Shown piece by piece: positions 1-64,000 of a stretch of DNA of 64,000 nt. The stretch lies in sequence record PQ400055.1; one strand, written 5' to 3'. The position numbers were made by a program, and so were the translations under genes. The notes under the pieces are model-generated. The model saw nothing but the letters and a program-made list of their open reading frames with translations. It had not been told where the DNA came from and did not search any database. The stretch is from a phage. How positions within the stretch are numbered: the first letter of the stretch is position 1; every line of letters begins with the position of its first letter.

Positions 1-717
1 CGCAGCACCACCCGAGTGAACAGTTACACCAGTACCACCTTTAATATATGAAGATTTGCCAGCAGCTCCCAAATCTCCACCATCTCCTCCATAATGAACC
101 CCAGAAACAGTGCCTTTACCTGGGGCAGAAATTGTACCAGCAGATGCTGCCGCTGCGCCGCCTCCTGCCGCACCCGCAGCACCAAATGGACGGCCTCCAC
201 CGCCGCCAAATTTCATATCCATTTGAGGGAAAGGATTGTATCTAGCACCAGCACCGCCACCACCGCCACCACCAATAATACCATTATTGTTTATTCTTAA
301 ACGAGTTCCAATTCCGTTATTTATTGCATTTCCTCCTGCTCCACCAGCAGAGTTACTTCCGCCATTTCCTCCACGACCTAATACATGAACACCAGAGTTA
401 ATAATGAGTGTTACATATTCGTTTGTCAGTGAGCTAGGGAAATCAAGACAAGGAACGCCAGTAGATTGGGAAACAATATTACCCGTGATAGTAATTACTA
501 CCGGAGTAGATCCTTGTGCTTTCATCCAGTTAATAAGAGTGTCTTTATTGTAAGAGTTACTAGCACCAATGCTATAATGAATCTCTTTAGAGCGTCCGAC
601 CATTGCCGACATATACGCCGGACGACCTAAGCGAACAGCTTGCATTGCGGCGCTCATCCACCGTTGACCAGTCTCGGACACAGCAGATGATCCTACCCAT
701 CCAGAAGATATTGCCAT
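1..717 (-). CDS. 38: gp38-like tail-fibre adhesin, N-terminal part (ORF runs off the window start)
   Basis: Hand translation of the reverse strand from ATG at 715-717: MAISSGWVGSSAVSETGQRWMS...GRGGNGGSNSAGGAGG...GGGGGGGAGA...GGGGRPFGAAG; matches N-terminus and glycine-rich motifs of T2-type gp38 as recalled; SD GAGGAA upstream. Confidence 0.7.
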   Translation of the reverse strand, partial: MAISSGWVGSSAVSETGQRWMSAAMQAVRLGRPAYMSAMVGRSKEIHYSIGASNSYNKDTLINWMKAQGSTPVVITITGNIVSQSTGVPCLDFPSSLTNEYVTLIINSGVHVLGRGGNGGSNSAGGAGGNAINNGIGTRLRINNNGIIGGGGGGGAGARYNPFPQMDMKFGGGGGRPFGAAGAAGGGAAAASAGTISAPGKGTVSGVHYGGDGGDLGAAGKSSYIKGGTGVTVHSGGAA

Positions 718-730
718 AAAATTTCCTCAC

Positions 731-753
731 AAGAAAAGCCCCAATTAAGGGGC
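731..753 (-). terminator. putative intrinsic terminator (GCCCC-loop-GGGGC then U-run on minus strand)
   Basis: Inverted repeat gcccc/ggggc at 738-753 followed on minus strand by T-rich run; short stem, weak. Confidence 0.35.
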
Positions 754-771
754 ATTGATTGATAATATTAC

Positions 772-993
772 TTAGATGACCTCTGCTTCACCATTCAGGA
801 AGAAAGACCATGTTTTGTTAGGATAGCGAAGCGCCCATGATTCAGCGGTTTTAACACCAGCTTCGAACAATTGACGGCTGGTTACTTTAGCCATACCATC
901 TTCGATGGCAACGTTTTCAATAATCATCGGGTACTTAGCGCCACGCATGAAACCGAAGCCAGCGGAAGATTTGATAATTTTAACCGTTGCCAT
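772..993 (-). CDS. hypothetical protein (73 aa)
   Basis: ORF with AGGAGA SD, downstream of early promoter copy. Confidence 0.5.
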   Translation of the reverse strand: MATVKIIKSSAGFGFMRGAKYPMIIENVAIEDGMAKVTSRQLFEAGVKTAESWALRYPNKTWSFFLNGEAEVI

Positions 994-1034
994 TTTTGAT
1001 TCTCCTAGAAAGTGTATCTCGTTTCGATGTGTGT

Positions 1035-1063
1035 ATTATGCAATAACACCGGATCGCTGTCAA
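1035..1063 (-). promoter_or_regulatory. sigma70-type early promoter (TTGACA-N17-CATAAT) with conserved leader
   Basis: Reverse strand reads TTGACA, 17-nt spacer, CATAAT, then conserved leader ...cacatcgaaac... and SD; member of a repeated promoter family. Confidence 0.6.
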
Positions 1064-1081
1064 CACTTTCTAAGAAAAATT

Positions 1082-1366
1082 TTAAATTAATCTAATATAG
1101 CCCAGAATTTCAGCACTTTTAGCCAGTCCTAAAACTTCCCATTCAAGGTCGCCGTAGTCATAATTTGCAACCATCAACTGACCATTTTTCATGCAGCATT
1201 CATGAGAGAAAATTTGCCCCGCATAAACTACGATAGTAATAAACTTTCCTGATTCTGGCGGTGTGGAAGACAAAGCGACCATATGACCATTCAGCTTAGT
1301 CACCAGTGATGGAACAATAAAATTCGGGCTTACCTGAATACCGTTAAATTCGTTTGTGTCTTTCAT
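1082..1366 (-). CDS. hypothetical protein (94 aa)
   Basis: ORF in overlapping-stop/start operon of four small genes. Confidence 0.5.
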   Translation of the reverse strand: MKDTNEFNGIQVSPNFIVPSLVTKLNGHMVALSSTPPESGKFITIVVYAGQIFSHECCMKNGQLMVANYDYGDLEWEVLGLAKSAEILGYIRLI

Positions 1367-1713
1367 GCCAGACCTCGCAAAACACTAATAGCATAATCAT
1401 GCTGGTTATTCATAATATCGATTGCATTGTGATAACGAGCTAAACCATCAAGGATAAATTCTTGTTTATCCTGTTTCAGTTTGGTATCACGCGCAGCCAT
1501 AAGAGCATCAAGAACAGGTCCAAAGTGATTATCTAATTCATCTTCGGTTGCAATGTTTCCTATTGCCTCGTCGATCCGTGATTCTAATGCTTGCTTTTCG
1601 TTGATCACTTGCTGGGTATATTCCAACACATCAAGAATATCGCGGGTAACGTCGCCATGATAAGGTATTCCCGCATGAAGATGATCAATTAGTCGTTGAA
1701 TGTCAATGTTCAT
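1363..1713 (-). CDS. hypothetical protein (116 aa)
   Basis: ORF, start overlaps upstream stop (translational coupling). Confidence 0.5.
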   Translation of the reverse strand: MNIDIQRLIDHLHAGIPYHGDVTRDILDVLEYTQQVINEKQALESRIDEAIGNIATEDELDNHFGPVLDALMAARDTKLKQDKQEFILDGLARYHNAIDIMNNQHDYAISVLRGLA

Positions 1714-2048
1714 TTGTAACCCTCCTCTGAAAGCACATCCCAGATCGTTGAGTCAAGGTGCATTAAATTCCACATAATAGAGTCATAACTACCGAAGCCA
1801 GAAGTAAAAATTACATCACACTGGCGATAGGTCTTATGAAAATCGGTGGCTGTCTCTGCATCAATAGGCATATCGTCACCGGAAAGCACCAGACATTTAA
1901 GAATCATAACTCTGTTAGCCGTTGGCGCTTGCTTAGTCTTTTCAGCATATTTTTCGATGATCCGTTTTGCCTTTTCTTCTTTGATACGTCCAGACCAAAT
2001 CCGGTTTCGGTATTGATTCATAATAATTTCAATCACATCATTTTGCAT
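1710..2048 (-). CDS. hypothetical protein (112 aa)
   Basis: ORF in coupled operon. Confidence 0.5.
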   Translation of the reverse strand: MQNDVIEIIMNQYRNRIWSGRIKEEKAKRIIEKYAEKTKQAPTANRVMILKCLVLSGDDMPIDAETATDFHKTYRQCDVIFTSGFGSYDSIMWNLMHLDSTIWDVLSEEGYK

Positions 2049-2247
2049 TCTTCACGGTCTCCATAATTGTTTTGTAAGCCAGTTTAAGATGATCACCGAA
2101 AAACTTTGCGGTGTTACCCTTCGGATCGCGGAGCATGGTTTCTACGATCTCATCGGCAGTAACAATTTCTCCTTTCTTTGCTGCATGTTCTACCATATAC
2201 TTCAAAGTTTCTTCGGAAGCAAGTGCTGCCGCTACTGGATTAATCAT
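2038..2247 (-). CDS. hypothetical protein (69 aa)
   Basis: ORF immediately downstream of early promoter and AGGAGA SD. Confidence 0.5.
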   Translation of the reverse strand: MINPVAAALASEETLKYMVEHAAKKGEIVTADEIVETMLRDPKGNTAKFFGDHLKLAYKTIMETVKNAK

Positions 2248-2277
2248 TTTTGATTCTCCTTTGTTGTCGATGTGTGC

Positions 2278-2306
2278 ATTATGCTATACCCTATTCCGGT
2301 TGTCAA
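2278..2306 (-). promoter_or_regulatory. sigma70-type early promoter (TTGACA-N17-CATAAT)
   Basis: Same conserved promoter/leader family; reverse strand TTGACA ... CATAAT. Confidence 0.6.
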
Positions 2307-2311
2307 CACCT

Positions 2312-2341
2312 AAAAACGAAAAAGCCACCCTTTCGGATGGC
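2312..2341 (-). terminator. intrinsic terminator
   Basis: Hairpin gccaccc-tttc-ggatggc (with G.U) followed on minus strand by UUUUUCGUUUUU. Confidence 0.65.
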
Positions 2342-2575
2342 TTTTGATTATATTTTATTCACGTCCATTTGTATAGTAGTGTTTGAATCGACCTTTGCTA
2401 AACTAGTTAAACATAGTAACCAATTCACCATCCCTTTCCAATGATAACCCTTCCTCGTCTTAGACGGGTCTTCCGATTCGGCAGTAATTGAACACGCGAA
2501 AGTATGAGGAAGCCAAATAGTTGTGTTAATGCTAGTATTCTTTTACTTCTGGTATGCATCCCACGGTGACTAACA

Positions 2576-2975
2576 TTAAGACAGTCGAGTGAGTTTATAA
2601 ATTGTTTTAAAACATAGAGCTTTGATATCGTCTAAAACGCTCTGTAACGAGCTATCAACATCATTATAAATCTCACTAGCCATTTGCGTTAACTCTTGCA
2701 AATAGGCAATTTCGCTAATCTCCTTGCGGACGACCAACGTTGGCTGATAACGACCAGTGATCCCAATATTGGTTTCAGTGAAATCATCAACCAATTCTTG
2801 CATTTCAAGATAGAACTCTTCTAGAGCCTTATGTTTTGCATAAGATCCAGGACCAGTTACTCCAAAATGCGCAGAATGCATATAAGTAACACTCATCAGA
2901 CATTCACCGATAAAGCGGTCAACTTTATTAGCTTTCCCCTCTTCGGACGTCTTTCGAAAATCACTGAATTTCATG
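2576..2975 (-). CDS. hypothetical protein (rI.-1 position)
   Basis: ORF; likely start MKFSDFRK at 2973-2975 with GGAGA SD; the longer 165-aa extension in the ORF track overlaps rI. Confidence 0.5.
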
Positions 2976-3263
2976 TTCTCGATTCTCCATATTATGCAAC
3001 ATAACAAACTGTTGTGCGGCATATTCCCCCATAATAAAACACTGCTTAGAATCCATACATTTACTACGAGCATACATCTTCATAATATGGGCATGAAATT
3101 TCTGGCTGGTTTCAATGGAAGGAGATATTTTGTTTACATATACTATCATTGCACCGTCGAAATAATCAGTAAAATCACCAGTTGGATCATATTGATCAGC
3201 ACTGACACTTCCGACCGCAGTCAAGCATATTGCCGCTGTTAGAGTTTTACGAATAAATGACAT
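2961..3263 (-). CDS. rI: lysis-inhibition regulator RI-like periplasmic protein
   Basis: Signal peptide MSFIRKTLTAAICLTAVGSVSA; DP..F...Y and C....C...G....Q pattern resembles T4 RI as recalled; sits next to tk as in T4. Confidence 0.6.
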   Translation of the reverse strand: MSFIRKTLTAAICLTAVGSVSADQYDPTGDFTDYFDGAMIVYVNKISPSIETSQKFHAHIMKMYARSKCMDSKQCFIMGEYAAQQFVMLHNMENREHEIQ

Positions 3264-3331
3264 AAGTCATTCCCCCAGATTAAAAATATTCAGTTATATT
3301 TATAATCTGGGGCTTTATTTATGATTAACTC

Positions 3332-3928
3332 TTATTTGGTAGTACCGTCAATAAAATGTTTACGGCACACAGAGACATATTTATCCTCTGCACCAACTTC
3401 TATTTGAGCACCATCGCGAATAACATTACCCTCTTTATCTACACGAAGGACCATTGTTGCTTTCTTGCCACAATGACAAATACCCTTCATTTCGACCAGT
3501 TTATCAGCAAATGCCATTAATGCCGCAGATCCTTCAAATAGATTGCCCTGAAAGTCGGTGCGAAGGCCATAGCACAGTACAGGGATATTTGCATCATCGA
3601 CAAGCGCACACAAGCCTAAAACATGCTCTTTAGTCATAAATTGGGCTTCATCTACAAATACAGCATCAGGACGCCATCGATCCGGTCTACGCTTACCTAA
3701 CGATTCACGATAAACCAAATCGAAAAGATCATCCGATTTAGTGAAGGTGATCGCTGGAGCACTTAGACCAATTCGGGAAACAACTTCACTTTCTGAATCT
3801 CGATTATCAATCGCTGGCTTAAGAATTAATACTCGCATATCACGTTCGGTATAGTTATAAGCACTTTGTAACAGAGAAGTTGATTTGCCAGCGTTCATAG
3901 ATGCATAGTAGAAATATAGTTGCGCCAT
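3332..3928 (-). CDS. tk: thymidine kinase
   Basis: P-loop MNAGKST, DEAQF, C-terminal Zn motif CHCGKKA...CRKH; typical TK1-family architecture. Confidence 0.95.
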   Translation of the reverse strand: MAQLYFYYASMNAGKSTSLLQSAYNYTERDMRVLILKPAIDNRDSESEVVSRIGLSAPAITFTKSDDLFDLVYRESLGKRRPDRWRPDAVFVDEAQFMTKEHVLGLCALVDDANIPVLCYGLRTDFQGNLFEGSAALMAFADKLVEMKGICHCGKKATMVLRVDKEGNVIRDGAQIEVGAEDKYVSVCRKHFIDGTTK

Positions 3929-4221
3929 TAATTAATCTCCAAAAATCCAGCAAGACCTAAACCGATATAAGTCCAGATACAAAGGAAAAAGAAGCAAACA
4001 CCCATAGCAAAGATAAATCCTCGTAGTGTCTTTGGATAACCTACCCAATATTCCCGACCATCTTCTAACCGGATCAGCTTATTTCCTTGAGAGTCCATAT
4101 CAATTACAACATGTTTATTTCTGGATTGTAACAGATATTGCTTGACAATCTCAATACCCGCCATAATAACAATAACGAAATTGAAAGTCCACATAACAAG
4201 GTTAATGGTAGTCTCAAGCAT
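3928..4221 (-). CDS. small membrane protein
   Basis: Two hydrophobic segments; start overlaps tk stop. Confidence 0.5.
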   Translation of the reverse strand: MLETTINLVMWTFNFVIVIMAGIEIVKQYLLQSRNKHVVIDMDSQGNKLIRLEDGREYWVGYPKTLRGFIFAMGVCFFFLCIWTYIGLGLAGFLEIN

Positions 4222-4456
4222 TTTCTATCACCTCCACCCAATCAGGCGTTTCCTGAAATACTCCTTCGCCTTCGTGGTGGATGCATCCTTTATTGCTACA
4301 ATACATCCACCAATCCCACATTCCCCACGGTAAACGCTGCATATCGTCGTTACAGCAAGTGAAGACAATAGGCAAACCACATCTAACACATCGGCAGTTT
4401 TCCTTCATGTGAGCGGTATTAGGCTTCTTCATAGATGACTCCAATATAATCGACAT
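4214..4456 (-). CDS. Cys-rich zinc-ribbon-like small protein
   Basis: CRCVRCG...CC...C motifs. Confidence 0.45.
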   Translation of the reverse strand: MSIILESSMKKPNTAHMKENCRCVRCGLPIVFTCCNDDMQRLPWGMWDWWMYCSNKGCIHHEGEGVFQETPDWVEVIENA

Positions 4457-4659
4457 TTACATTTAGGGCAATGCGGTTCTTTAATATAATACCCGTCTGT
4501 CTTTGGAACACTAACAGGAGCGGTTTTTATATTGTATTCCGTGAAACAACGAAAACAAGTTACGTTTTCCACAGACTGACGTTTCACCCAATAACCGGAA
4601 TAGAGGTCATTTTTATTTGTCATATTCCACCACCACAATGTTAATGTCTGGAGTAGCAA
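4429..4659 (-). CDS. Cys-rich zinc-ribbon-like small protein
   Basis: CFRC...CPKCKC motifs. Confidence 0.45.
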   Translation of the reverse strand: MLLQTLTLWWWNMTNKNDLYSGYWVKRQSVENVTCFRCFTEYNIKTAPVSVPKTDGYYIKEPHCPKCKCRLYWSHL

Positions 4660-5068
4660 TATTAATGATTTCTTCTACACATTCCCACTCAAGGCCACCG
4701 ATACCGCAACCGATTTTAGGGATATAGAAAGGCTGTATAGCACCTTCAAAAACATCATTGAGAGTCTCAAATCCTTTCAGGATAGCACCATATTCAGCAT
4801 TTGGACCCGGTCGGAATTGGGTATAGAGATTCACCCCGCACCAGTTATAACCATTAACTTGATGCGTCCAGACACTAAACCCACCCAACTTTTCTACCTT
4901 ACCGCGAGAAGTTTGCTTGTCAATCTCTAACGCTTGCGGGAACTCTTTCGCGATATCCGCAGCAATACCAGCGCCCATAGTATGAAAACAATTACAACCA
5001 TGAATTAAATGACCGTTTCCTTGTTTAAACAGGGCGATGAGATCGCCCTTTACAGTATCAATAATCAT
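4613..5068 (-). CDS. macro-domain (ADP-ribose binding/processing) protein
   Basis: N-terminal GDL...HGCNCFHTMGAGIAADIA and C-terminal IPKIGCGIGGL match the macro-domain signature segments (NAAN..GGGV.GAI and FP.ISTG.YG). Confidence 0.7.
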   Translation of the reverse strand: MIIDTVKGDLIALFKQGNGHLIHGCNCFHTMGAGIAADIAKEFPQALEIDKQTSRGKVEKLGGFSVWTHQVNGYNWCGVNLYTQFRPGPNAEYGAILKGFETLNDVFEGAIQPFYIPKIGCGIGGLEWECVEEIINIATPDINIVVVEYDK

Positions 5069-5083
5069 AATATAAACCTCTCA

Positions 5084-5443
5084 TTAGTCACGGGAAGACA
5101 ACCCAGCCATAAAACGGCTTAACAGTGTGTCGCGATAAGCAAAGCATAATTGCTTATCAGGGGCAGTATCACACAGGTTACGTTTTGTTTTAGCAAAGCT
5201 GGCAATACTCAGATCCCACGCTCGATTTTTTCGTTTTTCGTCTCGACCTTGTTTGTATGCCTCGTCAAGTTCAAGCGCGATAAAATCGCTACACATGTTA
5301 TCATCATCACAGAAGGTTTTAATGATCTTTTTGTTGATCTCAAATCCTTTGTATTCGAACTTTGGATAAGGGCGCTCATTACTAGCAAGCGCACCAGCCG
5401 AGAACATCATAGCAATCATAGCAACTATTGTCAACTTTTTCAT
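5084..5443 (-). CDS. secreted/periplasmic Cys-containing protein
   Basis: Signal peptide MKKLTIVAMIAMMFSAGALA; several Cys. Confidence 0.5.
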   Translation of the reverse strand: MKKLTIVAMIAMMFSAGALASNERPYPKFEYKGFEINKKIIKTFCDDDNMCSDFIALELDEAYKQGRDEKRKNRAWDLSIASFAKTKRNLCDTAPDKQLCFAYRDTLLSRFMAGLSSRD

Positions 5444-5450
5444 ATATTCC

Positions 5451-6041
5451 TCAATAGCGTTTAGTTTTAAGAATGCCTTTACTCTTTAGATGGTTAGCCT
5501 TTTTTAGTACGTCATCAGCATAGCCTAACCCAGCTTTATAGTTCCATCCAGCATTGTAAGAAGCTAGCGCGAGTCGGATATTACCGTTTCTAACATCCAG
5601 CCAGTATGCTAACTCATCCATCGCGTAGAATGCAGAAACCTCGCGATTCATGATAAAGTTGATAGTCTGGCGATCACTCATTTTAACACCGCGCTTTGCA
5701 TTTTTCGCTTTCACCGTTTTAAGGTAATTTTGAAATAATCCATAAGCATGATGATTTTTCTTTGGTGCTAAGTTTGCACCCGCGCTTGATTCTTGCCATG
5801 CGATACCCGCCAGGATGTGACCTAAACCCTTTCCGTTATAGCGAATATTCGGATGGTCCTTTTTCAACTTACCGCTTTTCTCGAATTGTTCGCCGTATTG
5901 ATAGGCGAAATGTAAATTATCTAGTTGGTGTGCTGTAAAGTTGTCTATCGGCGCTTTTTTGATCGGTGCGCTAGTCGATGCGTGTGTAGCACCAACGGCT
6001 AGTGACAGACTCAATACTATCGCTTTTAGAACTTTTAACAT
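5451..6041 (-). CDS. periplasmic lytic transglycosylase (SLT domain)
   Basis: Signal peptide; SLT motifs ES (AWQESS), GLFQ, SYNAG in canonical order. Confidence 0.7.
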   Translation of the reverse strand: MLKVLKAIVLSLSLAVGATHASTSAPIKKAPIDNFTAHQLDNLHFAYQYGEQFEKSGKLKKDHPNIRYNGKGLGHILAGIAWQESSAGANLAPKKNHHAYGLFQNYLKTVKAKNAKRGVKMSDRQTINFIMNREVSAFYAMDELAYWLDVRNGNIRLALASYNAGWNYKAGLGYADDVLKKANHLKSKGILKTKRY

Positions 6042-6126
6042 TAATTTCTCCTGTTTGGCTTAACTTTCTGATTCCATAATATAGCCATATCACCAGAAAG
6101 TCAAGCATTATTTTAACCAATCTCCA

Positions 6127-6549
6127 TTATTGGTCAACTTTCAAAACAACAGCCGACATTTTACCCGCCAGTCGTTTTGGATTCTCTATAATCATTCGGC
6201 AGCATAGACCGTGATATGGCTTACCGTCTTCAATTAGGTCTACTGTCATCCCGATCCACATGTTACCGTCAGTAATTTCTAATCGATTAGGTCGGTCTTC
6301 CATTTTCAGGAAGTCGAAGATCTCCGGCAAACGAGTTTCTACCTTATTGAATAGTTCCATTGTCTTATGTTCATCGATATGACGATCGGTTAGACGGTCG
6401 ATCATATGCGGACTAAAGCGAATGAAAATATACTCACCGTAACCATTATTCAAGCACTTTTCTTTGATTTGTGCGTTAGTCTTACGCATTTCAGTTTCGA
6501 AGAATCTGCGCAGCTTGCTACGGCGAACATGTACGTTAATTGTTTCCAT
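6127..6549 (-). CDS. regB: RegB-like sequence-specific endoribonuclease
   Basis: METINVHVRRSKLRRFFE...RLEITDGNMW...CRMIIENPKRLAGK resembles T4 RegB as recalled; start taken at internal Met 6547-6549. Confidence 0.8.
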   Translation of the reverse strand: METINVHVRRSKLRRFFETEMRKTNAQIKEKCLNNGYGEYIFIRFSPHMIDRLTDRHIDEHKTMELFNKVETRLPEIFDFLKMEDRPNRLEITDGNMWIGMTVDLIEDGKPYHGLCCRMIIENPKRLAGKMSAVVLKVDQ

Positions 6550-6553
6550 TTTA

Positions 6554-6889
6554 TTATCCTTTCTTAAACAAATTGCGAAGCCAGTATACAAACGGGATTT
6601 CTTTAAACTTGAATTTCTCTATAGTTAATTCTTTAGTAGCAAGATGAATACCATAAGCATCATGTGTCACGATATGCCATTTTCTATAGTCCAAATGTGA
6701 ACAACCGTCTGGATCTAGGTTAATAAGAGTTTCTCGCTCACTAGGATTATTTTTCCACAATTTTGTAATAGGATCGCACATAATTCGACCTAGCGTACCA
6801 TGAATAATCTCACAACGGTAAAGTTTTCCAGCAGTGAGATAGGCGCACCCGTCATAGTCGGTATAAACAAACACTTCTTTAACACTCAT
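6554..6889 (-). CDS. hypothetical protein, member of tandem paralog trio (GCSHL..W motif)
   Basis: Start MSVKEV at 6887-6889 with AAGGAG SD; ORF-track N-terminal extension overlaps promoter. Confidence 0.5.
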   Translation of the reverse strand: MSVKEVFVYTDYDGCAYLTAGKLYRCEIIHGTLGRIMCDPITKLWKNNPSERETLINLDPDGCSHLDYRKWHIVTHDAYGIHLATKELTIEKFKFKEIPFVYWLRNLFKKG

Positions 6890-6917
6890 TTTAATACTCC
6901 TTTGTTTCGATGGGGGT

Positions 6918-6946
6918 ATATTACTACCCCCGTTTTGTTGTGTCAA
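6918..6946 (-). promoter_or_regulatory. sigma70-type early promoter (TTGACA-N17-TAATAT)
   Basis: Promoter-family copy between paralog genes. Confidence 0.5.
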
Positions 6947-7207
6947 CTACTTTTTCAAGATTTTTTTAATTGCGTTCCAAAGACCTTTATTCTCAGGTTG
7001 TTTTGGTTCTTCGATTAGTGTCCATGTTCGACCGTCTAAGTGTGCACAATTTTTAAGACAAATAAAAATCTGGTGTCCCTTATCATCACGGATATAACCA
7101 CTATTCGCAAATCTTTCATGTGGTGTATATTCATACAGTGTATTTGGTGTAATATACTTGCGGTTACTATAAGGTGTCATCACATACATCATGGTACTAA
7201 CTCCCAT
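6947..7207 (-). CDS. hypothetical protein, tandem paralog (C.HLDGR.W motif)
   Basis: Shares Y.(Y/F)TP...GYI(R/K)DD.G...C.HL.G..W pattern with neighbour. Confidence 0.5.
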   Translation of the reverse strand: MGVSTMMYVMTPYSNRKYITPNTLYEYTPHERFANSGYIRDDKGHQIFICLKNCAHLDGRTWTLIEEPKQPENKGLWNAIKKILKK

Positions 7208-7383
7208 TTATCACCGCGAAGATGAGAACATCCACCATCAAGAAGTATCGTAATACGATAACCTATATCATCTTTGATGTAACCGATTGTCGGTGGATTT
7301 TCGTCGTCTCGTGTCGGGGTAAAATCATACATCTTTCCGGGCGTAATATCTTGTCCTTTATTGCTATTGGTATAAACTTTCAT
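7189..7383 (-). CDS. hypothetical protein, tandem paralog (GCSHLRGDKW motif)
   Basis: Paralog of 6947-7207. Confidence 0.5.
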   Translation of the reverse strand: MKVYTNSNKGQDITPGKMYDFTPTRDDENPPTIGYIKDDIGYRITILLDGGCSHLRGDKWELVP

Positions 7384-7404
7384 TTTCTTAATCTCCTATA
7401 TTAA

Positions 7405-8103
7405 CTAACCACGGGTATAGTGTTCCAGAACAACTGTCAGATGAATATATTCTAATAGATCTTTCCAAAAGTCAACATCTGGTTCTTCCGGCATACCGTT
7501 TTTCTTTGCCTCTTCACGCGCGAGTTTAACACGCTCGTAGAGATCTTTCAATTCTTCCCGCACATTATCAAAGGTTCTTTCTCCTAACTTACACGCTAAA
7601 ATAGAAGAACGTCGCGCGAGCGGGAATTGTAAATCACCTGTCTGATAGATTTCAAGTAGCTGATAACCAACACGCAGAGCATGAGAAAGATCTTTCCAGT
7701 TACTGAAATACTTTTCAGATTTGGCTACCTGCTTTTTGAGATAGCCAGACAAACCCCACATACCAACATGATAGAATTTATCGCGATGTGTTCGGATGTA
7801 TTCCCATTCTCTGGAGGATTCAACCAACATGTTACTAGGCGCGTGCACCATGTCAATAGCGCCGATATCGCCTTTACATGCCAGGTTGATAAACCGTTTT
7901 AGACTGAACATATTAACGTCAATATCGTCTTTGGTGTTCTTGATACCTTGACCGCTAGTGCTTTGATCATAGTGTTCTTTCATCGATCCTAAGATAATTT
8001 CTTTCGCAGTCGGAACAAAGATACCACGATAATCTTTATCGGAGTTTTCAGTATCAAGGCAGTATAAGTGAGATCCGAAAACCATTTTAACCATTGTATG
8101 CAT
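7405..8103 (-). CDS. pol-beta-superfamily nucleotidyltransferase-fold protein
   Basis: N-terminal GS-x10-DxD motif (GSHLYCLDTENSDKD) followed by helical domain. Confidence 0.55.
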   Translation of the reverse strand: MHTMVKMVFGSHLYCLDTENSDKDYRGIFVPTAKEIILGSMKEHYDQSTSGQGIKNTKDDIDVNMFSLKRFINLACKGDIGAIDMVHAPSNMLVESSREWEYIRTHRDKFYHVGMWGLSGYLKKQVAKSEKYFSNWKDLSHALRVGYQLLEIYQTGDLQFPLARRSSILACKLGERTFDNVREELKDLYERVKLAREEAKKNGMPEEPDVDFWKDLLEYIHLTVVLEHYTRG

Positions 8104-8145
8104 AATTAAACCCTCAGTTGATTAAGAGATTGCATCATATCATCA

Positions 8146-8178
8146 TAAAACGAAAAAGCCAACCCTTTTCGGATTGGC
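8146..8178 (-). terminator. intrinsic terminator
   Basis: Hairpin gccaaccc-ttttc-ggattggc followed by U-run on minus strand. Confidence 0.6.
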
Positions 8179-8189
8179 TTGATGAAAAA

Positions 8190-16069: not shown

Positions 16070-16726
16070 TTAAATGTTCGCGAGAATCTCGCTTTCAAAT
16101 TCTTCTAATGTGCCATTATTTATGATAACTGTTTCACCGTCAATAGGCAAAATTCCTTTTTCGGTGGAGTGAGTCGATACAATACCAGTATCACGCTGAA
16201 TATGCAACACCTTAGCACCCATAGCACGCATAAGAGCAATTTCAATAGGCTGACGCACATCAACCACTACAAAATACCCTTCTTCATTTTTTCGCTTCAT
16301 AAACTCATTCACGAAGAGATTACACCAATAAAGCGGATTGATCAAGTTAACCATTATATCAGTACCGAGAGTGGTTAACATGAGACGAATAGACCAGACG
16401 TTATTATGTTTTTCGCCAATCTCATTAACGACCTTGTAAATCTCAGCCAGACGATCACAAGTAAAGGAACTACCGCCATACTTCGAATCTAGCATAAGCA
16501 GACACTGAATAAACCACTTATGCGCGGTATAGGTATCAATACCTAGATCGGCTTCTCTGTCACGCCCTAACCCGTCAAAGTCAAGATAAGTCAGACCTAA
16601 GTCTGGTTGACATTCGCACAATATTTCTTTGATCGGTGCTGCCAGTTGATAACTATGTCCATCAATGATTAACGCGGCAGTGTCTTTTCCTACTCGCTTT
16701 TTACCACAAAGTGCAATCAATTTCAT
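16070..16726 (-). CDS. 1: deoxynucleoside monophosphate kinase
   Basis: P-loop GKKRVGKDT; size and position as T4 gene 1. Confidence 0.8.
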   Translation of the reverse strand: MKLIALCGKKRVGKDTAALIIDGHSYQLAAPIKEILCECQPDLGLTYLDFDGLGRDREADLGIDTYTAHKWFIQCLLMLDSKYGGSSFTCDRLAEIYKVVNEIGEKHNNVWSIRLMLTTLGTDIMVNLINPLYWCNLFVNEFMKRKNEEGYFVVVDVRQPIEIALMRAMGAKVLHIQRDTGIVSTHSTEKGILPIDGETVIINNGTLEEFESEILANI

Positions 16727-16741
16727 TATATAAGCCTCTTA

Positions 16742-17332
16742 TTACTTTCTAAAAGCAGGGTGCATAGCTTTAATACCTTCCACCCTCTGACGATCCGCCG
16801 CCTGAATTGCTGGGCGAGGAACGATCAGTTGACCATCACGTTCAATGCTCATTGTTTTAAAGGGAAGAATTGCAGTACACACCAGAGATTCATGCATATC
16901 ATCGGTGTATGTTAACTCAAGTTCCCCCAATTGTGAACACCAACAACCATAAAAGTTAAAAGTGCACACAATGTTACGTCGTTCGTTGTCCATCATGTGA
17001 ACTTGAACGGCTTCCGGCATTGAATCCTTCCACGATGTGGAGTTACCGTTATTGTAGTCTACTATAGAAAGCATCCATGTGTAAAGGTTTAGATAGCTTT
17101 CCAAATGCTCATCAACGATAAACCGGACTACCAACGGGTCAAACTCCACATGACTAGACGGATAATCAGCGACCGCCAAACCATATTGACCAGCAACTTG
17201 CTTAGTCGGTGGAATGGTTATAGCCGGAAGTGTAACACCTTGACAGTTTAAAGTAAAGCCTTTTGTTAGTTGACCATCTGGAATGGCAATCTGCCAGTTG
17301 CTAGGGTTAGCATAGTTAAAGAGATTGGACAT
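16742..17332 (-). CDS. 3: tail completion/sheath stabiliser gp3-like
   Basis: Synteny between gene 1 and gene 2. Confidence 0.6.
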   Translation of the reverse strand: MSNLFNYANPSNWQIAIPDGQLTKGFTLNCQGVTLPAITIPPTKQVAGQYGLAVADYPSSHVEFDPLVVRFIVDEHLESYLNLYTWMLSIVDYNNGNSTSWKDSMPEAVQVHMMDNERRNIVCTFNFYGCWCSQLGELELTYTDDMHESLVCTAILPFKTMSIERDGQLIVPRPAIQAADRQRVEGIKAMHPAFRK

Positions 17333-17362
17333 TACGATTCCTTAAATGAAAATATTTATCAA

Positions 17363-17896
17363 CTAAAAATTTAAACTAGCATAATCTCCAAAATGTTCCT
17401 TTGCTGCTTCGTCATAAGCCTTTGCAGCATCAACTTCGTCAAGAAAGACGCCCAAATGGACCTTTCTACGATTGATTGATATCTGAGCACACCATTTGTT
17501 ATTCTGTGTTCTAATCACTCCTTTATACTTACTCTTACAACCATCAAGTTTTCCGCGATTGAACGCATTTTCCTGAGAAGTGGATTCTCTCAAGTTATCC
17601 GGTGCATTATTTTCTCGGTTTCTATCTACATGGTCGATCATTTTAACTTGCGTACCATGTTCAAGATACCAAACAACCCTATGAACTTTAATGACCAAAG
17701 AATAGCCATCACTGCGCCAAAACTTAAAACATAGATAACCTCGACTATTTTTATAAACTTTAACCGGGTCTCCTGCCTTATACCATCGACCATTCTTTCC
17801 ACTATCTTTCAAATGATACAATATACCATTAACGTGTTTATACTTATCTCTAATTTCTTTTTGTGTAAAATCATCCCACATCTTAAAACCAGACAT
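17363..17896 (-). CDS. HNH endonuclease with AP2 DNA-binding domain (homing-endonuclease-like)
   Basis: HVDRNRENNAPDNLRESTSQENAFN (HNH) and YKGVIRTQNNKWCAQISINRRKVHLGVFLDEVDAAKAYDEAA (AP2-like); inserted between genes 3 and 2. Confidence 0.75.
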   Translation of the reverse strand: MSGFKMWDDFTQKEIRDKYKHVNGILYHLKDSGKNGRWYKAGDPVKVYKNSRGYLCFKFWRSDGYSLVIKVHRVVWYLEHGTQVKMIDHVDRNRENNAPDNLRESTSQENAFNRGKLDGCKSKYKGVIRTQNNKWCAQISINRRKVHLGVFLDEVDAAKAYDEAAKEHFGDYASLNF

Positions 17897-18001
17897 ACAT
17901 TTTCTCCTGATATTATTAATAACAACATCAATCTAACACATCCAGTATATAATGTCAATTGTCGCTTTGCGACGTGCCGTAGGCACTGACTACTTTTTAA
18001 C

Positions 18002-18057
18002 CGAAACAAATTTTTATTATTCTAAAGATCTTTCTTCGTTTTGGTTATGTTTTAACC
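18002..18057 (+). repeat. repeat element copy A (cgaaacaaatttttattattctaaagatctttcttcgttttggttatgttttaacc)
   Basis: Matches copies B and C near gp24; upstream of plus-strand 84-aa ORF. Confidence 0.7.
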
Positions 18058-18113
18058 AATAACTATATTTTTATACAGTAATAAATAAAACTGGTACTAT
18101 ACGAGGACTTCTT

Positions 18114-18368
18114 ATGACAGAAGACATTTTGTTAAAACTCTATGATCGTCTGGATAACGAATTAGCAACATTGCGGGGTGAAGTTCTCTATTTGTCTAAA
18201 TGCAATACAGATCTGCTTAAGCAGATTGCAGAAAGGGATGATCAAATAAAATCCCTTTCAGGTGCATTACGTGATCGCGACAAGGCATTAGAGATTTTAC
18301 AGCGTGTTACCAATAAGGAAGAATTAAAAGACTTCTTACATGGTTATGCTCATGCCATCGATCTATAA
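18114..18368 (+). CDS. small coiled-coil protein (84 aa), opposite strand to neighbours
   Basis: GAGGA SD 8 nt upstream; preceded by repeat element A; followed by bidirectional hairpin. Confidence 0.5.
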   Translation: MTEDILLKLYDRLDNELATLRGEVLYLSKCNTDLLKQIAERDDQIKSLSGALRDRDKALEILQRVTNKEELKDFLHGYAHAIDL

Positions 18369-18370
18369 TA

Positions 18371-18400
18371 AAAAAGCCCGTCAATGACGGGCTTAATTTT
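18371..18400. terminator. bidirectional hairpin terminator between convergent genes
   Basis: gcccgtc-aatg-acgggc flanked by A-run and T-rich run. Confidence 0.55.
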
Positions 18401-19430
18401 AATATGTATCAGCTAATTTAATTATGTTATCAAGTTCCGTGATTGTTAAAGTTTCTGTGTATCCATCTTTCAACATGGATTTATCAACAACGCCACAATG
18501 ATAAGTTCTCTTTATTTCCTTTTCAAGTTCCCACGGAATCCAGCCATCAACACTTTGTTTGACGTAAACAAGTTTGTGAACAAACTTAGATTTCTGCATA
18601 TGTTGTTTCATTCTGGTTTCCGGTAATTCATTGGTTACACCAAACTTTATAAATTTATCATCTAACGTCTGGATATAAAAATATCCCATCTCAGATGGAC
18701 GATAGCCAGAAGAACTACATTTCGGACACCCTTTAGATCTATGGCCATCAAAAGTACAAAATCTAACAGAAAACTCCTGATTGTGTTTATTGCACTTCAT
18801 TTTCAACCATGATTTATCAGATCCTATCCATCCACCATCAAATTCAATAAAACTATAATTTAATTGGTCGCATCTTTCAATTATTCGTTTAATAGCCACA
18901 CTTTCTGGTAACAAGTGTGTTGTCTTTTTACTTTCGTTTACACATTTCTTACAACCACATGTTCCACACTTCGTGAAGTTAAAGAATTGTGTGTTCTTCC
19001 AAATATGGTTATGTTTCTTACATTTTAATATCATTTTAGTAGTGACGTGCTTCCACGCACCAACAAAACCTAAAAATTCATAGTTTAATTCCTCACATCT
19101 TTCTTTTGCTATTTTAATAGCGTCTTCTTCTAGTAAAGACCCGTTACACTGCGGACAGCCTACTATAACCTTTTTACCATAGAAACTATTGCTAGAAACA
19201 TCATAGACAGACCCATGCTTATTGCATTGGATAACAGATCTAGTCAATTTTCCTTTCCATTCTCCAGAAAATCCTAAGAATGTATGGTCGACAAGTTTAC
19301 ACCTTTCAATAACTTTATCCGCAAATTCTCTAGGAGATTTTGTTACTTTGTTTACTCTATATTCTATTTCTTCCGGTTGACGAAGATCATAAACGTGGGG
19401 ATTGCTCCCCACGGAATTAATATTACGCAT
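18399..19430 (-). CDS. protein with three Cys4 zinc-ribbon repeats and C-terminal T5orf172/GIY-YIG-like domain
   Basis: Three ~60-aa repeats F(L/I)GF.G.W...C.KH...GCP.C; C-terminal GYFYIQ...KFIKFGVTNELPETRMKQH; start ATG 19428-19430 overlaps gp2 stop (ATGCGTAA). Confidence 0.6.
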   Translation of the reverse strand: MRNINSVGSNPHVYDLRQPEEIEYRVNKVTKSPREFADKVIERCKLVDHTFLGFSGEWKGKLTRSVIQCNKHGSVYDVSSNSFYGKKVIVGCPQCNGSLLEEDAIKIAKERCEELNYEFLGFVGAWKHVTTKMILKCKKHNHIWKNTQFFNFTKCGTCGCKKCVNESKKTTHLLPESVAIKRIIERCDQLNYSFIEFDGGWIGSDKSWLKMKCNKHNQEFSVRFCTFDGHRSKGCPKCSSSGYRPSEMGYFYIQTLDDKFIKFGVTNELPETRMKQHMQKSKFVHKLVYVKQSVDGWIPWELEKEIKRTYHCGVVDKSMLKDGYTETLTITELDNIIKLADTY

Positions 19431-20244
19431 CTTTCCACACCTTCCTTGCATCGTAATTTTTGCCCTTTGACAAGAAACGGAACGTTGGCATGAATATGAC
19501 ATTCCCCCAGTCTTTCGGGCTAATCTCAACAAGTTTTGTTTTAATGTGTCCCGGTAGATATGCTTTGATCATGTGATCACTTCCACGCATACCTTTTACA
19601 TCGCTCCATTTGATTTTTAAGCGTGTTTTATTGCTCAAGGTAGGAGTAGATGCATATTGCTTTAAAAGTGCCTCTAAAAACTGCTGACGGGCTTTAGGAG
19701 TTACATAGTGTAAGTTAAGACCCAACATTACAGTATTACCCGCCTTTGTCTTAGAATCACCCAGACAAATGATCAGCGGGAAAACATCCCAATATGGCAA
19801 AGTGTCTTTATACTTCGCATCATACATAAAGGTATAGATTCGACCTACTTGCGGTTTTACAATCTGGTGTCCCTTTATTCCCGCTTTTATTGTTTTAGTA
19901 AACCACTCCTGTGATTTTTCTTTAGGACGACTCTTTGATACAGCACGCATAGACGCACGAAAATCATTAATCATCATCATTGCGCGTTGCTGCTTATTGA
20001 GACCCTTTGCGCCTTTCCCTTTTAGTTTTTCAACTTCTATTGCTGTTTTAATTTCGCTGGCATAACGAGACATACTTTTAGTGAAAGTCGCATAGGCTAT
20101 TCCCTTAGAATCTGCAAATGCTTTAGCTGTCATTCCTTTGGCTTTTGCTTTCGCAAATTCTACACCCAATTCGACCCACTGTTTAGACTTTCGTTTTTGG
20201 GGAGACGGCTTTTCGTCTTCTGTGATTATTTCAAATACGCTCAT
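19423..20244 (-). CDS. 2: DNA end-protector protein gp2-like
   Basis: Size (273 aa) and synteny between gp3-region and gp4. Confidence 0.7.
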   Translation of the reverse strand: MSVFEIITEDEKPSPQKRKSKQWVELGVEFAKAKAKGMTAKAFADSKGIAYATFTKSMSRYASEIKTAIEVEKLKGKGAKGLNKQQRAMMMINDFRASMRAVSKSRPKEKSQEWFTKTIKAGIKGHQIVKPQVGRIYTFMYDAKYKDTLPYWDVFPLIICLGDSKTKAGNTVMLGLNLHYVTPKARQQFLEALLKQYASTPTLSNKTRLKIKWSDVKGMRGSDHMIKAYLPGHIKTKLVEISPKDWGNVIFMPTFRFLSKGKNYDARKVWKDA

Positions 20245-20255
20245 AATATTATCCT

Positions 20256-20729
20256 CTATTTGTTAAGCCCTTTAAAGCCAAACACTTTCTTTAATGCATG
20301 TTCGGTGATGATCTTAAACTCCATGTTATGCTTTTGGCATAATTTCACGGCAGCTAACCATTTTTCAGTATTTTTTGTGTACGTCCACACTTCATGCATA
20401 TATCGTTGCTTTGTCTTTGCGGTCATTCTTTTTGGCTTTTCCGGTGGCCTTGTCTCTTTAGCTGGTTTAACTTCCCATAAATGCTCCTTGCCATCATCAA
20501 ACTTAACGTAAAAATCCATAAAGTATCTGTGTCTTTTCCCGTCTGTTGATGACTCATAAGGAATTACTACGGTCTCAGATCCCCATTTTGCAACTCTAGG
20601 ATTGCGGTCTAGCCACTGCATGATCCATCTTTCCCAGCTTGAACGGTATGTGATCTTACGTATATCCCCTTTATACTTTTCCTTATTCTCAGGAACATAC
20701 TTGCCCTTATAAGTGTTAGATCCTCCCAT
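20256..20729 (-). CDS. 4: head completion protein gp4-like
   Basis: Size (157 aa), synteny next to gene 53; YRSSWE...DFYVKF...EVKP motif. Confidence 0.7.
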   Translation of the reverse strand: MGGSNTYKGKYVPENKEKYKGDIRKITYRSSWERWIMQWLDRNPRVAKWGSETVVIPYESSTDGKRHRYFMDFYVKFDDGKEHLWEVKPAKETRPPEKPKRMTAKTKQRYMHEVWTYTKNTEKWLAAVKLCQKHNMEFKIITEHALKKVFGFKGLNK

Positions 20730-20730
20730 T

Positions 20731-20783
20731 TTAGCACCCTTTATTATAAATACATAATACTATTTATCAATTGAGGGTGCTAA
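20731..20783. repeat. perfect 9-bp inverted repeat (ttagcaccc / gggtgctaa) bracketing the gp4/gp53 divergent control region
   Basis: Arms at 20731-20739 and 20775-20783 enclose TATAAATA late promoter. Confidence 0.6.
20745..20752 (+). promoter_or_regulatory. T4-type late promoter TATAAATA
   Basis: Exact TATAAATA 33 nt upstream of gp53 ATG. Confidence 0.6.
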
Positions 20784-20784
20784 A

Positions 20785-21339
20785 ATGCTCTTTTCTTTCT
20801 TCCCTGCCATTGAATACAACGGCAAGATGATTACTGACATTGTGCGCAATTACCGCGCATATTTCAACGCAATAATTTCTGATTATAACATACAAACATA
20901 TTACATTCAAGGTAGTCCACGACCGGAACAAGTTGCATATGAAGTATACGGAAACCAACAACTTTATTGGATCTTGCTGATGCTTAATGACGTATACGAC
21001 CCGTTCCATGACTGGATCACCGATCAAGAGACAGCATATGAATCAGCCGAACAACGATATGCAAACGTAGGAGGAAATCAAGTATTATACCACGTTGATA
21101 TTGACGGAAACAAGTATTGGAATCTTACCGAATATCCGAAAGGATCAAGCAATTGGTATGATAAAGGGGATATTCATCACCGTCATTTGCAGTTTCAGGG
21201 TGCATTATCGGCAGTAGACACACTGGAAGATGCGATCCTCCGTAATGAGGAACGACGCAAGATCAAGATCATAGATCCTACACAAATTAAACAATTTATT
21301 AACGCATTCATTCGAGAAATGGAAAAGGCTGATGTGTAA
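20785..21339 (+). CDS. 53: baseplate wedge protein gp53
   Basis: MLFSFFPAIEY...TYYIQGSPRPE...YWILLMLNDVYDP matches T4 gp53 as recalled. Confidence 0.9.
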   Translation: MLFSFFPAIEYNGKMITDIVRNYRAYFNAIISDYNIQTYYIQGSPRPEQVAYEVYGNQQLYWILLMLNDVYDPFHDWITDQETAYESAEQRYANVGGNQVLYHVDIDGNKYWNLTEYPKGSSNWYDKGDIHHRHLQFQGALSAVDTLEDAILRNEERRKIKIIDPTQIKQFINAFIREMEKADV

Positions 21340-21350
21340 GGTGATTAATT

Positions 21351-23150
21351 ATGCTAATGTTTAATAACTCCGTTAAATGGTTTACCGGAATTGTAGAAAA
21401 CAGGGAAGACCCATTAATGCTGGGGCGTGTTCAGGTTAGGATTCATGGTATACATCCCTCGCTATCCGCACACGGTGACATTCAAGGTCTTCCAACCGAA
21501 GATCTATTATGGATTACGCCAGTACAAGATATTACAAGCGCGGCGATCTCCGGTATAGGTCAAAGCCCTACTGGTATTGTTGAAGGTTCAATGGTATTTG
21601 GTTTGGCTTTAGATGAACGTTATTTAAACTGCGTTATTCTGGGTACTATTGCCGGACAATATACAGAGAAACCACTCACTACAGAGGGTTTTTGTGACCC
21701 TTCTGGTGCATATCCTCGTTATATTGGTAATGATGTTAATATTCTTGCTCGTGGCGGTATTAACCCAGAAACCGGACAAACAACAAAACCTGATAGTGTC
21801 TATATTAGAGATGAAAACACTGGAGTTGCAGTAAATCCAGACGACGAGCCATTAGACCAAATTCCGGTTGATGATAATCCTGATTTTACAATAGAAAAAA
21901 TGCTGCGGGGCGATGAGGGATATCGCGAGAAATGGTATCTTGATTCAGAAGGATATCCGACAATAGGCATCGGGCATTTGATCATTTATAAGAAAACCAG
22001 TGATCTTGGTATTATCAATAATGAACTTTCTAAGCTGGTAGGGCGTGAAGTTACAAACGGAAGACTTACCGCCGAAGAAGTTAGTAAAGTATTTGCCGAC
22101 GATATAGAAAAGACTCGTCGTGATATGCGCAAACATCCACGAATTGCACCTGTCTATAATAAATGTAATGCCTCACGTCGTATGGCATTAGAAAATATGG
22201 CGTTTCAAATGGGTGTTGGAGGATTGGGTAAATTTAAGAATAGTCTTGCTGCGATGTTAGCGGAAGAATGGAAACAAGCCTATGATGGATTACGTCAATC
22301 GGTATGGGCTAACCAAACTCCAGGACGCTCCAGCCGTGTTTCTAAAATTATTTTAACTGGTAACTTAGAATCATATGGCGTAATTGCTCCAAAGAAAGAG
22401 GAATCAATTTCGGATGATCCGCGAGCACGTTTGAGAAATGCCCGTATTGCTGCCTATAAGACGCAGAGAGCAGAAGAAGACCCAGAAGCACCGTTTACCC
22501 CACAAGACACACGAATCATGTTTAAAGAGCCTAAGAGTTCGTATTCTGCAAGGTATCCATATAACCATGTGTACGAGTCAGAGAGCGGTCATATTATCGA
22601 GATTGATGATACTCCTTCTCATGAGCGATATCATCGTAAACATCCTTCTGGTACATTTGAAGAAACCAGACCGGACGGAACGAGGGTAGAAAAGATTGAA
22701 GGTGATGATTATCTGATCGTTAAACAAGGCCGGAAAGTAAACGTCAAGGGTAATTTGCAAGTTGTTGTTGAAGGTGACGCGCAAGTTTATTATATGGGTA
22801 ATGTGATGCAAACCGTTGATGGTAACGTCACTGAATTTATTCGTGGCAATGTTAATCAGACCGTTGAAGGTGCTGCTAACATGCATGTTGTTGGTGATGT
22901 TATCGCACAGCTTGACGCTAATTTGACGGCTAACGTCAAGGGTAATGCTGAATTAATGATCGATGGTAACACTACCGAAACAATTAAAGGTAACTATGAT
23001 TTAACCGTTGAGGGTAATTTTAATATGACAGTCAATGGCACTAAATCAGATCAGGTTAATGGTGACTGGTCCCGTAATTGTGGTGCAAGCGTTAAAGATA
23101 TTGCATCTGGTACAGTTAAAATTGATGGTAGCCGTATTGATCTTGGGTGA
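21351..23150 (+). CDS. 5: baseplate hub/cell-puncturing protein gp5 with lysozyme domain
   Basis: N-terminal OB domain, central lysozyme-like GYREKWYLDSEGYPTIGIGHLI, C-terminal beta-helix VxGNxxxxV repeats. Confidence 0.92.
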   Translation: MLMFNNSVKWFTGIVENREDPLMLGRVQVRIHGIHPSLSAHGDIQGLPTEDLLWITPVQDITSAAISGIGQSPTGIVEGSMVFGLALDERYLNCVILGTIAGQYTEKPLTTEGFCDPSGAYPRYIGNDVNILARGGINPETGQTTKPDSVYIRDENTGVAVNPDDEPLDQIPVDDNPDFTIEKMLRGDEGYREKWYLDSEGYPTIGIGHLIIYKKTSDLGIINNELSKLVGREVTNGRLTAEEVSKVFADDIEKTRRDMRKHPRIAPVYNKCNASRRMALENMAFQMGVGGLGKFKNSLAAMLAEEWKQAYDGLRQSVWANQTPGRSSRVSKIILTGNLESYGVIAPKKEESISDDPRARLRNARIAAYKTQRAEEDPEAPFTPQDTRIMFKEPKSSYSARYPYNHVYESESGHIIEIDDTPSHERYHRKHPSGTFEETRPDGTRVEKIEGDDYLIVKQGRKVNVKGNLQVVVEGDAQVYYMGNVMQTVDGNVTEFIRGNVNQTVEGAANMHVVGDVIAQLDANLTANVKGNAELMIDGNTTETIKGNYDLTVEGNFNMTVNGTKSDQVNGDWSRNCGASVKDIASGTVKIDGSRIDLG

Positions 23151-23158
23151 GGTAACTA

Positions 23159-23725
23159 ATGGTTGAAATTCTTCCGATGAGTTCAAAATTGGAGGATATC
23201 AGCGAGCGAGAAATCTTTGAGGTGGTGTTCTCTTATAAAGCAACGCCACCGGATGCAAATACCACATACACGATTAAAGAGTTTAAGATCAGCGAGTATC
23301 GCCCTAATAAGGGCGTTACCGTTGAAGAAACTAAAATATCTGGTGAGTATCGGGATAGTTTTTCGCTTGGCGCGGATTCTCTTAAATATATAACGAAAGA
23401 TAGAATTAAAAAATCTGCCGGAAGTTTTGATGATTTACCAGATCCAACTACCGCAGATCTATATTATTTTAACGCTCCTACACGTCTACAGGAGGTTTAT
23501 ACTTATAAAGTAACCCTAACCTATATCCAATCTGTTTCAGAGTCTTCTGGCGGTTCTGGTGAAGGAAATAGTGGTGGTTCCAATAGCCGAGAGGGTGCTG
23601 GTGAAACTAATCCGCCTCCGGTAGTAACAGAACACACAATAGAGAAAGTTTATACTCAAACCGTTTTTGGAAATTGGGATGTGTGGAGTAAACAGTTAAG
23701 AGATTATGTACATAGGGGTGTTTAA
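23159..23725 (+). CDS. hypothetical protein (gene 5.1 position)
   Basis: ORF between gp5 and gp5.4. Confidence 0.5.
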
Positions 23726-24018
23726 TGGCTGGATTATCCTACGATAAAGCTAAAACTACAGGGCACGGAAACTACCCACCTACGGTAATTAATGCAACTC
23801 AATCTAAGGTATTTGTTGAGGGTATCCCTGTATTAGTCGAAGGAGACCCAATTACACCACATACAAAAACAACAAAGCCTTATGATACACACGGGGGAAC
23901 TACGGTCGCCAGTACCCCGAAAGTATTTGTTACCGGAAAGAAAGCAATTCAAATGGCAGATCGTATTAGCTGTGGCGATACCGTCGCTATGGCATCACCG
24001 AAGGTATTCATAAAATGA
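23725..24018 (+). CDS. 5.4: PAAR-repeat spike tip protein gp5.4-like
   Basis: 97 aa, same size and position as T4 gp5.4. Confidence 0.75.
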
Positions 24019-25919
24019 CAAAGCAAAAGATTACACAAATTCCTGATATTTTTAATGCTGCTACGTTTGATGAAATTAAAAGCGCATTAACAGACTGGAT
24101 GAGAAACCAGGAAGAATTTAAAGATTTTGATTTTAATGGTGCTGGTATTAACGTATTGATGGACTTGCTCGCATATAATACCCTTTATATTCAGCAATTC
24201 GCTAACGCCGCGCTATATGAATCTTTTATCAGAACGGCAATTAAGCGTAGTTCAGTTGTTCAAGCCGCGCAAGATTTAGGATATTTGCCAGCAAGTAAAA
24301 CTAGTGCATCGACTACAATTATGTTGCACGTAACACATCCGCGAAATCCGGCAAGTATTCGAATCCCACGAGGAACTAAATTTATTGCAAGTGTGGATCG
24401 CCAGACGTCTTATCCGTTTGTGACTACAGAAGACGTTGTGAGTGTTTTAGGTTCAAATGGTTTATATACGCCTATGCTTAAAGTCGCACAAGGTCGTATT
24501 GTTCGTACAGAAATGTTATTTGATCCGAAGAAACAAATTCTGATCCGCGATCCTGATATTGACCGCGCTCAGGTTAAGTTGTGGGTAGATGGTGCTGAAT
24601 GGAAAGACTGGACGCGAGAAAGTATTGTTAATGCAACTGGCGCTAGTAATATTTTCTATATGCGTGAAACCGTAGACGGACATACTGAAATTTTCTTTGG
24701 TGAGGGTGAATCAACTTTATCTGCCGCTGGCGGTGCACTGGAAGCAAATTATATTGGTGGACTTAAGCCGTCAACTGGTGCTAATATTGTTATCGAATAT
24801 ATCAGCACTAAAGGCGCGGAAGCAAACGGTTCAGTTAATTTCACATACGCGGATACATTGGCATCAATTTCTATTGTTAAAATTATTGAGAATCCGACAA
24901 ATGATCGTGATTATGTCGGTGCAGATGGTGGTGGTGATCCTGAATCAATCGAACGTATCCGTGAACTTGCTCCGGTAATGCGTGAATCTCAGCGTCGTTG
25001 TGTGACTGCTTCCGACTATGAGGCTTTTGTGTCTAGCCGTTTTGGTAGTATTGTTCAGGCGGTACAATGTTTCACCGACCGAGAAAAACCGGGTTATGCT
25101 TTTGTTGCTGTTAAGCCTAAATCTGGCTTGCGCTTGACAACCGTTCAAAAAGAAGATATGCGGGATTATCTGGCAAAATATAACCTTGCCCCTATCACGC
25201 CGAGCATCATTGACCCTAACTATCTGTATATTAAACAGAATATTAAAGTTTCCTATTCAATCAACGACTTGTCAGAATCAGAGCAGTGGTTGCGCGGTGC
25301 GGTTATTGATCAGATTGATGCATATTATACCGACGAAGTGGAAATTTTTAACCAGACATTTAGTAAGTCTAAAATGCTTGCTCGTATTGACAAAGCTGAT
25401 GTATCTGTGATAGGTTCTAGTGCAGAAATCGAGATGGTGCGAGAGATCGACAACTTCTATAAAGCACCGATGGCGGGAATCAAGTTTTTAAACCAGTATA
25501 AGAGCGGAATCAAGTCTAGTTCATTCAACTTCGAAAAGGACGACAAGCAATATCCGATCCATTATGTAAGTACAGAAATGAACAAAGAATCCGGTTTAGC
25601 TAAATTGCTGGTTGGACCTTTCCCTGTTGATTCTACAATCGCTTTACCGCACTATTCCGGCACTGATTTTGATAAAGAGGTTATTGACGGTGCGGACCTA
25701 TACTTTGAGGTTGGAGAGGTTCAGCATTATGACGACCTTATTTCATGGGATCTGGGTAAACTGAATATCAATAGCGATCGCTTTACTGGTTCATATATTG
25801 AGTTGACAGCTAAACCGATTGCTGATAACATCTTTACTAAAGACGGTTCTTTGATCGTGTTTGAAAACGATCTCCGTCCTCAGTACACAACTATTAGTCT
25901 GGAGGCAATTGCTCAATGA
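24015..25919 (+). CDS. 6: baseplate wedge protein gp6
   Basis: Size and synteny. Confidence 0.85.
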
Positions 25920-28900
25920 TTAAAGCGCCTAGTGTAACTAGCTTGACAATAGAAAAATTGTCTGCTAATCAGGCGTATATCACATGGGATGACGTAGGCG
26001 AAAACTTCTTTTATTTTGTGGAGTTAGCCGAAACCAGAACACGAGACGGGGAGATCATCCCCGTCGATGAGTTAAGCTGGGTAAACCTGGGATATACTGC
26101 CGAACAAAACTGGTTTGAGGATAAAAACCTTTTTCCAGAATATTATTACAAGTTTCGTGTAGCAGTAGCCGCAGAAGGATTTGAACAAAGTAAATGGGTT
26201 GAGACAGAAGAGTTTCAGACATTTAAAACAAACGCATATAATTTTTCTATGATGCGAGAGTTCAACCTTGCAAACGAGTTTATAAAGGAAAAATTTACAT
26301 ACGATAATCGAGAGTATGTCAAGTTTAATACCGACCTTATTCAAGCATCATTGATGAAGGAAGATTTTGTCTTTAGTCCTGAATATGCAAACATGACAAA
26401 TATCTCAAACTACATTGTAGTTGATGAGAACTTTCATGAAATACAGGACCACATAGAAAAAGTTTGTACTGATATAAACCGCACTATGTTAGCGGAAATG
26501 AACGGTGTTTTGTACCTTTTCGAACGGTTCCAGCCGATCGTGAAAGTGTCAAATGATAAAGGTCAATCATGGAAAGCATACAAGGCTTTTAATGACCGTG
26601 TAGGTAATCCGGTTTCCCGTACATGCGTTTATCAGTCTAAAACCACTACTTACGTTTTAGGATATGACCGAATCTTTTACGGACGACAAGCGAGCGATAC
26701 TCGATGGAGCGCGGACGATGTTCGATTTAGTGATGATACGATCACTTTTGCAAAGGTCGGTGACGAAAACGATTTAGGCTTTGACGTTGAGGTCTTTGGT
26801 GTATTTTCCAGATTAACAGGTGATACCACAAAATACGCCGAAGCTATGGCGTGTAGTGATGACTATTTGTGGGTTGGTGCTAAAGATGTTATTCGCCGGA
26901 TTCGTCTTAAGAATACTCCTGTTGATACCGTACAGGGTTCGCCTACGTTTGGAGAAAAAATATTCGATCCTGATGTTATCCGAGTAACAGGAAATGATAA
27001 AGCTGTCATTCAGAAAATGGATGTGATCGACGGTAAATTGCTTGTATTTGTTACGGGTGAAGTTAAACAGCGTTATCAAGATCCAACTAAACCAGAAAAC
27101 GTTGTTCCGTCAGATGATGCGGGTGTATACTTAATAGGGAGTGATGGTCTGTCTTTTCAGAGAGTATTTGGCAACACTCCGCAGGAAAGGGAATATATTC
27201 AGCATGGGTTCAGTAATATGTCAACCAATGGTGATGAGGTGTTCATAAGCCATTATAATCATCACTTCGAAAGCATTTTACCTGATCCAGAAACTGCCGA
27301 GAAATATGAATTGGGCGAAGCTGTAAAATATTCTCAGGAGCCAACTTATCTAACTGATAAGAAAATACATCAAACTACTTTCAGAGCAAGTTATGATGAT
27401 TTGCGTATTTGGGAGTTAGGACCGCAAGCGTATTATAACGAGGCTGATTATACATGGATGCGTCGAAACGGTGTCCGTGTGTGGATCACAAATGATAATC
27501 GCCCGTTGGTTGTTTATCCAGAGGTTATCTATACTCAAGAAGTTGATACGTCTGGCATTCTTGACCAAAATAGGGTCAACCGAGAAGTTTATGATAAAGG
27601 GACCGTGACCTGTTATCTTAACAATGTTAAATTTGAAGGATTCAAACAATATGCATCCGGTGTAATGTTCCATAAAAACACAGGAGAGATCATAGGATTC
27701 TATCAATTTAATTATCGTGTTCGTGATCAGGTTGGTGTATATTGGAAACCTACAAATGTAGCATTTGTTGCTGAATTGCAAAATCAGGTTCGAGAGGTTC
27801 CCTGGGTTCCGGTTCACTACGATCGAGAGCAAGATCCAGATTTGCGGCCTTTACTGAATAAGATGACCCCTGATAGCTTTTTACTTGAGAACGAAAATTT
27901 CAGAAAATTCTCTGAATATTATCTGCAATTCTTAAGCGATGGTTCAGGAACATATTATAATAAACTAAAAAATCTGATTAAAAACAAATATCCACGCGAG
28001 AAAGATGCATATGAGTATCTTTGGTCAGAGATGAACAAACGAAACATCTATGCAGATAAAAACAAGCGAGATGCGGTAGTAAGATTCTTTGAATCCCGCA
28101 AATCAGATTTTTATTCCACTAAGGGCGTGGAGGCTTCTTATAAGTTCTTGTTTAAGTTACTTTATAATGAAGATGTGGAAATTGAGGTTGAATCACAAGC
28201 CGGACTAGAGTATGATATTGTTGTTAGTTCAACGAACATTGACGAGGATATCGTAGGTCGCACGATTTATACTCCAACCGGACGGGCTAACGTGACGTAT
28301 CTTGAAAGGGAATATGAAGGTGGTCGCCTACGCTGGCGAGTAACCATTCATAACCTGATCGGGCGGTTCGAAGAAGGTCAAGTGATCAAATCAGAGAAAA
28401 CAGCGTTTGAAGGGATGATCCTTGTTGGTGTACGTGGTAAAGAGTTGTTGAGTAGTTCAATCGACTATATCAACCGCTCACGAAGCCAATACACCATGAA
28501 GATTAAAAGTGCATTGCCAGTTTCGCGCTATGCAAATGATGTAATGCGATTCGTTCATCCTGTCGGCTTTGGGTTTATCGGTGTTACCCTGCTTACAATG
28601 TTCATTAACAGCGGGTTAAGCATGAAGCACACCGAGACTATAATTCAATCTCTGAAAAATTATAAGTTTGACAGCGGATTGCCTAGCGTGTATCCTGATC
28701 GGGTGGCAGACCTTGACGTTGACGGAAACATTAAGAAAGACCCGCTTACCGGAAAAGCATTATATTTGACTTCACCTTTAATTGGTGAAGAATTTCCGGT
28801 TCCTCCTGAATATGATCAGGAGAACAGCGAATTGTTCCACGGACTTAAAGCAAGCGAACGAAGATTTGCAATGAGTCCACTGTTTGACCAGTCGGCGGTA

Positions 28901-29002
28901 ACATTCTCTATGTTCCGTGAACTTGTAGATAAACGGTTGAAGGATAATATAGGGAATCCACGCGATCCGAAGAATCCGACACAGAGGAAAATTAATGGCT
29001 AA
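25916..29002 (+). CDS. 7: baseplate wedge protein gp7
   Basis: 1028 aa, synteny. Confidence 0.85.
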   Translation: MIKAPSVTSLTIEKLSANQAYITWDDVGENFFYFVELAETRTRDGEIIPVDELSWVNLGYTAEQNWFEDKNLFPEYYYKFRVAVAAEGFEQSKWVETEEFQTFKTNAYNFSMMREFNLANEFIKEKFTYDNREYVKFNTDLIQASLMKEDFVFSPEYANMTNISNYIVVDENFHEIQDHIEKVCTDINRTMLAEMNGVLYLFERFQPIVKVSNDKGQSWKAYKAFNDRVGNPVSRTCVYQSKTTTYVLGYDRIFYGRQASDTRWSADDVRFSDDTITFAKVGDENDLGFDVEVFGVFSRLTGDTTKYAEAMACSDDYLWVGAKDVIRRIRLKNTPVDTVQGSPTFGEKIFDPDVIRVTGNDKAVIQKMDVIDGKLLVFVTGEVKQRYQDPTKPENVVPSDDAGVYLIGSDGLSFQRVFGNTPQEREYIQHGFSNMSTNGDEVFISHYNHHFESILPDPETAEKYELGEAVKYSQEPTYLTDKKIHQTTFRASYDDLRIWELGPQAYYNEADYTWMRRNGVRVWITNDNRPLVVYPEVIYTQEVDTSGILDQNRVNREVYDKGTVTCYLNNVKFEGFKQYASGVMFHKNTGEIIGFYQFNYRVRDQVGVYWKPTNVAFVAELQNQVREVPWVPVHYDREQDPDLRPLLNKMTPDSFLLENENFRKFSEYYLQFLSDGSGTYYNKLKNLIKNKYPREKDAYEYLWSEMNKRNIYADKNKRDAVVRFFESRKSDFYSTKGVEASYKFLFKLLYNEDVEIEVESQAGLEYDIVVSSTNIDEDIVGRTIYTPTGRANVTYLEREYEGGRLRWRVTIHNLIGRFEEGQVIKSEKTAFEGMILVGVRGKELLSSSIDYINRSRSQYTMKIKSALPVSRYANDVMRFVHPVGFGFIGVTLLTMFINSGLSMKHTETIIQSLKNYKFDSGLPSVYPDRVADLDVDGNIKKDPLTGKALYLTSPLIGEEFPVPPEYDQENSELFHGLKASERRFAMSPLFDQSAVTFSMFRELVDKRLKDNIGNPRDPKNPTQRKING

Positions 29003-29990
29003 TGAAAATAGTGTGATCTATCGCTCAATCATTACTAGCAAATTCAGAACAGAAAAACTTCTGAACTTCTATAATTCTGTAGGCGATGGAGCAAATCAAA
29101 TTACAATTTATGGAACGTTTGGACGTTCGGAGCCGTGGTCAGAAAACGAAAAAGAGGTGGGCTTTGCCCCACCTTATCCGACCGATTCAACGGCTGGTGT
29201 TGTTGACATGTGGACCCATATGATGGGGGCGGTTAAGATTAACAAATCACTTCTTGATGCGGTTATCCCTCGTAAAGATTGGGGTGATACCGGACAGGAT
29301 AACCCGCGCACGTTCTTTATCAATGACATTGTTGTCGTAAACTCAGCACCATATAACCGTACAGATGTTGGTAGCGGCTGGATGGTTTACCGTGTAACCG
29401 ATGTTCCTGATCGCGGTTACTGCTCTATTTCAAGCATTGACGCTAAAGTAGAGTGTTTGAAGCTGGGCGGAAAGTGGACACCTACCCATGAATCAATTGC
29501 GCCACCTGTAGGAAAGGGCGATTCTATTGATATGGGTGATGGATATCGTTGGGAATATCTGTACACAATTCCACCTGATGCGGCGATCAACCGTTGCACC
29601 AATGAACATATTGTTGTACCGTTCCCCGATGAACTGCGACAAGATCCGGCGCGTTGGGGCTATGACAATGTGATCACCTGGTATAATGACTATAATCTGC
29701 TTTATCGGCTGAAAGTAGTAACTTTGCGTTTTCAGGCTTATATGGACTCTGCGCAATTCCCAACTACCGCGTTAGTGGGTAATACTGGTTTCCGTCAGTT
29801 AAGCATTATCCTTAACCCATTGGAAAAGAAAGCACGCCCTAGCGATCCAGACGTTAAAGCGGTTGAAGATAAGTACCGACCGCAAGACTTAGAGCCACAC
29901 TCAGGCGAAATGATCTACATGGAAAACCGACAACCTATCGTTCGGTCATTAGATCAAACAGAACTTGTTTCTGTATTGTTTGAGTTCTAA
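28995..29990 (+). CDS. 8: baseplate wedge protein gp8
   Basis: 331 aa, synteny. Confidence 0.85.
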   Translation: MANENSVIYRSIITSKFRTEKLLNFYNSVGDGANQITIYGTFGRSEPWSENEKEVGFAPPYPTDSTAGVVDMWTHMMGAVKINKSLLDAVIPRKDWGDTGQDNPRTFFINDIVVVNSAPYNRTDVGSGWMVYRVTDVPDRGYCSISSIDAKVECLKLGGKWTPTHESIAPPVGKGDSIDMGDGYRWEYLYTIPPDAAINRCTNEHIVVPFPDELRQDPARWGYDNVITWYNDYNLLYRLKVVTLRFQAYMDSAQFPTTALVGNTGFRQLSIILNPLEKKARPSDPDVKAVEDKYRPQDLEPHSGEMIYMENRQPIVRSLDQTELVSVLFEF

Positions 29991-30004
29991 GTGTATGATT
30001 TAAA

Positions 30005-30038
30005 AGCCAATTCGAGAGAGTTGGCTTTTTCTGTTTTT
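30005..30038 (+). terminator. intrinsic terminator after gp8
   Basis: Hairpin agccaa-ttcgagagag-ttggct followed by TTTTTCTGTTTTT. Confidence 0.65.
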
Positions 30039-30042
30039 GGTG

Positions 30043-30070
30043 TTGACAATCTTGTCTGGTAAGGTATAAT
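30043..30070 (+). promoter_or_regulatory. sigma70-type promoter (TTGACA-N16-TATAAT) driving inserted cassette
   Basis: gTTGACAatcttgtctggtaaggTATAATgc, then GGAGGA SD and ATG at 30100. Confidence 0.7.
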
Positions 30071-30099
30071 GCTCACATCTAAACAACGGAGGATAAATT

Positions 30100-30357
30100 A
30101 TGGCACGTCGTAAATTTACAGATAATTGTGAAGCAATTCAGGTATCCCCTTGCGGTTGGGATGTGATCGCGAACGGTGAAAAGATCGGAGAGATCATCGA
30201 TCATACTCATTCATCACTAGCCGATTACACCGATGAACTATGGGAGGGTATCAACTTCATGAATGACACTAAACGATTCAAGACTATCGACGAAGCTATC
30301 TATTTTGTGTATAATCCAACTTTCGGTATGTGGGGAACTAGAAAATGGCACGCGTAA
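30100..30357 (+). CDS. hypothetical protein (85 aa), cassette gene A
   Basis: ORF with strong SD; begins MAR. Confidence 0.6.
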   Translation: MARRKFTDNCEAIQVSPCGWDVIANGEKIGEIIDHTHSSLADYTDELWEGINFMNDTKRFKTIDEAIYFVYNPTFGMWGTRKWHA

Positions 30358-30677
30358 ACATTAAACTACACTACACAATGGGTAAAGCTAAGTTCCCAAT
30401 GCAAAAGCATTACTATGGTCTACGTGCACAAGATCCAAAACTCTATGGTACTCATTGGTTTTGTAAACATGATAACCAATGGCACACATACGAAGAAATG
30501 CACGAGATGATGAAACAGGGTATTGAATTGAGTTATTCTAATTATGACCATCGTATAACTTGCATTCGAAAATTGAAACGATGGATTCGTAAGAATCCGC
30601 AATTTAAAAACTTTGTGTTCTTTATGTCTCATGTTTATTTGGGACATAGCGTTACCGTCACAGCAAAGGTTAAATAA
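30345..30677 (+). CDS. hypothetical His/Cys-containing protein (110 aa), cassette gene B
   Basis: ORF translationally coupled to A; begins MAR. Confidence 0.6.
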   Translation: MARVNIKLHYTMGKAKFPMQKHYYGLRAQDPKLYGTHWFCKHDNQWHTYEEMHEMMKQGIELSYSNYDHRITCIRKLKRWIRKNPQFKNFVFFMSHVYLGHSVTVTAKVK

Positions 30678-31516
30678 TGGCACGACTTTCTAAACAAGAA
30701 CAAAAATTACACGATCGGGTGATGGAGTTGATTAATTCAGATCGCCCATTGACATATGAAGAAAAAGAATTTTGCTATAATAACTATCATGGCGATGGTC
30801 TAGGCGGTTCAGGTGCATTCTTTACCCCAGAAGGGCTTGCATGGGATTTTACCATCGATGCACATTGCACAGGAAAAGTATTAGATCTTTGTGCTGGGAT
30901 CGGTCTCTTATCTTTTTGTATGTTACATCGTTGTAAGCCAGAAAAGATCGTATGCGTCGAACTCAATCCAGAATTTGCGCGGATTGGCAAGCGACTATTA
31001 CCGGAGGCAGAATGGATCACCAGCGATGTATTCGAATTTGAGTCAAACGAAAAATTCGATGTGGTGATCAGCAATCCACCTTTCGGGAAAATCAATACAA
31101 CCAACACAAAGGATGTATTTGAGTACACTGGCGGCGAATTTGAATTTAAGGTTATGACATTAGGCCAGAAGTTTGCCGATGTTGGCTATTTTATTGTTCC
31201 TGTGGGTTCCGCTGGTTTTGCTTATTCCGGCAGACCTTATTATGACGGGACCATGAAGTCTAATAAATATCTAAAATGGAGCAAACAAACTGGTTTGGTG
31301 ACTTATGCCGGATGTGGGATCGATACATCAATCTATCGCGATGAATGGCACAGTACCAACGTTTTAACAGAAGTGGTTGAGGTTCGGTATTACGAGAAAG
31401 AAGCCGTAGAAGCGCCTAAATCACGCCCTAACGAACAAATAGAAGAAAGTAAGGAGATTACCTTACCGAAACAGGAAAGCGAGTCTGGGACGCTCTCAGA
31501 TTTGTTTGACATTTAA
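30677..31516 (+). CDS. SAM-dependent methyltransferase (amino-MTase type, NPPF motif)
   Basis: Motif I VLDLCAGIGLL, motif IV VVISNPPFG; start overlaps B stop (TAATG). Confidence 0.75.
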   Translation: MARLSKQEQKLHDRVMELINSDRPLTYEEKEFCYNNYHGDGLGGSGAFFTPEGLAWDFTIDAHCTGKVLDLCAGIGLLSFCMLHRCKPEKIVCVELNPEFARIGKRLLPEAEWITSDVFEFESNEKFDVVISNPPFGKINTTNTKDVFEYTGGEFEFKVMTLGQKFADVGYFIVPVGSAGFAYSGRPYYDGTMKSNKYLKWSKQTGLVTYAGCGIDTSIYRDEWHSTNVLTEVVEVRYYEKEAVEAPKSRPNEQIEESKEITLPKQESESGTLSDLFDI

Positions 31517-31520
31517 TTAT

Positions 31521-31547
31521 AAGCCGTCCTCGTGGGCGGCTTTTTTG
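31521..31547 (+). terminator. intrinsic terminator after cassette
   Basis: Hairpin gccgtcc-tcgtg-ggcggc followed by TTTTTT. Confidence 0.6.
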
Positions 31548-31556
31548 TATGTATTT

Positions 31557-31564
31557 TATAAATA
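31557..31564 (+). promoter_or_regulatory. T4-type late promoter TATAAATA
   Basis: Exact TATAAATA upstream of gp9. Confidence 0.6.
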
Positions 31565-31591
31565 ATACATCATAACATGAGGAATTAAACA

Positions 31592-32446
31592 ATGGCACAA
31601 GTTCCAAAGAAAAGAATAGACACAGGTACTGTCGGCAATCCATCGACTGGCGATATCTTATATGATGGCGGTAATAAAATTAACGATAACTTTGATTCAA
31701 TATATGACGCATTTGCTGATCAGCGGTTTAAAGACGTAGACCACGGCGTGGGAAGAATGGTTATTCATGCAACCGGATACTATCAGAAGCATCCACGTCA
31801 AAGCTACGCTGGTTCTGCTGTTGAGATTGGGAGTCTACACGATATCGATACAACTCAAGGCGCACTTATTGCTATTCTACCTAAAGCAAAGGTCGGTGAG
31901 GGTGTTGTATTCATAAATAGTAACGGTAGCCTTTCAACGACGACACCGCTCAATATTCGAACTCAAGCAGGTGATTCTATTAGCGGTTATTCCGGTGATG
32001 CTACAATAACACAACCATTTTCAAAAGTCACTGTTTGGTGTACTGCCGTTGAAGGTAGTCGCGTAACATGGCGATTGGGTATCGAAAGTATGTTTACCGA
32101 TACAACAACGCCATTAGATAAAACAGTTAACGTAACTGGAGTAGCAACAAACGTTGCTATTGCCGCAAAAACAGAATACGTTTCCATCAAATTATTAACT
32201 ACCGCTAGCAATACATCCGGTTCAAAAATGCGTTCAAGTGAAACGCTACTGATGATTGATTCTAAAGCCGGAAAAGTTTATGCGACGGAATATGCAGTTT
32301 TGCAGAAGACAGAAGATGAACTATACACGGTTCGTTATTTCATCGGTTCCGGCGATAAAGTATATGCAGAGTATAAGGCTACTGGCGAAAATATTCGTTT
32401 AGCAGTTAAAGCCGTAGACACTATTAAAATCGGGGTTGCTACATGA
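31592..32446 (+). CDS. 9: baseplate wedge/tail-fibre socket protein gp9
   Basis: MAQVPKKRIDTGTVGNPSTGDILYDGGNKIN matches T4 gp9 N-terminus as recalled. Confidence 0.9.
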   Translation: MAQVPKKRIDTGTVGNPSTGDILYDGGNKINDNFDSIYDAFADQRFKDVDHGVGRMVIHATGYYQKHPRQSYAGSAVEIGSLHDIDTTQGALIAILPKAKVGEGVVFINSNGSLSTTTPLNIRTQAGDSISGYSGDATITQPFSKVTVWCTAVEGSRVTWRLGIESMFTDTTTPLDKTVNVTGVATNVAIAAKTEYVSIKLLTTASNTSGSKMRSSETLLMIDSKAGKVYATEYAVLQKTEDELYTVRYFIGSGDKVYAEYKATGENIRLAVKAVDTIKIGVAT

Positions 32447-34245
32447 AACAATTAATTAATATCGGTAACGTTGTTGATGACGGTACAGGTGATTATCTAA
32501 GAAAAGGCGGTCAAAAGATTAATGACAACTTTTCTGAACTTTATACTAAGCTGGGGGATGGTGATATCCCTCATGCATCCGGCGCGTGGAAAACTCACAC
32601 ACAACCAGTATTAAAACCAAATTTTGGTGATGCATGGGCGATTAATACAACGAACAACGCTGTTTCTGTTGAATTGCCTAAAGGAAGCGCGAGTGATTAT
32701 AATAAAACAATTAAACTTCGTGATGTTTGGCGCTCATGGGCTGCACATAACGTAACGTTGAAGCCAGCGCAAGGTGATACCATTAAGGGATCTCCAATCG
32801 ACCGTGAGTTGTATAAAGATTTCATGGATGTTGAATTGGTTTATTGTGCGCCCGGACGTTGGGAATATGTCGAAAATAAACGAGTAGATACTATCACCAC
32901 TTCCGATTTAAGCACAGTCGCTAAGGAAGTTTATATTGCAACCGAAGGACAAACAGACTTCCCTAATGTGTTTGGTTCCAATACTTACAATATTCGAAAT
33001 GTTGAAGTGTATTATCGCGGTAACTTGCTTTATTATGGCAAGGATTTAACCGATGATTCTAACTATGGTTCAATCGGTGAAAACGGTGATATTGTTCCTC
33101 TTGACGGTAAAAGCATTAAATTACGCTTCCCTTGTTCGGCGGGTGATACCATTCAAATCATCACTTATATGGACGGTATCGCATCCTTCCGGTCAAGCTA
33201 TATTACTCATACAATCCGCGTTTATGAAACAGGAATGACCACTTTGGAATCCATCCCTGGTGAAGTTTGGGTCGGTGAACTTGCTAATAAGAAAGAGTTT
33301 ACTAATGCTGAATTAGGCGTAAGTAAGCGAGATCTTATTAACCCAAATTCATTTGAATTGCTGATCAACGGCACACAAATGATTAAAGCGGGTGATGCGG
33401 ATTTACCTTCCTTTATTTGTGAAGGTGCTGACGGTGAAACGGAAGAAACCTGCGTACTTGCTGGCGGTCAATGGGTGGAATCTGGTGAAGATTATTCATT
33501 AATGTTTGACGAAAACAGCGTGGTGACTGGTATTAAATTATCTAAAGCACTAGATAACAGAGACACTATCACAATTCGCTGGTTTAATAATGATATCGGA
33601 ACATTAATGGAATGGGACGGTGTAGGCGGTATTAAAGAAAAAGCAGATAAAATCTATCTTAATAACGAAGATGAAGTTACTCTGACAAATCGAATTGAAT
33701 ATACCGATTTCCAGAATCCAAGCCAAGCAACTAAACGCCCAATGGAAGATTATACAGGTCGTGTGATGGATATCTATTCCATCTTTGATATTTTCCATCC
33801 TATAGGCACAATTTATGAAAACGCGCATAACCCAGCTAACCCGGCGACATATATGGGAATTGGTACATGGGTACGTTATGCGGAAGGAGAATTTCTGGCT
33901 GGTTGGTCTTCTGACGCAAGCGATCAAAACTTCGCACTAAACAACAACGATCTTGATACACATGGTCAACCTACACACACCGCAGGTGGTAACGGTGGTG
34001 ATGTTGCATACCAGATCAAGAAAAATATGATTCCTGAATTACAGAGCAACGATCGAGTTCTTGTAAAAGATGATAACGGAAATATTATTATCGGTGGTTG
34101 TCAGGTAGACCCTGATGCAGTAGGTCCAGCGTTTACCAAATATCGAGAAGATAATGTTAAAGTTAATCAGGGAAATACCGATCCATCAATGATGGGTATT
34201 CTTCCTCCATACAGAACTGTCTATCGTTGGCTAAGGGTAGGTTAA
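32443..34245 (+). CDS. 10: baseplate wedge protein gp10
   Basis: MKQLINIGNVVDDGTGDYLRKGGQKINDNF matches T4 gp10 as recalled. Confidence 0.9.
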   Translation: MKQLINIGNVVDDGTGDYLRKGGQKINDNFSELYTKLGDGDIPHASGAWKTHTQPVLKPNFGDAWAINTTNNAVSVELPKGSASDYNKTIKLRDVWRSWAAHNVTLKPAQGDTIKGSPIDRELYKDFMDVELVYCAPGRWEYVENKRVDTITTSDLSTVAKEVYIATEGQTDFPNVFGSNTYNIRNVEVYYRGNLLYYGKDLTDDSNYGSIGENGDIVPLDGKSIKLRFPCSAGDTIQIITYMDGIASFRSSYITHTIRVYETGMTTLESIPGEVWVGELANKKEFTNAELGVSKRDLINPNSFELLINGTQMIKAGDADLPSFICEGADGETEETCVLAGGQWVESGEDYSLMFDENSVVTGIKLSKALDNRDTITIRWFNNDIGTLMEWDGVGGIKEKADKIYLNNEDEVTLTNRIEYTDFQNPSQATKRPMEDYTGRVMDIYSIFDIFHPIGTIYENAHNPANPATYMGIGTWVRYAEGEFLAGWSSDASDQNFALNNNDLDTHGQPTHTAGGNGGDVAYQIKKNMIPELQSNDRVLVKDDNGNIIIGGCQVDPDAVGPAFTKYREDNVKVNQGNTDPSMMGILPPYRTVYRWLRVG

Positions 34246-34246
34246 T

Positions 34247-34891
34247 ATGATTTCTAAAACACGTTCAAAAGCTAGTGTATTTTCCAGCGATGCGGCGTTT
34301 ATTTCATACGATCCAGGATCGAAAGATCCTGTTATCGGTGGTTCTCGTCCAATTGGTGGCGTTAATGTCGATCAATCAAGAAAAGGTTCCTATGTAAACA
34401 ACGTTCAATCTGCAATTGATGACCTTTATTCATTGTCAATGATCCGAATTGGTGATGTGTTGGTTACAACCGACTCAACTCCACCACAAGCCGCAGGACA
34501 GATTGAAACTCTGTCATTTTCTGGTTCTGTTAACAATCAGCATAATCCAGACGCAAACAAAGTATTAATTGATGTTTTGGGTTATCCATTTATTGTTGAT
34601 GTTGGGTCTTCCGGCGTTTCTCTATGTGAGAAAGTAACGGAAAAATTTACCGAACTAATGAATAAAAACATTATGTTCAAAGAAGTAAAAAGAAAAGGAA
34701 GTAGCAACGACCAATTAGAAATTCATTATATCGATTCTCTTGAACACCCACCAACCGATATTAACAAGTACGGAATTACAATCACAGGAAATGTTGATTC
34801 TCCTGCTCGTGTTGGTTATGGTTCATGGTCTCGAATGGGTACAGAAGAGAAATTTGGAACTACCCTATATTATTTCAAACGTATTGCATAA
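34247..34891 (+). CDS. 11: baseplate wedge protein gp11
   Basis: C-terminus YGITITGN...GYGSW...YYFKRIA resembles T4 gp11. Confidence 0.85.
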   Translation: MISKTRSKASVFSSDAAFISYDPGSKDPVIGGSRPIGGVNVDQSRKGSYVNNVQSAIDDLYSLSMIRIGDVLVTTDSTPPQAAGQIETLSFSGSVNNQHNPDANKVLIDVLGYPFIVDVGSSGVSLCEKVTEKFTELMNKNIMFKEVKRKGSSNDQLEIHYIDSLEHPPTDINKYGITITGNVDSPARVGYGSWSRMGTEEKFGTTLYYFKRIA

Positions 34892-34902
34892 GGTGATGTA
34901 TA

Positions 34903-36303
34903 ATGGCAAACAATACTATTAACCATGTAAAAGACGATGCTCAATACGTCAAGTTTAACCCTGTAAATGATTGGCCTCAAAGCATTACCAACGTACAAGC
35001 GGCTTTAGCCGCTATTAATGGCTTTGCCGTAAATGGATTACCGGACGCTACGGAAGATACAGCCGGGATCGCTGCAATCGCAACTCAGGAAGAAGTAAAC
35101 GACGGCACTGTAGACAATAAGATCGTGACTCCAAAAACACTAGCTGTTAAAATGTCACGTCCAGATGCTACAAAAGAAGTAAAAGGCATTACCCGATTTG
35201 CCACGATGGAAGAATCGCTGCAAGAGAGCAACGAGAACATGGCAATCGGTCCAGACACACTAAACCATTACTTCACCACTAAAAAGGCGTCAGAGAGCGT
35301 TCAGGGGACTATTAAGATATGTTCTCTTGAGGCGGCAAAGATTGGCAGCGATGACACAATGGCAGTAACACCGAAAAAGATGCACACTGCCATTGCACAG
35401 ATTGTGCCGGGATTAATTCCAGATCAAAACACAGCAACCGAAAGCGCACAGGGTTTAGTTCAGTTAGCAACTAATGCGCAGGTTTTACAAGGCCAGATTC
35501 GAGAAGGTTTTGCAATTAGCCCTTATGCATTTGCAAATGCTCGCGCCAATGAGAATCAGGCGGGTACTGTTAAGATCGCCAGCCAGTCACAGATGAATGC
35601 TGGTTCAGATGATACTGTAGTTGTTTCTGCTAAGAAGTTTGCAAGCACTAAGGCAACAACGTCTCAATACGGCATTGTTAAACTACGAGACACCGTAGGA
35701 AGTGAGGCTAACGCTGCACTATCAGCAAATGCTAAGGTTCTTCCGAGCACTGGCGGTACGGTAAGCGGAAACGTCTATAAAGGTTCTAACTCAGACGGCA
35801 ACCAGTTTGTTACTAAAAATGAATTAGCGAATCACGCAATGCCAATTGGTGGTATTATCCTTTCTGGATTCAATGCCGATCGAGGTGACTTTCTGATCTG
35901 TAATGGTCGTTCACTGAATAAAAATCAATATCCGCAATTATTTTCTGCGATTGGTTATACCTTTGGTGGTTCAGGTGACAATTTTAATCTTCCTGATATG
36001 CGCGGTTTAGTTGCTCGTGGTTGCGATCATGGAAGAAACCTTGATCCAGGTCGTCGATTTGGTTCTTATCAAGAAGACGCAATGCAGAGAATTACTGGTA
36101 AATTCCCTGTAGCTGACCGCTGGCGCGGTTGGTATGGTGGAGCATTTACTGCACAGCGCGGTCAATGGAGCACGAACTATAAAAACGGTGGTGGTGATGA
36201 TTGGGGTACTACTGTTAACTTTGACTCAGGAAGATCCGTAAGAACGGCTAACGAGACTCGCGTCAAGAGTCTGGCATTAAACTATATCATAAGGGTGCGC
36301 TAA
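34903..36303 (+). CDS. 12: short tail fibre protein gp12
   Basis: MANNTINHVKDDAQYVKFNP...VQAALAAING matches T4 gp12 N-terminus as recalled; internal repeats. Confidence 0.9.
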   Translation: MANNTINHVKDDAQYVKFNPVNDWPQSITNVQAALAAINGFAVNGLPDATEDTAGIAAIATQEEVNDGTVDNKIVTPKTLAVKMSRPDATKEVKGITRFATMEESLQESNENMAIGPDTLNHYFTTKKASESVQGTIKICSLEAAKIGSDDTMAVTPKKMHTAIAQIVPGLIPDQNTATESAQGLVQLATNAQVLQGQIREGFAISPYAFANARANENQAGTVKIASQSQMNAGSDDTVVVSAKKFASTKATTSQYGIVKLRDTVGSEANAALSANAKVLPSTGGTVSGNVYKGSNSDGNQFVTKNELANHAMPIGGIILSGFNADRGDFLICNGRSLNKNQYPQLFSAIGYTFGGSGDNFNLPDMRGLVARGCDHGRNLDPGRRFGSYQEDAMQRITGKFPVADRWRGWYGGAFTAQRGQWSTNYKNGGGDDWGTTVNFDSGRSVRTANETRVKSLALNYIIRVR

Positions 36304-38072
36304 TGATTGAACAATTAAACATCCACGAGATCCCACATGTTGACGGTGTACCAAGCGAAGGACAGCACCGTATTAACTGGATCAAGAATGGCGAATGTTT
36401 AAGCGCAGCAACGACACAGACTGGCAATGACGGGACGCTTAACCGCGCCCCGGTTGCAATTCAAGAAAACGTTGCACGCGTAAACGAAAACGCAAAATCA
36501 ACCGTCGCTAAAGTTAACGAGGTTGTAACGGCGGTTAACGATATTAAAACAACTTTAGGGGTAATTTCTGACGGAAGTATCATTGATGTGGTTAACCAGA
36601 CTGTCGCAAAAGTTGAATCCGTCGAAGATAACTTAGGAGAAACAGCAAGAACTCTACAAACAACGGTAGACGCTGTATCAGAACTTAACATCAAGATTGG
36701 TGATCGCCCCGCTGCCGATCCTAGCACAAGAACAATCTATGATGACATTTCTTTCATCAAACAAGAAATGGGTTCTTATCCTAACTTTAATATCAATGGT
36801 TCCCCTGATGCTGGCAGTTCCGGTTCTGGCATCAAATACCGAGTTATTCAGAATACCGCAGCATTAAATGACCACGGTCGCCGAATCATTCAGCTTGAAA
36901 ACGACTGGCAAGATTCTGACGTAGGCGAGTTAACAAAACAAGTTAACAAAATGCGCAGTGAGATCGGCGACACGTCTCTTGCAACACAAGAAAATGTGTA
37001 TGTTCGTCTCCGCACCAACGCAAGAAACATTGCTAACTTATCAAACGAAGTTCTAGAAGTCAAGAAAGCAATTTTGTTTGATTCAATCCCTGATATCGGG
37101 ACTAAAGTCACTACGCTGGGAACTAATTATGAACGTCTAAACAATGATGTTAATGGTGTAGATTCCGGTATTCGTCCTCGTCTTCTGGCTGTCGAGAATA
37201 AGATCGGAACGCCTCAATCGGCCGGAAGCATTGATTATCGATTAACCAACACAGAGCGAGAATTTTTAGATCTTAAACAGGTTGTTGGTGTAAGCGGTGC
37301 TGACGGTTTGCGCGGTGAAGTTGTTCGACTTTCCAATGAGATTGGCACTGACAGCGATCGACATACTCTAGCCGGACGTATTAAAGTTGTAGAAAACACT
37401 CAGGGTCGGTTAGAAGCAAGCGTACAGGACATGGAACAGATTGTAGGTGATCGCGAATCAGGTTTGACCGCTGGCGTTATTAAACTATCAAGTGATATCT
37501 ATGGCGATGATGGTTCAGAAGATCCATTTACTCAGAAAGGCGTGATTAAAATCGTCAAAGAGCTACAAACATCTAACGGAAACAAAGTAGATGATGTACC
37601 TGATGACGGTTTCCATTATCTGCGTAAGCGCGGAGAATGGGTGCAAGTTGCATATGCTGCTGGAGCATTTAAAAATACCGCAGATATTACGGTTGAACTG
37701 GACGAACAGGATGTTTATAAACAGATTCCGCTTAACGACATGGCGGAAGAAGTTAATGCGCGTCAAATGGTGAAAAGTGAATCTGTTATTACCGTTCAGG
37801 ACAAAGGTTTATTCCGTTGTGTATTCCGTTGTGCTGTACAAGCTCAACATAATGCAACATTCATTGTTGCGATTTTCAAAAATGGACAGATGGTACATGA
37901 AGCGAAAAATGGTCATTACGGCACAGACGAATTGATCAGCTATTCTACCAGTGCTTTCCTAAATATTGAAAAGGGCGATCAGATTAACATCCGTATTAAG
38001 GGTGTATCTGCCGAAGCAGTAGCACAGCCAGTACAAATTAAAGAGTTCCTCTTTGGGATTTCTCCGGTATAA
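36303..38072 (+). CDS. wac: fibritin (whisker) with extra C-terminal domain
   Basis: N-terminus ...VDGVPSEGQHRINWIKNGE matches fibritin; foldon-like DGFHYLRKRGEWVQV followed by ~130 extra residues. Confidence 0.85.
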   Translation: MIEQLNIHEIPHVDGVPSEGQHRINWIKNGECLSAATTQTGNDGTLNRAPVAIQENVARVNENAKSTVAKVNEVVTAVNDIKTTLGVISDGSIIDVVNQTVAKVESVEDNLGETARTLQTTVDAVSELNIKIGDRPAADPSTRTIYDDISFIKQEMGSYPNFNINGSPDAGSSGSGIKYRVIQNTAALNDHGRRIIQLENDWQDSDVGELTKQVNKMRSEIGDTSLATQENVYVRLRTNARNIANLSNEVLEVKKAILFDSIPDIGTKVTTLGTNYERLNNDVNGVDSGIRPRLLAVENKIGTPQSAGSIDYRLTNTEREFLDLKQVVGVSGADGLRGEVVRLSNEIGTDSDRHTLAGRIKVVENTQGRLEASVQDMEQIVGDRESGLTAGVIKLSSDIYGDDGSEDPFTQKGVIKIVKELQTSNGNKVDDVPDDGFHYLRKRGEWVQVAYAAGAFKNTADITVELDEQDVYKQIPLNDMAEEVNARQMVKSESVITVQDKGLFRCVFRCAVQAQHNATFIVAIFKNGQMVHEAKNGHYGTDELISYSTSAFLNIEKGDQINIRIKGVSAEAVAQPVQIKEFLFGISPV

Positions 38073-38079
38073 GAAATTA

Positions 38080-38103
38080 AAGGGGCGTTAAGCCCCTTTT
38101 TCG
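38080..38103 (+). terminator. hairpin terminator after wac
   Basis: ggggc-gtta-gcccc followed by TTTTT. Confidence 0.55.
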
Positions 38104-38118
38104 TTTATAGGTGATATT

Positions 38119-39051
38119 ATGTCAGGATATGTAACCAATAACCCAAGAGAATTAAAAGACGCTATTCTGCGTCGTTTAGGCGCACCAGTAATTAACGTAG
38201 AAGTAACAGAAGACCAGATTTACGATTGTATTCAGAGAGCACTAGAACTCTATGGGGAATATCATTTCGATGGTGTGAATAAAGGATATAAAGTATTTCG
38301 TGTTAGTGCAGAACAAGCGCAACACGGGGTATTTGATTTAAGCGATTCTGGTGTATTTGCAGTAACTAAAATAATTCGAACAAACGTAGGTAGCGCGGCT
38401 ACGATGGATGGTACTGCCGTTTATCCGTGGTTCACCGACTTTCTGTTGGGTTTAGCGGGTGTAAATGGCGGTTTAGGATCTGGCTGTAGTAAATTTTATG
38501 GTCCAAATGCAATGGGTGGTGATCTAGGATATTTCGAACAGCTTATGAGCTATCGAGCCACTATGCAAAATATGCTCAATCCGCTGCCAGATTATTGGTA
38601 TAACAGCGCAAACGGACAACTTAAGATAACAGGAAACTTCCGAGAAGGTGATCTCATTGTTGTTGAATTATATGTTAAAAGCTATGTAGACGTTCCTGAT
38701 ATGATCGGCGCGGTTGCTGGTTATGCTCATGCTGGAGGATGTTCTACCGCTGGCGGGATTAGCGCCGTTTATGATAATCCAACTGCTGGTTTAAGCGGGA
38801 TTGTTGCTGGCATGGGACCGATCAGTGAGAACAAGCAGGGCGCATATAATAACCGTTGGGTTAAAGACATGGCAACCGCTTTCACTAAGGAGGTGTGGGG
38901 GTCTATCATGGCTAAACATCAAGGTCTGCAATTACCCGGCGGTGTCACTGTTGATGGTATCCGAATCATTGAAGAAGCACGCGCCGACATTGAGAAATTG
39001 CGACAAGAACTAGAATTATTAGATCCTCCGTTCGGCATCCTCATGATTTGA
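38119..39051 (+). CDS. 13: neck protein gp13
   Basis: 310 aa, synteny. Confidence 0.8.
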
Positions 39052-39087
39052 TTTATTGGGGGAGTATTCCCCCATTTGGAGTAACAT

Positions 39088-39828
39088 ATGTTTAACAACA
39101 CTCTTTTTGCTCGCATTGAATCGCAAAAGGATTATGAGAATACACGACAAACAGAGATTCTTAATCCTTATGTGAACTTTCACAAATATACAAATACTCA
39201 GACGTTAGCCGACGTTATGGTCGCCGAAGCTATTCAGATGCGAGGTGTAGAATTATATTACATCCCTCGTGAATTTGTCAAGCCAGATATGATCTTTGGT
39301 GAGGATGTTCAAAGCAAATTTACTAAAGCATGGAAATTTGCGGCGTATATTAACTCATTTGATGGGTATGAAGGAGCGGGTAATTTCTTCTCTAGTTTCG
39401 GGTATCAAGCTAATGATGAATTAACTTTTACGGTTAACCCCAACCTATTCAAACATCAAGTAGATGATCAAGAGCCAAAATCAGGTGACTTAATTTATAT
39501 TCCGATGAGTAATGATTTATTTGAAATTAATTACGTTGAGCCATATCAGCCGTTTTTTCAGGCTGGCAAAAATGCCATGCGTAAAATTATTGCAGAGAAA
39601 TTCGTGTATAGCGGTGAGGAATTGCGACCAGAATTACAACGCAATGAGGGAATTAATGTTGATGAGTTTGCGGATCTGGATCTTGCACCGATCACTAATC
39701 TGGACGGGTTAACAGATATCAACCTAGATCAGTACAAAGAAGATAAGCAATTCAGAAGCGAAGGACAAGATTTTATTGATCCGTTTGATCCTATTAATGG
39801 CAAGGGTTCACCTTTCGCCGATTTTTGA
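39088..39828 (+). CDS. 14: neck protein gp14
   Basis: 246 aa, synteny. Confidence 0.8.
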
Positions 39829-40688
39829 TAAATACTCATAAACAAGGGGGTCAAATGTTCGGTTGGCACTATAATTCGTCAATTAGACGGTATATTGTAT
39901 TGCTGGGTAATTTATTCTCCGGCGTACAAATTAAAAGGGTGCGTAGTGACGGTGAGCGGTTTATTAAAGTTCCTATCACCTACGCAAAGAAAGAAAAATT
40001 CATGATGAGTCTGGACAAATATAACAATATCTCAAGTGAGGAAGACGTAGCAAAGGTAGAAACTATTTTACCGCGTATGTGTCTTTCTTTGATTGATATG
40101 ACATACGCCCAGAACTTTAAAACCAATATTGCAAATAAGACAGTACCAAAATATACGGCTGATGGAATCAGGAGCGTAACACAATATAATCCTGTACCAT
40201 ATAAGTTTACTTTCGAGTTAGGGATTTATACGCGTAACGAAGATGATATGTTTCAAATAATTGAACAGATTCTTCCTTACTTCCAGCCTCATTTTAACTG
40301 TAAGATTAAAGAACTACACGGTAATGATGTATGGATTGATCGAGATATTCAGGTCACAATTAGTTCTATTACTCCAGATGAACAGGTAGGCGAAGATAAG
40401 TTTTCTCGTCGTCGTCTTGAGTGGACCATTATGTTTGAGTTCATCGGGTTTATCTATCCTCCAGCCACCGACGTTAAGGGGGAAATTAGAACGATTTATC
40501 TTGATTTTCATGCTAATTCTCGTGAATTAAATCCTAGCGGTAATTTTGAATCTGTGGATCATGAAGTTGTTAAACGTGATGTTGAGCAAGAAGAATGGGA
40601 CGGAACTATCAAAGAATCATATTCTAGTGATATTCCAATACCAGTTGCACCGACTCCACCGGGTCCACGTATTGTAAGAGAATTTTAA
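39825..40688 (+). CDS. 15: tail sheath stabiliser/terminator gp15
   Basis: 287 aa, synteny. Confidence 0.8.
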
Positions 40689-40701
40689 GAGGTAATTTAT
40701 T

Positions 40702-44310
<3,609 letters not shown>

Positions 44311-44341
44311 CGATAATGCATAAAAAGATGAGGAAATTCTA

Positions 44342-46345
44342 ATGACTCTATTATCACCGGGTTTCGAAACGAAAGAAACTACTCTCTCCACTACCATTGT
44401 GCAATCTGCGACTGGTCGCGCTGCACTGGTAGGTAAATTCCAATGGGGTCCAGCTTTCCAGATTATTCAAGTAACTAATGAAGTTGAATTAGTTAATAAA
44501 TTTGGTCAGCCGGATAATAACACCGCAGACTATTTCATGAGCGGGGCTAACTTCCTCCAGTATGGCAATGACCTGCGTGTTGTTCGTGTATTGAATAAAG
44601 AAAAAGCGAAAAACGCAACTGCCCTAGCTGGTAACATCGAGTTTGAAATCACAAACGAAGGTTCAAACTATGAAGTAGGCGATACCATCAAGATTAAACA
44701 TAACCGTCAAGATATTGAAACGGCTGGTAAAGTAACTAAAGTTGATGGTGATGGTAAAGTTAAGGGCGTATTTATCCCAACTGGTAAAATTATCGCTCAC
44801 GCTAAAGCAATCGGTGTATATCCAGAACTTGATGGCGGTTGGACGGCAGAGTTCACTTCTTCGTCAGGTAACGGTAGTGCGGCGCTGTCAGTAACTAAAA
44901 TTGTTACTGATTCCGGTCTTCTGTTAACGGATCTGGAAACTTCCCGCGCCAATATCACAAATCAGACTTTCTTGACTAAACTCCAGAAGTATGATATGCC
45001 AGCGGTAAGCGCGATCTATGCTGGTGAGATTGGCAACTCGCTGGAAGTTGAAATTCTGGCACGTAGCGCGTTCAGTGGCGCGGTAGCACCTGAATTAACT
45101 ATATATCCGTTCGGCGGAACTCGTGCCGCAGCACGCAACCTGATTCCATATGCACCGCAGAATGATAATCAATATGCATTTATTGTTCGTCGCGATGGTG
45201 TTGTGGTAGAATCCTATGTACTGTCTACTCTGAAAGGGGATAAAGACGTATACGGCAATTCTATCTACATGGACGACTTCTTTGCTCGTGGTTCTAGCCA
45301 GTACATCTATGCAACCGCTCAAGGGTGGGTAGATGGTTTCAGTGGTATTATCTCTCTTGCTGGTGGTGTTTCTGCTAACGAAGCAACGACTGCTGGTGTT
45401 GGTGCTGATCCGTTCATCGGTGCGATGATGCAAGGTTGGGATCTGTTTGCTGAACGAGAATCTATTCACGTAAACCTGTTGATCGCTGGTGCATGTGCTG
45501 GCGAAGGCGATGCGTTCTCTACCGTACAGAAACATGCTGTTTCCATCGGCGATGAGCGTCAGGATTGCTTAGTAATGGTTTCTCCGCCGCGTAGCACTGT
45601 TGTTAATATTCCGGTGACTACCGCAATTGATAACCTGATTGCATGGCGCGAAGGTTCAGGAAACTATAATGAAAACAACATGAACATTAATACCACTTAC
45701 GCGGTTATTGATGGTAACTACAAATATCAGTATGACAAATACAACGACGTAAACCGTTGGGTTCCGTTGGCTGCTGATATTGCTGGTTTGTGCGCTCGCA
45801 CTGATGCTGTATCCCAGCCGTGGATGAGTCCGGCAGGTTATAACCGTGGACAGATCATGAACGTGGTTAAACTGGCAATTGAGCCTCGCAAGGCGCACCG
45901 CGATCGTCTGTATCAGGCCGCAATTAACCCGGTAATCGGTGCTGGTGGTGAAGGGTTTATCCTGATGGGTGATAAAACCGCTACGACTGTTCCTAGCCCG
46001 TTTGACCGCATTAACGTTCGTCGTCTGTTTAACATGCTGAAAAAGAATATCGGCGATTCAAGCAAATACAAACTGTTTGAAAACAATGATAACTTTACTC
46101 GCGCTTCCTTCCGTATGGAGGTTTCGCAATATCTCAGCACGATTCGCTCTCTGGGTGGCATTTATGACTTCCGAGTACAATGCGACACCACGAATAACAC
46201 GCCGGATGTAATTGATCGTAACGAATTTGTTGCTAGTATGTTCATCAAACCAGCAAAATCGATCAACTATATCATGCTCAATTTCACTGCTGTTGCAACT
46301 GGTTCTGATTTTGACGAAATTATCGGTCCAGCTAACCAGGCATAA
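44342..46345 (+). CDS. 18: tail sheath protein gp18
   Basis: MTLLSPGFE...GKFQWGPAFQI matches T4 gp18 as recalled. Confidence 0.95.
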   Translation: MTLLSPGFETKETTLSTTIVQSATGRAALVGKFQWGPAFQIIQVTNEVELVNKFGQPDNNTADYFMSGANFLQYGNDLRVVRVLNKEKAKNATALAGNIEFEITNEGSNYEVGDTIKIKHNRQDIETAGKVTKVDGDGKVKGVFIPTGKIIAHAKAIGVYPELDGGWTAEFTSSSGNGSAALSVTKIVTDSGLLLTDLETSRANITNQTFLTKLQKYDMPAVSAIYAGEIGNSLEVEILARSAFSGAVAPELTIYPFGGTRAAARNLIPYAPQNDNQYAFIVRRDGVVVESYVLSTLKGDKDVYGNSIYMDDFFARGSSQYIYATAQGWVDGFSGIISLAGGVSANEATTAGVGADPFIGAMMQGWDLFAERESIHVNLLIAGACAGEGDAFSTVQKHAVSIGDERQDCLVMVSPPRSTVVNIPVTTAIDNLIAWREGSGNYNENNMNINTTYAVIDGNYKYQYDKYNDVNRWVPLAADIAGLCARTDAVSQPWMSPAGYNRGQIMNVVKLAIEPRKAHRDRLYQAAINPVIGAGGEGFILMGDKTATTVPSPFDRINVRRLFNMLKKNIGDSSKYKLFENNDNFTRASFRMEVSQYLSTIRSLGGIYDFRVQCDTTNNTPDVIDRNEFVASMFIKPAKSINYIMLNFTAVATGSDFDEIIGPANQA

Positions 46346-46379
46346 TCAGTAAATTAGCATAGATTAAAAGTTAAATCAA

Positions 46380-46398
46380 GCGGGGAGAAAATCCCCGC
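46380..46398 (+). repeat. GC-rich hairpin gcgggga-loop-tccccgc (copy 1, upstream of gp19)
   Basis: Near-identical hairpin recurs at 46926-46944. Confidence 0.6.
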
Positions 46399-46418
46399 TC
46401 TATTAAGGAATATCAATT

Positions 46419-46913
46419 ATGGCACTCGATTTGAATGATATTACACGCGGTTTCGAGTCTGGCGATTTTGCTCGTCCTAACCTGTTTGAAGTTGAGATCC
46501 CGTATCTGGGGCAAAACTTTAAGCTGATGTGTAAGGCTGCGACTGTCCCGGCTGCTACCGTAGAAAAAATTGCTATAGGCTATCAAAACCGTAAAATTAA
46601 CATCGCTGGCGACCGTGTATACGACGACTGGACCATCACTGTATTCAACGATGACGCACACAAGATCCGTGATGCTATCGTTGCATGGAGCGATCAGACA
46701 CACGGAACTGGTTCGGCGATCACGGGTGCAACTCCTGCACAATATAAGAAACAAGCTATTGTTCGTCAACTTAACCGTAACACCGAATCAACTAGCGAAA
46801 AAACATTGTACGGTATTTTCCCGACCAACGTTGGTGAAGTAACCCTCGATTGGGAACAAAACAACGAAGTTGAAACGTTTGAAGTTACTTTTGCTATCGA
46901 TTGGGTAGAATAA
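46419..46913 (+). CDS. 19: tail tube protein gp19
   Basis: ...FESGDFARPNLFEVEIPYLGQNF... matches T4 gp19 as recalled. Confidence 0.95.
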   Translation: MALDLNDITRGFESGDFARPNLFEVEIPYLGQNFKLMCKAATVPAATVEKIAIGYQNRKINIAGDRVYDDWTITVFNDDAHKIRDAIVAWSDQTHGTGSAITGATPAQYKKQAIVRQLNRNTESTSEKTLYGIFPTNVGEVTLDWEQNNEVETFEVTFAIDWVE

Positions 46914-46925
46914 ATATATTATCAT

Positions 46926-46944
46926 GCGGGGAGAAGTTCCCCGC
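46926..46944 (+). repeat. GC-rich hairpin gcgggga-loop-tccccgc (copy 2, downstream of gp19)
   Basis: Pairs with copy at 46380-46398. Confidence 0.6.
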
Positions 46945-46971
46945 CTAATTTCTCCCAATTCGAGGTGAATA

Positions 46972-48537
46972 ATGTTTAGTAGATTAAAAATGCTTGCGCG
47001 TTGGGCTGATTTTGACAACGACAAATACGAAGAACAAATTAAAGATAAAGCAGAGTCTATCGCCGCACCTAAAAACAATGATGGTGCTACGGAAGTAGAA
47101 ATTAATGATAATTTACCTGCTAGCGCGTGGAACTCTCTTACCCAGCAATTTTACAGCACCGACCAGAAAATCAGCACAACTAAGCAATTAGTTAACACAT
47201 ATCGCGGTTTGATGAATAACCATGAAGTCGAAAACGCTGTACAAAATATCGTTAACGATGCGATTGTATTTGAAGAAGGTCATGAAGTTGTTTCATTAAA
47301 TCTTGAGGCGACTGGCTTTAGTGAATCTGTAAAAGAGCGCATTCATGAAGAATTTAAAGATCTTTTAAACACTATCCAGTTTGATAGGCGCGGTCAGGAT
47401 ATGTTCCGTCGCTGGTATGTCGATTCGCGTATTTTCTTCCATAAAATCATCGGCAAAAATCCAAAAGATGGTATCGTAGAATTACGCCAGCTTGACCCAC
47501 GTAATCTTGAATATGTTCGCGAGATCATTACAGAAGACACACCGGAAGGTAAAATTTATAAAGCAACGAAAGAATATTTCATTTACACTGTAGGCAATAG
47601 CTCTTATTGCGCAGGTGGTCAAGTATTCTCTCCTAATAGTCGCGTTAAAATCCCGCGTAGTGCTATTACATACGCTCACAGCGGCTTGATGGATTGCGAT
47701 GATAAATATATCATTGGTTATTTGCATCGGGCTGTTAAGCCAGCAAACCAGCTTAAATTGTTGGAAGACGCAATGGTCGTTTATCGTATCACGCGTGCAC
47801 CGGAACGCCGAGTGTTCTTTATTGATACCGGAAACATGAACAACCGCAAGGCTGCACAGCACATGAACTCAGTGGCACAGTCTTTTAAAAACCGCGTTGT
47901 TTATGATGCATCGACTGGTAAACTTAAAAACCAGCAAGCAAATCTATCAATGACAGAGGACTACTGGTTACAGCGTCGAGATGGTAAAGCAATCACCGAC
48001 GTTACTACTTTACCCGGTGCATCCGGTATGAGTGATATCGATGATATTCGCTACTTTAACCGTAAATTGTATGAAGCGTTGCGTGTACCATTGTCACGCA
48101 GTAATCTCTCCGATGCTAATATGGTGATCGGTGGTGACGGTTCAGAAATTACTCGCGATGAGTTGGAATTTTCGAAATTCATTAGAACTCTGCAATCACA
48201 GTTTTCGGAAGTATTGCGCGATCCTCTGAAATATAATCTGATTCTCAAAAATGTAATTACGGAAGACGATTGGGATCGTGAAATAAATAATATCAAGGTG
48301 GTTTTCCATCGGGACTCTTATTATACAGAAGTTAAAGACGCGGAAATTTTAGAACGTCGAATCGGTCTAATCGAACGTATTACACCTTACATTGGTAAAT
48401 ATTTCTCTAACCAGACAGTGATGCGTGACATTCTGAAATATACCGATGACCAGATGGACACCGAGAAGAAACAGATCGAAGAAGAAGCGAACGATCCGCG
48501 CTTTAAACAAACTCCCGATGAAATAGAGGATTTTTAA
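46972..48537 (+). CDS. 20: portal protein gp20
   Basis: 521 aa, synteny. Confidence 0.9.
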   Translation: MFSRLKMLARWADFDNDKYEEQIKDKAESIAAPKNNDGATEVEINDNLPASAWNSLTQQFYSTDQKISTTKQLVNTYRGLMNNHEVENAVQNIVNDAIVFEEGHEVVSLNLEATGFSESVKERIHEEFKDLLNTIQFDRRGQDMFRRWYVDSRIFFHKIIGKNPKDGIVELRQLDPRNLEYVREIITEDTPEGKIYKATKEYFIYTVGNSSYCAGGQVFSPNSRVKIPRSAITYAHSGLMDCDDKYIIGYLHRAVKPANQLKLLEDAMVVYRITRAPERRVFFIDTGNMNNRKAAQHMNSVAQSFKNRVVYDASTGKLKNQQANLSMTEDYWLQRRDGKAITDVTTLPGASGMSDIDDIRYFNRKLYEALRVPLSRSNLSDANMVIGGDGSEITRDELEFSKFIRTLQSQFSEVLRDPLKYNLILKNVITEDDWDREINNIKVVFHRDSYYTEVKDAEILERRIGLIERITPYIGKYFSNQTVMRDILKYTDDQMDTEKKQIEEEANDPRFKQTPDEIEDF

Positions 48538-48774
48538 ATGAAACAATTTATCGAAGCAATTAAAACTCGCGATCTAACGCTGATCGAAAAAGAATTTGAT
48601 AAGATCATGGAGGCTAAAAAAGCCCAGATCATCGAATCTCAGCGTGTCGAAATCGCATCCAGTATCATGATCGAAGGTGAAGAAGAAAAAGACCGCGATG
48701 ATGAAGATATGGAAGATGAGGACGAAGACGAAGATCACAAAGACGATAAAAAAGACAAAGAAGACGACGAATAA
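48538..48774 (+). CDS. 67: prohead core protein gp67-like
   Basis: 78 aa, acidic C-terminus, synteny. Confidence 0.7.
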   Translation: MKQFIEAIKTRDLTLIEKEFDKIMEAKKAQIIESQRVEIASSIMIEGEEEKDRDDEDMEDEDEDEDHKDDKKDKEDDE

Positions 48775-48786
48775 TAGGAAGCCAAC

Positions 48787-49194
48787 ATGATTAAAGATTT
48801 TACTCCTAAAGCTGACTTAGAAACTTTTCTGCCGGAAGCACAGGAAAAATTGGACATGTTGGCTATGTTTGAGTCAGAAGAACTATTGAAAATCGTTGAA
48901 GGTATCTCCGAGGATGAGCCGGAACTGGCGGTAGCAATGCTGTCTATCATCGACGGAATTACTGTAAATGAAGCAATGGTTAAACATGTAAACGCACGCG
49001 GGGAAGTTGCACGTAAGAAAGATCGCAAAACCCGTGAGCGCAATGCTTACATGACTACTGGCCTAAGCAAAGCTAAACGCCGTCAAATTGCCCGTCGTGC
49101 TGCAAAAACCAAACGTGCAAATCCATCTATCGAACGTCATGCGGAACGTAAGCGCAAAAAAGCAATGCGTAAACGTAAGGCGTTAGGATTATAA
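48787..49194 (+). CDS. 68: prohead core protein gp68-like
   Basis: 135 aa, basic C-terminus, synteny. Confidence 0.7.
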   Translation: MIKDFTPKADLETFLPEAQEKLDMLAMFESEELLKIVEGISEDEPELAVAMLSIIDGITVNEAMVKHVNARGEVARKKDRKTRERNAYMTTGLSKAKRRQIARRAAKTKRANPSIERHAERKRKKAMRKRKALGL

Positions 49195-49205
49195 CAGGAA
49201 ACAAC

Positions 49206-49901
49206 ATGGAAAAGAACGAATTACTGATCGAACAATGGGGCGTTCCTTGTACTCGCGGTAGTTCGTCATTGCTTGAATCATTTGATGATAAGGCTACAGG
49301 AAATCTCTATATTCAAGGGATTTTCCTGCAAGCCGAAACGGTAAACCGCAATAAACGCTGGTATCCTCGCAGTGTTCTCGAAAATGCGGTTACTAAATAC
49401 ATACATGAACAAGTTGAGACACATCAAGCTCTAGGCGAACTTAATCACCCAGCAAGAGCAATGCCAGATCCATCTAATGCTTGCATCATAATTGAAAAAT
49501 TATGGTGGGAAGGTAATAACGTGATGGGTAAAGCCCGTGTTATTGAAGGGGATAAAGGCGCAGGTGATAAACTTGCTGCACTGATTCGCGCTGGCTGGAT
49601 TCCTGGCGTTTCCTCCCGTGGGTTGGGTCGGTTGAAAGACTCTGGTCGCGGATACAATATTGTACAGGAAGGTTTTGTGTTGACGGTTGGTGTTGATGTT
49701 GTATGGGGTCCAAGCGCACCAGATGCGTGGGTAACTCCTGTGGTTGAGTCAACGGATAGCGATTCTAGCGCGTCAGACGCACCAGAAATCGATAAAACCG
49801 AAAAAGTGACTAACCCTACAGCCTCACAACAAAACATCGTAGAATCGAATAATAGCGCGTTTATGGCGCTCGCAGAAGCGTTATCTAAACGCTATAAATA
49901 A
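49206..49901 (+). CDS. 21: prohead protease gp21
   Basis: Synteny and size. Confidence 0.8.
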   Translation: MEKNELLIEQWGVPCTRGSSSLLESFDDKATGNLYIQGIFLQAETVNRNKRWYPRSVLENAVTKYIHEQVETHQALGELNHPARAMPDPSNACIIIEKLWWEGNNVMGKARVIEGDKGAGDKLAALIRAGWIPGVSSRGLGRLKDSGRGYNIVQEGFVLTVGVDVVWGPSAPDAWVTPVVESTDSDSSASDAPEIDKTEKVTNPTASQQNIVESNNSAFMALAEALSKRYK

Positions 49902-49932
49902 TAACGTCGTTATCAACAAGAAGGTTATAACC

Positions 49933-50727
49933 ATGCTTAAAGAAATGCTGCTCGAAGAAGCAAAACAGATCACCGTAGACGTTGCTCTCGATGACCTGTT
50001 TGAATCCGTCGAACTGTCGCCGGAAGTAAAAGAAAATTTTGGTACTATCTACGCTCAGGCGGTAAAAGCTAATGCTGTTGCTCTGGCAGAAAGCCACATT
50101 GAAAAAATCGCCGCTAAAGCCGATGAACTGGTAGAATCAAAGGTCGAAGAAGCACGCACCGAGATTGAAACCAAACTGTACGAAGATGCAGATAAATTCC
50201 TGAATCACTTAGGCGCTAAATGGCTGGCAGAAAATAAAGAAGCCGTCACCCGTAATATTAAAGCGGATCTGTGCGAATCCCTGATTGGTTCTCTGAAAGA
50301 TGTTTTCGTTACTCACAATGTTGTAGTACCGGAAGAATCTGTAGACGTTGTTGCTGAACTTGACGAAGCACTCAAAGAAGAAAAAGAAAAAACCTCTGAA
50401 CTCTTTGATGCCAAACTGCAACTTGAAAGCGAAATTCGCGGCATGAAGCGCGAACAAGCGATCAATGAAAGCACTCGTGATCTTTCCGATACTCAGAAAG
50501 AAAAAGTAACCGCGCTGATTGAAGGTCTGGAATATAGCGAAACTTTCGATAAGAAATTAACTGCAATTGTCGAAATGGTTGCTAAGAAAGAAGACAAACC
50601 AGCGAAGATTGAAGAATCACTAAATACTGATGCTGACAAGCTGAATGTTATTGCAGAAGCTGTCGAAGAATCAGAGAAAAAAGCAAATGTAGATTCCGGC
50701 GTATCTCGCTACCTGAATTTCATCTAA
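49933..50727 (+). CDS. 22: prohead scaffold protein gp22
   Basis: Acidic coiled-coil, 264 aa, synteny. Confidence 0.8.
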   Translation: MLKEMLLEEAKQITVDVALDDLFESVELSPEVKENFGTIYAQAVKANAVALAESHIEKIAAKADELVESKVEEARTEIETKLYEDADKFLNHLGAKWLAENKEAVTRNIKADLCESLIGSLKDVFVTHNVVVPEESVDVVAELDEALKEEKEKTSELFDAKLQLESEIRGMKREQAINESTRDLSDTQKEKVTALIEGLEYSETFDKKLTAIVEMVAKKEDKPAKIEESLNTDADKLNVIAEAVEESEKKANVDSGVSRYLNFI

Positions 50728-50744
50728 TGCAATTCAAATCTACT

Positions 50745-50752
50745 AATAAATA
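50745..50752 (+). promoter_or_regulatory. late-promoter-like AATAAATA (one mismatch to TATAAATA) upstream of gp23
   Basis: Near-consensus at expected position. Confidence 0.4.
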
Positions 50753-50785
50753 CTTTAGGTTAACAACAAACAAGGTTTAAAGAAC

Positions 50786-52372
50786 ATGAAAACTACCAAA
50801 GAACTGATGGAAAAATGGTCCCCGCTGCTGGAGAACGAAAAACTGCCGGAAATCGCAACTGCGTCTAAGCAGAAACTGGTTGCTAAAATTCTGGAATCTC
50901 AGGAAGCGGATTTTGCTGTAGACCCGATCTATAAGGATGAAAAAGTTGTTGAAGCATTTGGTGGCTTTATCACCGAAGCAGAAGTTGCTGGCGACCACGG
51001 TTACGATGCATCCAAAATCGCCGCAGGTCAGACCACTGGTGCAATCACTAACGTAGGTCCGGCTGTTATCGGTATGGTTCGCCGTGCTATCCCTAACCTG
51101 ATCGCATTTGATATTTGTGGTGTTCAGCCGATGAGCACTCCGACTAGCCAGATCTTTGCAATCCGTTCTGTATACGGTGGCGATCCGCTGAAATCCGGTG
51201 CTCGCGAAGCATTCCATCCGATGTATGCACCTGATGCGTTCCATAGCTCTCTTGCTGCTAAAGAGGCAACTGTAGGTTCACCAACTGGTACTGCATTCGC
51301 TAAACTAACTCTTTCCCAGGCTATCGCTGCTGGTGATATCGTATATCACACCTTCGCAGAAACTGGTATTGCTTATCTGCAAAACGTAACTGGTGATTCT
51401 GTAACACCACAGAAAGTAGGTAGCGAATCCGAAGATGAAGTAGTAATGAAGCTGATTGAAGAAGGTAAATTGGCTGAAATCGCTTTCGGTATGGCTACTT
51501 CCATTGCCGAAATTCAGGAAGGCTTTAACGGTTCCAGCAATAACCCGTGGGCTGAAATGTCAATGCGTATTGACAAACAGGTTGTTGAAGCGAAATCTCG
51601 CCAACTGAAAGCCCGTTACTCTATCGAAGTTGCGCAGGATCTGCGTGCTGTACACGGTATGGATGCTGACGCTGAACTGAATGCTATCCTGGCTAACGAA
51701 GTTCTGCTGGAAATCAACCGTGAAATCGTTGACGTGATCAACTTTACCGCTCAGGTTGGTAAGACTGGTATGACTCAGACCGTTGGTTCTAAAGCTGGTG
51801 TATTTGACCTGCAAGACCCGATCGATACTCGCGGTGCTCGTTGGGCTGGTGAATCCTTCAAATCTCTGATCTACCAGATCGACAAAGAAGCTGCTGAAAT
51901 CGCTCGTCAGACTGGTCGCGGTGCTGGTAACTTTGTTATCGCTTCCCGTAACGTTGTAAACATTCTGGCTTCTGCTGATCAGGGTATCAGTCTTGCTATG
52001 CAGGGTGCTGCAAAAGGTCTGAATACCGACACCACTAAAGCTGTTTTCGCTGGTGTTCTGGCTGGTAAGTACAAAGTGTTCATCGACCAGTATGCTCGTC
52101 AAGACTACTTCACCGTAGGTTACAAAGGCGACAACGAAATGGATGCTGGTATCTACTATGCTCCGTATGTTGCTCTGACTCCGCTGCGTGCAACTGACCC
52201 GCAGTCTTTCCACCCGGTTCTGGGCTTCAAGACTCGCTATGGCATCGGTATTAACCCGTTTGCAGACAGCAAATCCCAGGCACCGTCCGCTCGCATCACC
52301 TCCGGTATGTTGAGCAAAGACAGCGTAGGTAAAAACGCATACTTCCGTCGTGTATGGGTTAAAGGTTGCTAA
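50786..52372 (+). CDS. 23: major capsid protein gp23
   Basis: Long stretches match T4 gp23 as recalled (VRRAIPNLIAFDICGVQPM, DKQVVEAKSRQLKA, YFRRVWVKG). Confidence 0.97.
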   Translation: MKTTKELMEKWSPLLENEKLPEIATASKQKLVAKILESQEADFAVDPIYKDEKVVEAFGGFITEAEVAGDHGYDASKIAAGQTTGAITNVGPAVIGMVRRAIPNLIAFDICGVQPMSTPTSQIFAIRSVYGGDPLKSGAREAFHPMYAPDAFHSSLAAKEATVGSPTGTAFAKLTLSQAIAAGDIVYHTFAETGIAYLQNVTGDSVTPQKVGSESEDEVVMKLIEEGKLAEIAFGMATSIAEIQEGFNGSSNNPWAEMSMRIDKQVVEAKSRQLKARYSIEVAQDLRAVHGMDADAELNAILANEVLLEINREIVDVINFTAQVGKTGMTQTVGSKAGVFDLQDPIDTRGARWAGESFKSLIYQIDKEAAEIARQTGRGAGNFVIASRNVVNILASADQGISLAMQGAAKGLNTDTTKAVFAGVLAGKYKVFIDQYARQDYFTVGYKGDNEMDAGIYYAPYVALTPLRATDPQSFHPVLGFKTRYGIGINPFADSKSQAPSARITSGMLSKDSVGKNAYFRRVWVKGC

Positions 52373-52456
52373 TATAAGCCATTCCTGAAAACTCCTGTCG
52401 GGTGCAATGCCCGACTTATCATAAACCTTATGACAGTGTAAAGTGTTAATTCCAAA

Positions 52457-52486
52457 GGGAAGACTCGAAAGGGTCTTCCCTTTTTG
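52457..52486 (+). terminator. intrinsic terminator after gp23
   Basis: Hairpin gggaagac-tcgaaag-ggtcttccc followed by TTTTT. Confidence 0.7.
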
Positions 52487-52501
52487 CGTATCATACCCAG
52501 T

Positions 52502-52509
52502 TATAAATA
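52502..52509 (+). promoter_or_regulatory. T4-type late promoter TATAAATA
   Basis: Exact TATAAATA in gp23-gp24 intergenic region. Confidence 0.5.
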
Positions 52510-52774
52510 AGGTTGCAAGCCTATATTCTATTGGGAGCGAAAATAGATACACACAACAAACAATTCCACCAATTTTCGTAGTAACTGCATGGCAAAGGGA
52601 CCAATGAATGAAATGAGCGTTCATGCTGATGTTGGGTCGGATAGATTTGATAGATATACAAGATCTGGTGTATGACGGACCTTGTTATGGCATTCCAGCG
52701 TGACGCTAGCGGTAATTTTTGGTTTTGGTACGCTGTTCCCGAATTAACCCAAAATTCTCCATAAGGAGGAATGC

Positions 52775-52927
52775 ATGAGTAAGAAAGAAAACAGCTATGT
52801 TATGACTCGTAAGGAATACAACGAATTGATGTTAGCATTAGCTTATGCAATTATTCGTTCTGATCATGCAATTAATCTGGTAAACAAAGTTAACCGTAGC
52901 GTTGATAATGTTTCTAGGAAGAAGTAA
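52775..52927 (+). CDS. small ORF (50 aa) between gp23 and gp24, not in ORF track
   Basis: Strong SD AAGGAGGA 5 nt upstream of ATG; MSKKENSYVMTRKEYNELMLALAYAIIRSDHAINLVNKVNRSVDNVSRKK. Confidence 0.5.
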   Translation: MSKKENSYVMTRKEYNELMLALAYAIIRSDHAINLVNKVNRSVDNVSRKK

Positions 52928-52937
52928 GTTTATTTTT

Positions 52938-52965
52938 GGAATCCTTTGGATTCCTTTTTCTTTTT
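52938..52965 (+). terminator. hairpin terminator/attenuator
   Basis: ggaatcc-tttg-ggattcc followed by TTTTTCTTTTT. Confidence 0.55.
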
Positions 52966-52966
52966 G

Positions 52967-52974
52967 TATAAATA
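52967..52974 (+). promoter_or_regulatory. T4-type late promoter TATAAATA
   Basis: Exact TATAAATA upstream of gp24. Confidence 0.6.
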
Positions 52975-53011
52975 TGATATATCCATTAAGGCAAATACAG
53001 GATTCATAAAC

Positions 53012-54253
53012 ATGACTCATATTTTTACTGAACTGTTGCGGGAATCTACTTCCTCAGTAGCTAACCAGACAGCGCGACCGCAACTATTATCATTAACTCG
53101 CGCGGTAAACAACCTGATTTTCTCTGATCTGGTAGCAATCCAGCCAACGGATCAACCAGTATCTGCATTGTACGGCCTACGTTATCTTAATCGTGATGGT
53201 CAGATGACTTTCCGAACTGCTGCGACCTACGGTGGCGCGGCTGGTGATCGCACAGAGATTGAAGAGTTTTCAAAAGAAAAATCTTATGACGAAGGCGCAC
53301 TATTCAAATCAGGCGATGTTGTATACGAAGTTGTGACCGCTGGTACAGTCGGTGAAGATGCCGAAACTCCAGAAGCTGCAATCTTTAAAGGCGTAATGAC
53401 AAACAAAATTCGTTTCTACAGCGATTGTGCATCGGTAGAATACTTTGAAGATAAAAACACCGAAATTTCGTCTACCTCTATGCAGTTTGATAAATGGCAG
53501 GTTAATGTAGGTTCTCGTAAACTGAAAACCTCATTCACGACCGAATTGATGCAGGATCTTGAGGCAAGCCAAATCAACTCTGAAAACTCTGTAATTGATC
53601 TTCTGGCTACTGTTGCTTCCGAAGAGATCAACAAAGATATTATTCAGAAGTTGATCACTGTATCATCTCGCTATAAAATTAAAGGGATCACCCCTGATGG
53701 CGTACTTTCTCTCGTTAGCGTTCAGGATGCACCAACACAAGCGCGTGAACTTTACCGCTACGCGTGCGAAATGAGCAATCAAATGTTGCGTACTTCCTCC
53801 TTTGCTGGTACATACGTTTTGGCTTCTTCTCGCGTGGTTGGCCTCCTGCAATCTACCGGGTGGATGGAAGAAACCGACAATGCTCTAAGCGAAGGTCGTC
53901 TACGTTGCGGTCTGGAAGTGTACGCAGACACGACAACACCTTTCGATTATATGCTCGTTGGTTGTAAGCACATGATCGGTGATATGGAGAGTGTAGGTTC
54001 TCTGTTCTACTCCCCATATACAGAAGCCGACGGCGCTGGAGCGTATAAGAGCGTAATTGACCCTAATAGCTTCCAGCATCATGTAGCTATTATGAATCGT
54101 TATTCACTATCTGTCAACCCATACACATCAAAAGTTGATCAGGAAGAACACCAGGTCATCAAGGGTGACGATTGGGGTAAAATGGCTGGACGTTCAGAAA
54201 TGTCCTACATTTTAGGAATCGAACTGCCACCGCTTGAGATTGACAACGCTTAA
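53012..54253 (+). CDS. 24: capsid vertex protein gp24
   Basis: Start MTHIFTELLRESTSS (internal Met of ORF-track ORF); gp23-paralog features. Confidence 0.9.
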   Translation: MTHIFTELLRESTSSVANQTARPQLLSLTRAVNNLIFSDLVAIQPTDQPVSALYGLRYLNRDGQMTFRTAATYGGAAGDRTEIEEFSKEKSYDEGALFKSGDVVYEVVTAGTVGEDAETPEAAIFKGVMTNKIRFYSDCASVEYFEDKNTEISSTSMQFDKWQVNVGSRKLKTSFTTELMQDLEASQINSENSVIDLLATVASEEINKDIIQKLITVSSRYKIKGITPDGVLSLVSVQDAPTQARELYRYACEMSNQMLRTSSFAGTYVLASSRVVGLLQSTGWMEETDNALSEGRLRCGLEVYADTTTPFDYMLVGCKHMIGDMESVGSLFYSPYTEADGAGAYKSVIDPNSFQHHVAIMNRYSLSVNPYTSKVDQEEHQVIKGDDWGKMAGRSEMSYILGIELPPLEIDNA

Positions 54254-54841
54254 CTAAATATCTAACCAAGACAAGTCAGATCCGCCCAAGATTTTTTCGA
54301 CGGCGGATCTATTTTCTTGATGATATAAGTTAAAACATGGTATCCCATGTCTACGGGCAACATAAACAGCAATTCTAGTTCCTCCAGAAACGATTCCATT
54401 AACTTCTTTCGCCCAGAATATCACACAATCTACAGGATCATCAAGTGTCTCACCTAAGACTTGAGCAACATTTCTCGAAAACAGATTTTGCATGTATAAC
54501 GGTATAGAACGAGGATTATCATAAACGTGTTCTAATTCATCCATCGCCAGATTTTTTTGTTCTAAGGTTTGCCATGCAATCACATCATGACCGTTATGCT
54601 TGTGGTCATAAAACTTCCAATTTGGAATGAAAATTTTTCTATAATCTGGATCGTAATACTTCATGAAAGCATTGTCCATACCGTAAGCCCCTCCAGAATG
54701 CGCTACAACGCGATTTTCTGACAATACCCTCCCAATGGTACTAGCCATTATCAAAATGTCGCTAGGCGCTTTTCTAGAGCCGATTAAAGCACATCTACGA
54801 AGTGGTTTTACTCCAAATAGATCTTGTAACTGGTCAAACAT
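54254..54841 (-). CDS. standalone DprA/Smf-like (SLOG-type Rossmann) domain protein
   Basis: ALIGSRKAP...VVAHSGGAYGMDNA...SRNVAQVLG...VSGGTRIAVYVARRHGIPCF follows DprA-domain motif order (GSR, SGxAxGxD, RN, SG). Confidence 0.55.
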   Translation of the reverse strand: MFDQLQDLFGVKPLRRCALIGSRKAPSDILIMASTIGRVLSENRVVAHSGGAYGMDNAFMKYYDPDYRKIFIPNWKFYDHKHNGHDVIAWQTLEQKNLAMDELEHVYDNPRSIPLYMQNLFSRNVAQVLGETLDDPVDCVIFWAKEVNGIVSGGTRIAVYVARRHGIPCFNLYHQENRSAVEKILGGSDLSWLDI

Positions 54842-54962
54842 AATATTTCCTCCATAGAAAGCAATATCATACTACAAGTTAATAACAAATACAAGTATCC
54901 GCGTAGCGGAAGCGAGCACAGCGAGCATTAAAAACACTTCCAGTAATTGATTAATAAATGTT

Positions 54963-55015
54963 CGAAACAAATTTTTATTATTCTATAAGATAAGTCTTCG
55001 TTTTGATCATAATTT
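54963..55015 (+). repeat. repeat element copy B (cgaaacaaatttttattattcta...cttcgttttgatcataatttaa)
   Basis: First 23 nt identical to copy A at 18002-18024; tail matches copy C. Confidence 0.7.
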
Positions 55016-55129
55016 AAACATACATGTAAAACTACACAAAAGGATATCGCTTCGCGAACTCCTACGGAGTATAACATTTGTGTTACAATATGTAGTGATT
55101 AATAATTAACCAAAGATACATTTTCTATG

Positions 55130-55171
55130 TTCTAAAGATCTTTCTTCGTTTTGATCATAATTTAATCAAAC
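55130..55171 (+). repeat. repeat element copy C (ttctaaagatctttcttcgttttgatcataatttaa)
   Basis: 24 nt identical to copy A (18021-18044), downstream part identical to copy B. Confidence 0.7.
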
Positions 55172-55221
55172 AGTATTAATATTGTGCACATGTAAACTAA
55201 AATTATGTTAATAACAGATAC

Positions 55222-55246
55222 AAAAAAGCCGCCCAGAAGGACGGCT
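55222..55246 (-). terminator. intrinsic terminator
   Basis: Hairpin gccgtcc-ttct-gggcggc followed by UUUUUU on minus strand. Confidence 0.55.
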
Positions 55247-55254
55247 AATGTTAA

Positions 55255-55692
55255 TTATTTGTTGATAACGATCTGATTTCGGCGAATGGTAACATTACTC
55301 TTAGAGATGATCAGATCATCCGGCACTACGTTAGTTTTGTATGGTTGGAATCGAACAAGCATCTGATTGCGTTTAGACCCTTCCTTAATCTTGATTTCCA
55401 TCTGGATATTGTTGCCTACGTGAGCAACCGCAATTTCACCTTTATTCTCATAGACCCACTTGCTGGTAACGTCTCCAGCAAAAGCCTTAATAACTTGCAA
55501 TGCTTCGTCGTATGCGGTAGAGCTGTGAACTTTCAGAAGGCCAGCCGTAGCAAGACGGGAGCAGGCGATCGCCGGAGATTGCCAAACATCAACATTAATT
55601 TGCTCAATCAGAGTAACACCGCCCTGATCAACTGCTTTGAATGCTTCGAACATTGCCTTTTTCATTGCTACGTGGTTTTTACGGAATTTCAT
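55255..55692 (-). CDS. hypothetical protein (145 aa)
   Basis: ORF. Confidence 0.5.
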   Translation of the reverse strand: MKFRKNHVAMKKAMFEAFKAVDQGGVTLIEQINVDVWQSPAIACSRLATAGLLKVHSSTAYDEALQVIKAFAGDVTSKWVYENKGEIAVAHVGNNIQMEIKIKEGSKRNQMLVRFQPYKTNVVPDDLIISKSNVTIRRNQIVINK

Positions 55693-55738
55693 AATTAGTC
55701 ACCTCTATTGATTAGTTATTCAGAATATTAATTACAAA

Positions 55739-56014
55739 TCAGGACATTGCCCGTTTGAATGCGTCCATTATAACAGTGTTATTTGGCTTGTCAACACGTT
55801 TTTGAACTTTATTTTTAAATTTTTTGTTGATGTGGTGTTTACGATAAACAACCTTTTCACGATTGGCGTAAGACTCTCGTGCATCTTTTACCATCAACCA
55901 TGCCTTAGCCGCATCTTGTCCGCTGATCCCGCCAATCTTCTTAGCAATATCAACAAAATTAAGACCGTGGTCTTCGCGTAGCATGTAAACCATTAACGCT
56001 GTTTTCTTGTCCAT
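55739..56014 (-). CDS. hypothetical basic protein, possible HTH DNA-binding
   Basis: LNFVDIAKKIGGISGQDAAKAW helix-turn-helix-like; Lys-rich C-terminus. Confidence 0.45.
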   Translation of the reverse strand: MDKKTALMVYMLREDHGLNFVDIAKKIGGISGQDAAKAWLMVKDARESYANREKVVYRKHHINKKFKNKVQKRVDKPNNTVIMDAFKRAMS

Positions 56015-56211
56015 TACTTCGCCTCATTGACGATTAACAGGATAGTGATCAGTACCGGAAACTGGATCATGACAGTACCAAAAAACCGGATAAACGCATT
56101 TTCTGACTTCCACACATGACATGCGACTAGCTGATAGACCATTGTTGCAACCAAAGCCAGAAAATACATCTCGATTGGTGCTTCTTTGATCAATCGTACA
56201 ATCTCATTCAT
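56014..56211 (-). CDS. small membrane protein
   Basis: Hydrophobic ORF with GAGGTGA SD. Confidence 0.45.
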   Translation of the reverse strand: MNEIVRLIKEAPIEMYFLALVATMVYQLVACHVWKSENAFIRFFGTVMIQFPVLITILLIVNEAK

Positions 56212-56331
56212 ACTTCACCTCATACATTCATAAACACAACAACGAATAGGACAGTAACAGTTATTAAAGCCATTTTCAACCCCATATTCATAATATTTTC
56301 CTCATAAGGTAACGCCCTGTTGATGTGTGCC

Positions 56332-56359
56332 ATTATAAGCCACTAAATCACACTGTCAA
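56332..56359 (-). promoter_or_regulatory. sigma70-type promoter (TTGACA-N16-TATAAT)
   Basis: Reverse strand cTTGACAgtgtgatttagtggctTATAATggc. Confidence 0.65.
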
Positions 56360-56364
56360 GCACT

Positions 56365-56394
56365 AAAAACAAAAAAGCCACCCCGAAGGATGGC
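56365..56394 (-). terminator. intrinsic terminator after hoc
   Basis: Hairpin gccatcc-ttcg-gggtggc followed by UUUUUUGUUUUU on minus strand. Confidence 0.65.
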
Positions 56395-56406
56395 TGATAG
56401 ATTTCA

Positions 56407-57621
56407 TTAAGCAGGATGCGTTTCACGAATGCGTAGAACTCGCTCTAACGTCTCTCGGTCCAGTTTATGTAACTTTTTGGACTGATACATGAAACCATTG
56501 CGAGATTCCATGCAAGTGCAATCACTATATTTTTCTTCCGCTGCCGCGATTGTCTCCAGATCTTTGGCGTACTTGCTGGTTGAATAAACTTCTCGGTTAC
56601 GCCACTCTAACCCAGCCTCATTGAATTTAACAATCTCGTCAAATACCCACCATCCAATGTAGATAAATGAAGTTTTGCGCCACGGGATCGGGTGTACGTA
56701 ACGAAACATTTTAACAACTTCCATTGAACATTTTCTACTTGTACTTGTTGCAACTTCTACTGTTTCATCTTCGATCTGTTGATATAGTTTAGCAACACAC
56801 CAGAATTTGGCTGTGTCATCGTAAGTAGCACTCTCTTTGAACAGATGACCGTCTGGCATGATAGAAAATCCTTCCTGTGCTTCGCCGACCTCACTACCGA
56901 TCAGAGTCGGTGGCATTTGCCCTTCGCGCTGCAAATACCAGTTATATTTGATCGTCAAATTAGGCATACCGCTAGAATCGCCTACAATGTTCTCTGACAC
57001 AACATAATTAAGTGATATCTCATTACCTAGTGCCACGGTCTTTGATTCCACCACATCCTGATCTACGTTCATTGTTGCCAGCATGATTTTAGTCGATGTG
57101 CTAGCGGCTGAATCTTCCGACTCACCCCACACTTTTACAGTATACACGCCGTTTTTATCTGCTGTAAATTCTTGGATCGTAATATCCTTTTTTGTGTCTA
57201 TAACTTCTTCGCCCTTACTCCAACTATAATGTAGTTCATAGTTGTCTGATGGAGTCTTCCCACCCGAAAATTTTACTGTTGCATGTAATTCTACGTTTGT
57301 TTGTGATGATACGTAGAAATGCTGCGGTTCGGTGATATTTACGATTAATTCAGCTTCTTCCATGAGGAAAACTTCAGATTCTACTGATGTCATCGTATCG
57401 GTATCCTGTACCGTTACTTTATAGCTACCCGCATTTTCACTTGTTGCGTCTGCTACAGTTAGCGTAGCTGTGCTATTTTCATGCGGTTGGTCGTCTTTTG
57501 TCCATGTATATGTCAAATTGCTGGGTAATGGTTCGTCACCCGCTACAGTCGCCGTTAAGGTGAAACCATCTCCAGCAAGAAAACATCTTTTGTCAGATTT
57601 AATTGATACTGTGAAAGTCAT
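56407..57621 (-). CDS. hoc: Hoc-like outer capsid decoration protein with Ig-like domains
   Basis: Tandem Thr/Ser-rich beta-rich (Ig-like) modules plus C-terminal domain; size and position as T4 hoc. Confidence 0.7.
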   Translation of the reverse strand: MTFTVSIKSDKRCFLAGDGFTLTATVAGDEPLPSNLTYTWTKDDQPHENSTATLTVADATSENAGSYKVTVQDTDTMTSVESEVFLMEEAELIVNITEPQHFYVSSQTNVELHATVKFSGGKTPSDNYELHYSWSKGEEVIDTKKDITIQEFTADKNGVYTVKVWGESEDSAASTSTKIMLATMNVDQDVVESKTVALGNEISLNYVVSENIVGDSSGMPNLTIKYNWYLQREGQMPPTLIGSEVGEAQEGFSIMPDGHLFKESATYDDTAKFWCVAKLYQQIEDETVEVATSTSRKCSMEVVKMFRYVHPIPWRKTSFIYIGWWVFDEIVKFNEAGLEWRNREVYSTSKYAKDLETIAAAEEKYSDCTCMESRNGFMYQSKKLHKLDRETLERVLRIRETHPA

Positions 57622-57790
57622 ATAAAGCCACTCCCATAGAAAATCCGAATTTAATTAATTGAAATAGTTGATTGCCATCAACCAGATAACCATTGCGAGA
57701 TTCCAATACATGAGTATTAGAATAGTGATGCAACGAGGCCGAAATAGTATCGATCTCGTCTGGGTATTTGTTCTGTTTGATGTAATACAT
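57599..57790 (-). CDS. hypothetical protein (63 aa)
   Basis: ORF overlapping hoc start. Confidence 0.4.
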   Translation of the reverse strand: MYYIKQNKYPDEIDTISASLHHYSNTHVLESRNGYLVDGNQLFQLIKFGFSMGVALYDFHSIN

Positions 57791-57886
57791 TGATTTTGTT
57801 AGACATGTAGTATCCTCTTTTTAATTGCATAACGGAACTACAATTAAAATTATAACAAATATTTCACAACTTTTATCACCCAAAAA

Positions 57887-58612
57887 TTACTTGAGTGTGT
57901 GGAATTGGCTGTGTTTAGTCTCTCGCACCTTGACAGACCCATCGCGTTTGATATAATAGATCAGCGACTTGAGGGTGTCGTGTACATACGCGTGCGGGAA
58001 ACGTTCTGGATACTTCTTCCAATCTGGAGTATTAACGATCCAGTCGAAAATCCACCACGGACAGGAGTAGTAACCACGACCGCCACCGATCAAGCAAATG
58101 GTCGGACGGAAGCCGGTAAGATCGCAAAATGAATCAGTGTCATGTGCTGGGGAACGATGTTCTGCTTCGTCAGATAAAATGTTGGCTACCGGAGATTCCA
58201 CTTTAACTTCCGGTGCTTCTTCAACATCTGACTTAACTTCTTCGACCACTGGTTCAACTGCCGGAGATTCTTCTTTTGTTTCTTCAATGACGATCTCAGG
58301 TTCTTTCATTGCTTCAACCAGAGACGGATCAACTTCGTCGAATACCACTTTATCATCTGCGGTGTCTGCTGCCAGAATAAGATCGTTAATACTGGTTCCT
58401 TCTGCCGGAGTTTCTTCTTCCATTTCGGAAGCCAGTTTAGTTAATTCTGTTTCTACGAACTCGATCATGTTCTCTAGCGAGAGCGTCTTTTTGACCTTTA
58501 TATCAAATTGTTTTGCGTAGTCCGCTAATTCTGTTTTAGCGGCTTTCTGTGATTCTTTGTCGTCGGACGCCGCAATAGCGCGGAGTTCTTCGAAATATTC
58601 TTTATCAAACAT
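57887..58612 (-). CDS. inh: hypothetical protein at inh position (acidic N-half, Cys/Trp-rich C-half)
   Basis: Position between hoc and uvsW as T4 inh; sequence identity not verified. Confidence 0.4.
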   Translation of the reverse strand: MFDKEYFEELRAIAASDDKESQKAAKTELADYAKQFDIKVKKTLSLENMIEFVETELTKLASEMEEETPAEGTSINDLILAADTADDKVVFDEVDPSLVEAMKEPEIVIEETKEESPAVEPVVEEVKSDVEEAPEVKVESPVANILSDEAEHRSPAHDTDSFCDLTGFRPTICLIGGGRGYYSCPWWIFDWIVNTPDWKKYPERFPHAYVHDTLKSLIYYIKRDGSVKVRETKHSQFHTLK

Positions 58613-58638
58613 GTTATTCTCCTGATTGGGGGTGTTTG

Positions 58639-58646
58639 TATAAATA
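58639..58646 (+). promoter_or_regulatory. T4-type late promoter TATAAATA
   Basis: Exact TATAAATA upstream of uvsW. Confidence 0.5.
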
Positions 58647-58667
58647 TTTGTATACTGTATTTATTGA

Positions 58668-60185
58668 GTGAGGCTATTCGCTATGCAAGATATTAAAATT
58701 CACTTTCTGAACTACTCCCATGTTCAAATTGAATGTAGCGATTCAATTTTATTAGAAATGAGAGATTATTTTAGTTTTGAAGTCGAGGGAGCGCGGTTTC
58801 AAAAAAGATTTAAGTATGGTGGATGGGATGGGCGTATTCGTCTTTTAGATTACAACGGAAAGCTGCCAATCGGCCTAACTAAAACCGTGGGAATCTTCGC
58901 TAAAAATATGGGCTATAGTGTATGGGTAGATCCTCGCTTATTCGAAAAAGAACAAGTTACAGAAGAAGAAATTACAAAATGGTGTAATGACTTAGAATTA
59001 TATTCCGGTGCTAACAGGATCACCCCGCATTGGTATCAATCAAAGGCCGTCTTTGAAGGTATTCATCATAAACGCCGTATGTTAGTTTTGCCTACGTCCG
59101 CTGGTAAATCTGCGATTGCTTGTATGTTGTCTCGTTGGTACTTAGAGAACTACGAAGGGAAAGTGTTGATCATCGTTCCTACCACGTCGCTAGTGCTGCA
59201 AATGCGTGATGACTTTGTTGATTATCGCCAGTTTCCTTATGAAGCAATTCATACTATCATGAGCGGTACTAGTAAACACGTAGGTGATCGCCTGATCGTT
59301 GTTAGTACGTGGCAATCTGCATGTAAACAACCTCGTGAGTGGTTCCAACAATTCGGGATGGTTATTGTTGACGAATGTCATAAAGCCACTGCTAAAAACC
59401 TGCTAAACATCGTTACTGATATGGATCATTGCCAATTTAAGATCGGCATGACTGGTTCCCCTCGTGACGGGAAAGCTAACATGATGCAGTATGTCGGGCT
59501 TTTCGGTGATATTTCTAAGATCGTGAGTATTGACCGCCTGATGGAAGAAGGCCAGGTGACAAAACTGAAAATTAACTGTCTTTTCCTTCGTTATACCGAT
59601 GAGGAATGTAGCGCGGTTAAGGGGCGAGAATATGCGGAAGAGATCAAGTATATTACGTCTAACCCACGACGAAATAAGTTTGCTTGTAATTTGGCGCTAA
59701 AACTCGCTAAGAAGGGCGAAAACGTATTCCTGATGTTCCGCAATACTAAGCACGGAAAACTTATGTATGACGCGTTACAGAAGGTACACGACAAGGTTTA
59801 TTATATTGACGGTGGAGTTAAGACAGAAGAACGTGATGAATTTAAGAAAATGGCGGAGGGTGACACCGGGATCATTTGTGTTGCGTCTTATGGTGTGTTC
59901 TCTACTGGTGTTTCAATTAAGAATTTGCACCATGTTATTTTCGGTCATCCAGTGAAGGAATCAACTATCGTTCGTCAGAGTATCGGTCGTGCATTGCGCA
60001 AACATGGTTCTAAGGATATTGCAACGGTCTGGGATCTTATAGATCATCTGGCGGTGAAGACAAAGAGCAAGAATGCTAAGAAACAGTTTAGTCACCTTAA
60101 TTATGCTCTTAAACATGCCCTTGAAAGAATAAAAATTTACAACACCGACCGATTTGAATATGTCACGAAAACCATCGAGATTTAA
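58668..60185 (+). CDS. uvsW: UvsW RNA-DNA/DNA-DNA helicase
   Basis: Extensive match to T4 UvsW as recalled (GRIRLLDYN, HWYQ, LPTSAGKS, IVDECH, KANMMQYVG, ATVWDLID). Confidence 0.95.
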   Translation: MRLFAMQDIKIHFLNYSHVQIECSDSILLEMRDYFSFEVEGARFQKRFKYGGWDGRIRLLDYNGKLPIGLTKTVGIFAKNMGYSVWVDPRLFEKEQVTEEEITKWCNDLELYSGANRITPHWYQSKAVFEGIHHKRRMLVLPTSAGKSAIACMLSRWYLENYEGKVLIIVPTTSLVLQMRDDFVDYRQFPYEAIHTIMSGTSKHVGDRLIVVSTWQSACKQPREWFQQFGMVIVDECHKATAKNLLNIVTDMDHCQFKIGMTGSPRDGKANMMQYVGLFGDISKIVSIDRLMEEGQVTKLKINCLFLRYTDEECSAVKGREYAEEIKYITSNPRRNKFACNLALKLAKKGENVFLMFRNTKHGKLMYDALQKVHDKVYYIDGGVKTEERDEFKKMAEGDTGIICVASYGVFSTGVSIKNLHHVIFGHPVKESTIVRQSIGRALRKHGSKDIATVWDLIDHLAVKTKSKNAKKQFSHLNYALKHALERIKIYNTDRFEYVTKTIEI

Positions 60186-60228
60186 TAAATAGGGGCTTTA
60201 ATGCCCCTTTATTCTACGGAGATTAAAA

Positions 60229-60465
60229 ATGATTAGCTTTAAACGTTTTTTGGTTGAGGCCGCTATTGACGGTTTCATGCGTAAGATTTATTCTTGTAAT
60301 ACTATCGAGGGATTAAATGAACTTGAGGCATATTATGAGAAGCGCAAGAAAGAAACAGAATTGAAACCTGCTGATGATATTTCGATCCGTGATGCCATCG
60401 CTGGACGCCGTAAGCAACTGGAAGCGGACAACGAGCCGGAAGAGGAGCCGGAAGAGGATTTTTAA
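60229..60465 (+). CDS. uvsW.1: UvsW.1-like small protein
   Basis: 78 aa directly after uvsW. Confidence 0.6.
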   Translation: MISFKRFLVEAAIDGFMRKIYSCNTIEGLNELEAYYEKRKKETELKPADDISIRDAIAGRRKQLEADNEPEEEPEEDF

Positions 60466-60470
60466 GATAT

Positions 60471-60495
60471 AAAAAAGCCCCATCAATGATGGGGC
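60471..60495 (-). terminator. intrinsic terminator for minus-strand uvsY transcript
   Basis: Hairpin gccccatcattgatggggc followed by UUUUUU on minus strand. Confidence 0.6.
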
Positions 60496-60528
60496 AAAAT
60501 AAACCAATTAAAATCGGTTATCAACAAA

Positions 60529-60705
60529 TTACATTAACAGCATTGTTTGCTCTACGAGTTGTTCTTGTTCTTCGCCGTTCGCATCTTCACTAATCGAACG
60601 TTCTGTTACTAGCTGTAAGCAGTAGCCAGTGTGAACAACGCCGTTTTCTGTCTGGACGGATAACGCATCCTCGACAGGTTGTTTACAACAAATACAGATT
60701 TTCAT
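60529..60705 (-). CDS. small Cys-rich ORF (58 aa) downstream of uvsY, not in ORF track
   Basis: Perfect AGGAGG SD; MKICICCKQPVEDALSVQTENGVVHTGYCLQ... Confidence 0.5.
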   Translation of the reverse strand: MKICICCKQPVEDALSVQTENGVVHTGYCLQLVTERSISEDANGEEQEQLVEQTMLLM

Positions 60706-60726
60706 AAAAATTCCTCCTGCATGTAT

Positions 60727-61134
60727 TTAGCGACCAGATTCCAGCATACGCAATTCTATAGCATTCTTGATCGCAAAGCCACGAGATTTAACGATATCAA
60801 GTGCGCGACCAGAAAAATCCATTACCATCTGGTAATATGCAATTTTCGTATCAAGCGGTAAGATCTCGTCGTCTGCTGCCATGACAACTTTCAATTCTGA
60901 TTTCTCATATTCAGCACGACACCAGTCATCACTACGGTTAGTGTAAAAATCAAGACGATTTTTCATAGCCTTTTTCTTTTTAGCCTCAAGAGCAATCGTC
61001 TCTCTTTTCGCCTCGCTGTAAATCCTTAACCACTTTGAGTATACTACCGGATTATTCAGCGCCTCCCATTGCAACTTAGTCGCATCGATCTTCATGTCAG
61101 CTTCTAATTGTTCTTTCAAATCGTTTAGGTCCAT
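60727..61134 (-). CDS. uvsY: UvsY recombination mediator
   Basis: ...KLQWEALNNPVVYSKWL...LDIVKSRGFAIKNAIELR matches T4 UvsY as recalled. Confidence 0.92.
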   Translation of the reverse strand: MDLNDLKEQLEADMKIDATKLQWEALNNPVVYSKWLRIYSEAKRETIALEAKKKKAMKNRLDFYTNRSDDWCRAEYEKSELKVVMAADDEILPLDTKIAYYQMVMDFSGRALDIVKSRGFAIKNAIELRMLESGR

Positions 61135-61181
61135 AATATCCCCTTATTCACACTAAGACCTATATCATATCACACACAAAA

Positions 61182-61580
61182 TCACTTTGCAAGTCTTATG
61201 CGTAGTTGTTCAAGATCATCTGGGTTATCTATTACTGAAAAGTAGATTGATACTATGATTGAGTTATCGTCGTACTGCGGAGTTACTTCTACTGTCAGGT
61301 TTCGGACCCGTGGTTCATAGTTTCGGATCGCCTCATTGATGTTTTTTGATAAGGTATCCACCGTCAGTGGGTTCATGTTCTCAAACAAAGATTTATTGAG
61401 ATCGCATCCAAACAGTGGATCAAATGGACGAGATCCCTTGCGAGTAGTCACGATCAGTAGAATAGAATCCTTAACCGCTTTAATCCCTATGTTCTTTTTA
61501 ACGTCGTTATTCCACGATCTGGATATATTGAGATCCAAATCAGTATACATCTGATTAATAGTTGCCATGTTATACCTCAA
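61182..61580 (-). CDS. 25: baseplate wedge protein gp25
   Basis: TTRKGSRPFDPLFGCDL...RNYEPR...FSVIDNPDD matches T4 gp25 as recalled. Confidence 0.93.
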   Translation of the reverse strand: MRYNMATINQMYTDLDLNISRSWNNDVKKNIGIKAVKDSILLIVTTRKGSRPFDPLFGCDLNKSLFENMNPLTVDTLSKNINEAIRNYEPRVRNLTVEVTPQYDDNSIIVSIYFSVIDNPDDLEQLRIRLAK

Positions 61581-62206
61581 AGAATTTTAAGGAAACTGGA
61601 TAGACCTGATAATGAATATACACCAGATTCCCCGCATTCGCACTTGATCGGTACTGCCAGCGTGATTTGATTTCTTGTTAGCTCGTCGATCACTTCTTCC
61701 ACTTTATCCGTGGTAAGCATATCCAGCACGCGGTCAAAGTCCTGTGCGTTCAGGTCGTCTATATTGAATTGCTGATCGCCGATCACGATATATTCGATAC
61801 ATGCAATTACCATCTGCATAATATCAACATCTTCTGTAAACTTAGGTTGACGAAACTTGATTTTTACTTGTCCTAAGTCTAGAATATATGGTTCAACTTC
61901 TGGTATCTGTGTGCGTGAAACATCAAGAGAGTATACTTTCTCTTTATTGCATACACCACACACCCAAGTAGCATCAATTTTCATCTTATTGAGGCTGTGA
62001 CACCATAAGAGAAGAAAAATATATTCTGCTTCGCATTTCTCTAGCTCTAATGCATTGATCCCCGTACATTCATGTATGATCTCTATAACAACCTCTGACA
62101 GCTTGCCAGTCTCTTTTGCTGCTACCAGTTTTTGAAATTCGCCGAAGGTGAAAGCACGGGCGTGTATCAACTTTTCGCCTAATTGGATCTTGAAAAAGTA
62201 TTGCAT
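61577..62206 (-). CDS. 26: baseplate hub protein gp26
   Basis: 209 aa, synteny. Confidence 0.75.
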   Translation of the reverse strand: MQYFFKIQLGEKLIHARAFTFGEFQKLVAAKETGKLSEVVIEIIHECTGINALELEKCEAEYIFLLLWCHSLNKMKIDATWVCGVCNKEKVYSLDVSRTQIPEVEPYILDLGQVKIKFRQPKFTEDVDIMQMVIACIEYIVIGDQQFNIDDLNAQDFDRVLDMLTTDKVEEVIDELTRNQITLAVPIKCECGESGVYSLSGLSSFLKIL

Positions 62207-62248
62207 AATAAAACACCCTTTATAAACACATAGAATTATTTAGTATTT

Positions 62249-62256
62249 TATAAATA
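62249..62256 (+). promoter_or_regulatory. T4-type late promoter TATAAATA
   Basis: Exact TATAAATA upstream of gp51. Confidence 0.55.
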
Positions 62257-62276
62257 CCCGAAAGGGGGATTATACC

Positions 62277-63047
62277 ATGAATATTATCCGAATAAAACTA
62301 CCGGAAGGTGTGCAGAGATTTAAACCATTCACGGTAAAAGATTATAGAGATTTCCTTCTGGTGTCAACTGAAATTAAGATGAATCCAGAAGAAGAACAAA
62401 CGATTCTTGATGAGCTATTAGAAGAAATATATCCAGACGTAGATCCGGCATTTCGTGAATATATTTTCCTGAATGTCTTTACTAGTTCAATTGGTAAAAC
62501 TAAGATACCGCTTTGTTTTACTTGCCCGACTTGCAACAAAGAAAGAAGAATGTTGCTTAACTTACAGGTTGAAGCACTAAAACCAATCGTTCTAGAGGCC
62601 GCAGGGCTTAAAATAACTTTCCGGTATGTTAAACCATCAACCGACTATGCAAAAACGTTTCTGGATGCGATAGAGCGTGTATCTGATGGTATTAATGACT
62701 ATCTATGGACTGAATTGCCGGAAGAAGTTAGAGAACAGGTTATCGATTCAATCTCATTTTCTGAATTTGAAGAAGTTGTTAAGCAGATGCACACAATCAA
62801 GATCGAACAAAAGATATCTTGTTGTGAGAGTCATGACCTGAAATACATAGGTCTTCTTCCATTATTCAAATTGTTGTTGAATCCAGATGAGTTATTCATC
62901 TTTTATCGAATAAACCATCTATTGGCAAAATCAAATTATTCTATCAGTGATCTTATGGACATGTTGCCCGTCGAGAGAAACATTGCACTGACACTGGTCG
63001 AGAAAGACGTAAAAGAGGCAAACAATGCAAAGAACGGGGTTTCCTAA
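62277..63047 (+). CDS. 51: baseplate hub assembly protein gp51
   Basis: 256 aa, synteny between 26 and 27. Confidence 0.7.
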   Translation: MNIIRIKLPEGVQRFKPFTVKDYRDFLLVSTEIKMNPEEEQTILDELLEEIYPDVDPAFREYIFLNVFTSSIGKTKIPLCFTCPTCNKERRMLLNLQVEALKPIVLEAAGLKITFRYVKPSTDYAKTFLDAIERVSDGINDYLWTELPEEVREQVIDSISFSEFEEVVKQMHTIKIEQKISCCESHDLKYIGLLPLFKLLLNPDELFIFYRINHLLAKSNYSISDLMDMLPVERNIALTLVEKDVKEANNAKNGVS

Positions 63048-64000
63048 TGTCTCAATAAAACTTTATCAGGATTATGAGGCATTTCTAAATCATCGCTTTA
63101 TAGAATTGGGTGCTACCTTTGTTACAATGACTCTGCGTGATTCGATTCGTGGGGTGAACGAAGGATTGTTGCAATTCTATGATAATAAGGCGATGCATAC
63201 AAAATTAAACGGGAGAGAGATCATTCAGATTTCGCTATCCACTGCTAATACAGATGAAGTGTTTAACCGAATCTATGGGATCTCTCATAGTAATGTAACA
63301 ATTGACCAAAAATCCGACAACATTTTAACATTCCAGTTAAAGAGCTATCACGAATCATTAAACCTTAAATTTTCTCGCTCATTGACAAATAACGCGGTTA
63401 ATAACGTAACTAGCATGATTGATGCCATCTATAAGGAAGTTCCTTTATGGAAACCTACTATAAAGGGTGATAACGTTGTTATTCCTCGTTGTCCGTGGGT
63501 TAGTACCATAAATGACTATATGGATTTTGTGAGGGCATACGGGCAAAGCGTAGAAACCGAGTCTTTCGTGTATTGCTGGGAAGATTTTGATGGTATAACG
63601 ATCGCTGGACACGATACAATATTAAAAAATGAGCCAATACCAGCTATAATCTTTGAGCCTAGACTCATGGGGCAGTTTATTGATATGTCGCCTAATCTGA
63701 TGGTTTTTAATTTCGAGTGGCAGACTAAGAGCAATGCTAAAGTTAAAAATTCATTTAGCAATGTGACATACACAACTATTGATTTTGTTACTAAGCAGTA
63801 TAATAAAATTATTGTTGGTAATGGGGATAACATTGCACACTTTGCTCATGGTGGCGCTTATGGCGATTTAACTTATAAGAATGCGTTTTTGGAAGGTTCT
63901 AAACTTGCCACAATAGAACAATATGATTCATATGCTACCGCCGTGTGTCACGGTAATTTTTCGTTGCGCCCCGGTATGGTTATTCGATTCTTTGATGAGA
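63025..64000 (+). CDS. 27: baseplate hub protein gp27 (partial, runs off window end)
   Basis: Hand translation from ATG 63025: MQRTGFPNVSIKLYQDY... resembles T4 gp27 N-terminus as recalled; no stop within window. Confidence 0.8.
   Translation, partial: MQRTGFPNVSIKLYQDYEAFLNHRFIELGATFVTMTLRDSIRGVNEGLLQFYDNKAMHTKLNGREIIQISLSTANTDEVFNRIYGISHSNVTIDQKSDNILTFQLKSYHESLNLKFSRSLTNNAVNNVTSMIDAIYKEVPLWKPTIKGDNVVIPRCPWVSTINDYMDFVRAYGQSVETESFVYCWEDFDGITIAGHDTILKNEPIPAIIFEPRLMGQFIDMSPNLMVFNFEWQTKSNAKVKNSFSNVTYTTIDFVTKQYNKIIVGNGDNIAHFAHGGAYGDLTYKNAFLEGSKLATIEQYDSYATAVCHGNFSLRPGMVIRFFDE

What the first reader, a model, noticed from the sequence alone, without database searches (positions are those of the whole stretch)
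54963..55171. Repeated ~50-nt element at two distant loci (gene 3/2 hotspot and the gp24-hoc intergenic region)
Seen in sequence: cgaaacaaatttttattattcta is identical at 18002-18024 and 54963-54985; ttctaaagatctttcttcgttttg is identical at 18021-18044 and 55130-55153; cgttttgatcataatttaa is shared by copies B and C. Each copy can be read as a sigma70-like promoter on the plus strand (TTGATC or TTGGTT, ~17 nt, TATTAA or TATATT). Copy A precedes the 84-aa plus-strand ORF; copies B and C lie in a 413-nt ORF-free region ending in a hairpin. Inference: a shared regulatory element, a mobile-element footprint, or promoters of short noncoding transcripts.
Basis: seen in the sequence. Interest (0 to 1): 0.45.

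Follow-up and report, generated by a model that had tools for sequence, protein, structure and literature searches.

The report
Conserved four-copy intergenic cassette in Krischvirus
The repeat is real: an ~80-base non-coding cassette present four times in every RB49-like coliphage examined and once in an unrelated E. coli prophage family, kept by selection, but it scores poorly as an ordinary promoter and its function is still unproven.

Summary
The window is an RB49/phi1-type T4-like coliphage (Krischvirus). The three repeated stretches are real and longer than reported: each is one or two short GC hairpins followed by a conserved AT-rich core of about 80 nt. A fourth copy lies outside the window, between tail-fibre genes 35 and 36. 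Copies B, C and D point against both neighbouring genes and have no ORF downstream. Only copy A precedes the 84-aa ORF. Across 12 genomes the cores vary less than the flanking spacers or synonymous sites (p about 1e-5). A homologue lies in the ORF-free control region of a temperate E. coli prophage family. The core holds three copies of a 10-nt motif, YCRAAACRA, one of them inverted. Elsewhere in RB49 this motif is found almost only at the start of the leaders of the strong early promoters (PeSLs). The cassette is not a PeSL by profile. It is absent from the published list of predicted RB49 early promoters. It scores 3-9 bits as a sigma-70 promoter, against 13 for PeSLs. It has no Rfam match and little conserved RNA structure. 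Best reading, at modest confidence: a selected DNA recognition module tied to promoters or transcription boundaries, which also acts as a recombination patch. It is a new variant of a known kind.

The parts
17961..17986 (+). Copy A: two adjacent GC hairpins (gtcgc-ttt-gcgac, gtgcc-gta-ggcac), each with a 5-bp stem and a 3-nt loop
   Evidence: Sequence. Folds of -5.0 and -5.6 kcal/mol. 95% identical to the hairpins of copy D in RB49.
17988..18067 (+). Copy A core. Motif copies: CCGAAACAAA 18001-18010 (direct), CTTCGTTTTGG 18034-18044 (inverted), TAACCAATAAC 18053-18063 (direct). Inverted repeat TTGGTTA-N5-TAACCAA at 18041-18059.
   Evidence: nhmmer E = 4.8e-18; alignments; motif census.
18064..18087 (.). 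A late-type box TATAAAAA lies on the minus strand at 18079-18072. A late-type box AATAAATA lies on the plus strand at 18080-18087, 27 nt before the ORF start.
   Evidence: Sigma-70 PWM 9.0 bits. Late PWM 9.4 (rank 17 of 128,000 window positions) and 8.3 (rank 39). An A at -13 is accepted in RB49 late promoters (PMC1524935).
18114..18368 (+). 84-aa ORF (RB49 ORF130 homologue, phrog_17832, function unknown). It is the only ORF downstream of any copy.
18374..18394 (.). Bidirectional terminator hairpin that closes the copy-A cassette (17956-18401)
54898..54910 (+). Copy B: GC hairpin tccgc-gta-gcgga
   Evidence: -5.6 kcal/mol.
54949..55038 (+). Copy B core. Motif copies: TCGAAACAAA 54962-54971, CTTCGTTTTGAT 54996-55007 (inverted), TTTAAACATAC 55013-55023 (degenerate).
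   Evidence: nhmmer E = 1.2e-17. Only 4 of 77 columns vary among 12 genomes, and none vary in 54949-55005.
55047..55069 (+). Copy C: two GC hairpins (tcgc-ttc-gcga, ctcc-tac-ggag)
55097..55190 (+). Copy C core. Motif copies: CCAAAGATAC 55110-55119, CTTCGTTTTGAT 55144-55155 (inverted), TTTAATCAAAC 55161-55171.
   Evidence: nhmmer E = 4.3e-19. 6 of 77 columns vary.
55227..55246 (-). Intrinsic terminator of the upstream 145-aa gene (minus strand). It closes the ORF-free gap 54842-55254.
   Evidence: -14.5 kcal/mol. Annotated as a terminator in GEC-3S, G2248, Makalu and TB34.
17364..17955 (-). HNH/AP2 homing-endonuclease cassette, inserted relative to RB49 immediately left of copy A's hairpins
   Evidence: blastn breakpoints. 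Shared only with AV108 and phiS among 59 genomes. PHROG HNH endonuclease.
18402..19410 (-). Second endonuclease gene (377 aa), inserted relative to RB49 immediately right of the copy-A cassette

Best explanation
The repeat is a discrete non-coding cassette. Each copy has one or two short GC hairpins followed by an ~80-nt AT-rich core. The core is built from three copies of a 10-12-nt motif, YCRAAACRA: two direct and one inverted. The inverted copy and the third copy together form the inverted repeat TTGRTNA-N5-TNAYCAA.

Krischvirus genomes carry four copies, all inside late or virion gene blocks: gene 3 / ORF130, two in tandem between the DprA-like gene and ORF165 near hoc, and gene 35 / gene 36.

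I think it most likely works at the DNA level, as a recognition site for a protein: host RNA polymerase with a helper, or another host or phage factor. That site would control transcription at these gene boundaries, acting as the upstream part of a weak, factor-dependent promoter that fires away from the hairpins, and/or as an insulator. It would not act as a self-sufficient sigma-70 promoter or as a structured RNA.

Because it is a conserved patch in otherwise unrelated contexts, it also serves as a homology site where cassettes are exchanged.

Shown: the repeat and its anatomy, the copy number, the orientation, purifying selection, the sharing with a prophage family, the motif shared with PeSL leaders, and the negative tests (not a PeSL, poor sigma-70 score, no Rfam family, little conserved fold).

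Inferred: that a protein binds it, that transcription is what it controls, and the direction and timing of any transcript.
For: - The repeat is not chance.
- There are four copies per genome in RB49, with the same loci in two other complete genomes. The window's loci are present in all 59 Krischvirus records.
- The cores vary at 10 of 154 columns. The adjacent spacers vary at 38 of 156 (p = 1.4e-5) and third codon positions at 58 of 267 (p = 2.8e-5). The central 45-55 nt are invariant, whereas the proposed -10 region varies.
- Orientation relative to the neighbouring genes is not fixed. A and the prophage copy point with the downstream ORF, while B, C and D point against both neighbours. This fits a DNA site or a self-contained promoter better than an mRNA leader.
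- The consensus RNA fold is only -2.4 kcal/mol, with a single covarying pair. There is no Rfam hit near threshold.
- The motif [TC]C[GA]AAAC[GA]A[AG] occurs 30 times in RB49. By my own composition estimate about 7 would be expected (not a tool result). About 19 occurrences sit 7-9 nt after the -10 of PeSL promoters, 7 are in the four cassettes and 4 are elsewhere.
- The prophage homologue lies in a 1.39-kb ORF-free divergent control region with iterons and operator-like repeats, upstream of the first rightward gene. The PWM finds no strong rightward sigma-70 promoter there.
- Recombination role: endonuclease insertions sit exactly at both ends of cassette A. In the prophages the flanks are mosaic on both sides of the core. 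A 387-nt stretch of RB49 ORF262 is 96% identical to a prophage gene, which shows that the two phage groups exchange DNA.
Against: - No binding protein is identified, and I recognised no known E. coli factor motif by eye (no scan was run).
- There are no transcript, footprint or genetic data for any copy.
- A weak sigma-70 reading remains possible. All copies score positive at the same aligned position, and copy A reaches 9.0 bits, with a null probability of about 0.006.
- A late-type (gp55) box follows copy D: 16.8 bits here, and listed as Pl:150021 with score 15.4 in PMC1524935. This hints at real transcription from the cassette, so the core might matter at the RNA level after all.
- The motif shared with PeSL leaders could reflect common descent rather than a shared factor.
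- The conservation test rests on 12 closely related genomes and about 150 columns.
Confidence: 0.4

Rival explanations
1. Autonomous host-RNA-polymerase (sigma-70) promoter cassette of the PeSL style. The hairpins stop upstream transcription. TTGRTN-N16-18-TAnnnn starts plus-strand transcripts. Copy A expresses the 84-aa ORF. B, C and D make short antisense RNAs that end at the adjacent bidirectional terminators.
For: The architecture of hairpins, AT-rich stretch and TTG box resembles the PeSL description (PMC2839356). Copy A scores 9.0 bits, with a null probability of about 0.006 at a fixed position. All copies score above zero at the same aligned place. A hairpin or terminator follows B, C, D and the prophage copy within 3-60 nt. 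The prophage copy precedes the first gene of an operon that lacks any strong sigma-70 promoter.
Against: Scores are 3.4-5.3 bits for B, C and D, against 13 for canonical PeSLs and a mean of 8.6 for the best hit in random 200-nt tiles. C, D and the prophage copy lack T at -7, and B has no aligned -10. In the prophages the spacer varies from 15 to 17 nt. The invariant part lies upstream of the -35, while the -10 region is the variable part. The loci are not among the 51 predicted RB49 early promoters and are not hit by a PeSL profile. The ORF after copy A has its own late-type box.
Confidence: 0.2
2. RNA-level signal read on the strand of the neighbouring genes, that is, the reverse complement of the reader's orientation. 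The core would lie in read-through transcripts between an upstream terminator and the next gene. It would resemble a promoter-less PeSL leader (AUCAAAACGAAGAAAG...) followed by hairpins and a U-rich tract, serving as a processing, attenuation or protein-binding site. Alternatively, RNA from the other strand would pair with PeSL leaders as an antisense regulator.
For: For B, C and D the reverse-complement strand is the sense strand of both neighbours. An upstream terminator precedes each of these copies, and hairpins plus a U-rich tail follow it. Strong early promoters upstream of ORF165 would feed read-through across C and B. The inverted motif is complementary to 11-12 nt of PeSL leaders. Two core subtypes (GATC and GGTT) match two leader subtypes (AUCGAAAC and ACCGAAAC).
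Against: The prophage copy and copy A have the opposite orientation relative to the downstream gene. The consensus fold is weak. Whole-duplex energies against leaders beat shuffled versions of the core, but not random genomic segments. The PeSL profile, which includes 60 nt of leader, does not hit the cassettes. No promoter upstream of the core was found on either strand.
Confidence: 0.15
3. Replication-related site: an origin of the R-loop type or a priming/assembly site. The three loci lie within 1.5-6 kb of the positions that correspond to T4 oriE, oriF and oriG. RB49 lacks the MotA-dependent promoters that T4 origins use.
For: There are a few copies spread over the late half of the genome, at 62.8, 97.6 and 150.0 kb. 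The sequence is AT-rich and bracketed by very stable mini-hairpins, including GCGAAGC. The prophage copy lies about 500 bp from an array of 7-9 iterons, TTTTTGCCCCTGAAA. MotA and middle promoters are absent in RB49 (PMC1524935). The T4 origin positions are from my own knowledge.
Against: The positional match is only approximate. No iterons or DnaA-type boxes occur in the phage copies. The evidence is purely circumstantial.
Confidence: 0.08
4. Functionless remnants: empty versions of the copy-A gene cassette left by duplication, gene conversion or deletion of the ORF, and maintained only by recent spread.
For: Copy D is 95% identical to copy A over 99 nt including the hairpins, and it runs straight from a promoter-like box into a terminator with no ORF. 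B and C are in tandem, 148 nt apart.
Against: The B and C cores are three to four times less variable than the flanking spacers and synonymous sites. All copies are retained in every genome examined. The core is also retained in a distant prophage family, where the flanks are replaced.
Confidence: 0.07

Closest known systems
PeSLs (promoter-early stem-loops) of RB49/phi1 (Arbiol et al. 2010, PMC2839356; Comeau et al. 2014, PMC4122927)
   Same: Same phage genus. Both are composite intergenic cassettes about 100 bp long with stem-loops and an AT-rich stretch. Both are repeated in the genome, associated with indels, and proposed as homology patches for modular exchange. The 10-nt leader motif YCRAAACRA is shared.
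   Different: There is no consensus sigma-70 promoter: 3-9 bits against 13. The cassettes are not hit by a PeSL profile that finds 55 sites in RB49. The hairpins are short (5 bp, -2 to -6 kcal/mol) and not the G/C-tract stems described for PeSLs. There are four copies, located in virion gene blocks rather than the hyperplastic regions. Three of the four face away from any ORF and against their neighbours.
Morons of tailed phages (promoter-gene-terminator units inserted between conserved genes; discussed in PMC2839356)
   Same: Copy A, the 84-aa ORF and a bidirectional terminator form a 446-nt unit. It sits in the opposite orientation between late genes 3 and 2.
   Different: The unit is present in all 59 Krischvirus genomes, so it is not a variable accessory. 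Copies B, C and D carry no gene.
T4 middle promoters (MotA box replacing the -35) and other activator-dependent promoters (PMC1524935)
   Same: A conserved box upstream of, or in place of, a poor -35, combined with a weak -10. This is the layout the best explanation implies.
   Different: RB49 has no MotA or middle-promoter consensus. The box sequence and spacing differ, and no activator is known.
T4-type late promoters ((T/A)ATAAATA, gp55-dependent; PMC1524935)
   Same: Late-type boxes flank copies A and D on both sides. The box after copy D is in the published prediction list, as Pl:150021.
   Different: Late promoters need no upstream element. Copy C has no convincing box (2.8 bits). The prophage has no known gp55.
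P4 CI RNA and P1 c4 antisense immunity RNAs (an antisense segment flanked by sense target copies; from my own knowledge)
   Same: The sense-antisense-sense arrangement of one short motif, which also occurs in the leaders of many early transcripts.
   Different: There is no evidence that the cassette is transcribed or processed, no stable predicted RNA structure, and the orientation is inconsistent.

Membership tests
PeSL (promoter-early stem-loop) | Sequence matching the E. coli sigma-70 consensus (-35 and -10) that acts as a strong early promoter | tested here: not met
   PWM scores: A 9.0, B 5.2, C 5.3, D 3.4 bits, against 13.0-13.2 for six canonical PeSLs in the window. The loci are absent from the 51 predicted RB49 early promoters.
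PeSL (promoter-early stem-loop) | Sequence similarity to the PeSL repeat family | tested here: not met
   An HMM built from 19 canonical RB49 PeSLs finds 55 sites at E <= 10, and none overlaps copies A-D. Only a 10-12-nt leader motif is shared.
PeSL (promoter-early stem-loop) | A stable stem-loop within or next to the promoter that can terminate or attenuate transcription | tested here: inconclusive
   Hairpins are present at every copy, but they are short (4-5 bp, -2.4 to -5.6 kcal/mol) compared with -14.5 for a true terminator nearby. They have no clear U-run.
PeSL (promoter-early stem-loop) | [quoted passage not shown] | tested here: met
   Sequence of all copies.
PeSL (promoter-early stem-loop) | Shine-Dalgarno sequence and start codon of a downstream ORF at the 3' end; located mostly in hyperplastic regions | tested here: not met
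   Only copy A has a downstream ORF, 47 nt after the core. B, C and D face the 3' ends of convergent genes. All copies lie in virion or late gene blocks.
PeSL (promoter-early stem-loop) | Association with insertions or deletions between close relatives | tested here: met
   Met for copy A only: endonuclease insertions at 17364-17955 and 18402-19410 abut the cassette. The B/C gap is collinear in all 59 genomes.
T4-type early promoter (Nolan et al. 2006 model) | Match to the RB49 early-promoter HMM | tested here: not met
   No listed site falls at 62.7-62.9, 97.4-97.9 or 149.9-150.2 kb (PMC1524935 supplementary file 3).
T4-type late promoter | (T/A)ATAAATA box at -13 to -6 | tested here: inconclusive
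   43-nt late PWM with copy D left out of training: D 16.8, B 9.6, A 6.5, C 2.8 bits. Pl:150021 is in the published list. The box lies next to the conserved core, not inside it.
Known structured RNA family (Rfam 15) | Covariance-model match at or near the gathering score | tested here: not met
   The best hits in 54700-55400 score 14-21 bits against gathering scores of 38-111. All of them lie over the terminator.
Moron (promoter-ORF-terminator insertion) | A single ORF with its own promoter and terminator, inserted between conserved genes and absent from some relatives | tested here: inconclusive
   Cassette A has the ORF, the terminator and the opposite orientation. However, it is present in all 59 genomes, its promoter is unproven, and the other three copies have no ORF.

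The most novel reading that the evidence does not exclude
The cassettes and the roughly 20 early-promoter leaders share one recognition motif because a single, still unknown factor or RNA links them. In one version, cassette-derived RNA or a motif-binding protein acts on the 5' leaders of early PeSL transcripts to time early-gene shut-off. In another, the triple-motif cassettes act as fixed entry or anchoring sites (an origin, or an enhancer-like site) in the late gene blocks. On this view the module is old enough and portable enough to be shared with a temperate E. coli prophage's control region.
Probability: 0.15. Interest if true: 0.7.

Novelty: new variant of a known kind. Interest (0 to 1): 0.4.

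Why it matters
RB49-type phages are used in therapy cocktails and are the model in which mobile regulatory cassettes (PeSLs) were defined. This work adds a second conserved cassette family. It sits in the supposedly stable virion modules, next to the tail-fibre host-range genes, the hoc cluster and a homing-endonuclease hotspot. It is also shared with a temperate prophage family that demonstrably exchanges DNA with these lytic phages.

If a protein binds the core, or it is transcribed, it would give a handle on two open questions. One is how a T4-like phage without middle-mode transcription organises transcription boundaries. The other is how lytic and temperate coliphages trade regulatory DNA.

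If the cassette proves inert, the result is still a useful annotation: a recombination patch and a marker of module boundaries.

Tried and rejected
- **Chance repeat:** rejected.
- **Coding:** rejected. The only ORFs over the copies are 32-49-aa frames that run through the hairpins, and they are not shared between copies.
- **Rfam families:** nothing near threshold.
- **Conserved RNA structure:** the RNAalifold consensus is -2.4 kcal/mol with one covarying pair. Single-sequence z-scores are driven mainly by the GC hairpins.
- **Canonical PeSL or diverged PeSL:** rejected by profile, by PWM and by the published promoter list.
- **A PeSL-like promoter upstream of the core, with the hairpins in the spacer:** scores are -0.6 to 6.4 bits, at chance level.
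- **Antisense pairing with leaders measured by duplex energy:** not distinguishable from random genomic segments. Only the motif match stands.
- **A DNA-binding protein shared by phage and prophage:** tblastn of all prophage ORFs against RB49 found only the ORF262 homologue, a tail-fibre segment and an endonuclease. No regulator was found.
- **Known host-factor sites (IHF, Fis, Fur, DnaA, LacI-family, sigma-28, sigma-S):** checked by eye against consensus sequences recalled from memory. I saw no convincing match. This was not a formal scan.
- **Wider distribution:** GTDB species genomes gave only chance hits. Metagenomes gave only Krischvirus and the same prophage family.
- **Literature:** searches for transcriptome data on Krischvirus or RB49 and for T4 anti-late RNA found nothing usable.

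Full report
**Identity of the window.** The region 54800-55300 matches 59 phage records at 95-99.6% identity, all of them Krischvirus (RB49, phi1, JSE, GEC-3S and others). So does the copy-A region. In RB49 coordinates:
- Copy A lies between gene 3 (minus strand) and ORF130 (plus strand).
- Copies B and C lie between the DprA-like ORF164 and ORF165, both on the minus strand, downstream of gene 24 and upstream of hoc.

**Check of the observation.** Every quoted identity is present at the stated coordinates, and none is expected by chance.

The repeat is longer than reported. An HMM of the three copies aligns 80-94 nt per copy at E of 1e-17 to 1e-19.

Each copy is preceded by one or two GC hairpins with 5-bp stems and 3-nt loops. 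B and C are 148 nt apart in a 413-nt ORF-free gap. That gap ends at the terminator of the upstream 145-aa gene.

**More copies.** A search of the whole RB49 genome finds a fourth copy, D, at 150072-149994 on the minus strand (E = 5.8e-15). It lies between tail-fibre genes 35 and 36.
- Two other complete Krischvirus genomes in IMG/VR have the same four loci.
- Copy D is 95% identical to copy A over 99 nt, hairpins included.
- B, C and D point against both neighbouring genes and have no ORF downstream. Only A precedes an ORF (84 aa, phrog_17832, function unknown).

**Selection.** I aligned twelve Krischvirus sequences of the B/C gap. Variable columns were:

| Region | Variable columns |
|---|---|
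| Core B | 4 of 77 |
| Core C | 6 of 77 |
| Spacer between B and C | 13 of 73 |
| Spacer between C and the terminator | 25 of 83 |
| Third codon positions, DprA-like gene | 20 of 133 |
| Third codon positions, ORF165 | 38 of 134 |

Fisher tests give p = 1.4e-5 (cores against spacers) and p = 2.8e-5 (cores against third positions).

The invariant part is the central 45-55 nt. The region of the proposed -10 is the variable part. The cores are therefore maintained by selection and are not dead scars.

**A homologue outside the genus.** Exact-pattern scans of IMG/VR and of metagenomes, followed by the HMM, recover two groups only. One is Krischvirus. The other is about 40 contigs of a single prophage type, with matches over the full core (75-80 nt) at E of about 1e-10.
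- The prophage sequence is chromosomal in 57 of 5,426 complete E. coli genomes.
- In strain KSC64 the core lies in a 1.39-kb ORF-free control region between divergent operons. That region also holds 7-9 iterons (TTTTTGCCCCTGAAA) and CTAGAT-type operator-like repeats. It has two very strong leftward sigma-70 promoters. A perfect 15-nt inverted repeat, TATAAATAATAGTGA, sits at each end, and each copy is followed by a hairpin and a U-run.
- The core is again preceded by two GC hairpins, here of the C(UUCG)G type. It is followed by a third hairpin whose stem is kept while its loop varies.
- Flanks on both sides of the core are mosaic among the prophages.
- No strong rightward sigma-70 promoter exists in that region.
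- The two phage groups exchange DNA. 387 nt of RB49 ORF262 are 96% identical to a prophage gene, and the tail-fibre genes share a segment.
- GTDB species representatives gave only chance hits.

**Is it a promoter?** I scored all copies with a sigma-70 weight matrix. Its frequencies are approximate and come from memory of published compilations.
- Six canonical early promoters in the window (the TTGACA-N17-CATAAT family at 1014-15265, minus strand) score 13.0-13.2 bits.
- The best hit in a random 200-nt tile averages 8.6 bits.
The chance of reaching 9, 5 or 3 bits at a fixed position is 0.006, 0.07 and 0.16 respectively.
- The simple consensus scan did not flag any copy.
- C, D and the prophage copy lack T at -7. 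In the prophages the spacer varies from 15 to 17 nt.
- None of the loci is among the 51 early promoters predicted for RB49 by Nolan et al. 2006 (PMC1524935, supplementary file 3).

That paper's list of late promoters does contain two sites at locus D. One is the gene 36 promoter, Pl:150089. The other is Pl:150021 (score 15.4), on the opposite strand. It is the box CTGTATAAAAAAT immediately after copy D, read in the cassette's own orientation.

I built a late-promoter matrix from the other 16 published sites. At nearly the same aligned register it gives D 16.8, B 9.6 and C 2.8 bits; A scores 6.5 bits at a site 16 nt further downstream. In the window, copy A is followed by back-to-back late-type boxes:
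- Minus strand, TATAAAAA at 18079-18072: rank 17 of 128,000 positions.
- Plus strand, AATAAATA at 18080-18087: rank 39, and 27 nt before the ORF start.

RB49 late promoters tolerate A at -13. So the 84-aa ORF probably has its own late promoter, and the core is not needed to explain its expression.

Overall, an autonomous sigma-70 promoter is credible only for copy A. Some transcription out of the cassettes, possibly late, cannot be excluded.

**Is it an RNA?** No Rfam family comes near threshold. The consensus fold of seven diverse copies is -2.4 kcal/mol. Its only recurrent helix is TTGRT...AYCAA, which shows G-C, A-U and G-U variants. Single-sequence folds are dominated by the GC hairpins.

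**Relation to PeSLs.** PeSLs are the known repeated promoter/stem-loop cassettes of RB49 and phi1 (PMC2839356).
- A profile of 19 canonical RB49 PeSLs finds 55 sites, in line with the about 51 reported. None lies in copies A-D.
- PeSL transcripts nevertheless begin with a recurrent leader...ATCGAAACGAA... or ...ACCGAAACGAA..., 7-9 nt after the -10.
- The motif [TC]C[GA]AAAC[GA]A[AG] occurs 30 times in RB49. From base composition I estimate about 7 by chance; this is my own estimate, not a tool result. About 19 occurrences are in PeSL leaders, 7 are in the four cassettes and 4 are elsewhere.
- Each cassette carries the motif three times: direct, inverted (this copy is the invariant CTTCGTTTTGRT) and direct again. 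The last two copies form the small inverted repeat.
- The two cassette subtypes (GATC in B and C, GGTT in A and D) correspond to the two leader subtypes.
- This may reflect common descent, a shared binding factor, or antisense pairing. A duplex-energy test did not separate the cassettes from random genomic segments.

**Synteny.** Compared with RB49, this phage has a 592-nt HNH/AP2 endonuclease cassette inserted 5 nt left of copy A's hairpins. It also has a 1,009-nt endonuclease gene inserted just right of the ORF's terminator. The 446-nt unit 17956-18401 therefore behaves as a discrete module. The B/C gap is collinear in all 59 genomes.

**Conclusion.** The thing is a selected, four-copy, non-coding cassette. 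It is related in style, and by one short motif, to PeSLs, but it is not a member of that family.

The data fit best with a DNA-level recognition module that governs transcription at gene boundaries in the late gene blocks and doubles as a recombination patch (confidence 0.4). The rivals are:
- an autonomous weak promoter (0.2);
- an RNA-level signal or antisense regulator (0.15);
- a replication-related site (0.08);
- functionless remnants (0.07).

No transcript or binding data exist for any copy, so the mechanism remains inferred.

Noticed in passing
window 1014-1074, 2257-2317, 6897-6957, 12254-12314, 13216-13276, 15205-15265 (minus strand): Six copies of the canonical PeSL early promoter (TTGACA-N17-CATAAT with a stem-loop over the -10). 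Each is followed at +7 to +9 by the leader motif ATCGAAACGA / ACCGAAACGA. Genome-wide in RB49, this motif is almost confined to PeSL leaders and the four cassettes.
   Followed up: partly
window 17364-17955 and 18402-19410: Two homing-endonuclease genes (HNH/AP2, 177 aa; and a 377-aa phrog_681 endonuclease) are inserted relative to RB49, exactly at the two ends of the copy-A/ORF130 cassette. Among 59 Krischvirus records, the HNH insertion is shared only with phages AV108 and phiS.
   Followed up: partly
window 18065-18087; RB49 149983-149996: The 13-14-nt segment CTGTATAAAAA(A)T, a late-promoter-like box, is inverted between copy A and copy D relative to the core. In copy A it sits back to back with a second late-type box, AATAAATA, which points at the 84-aa ORF.
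   Followed up: partly
L045 11013-12401 (E. coli KSC64 prophage in ycdX): A 1.39-kb ORF-free divergent control region. It holds 7-9 iterons (TTTTTGCCCCTGAAA) spaced mostly about 21 or 42 bp apart, ACTAGATGATWCTAGAT operator-like repeats, and two very strong leftward promoters (14-16 bits). A perfect 15-nt inverted repeat, TATAAATAATAGTGA, lies at each end just before the first gene of each operon, and each copy is followed by a hairpin plus U-run. The prophage proteins next to it have no PHROG match.
   Followed up: partly
RB49 158303-158689 (L005) versus L015, L020, L025, L028, L036, L039, L066: The first ~128 codons of RB49 ORF262 are 95-96% identical at the DNA level to a gene of the same prophage family, while the rest of the protein is only about 58% identical. 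This indicates recent recombination between a lytic T4-like phage and a temperate phage.
   Followed up: partly
RB49 151726-152268 (L005) versus L045 from 23219: The prophage tail-fibre protein shares a 57%-identical segment with the N-terminal part of the RB49 distal long-tail-fibre subunit, about 1.7 kb downstream of copy D.
   Followed up: no
window 13290-13322, 31519-31566, 55219-55251, 56368-56400: The terminator hairpins form a sequence family of their own (AAAAAAGCCRCCC...GGRYGGCT), found in both orientations.
   Followed up: no
L055 about 6349-6385 (metagenome prophage contig): One prophage variant has lost 18 nt of the core (ttcttatattctaaagat) between the internal direct repeats AAAGAT|TCTT and AAAGAT|ACTT. 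This shows that the core contains a short tandem duplication prone to slippage.
   Followed up: no
RB49 118394-118468 (L004): A weak fifth match to the cassette HMM (E = 0.043) lies inside ORF194 in the hyperplastic region. It is probably chance.
   Followed up: no
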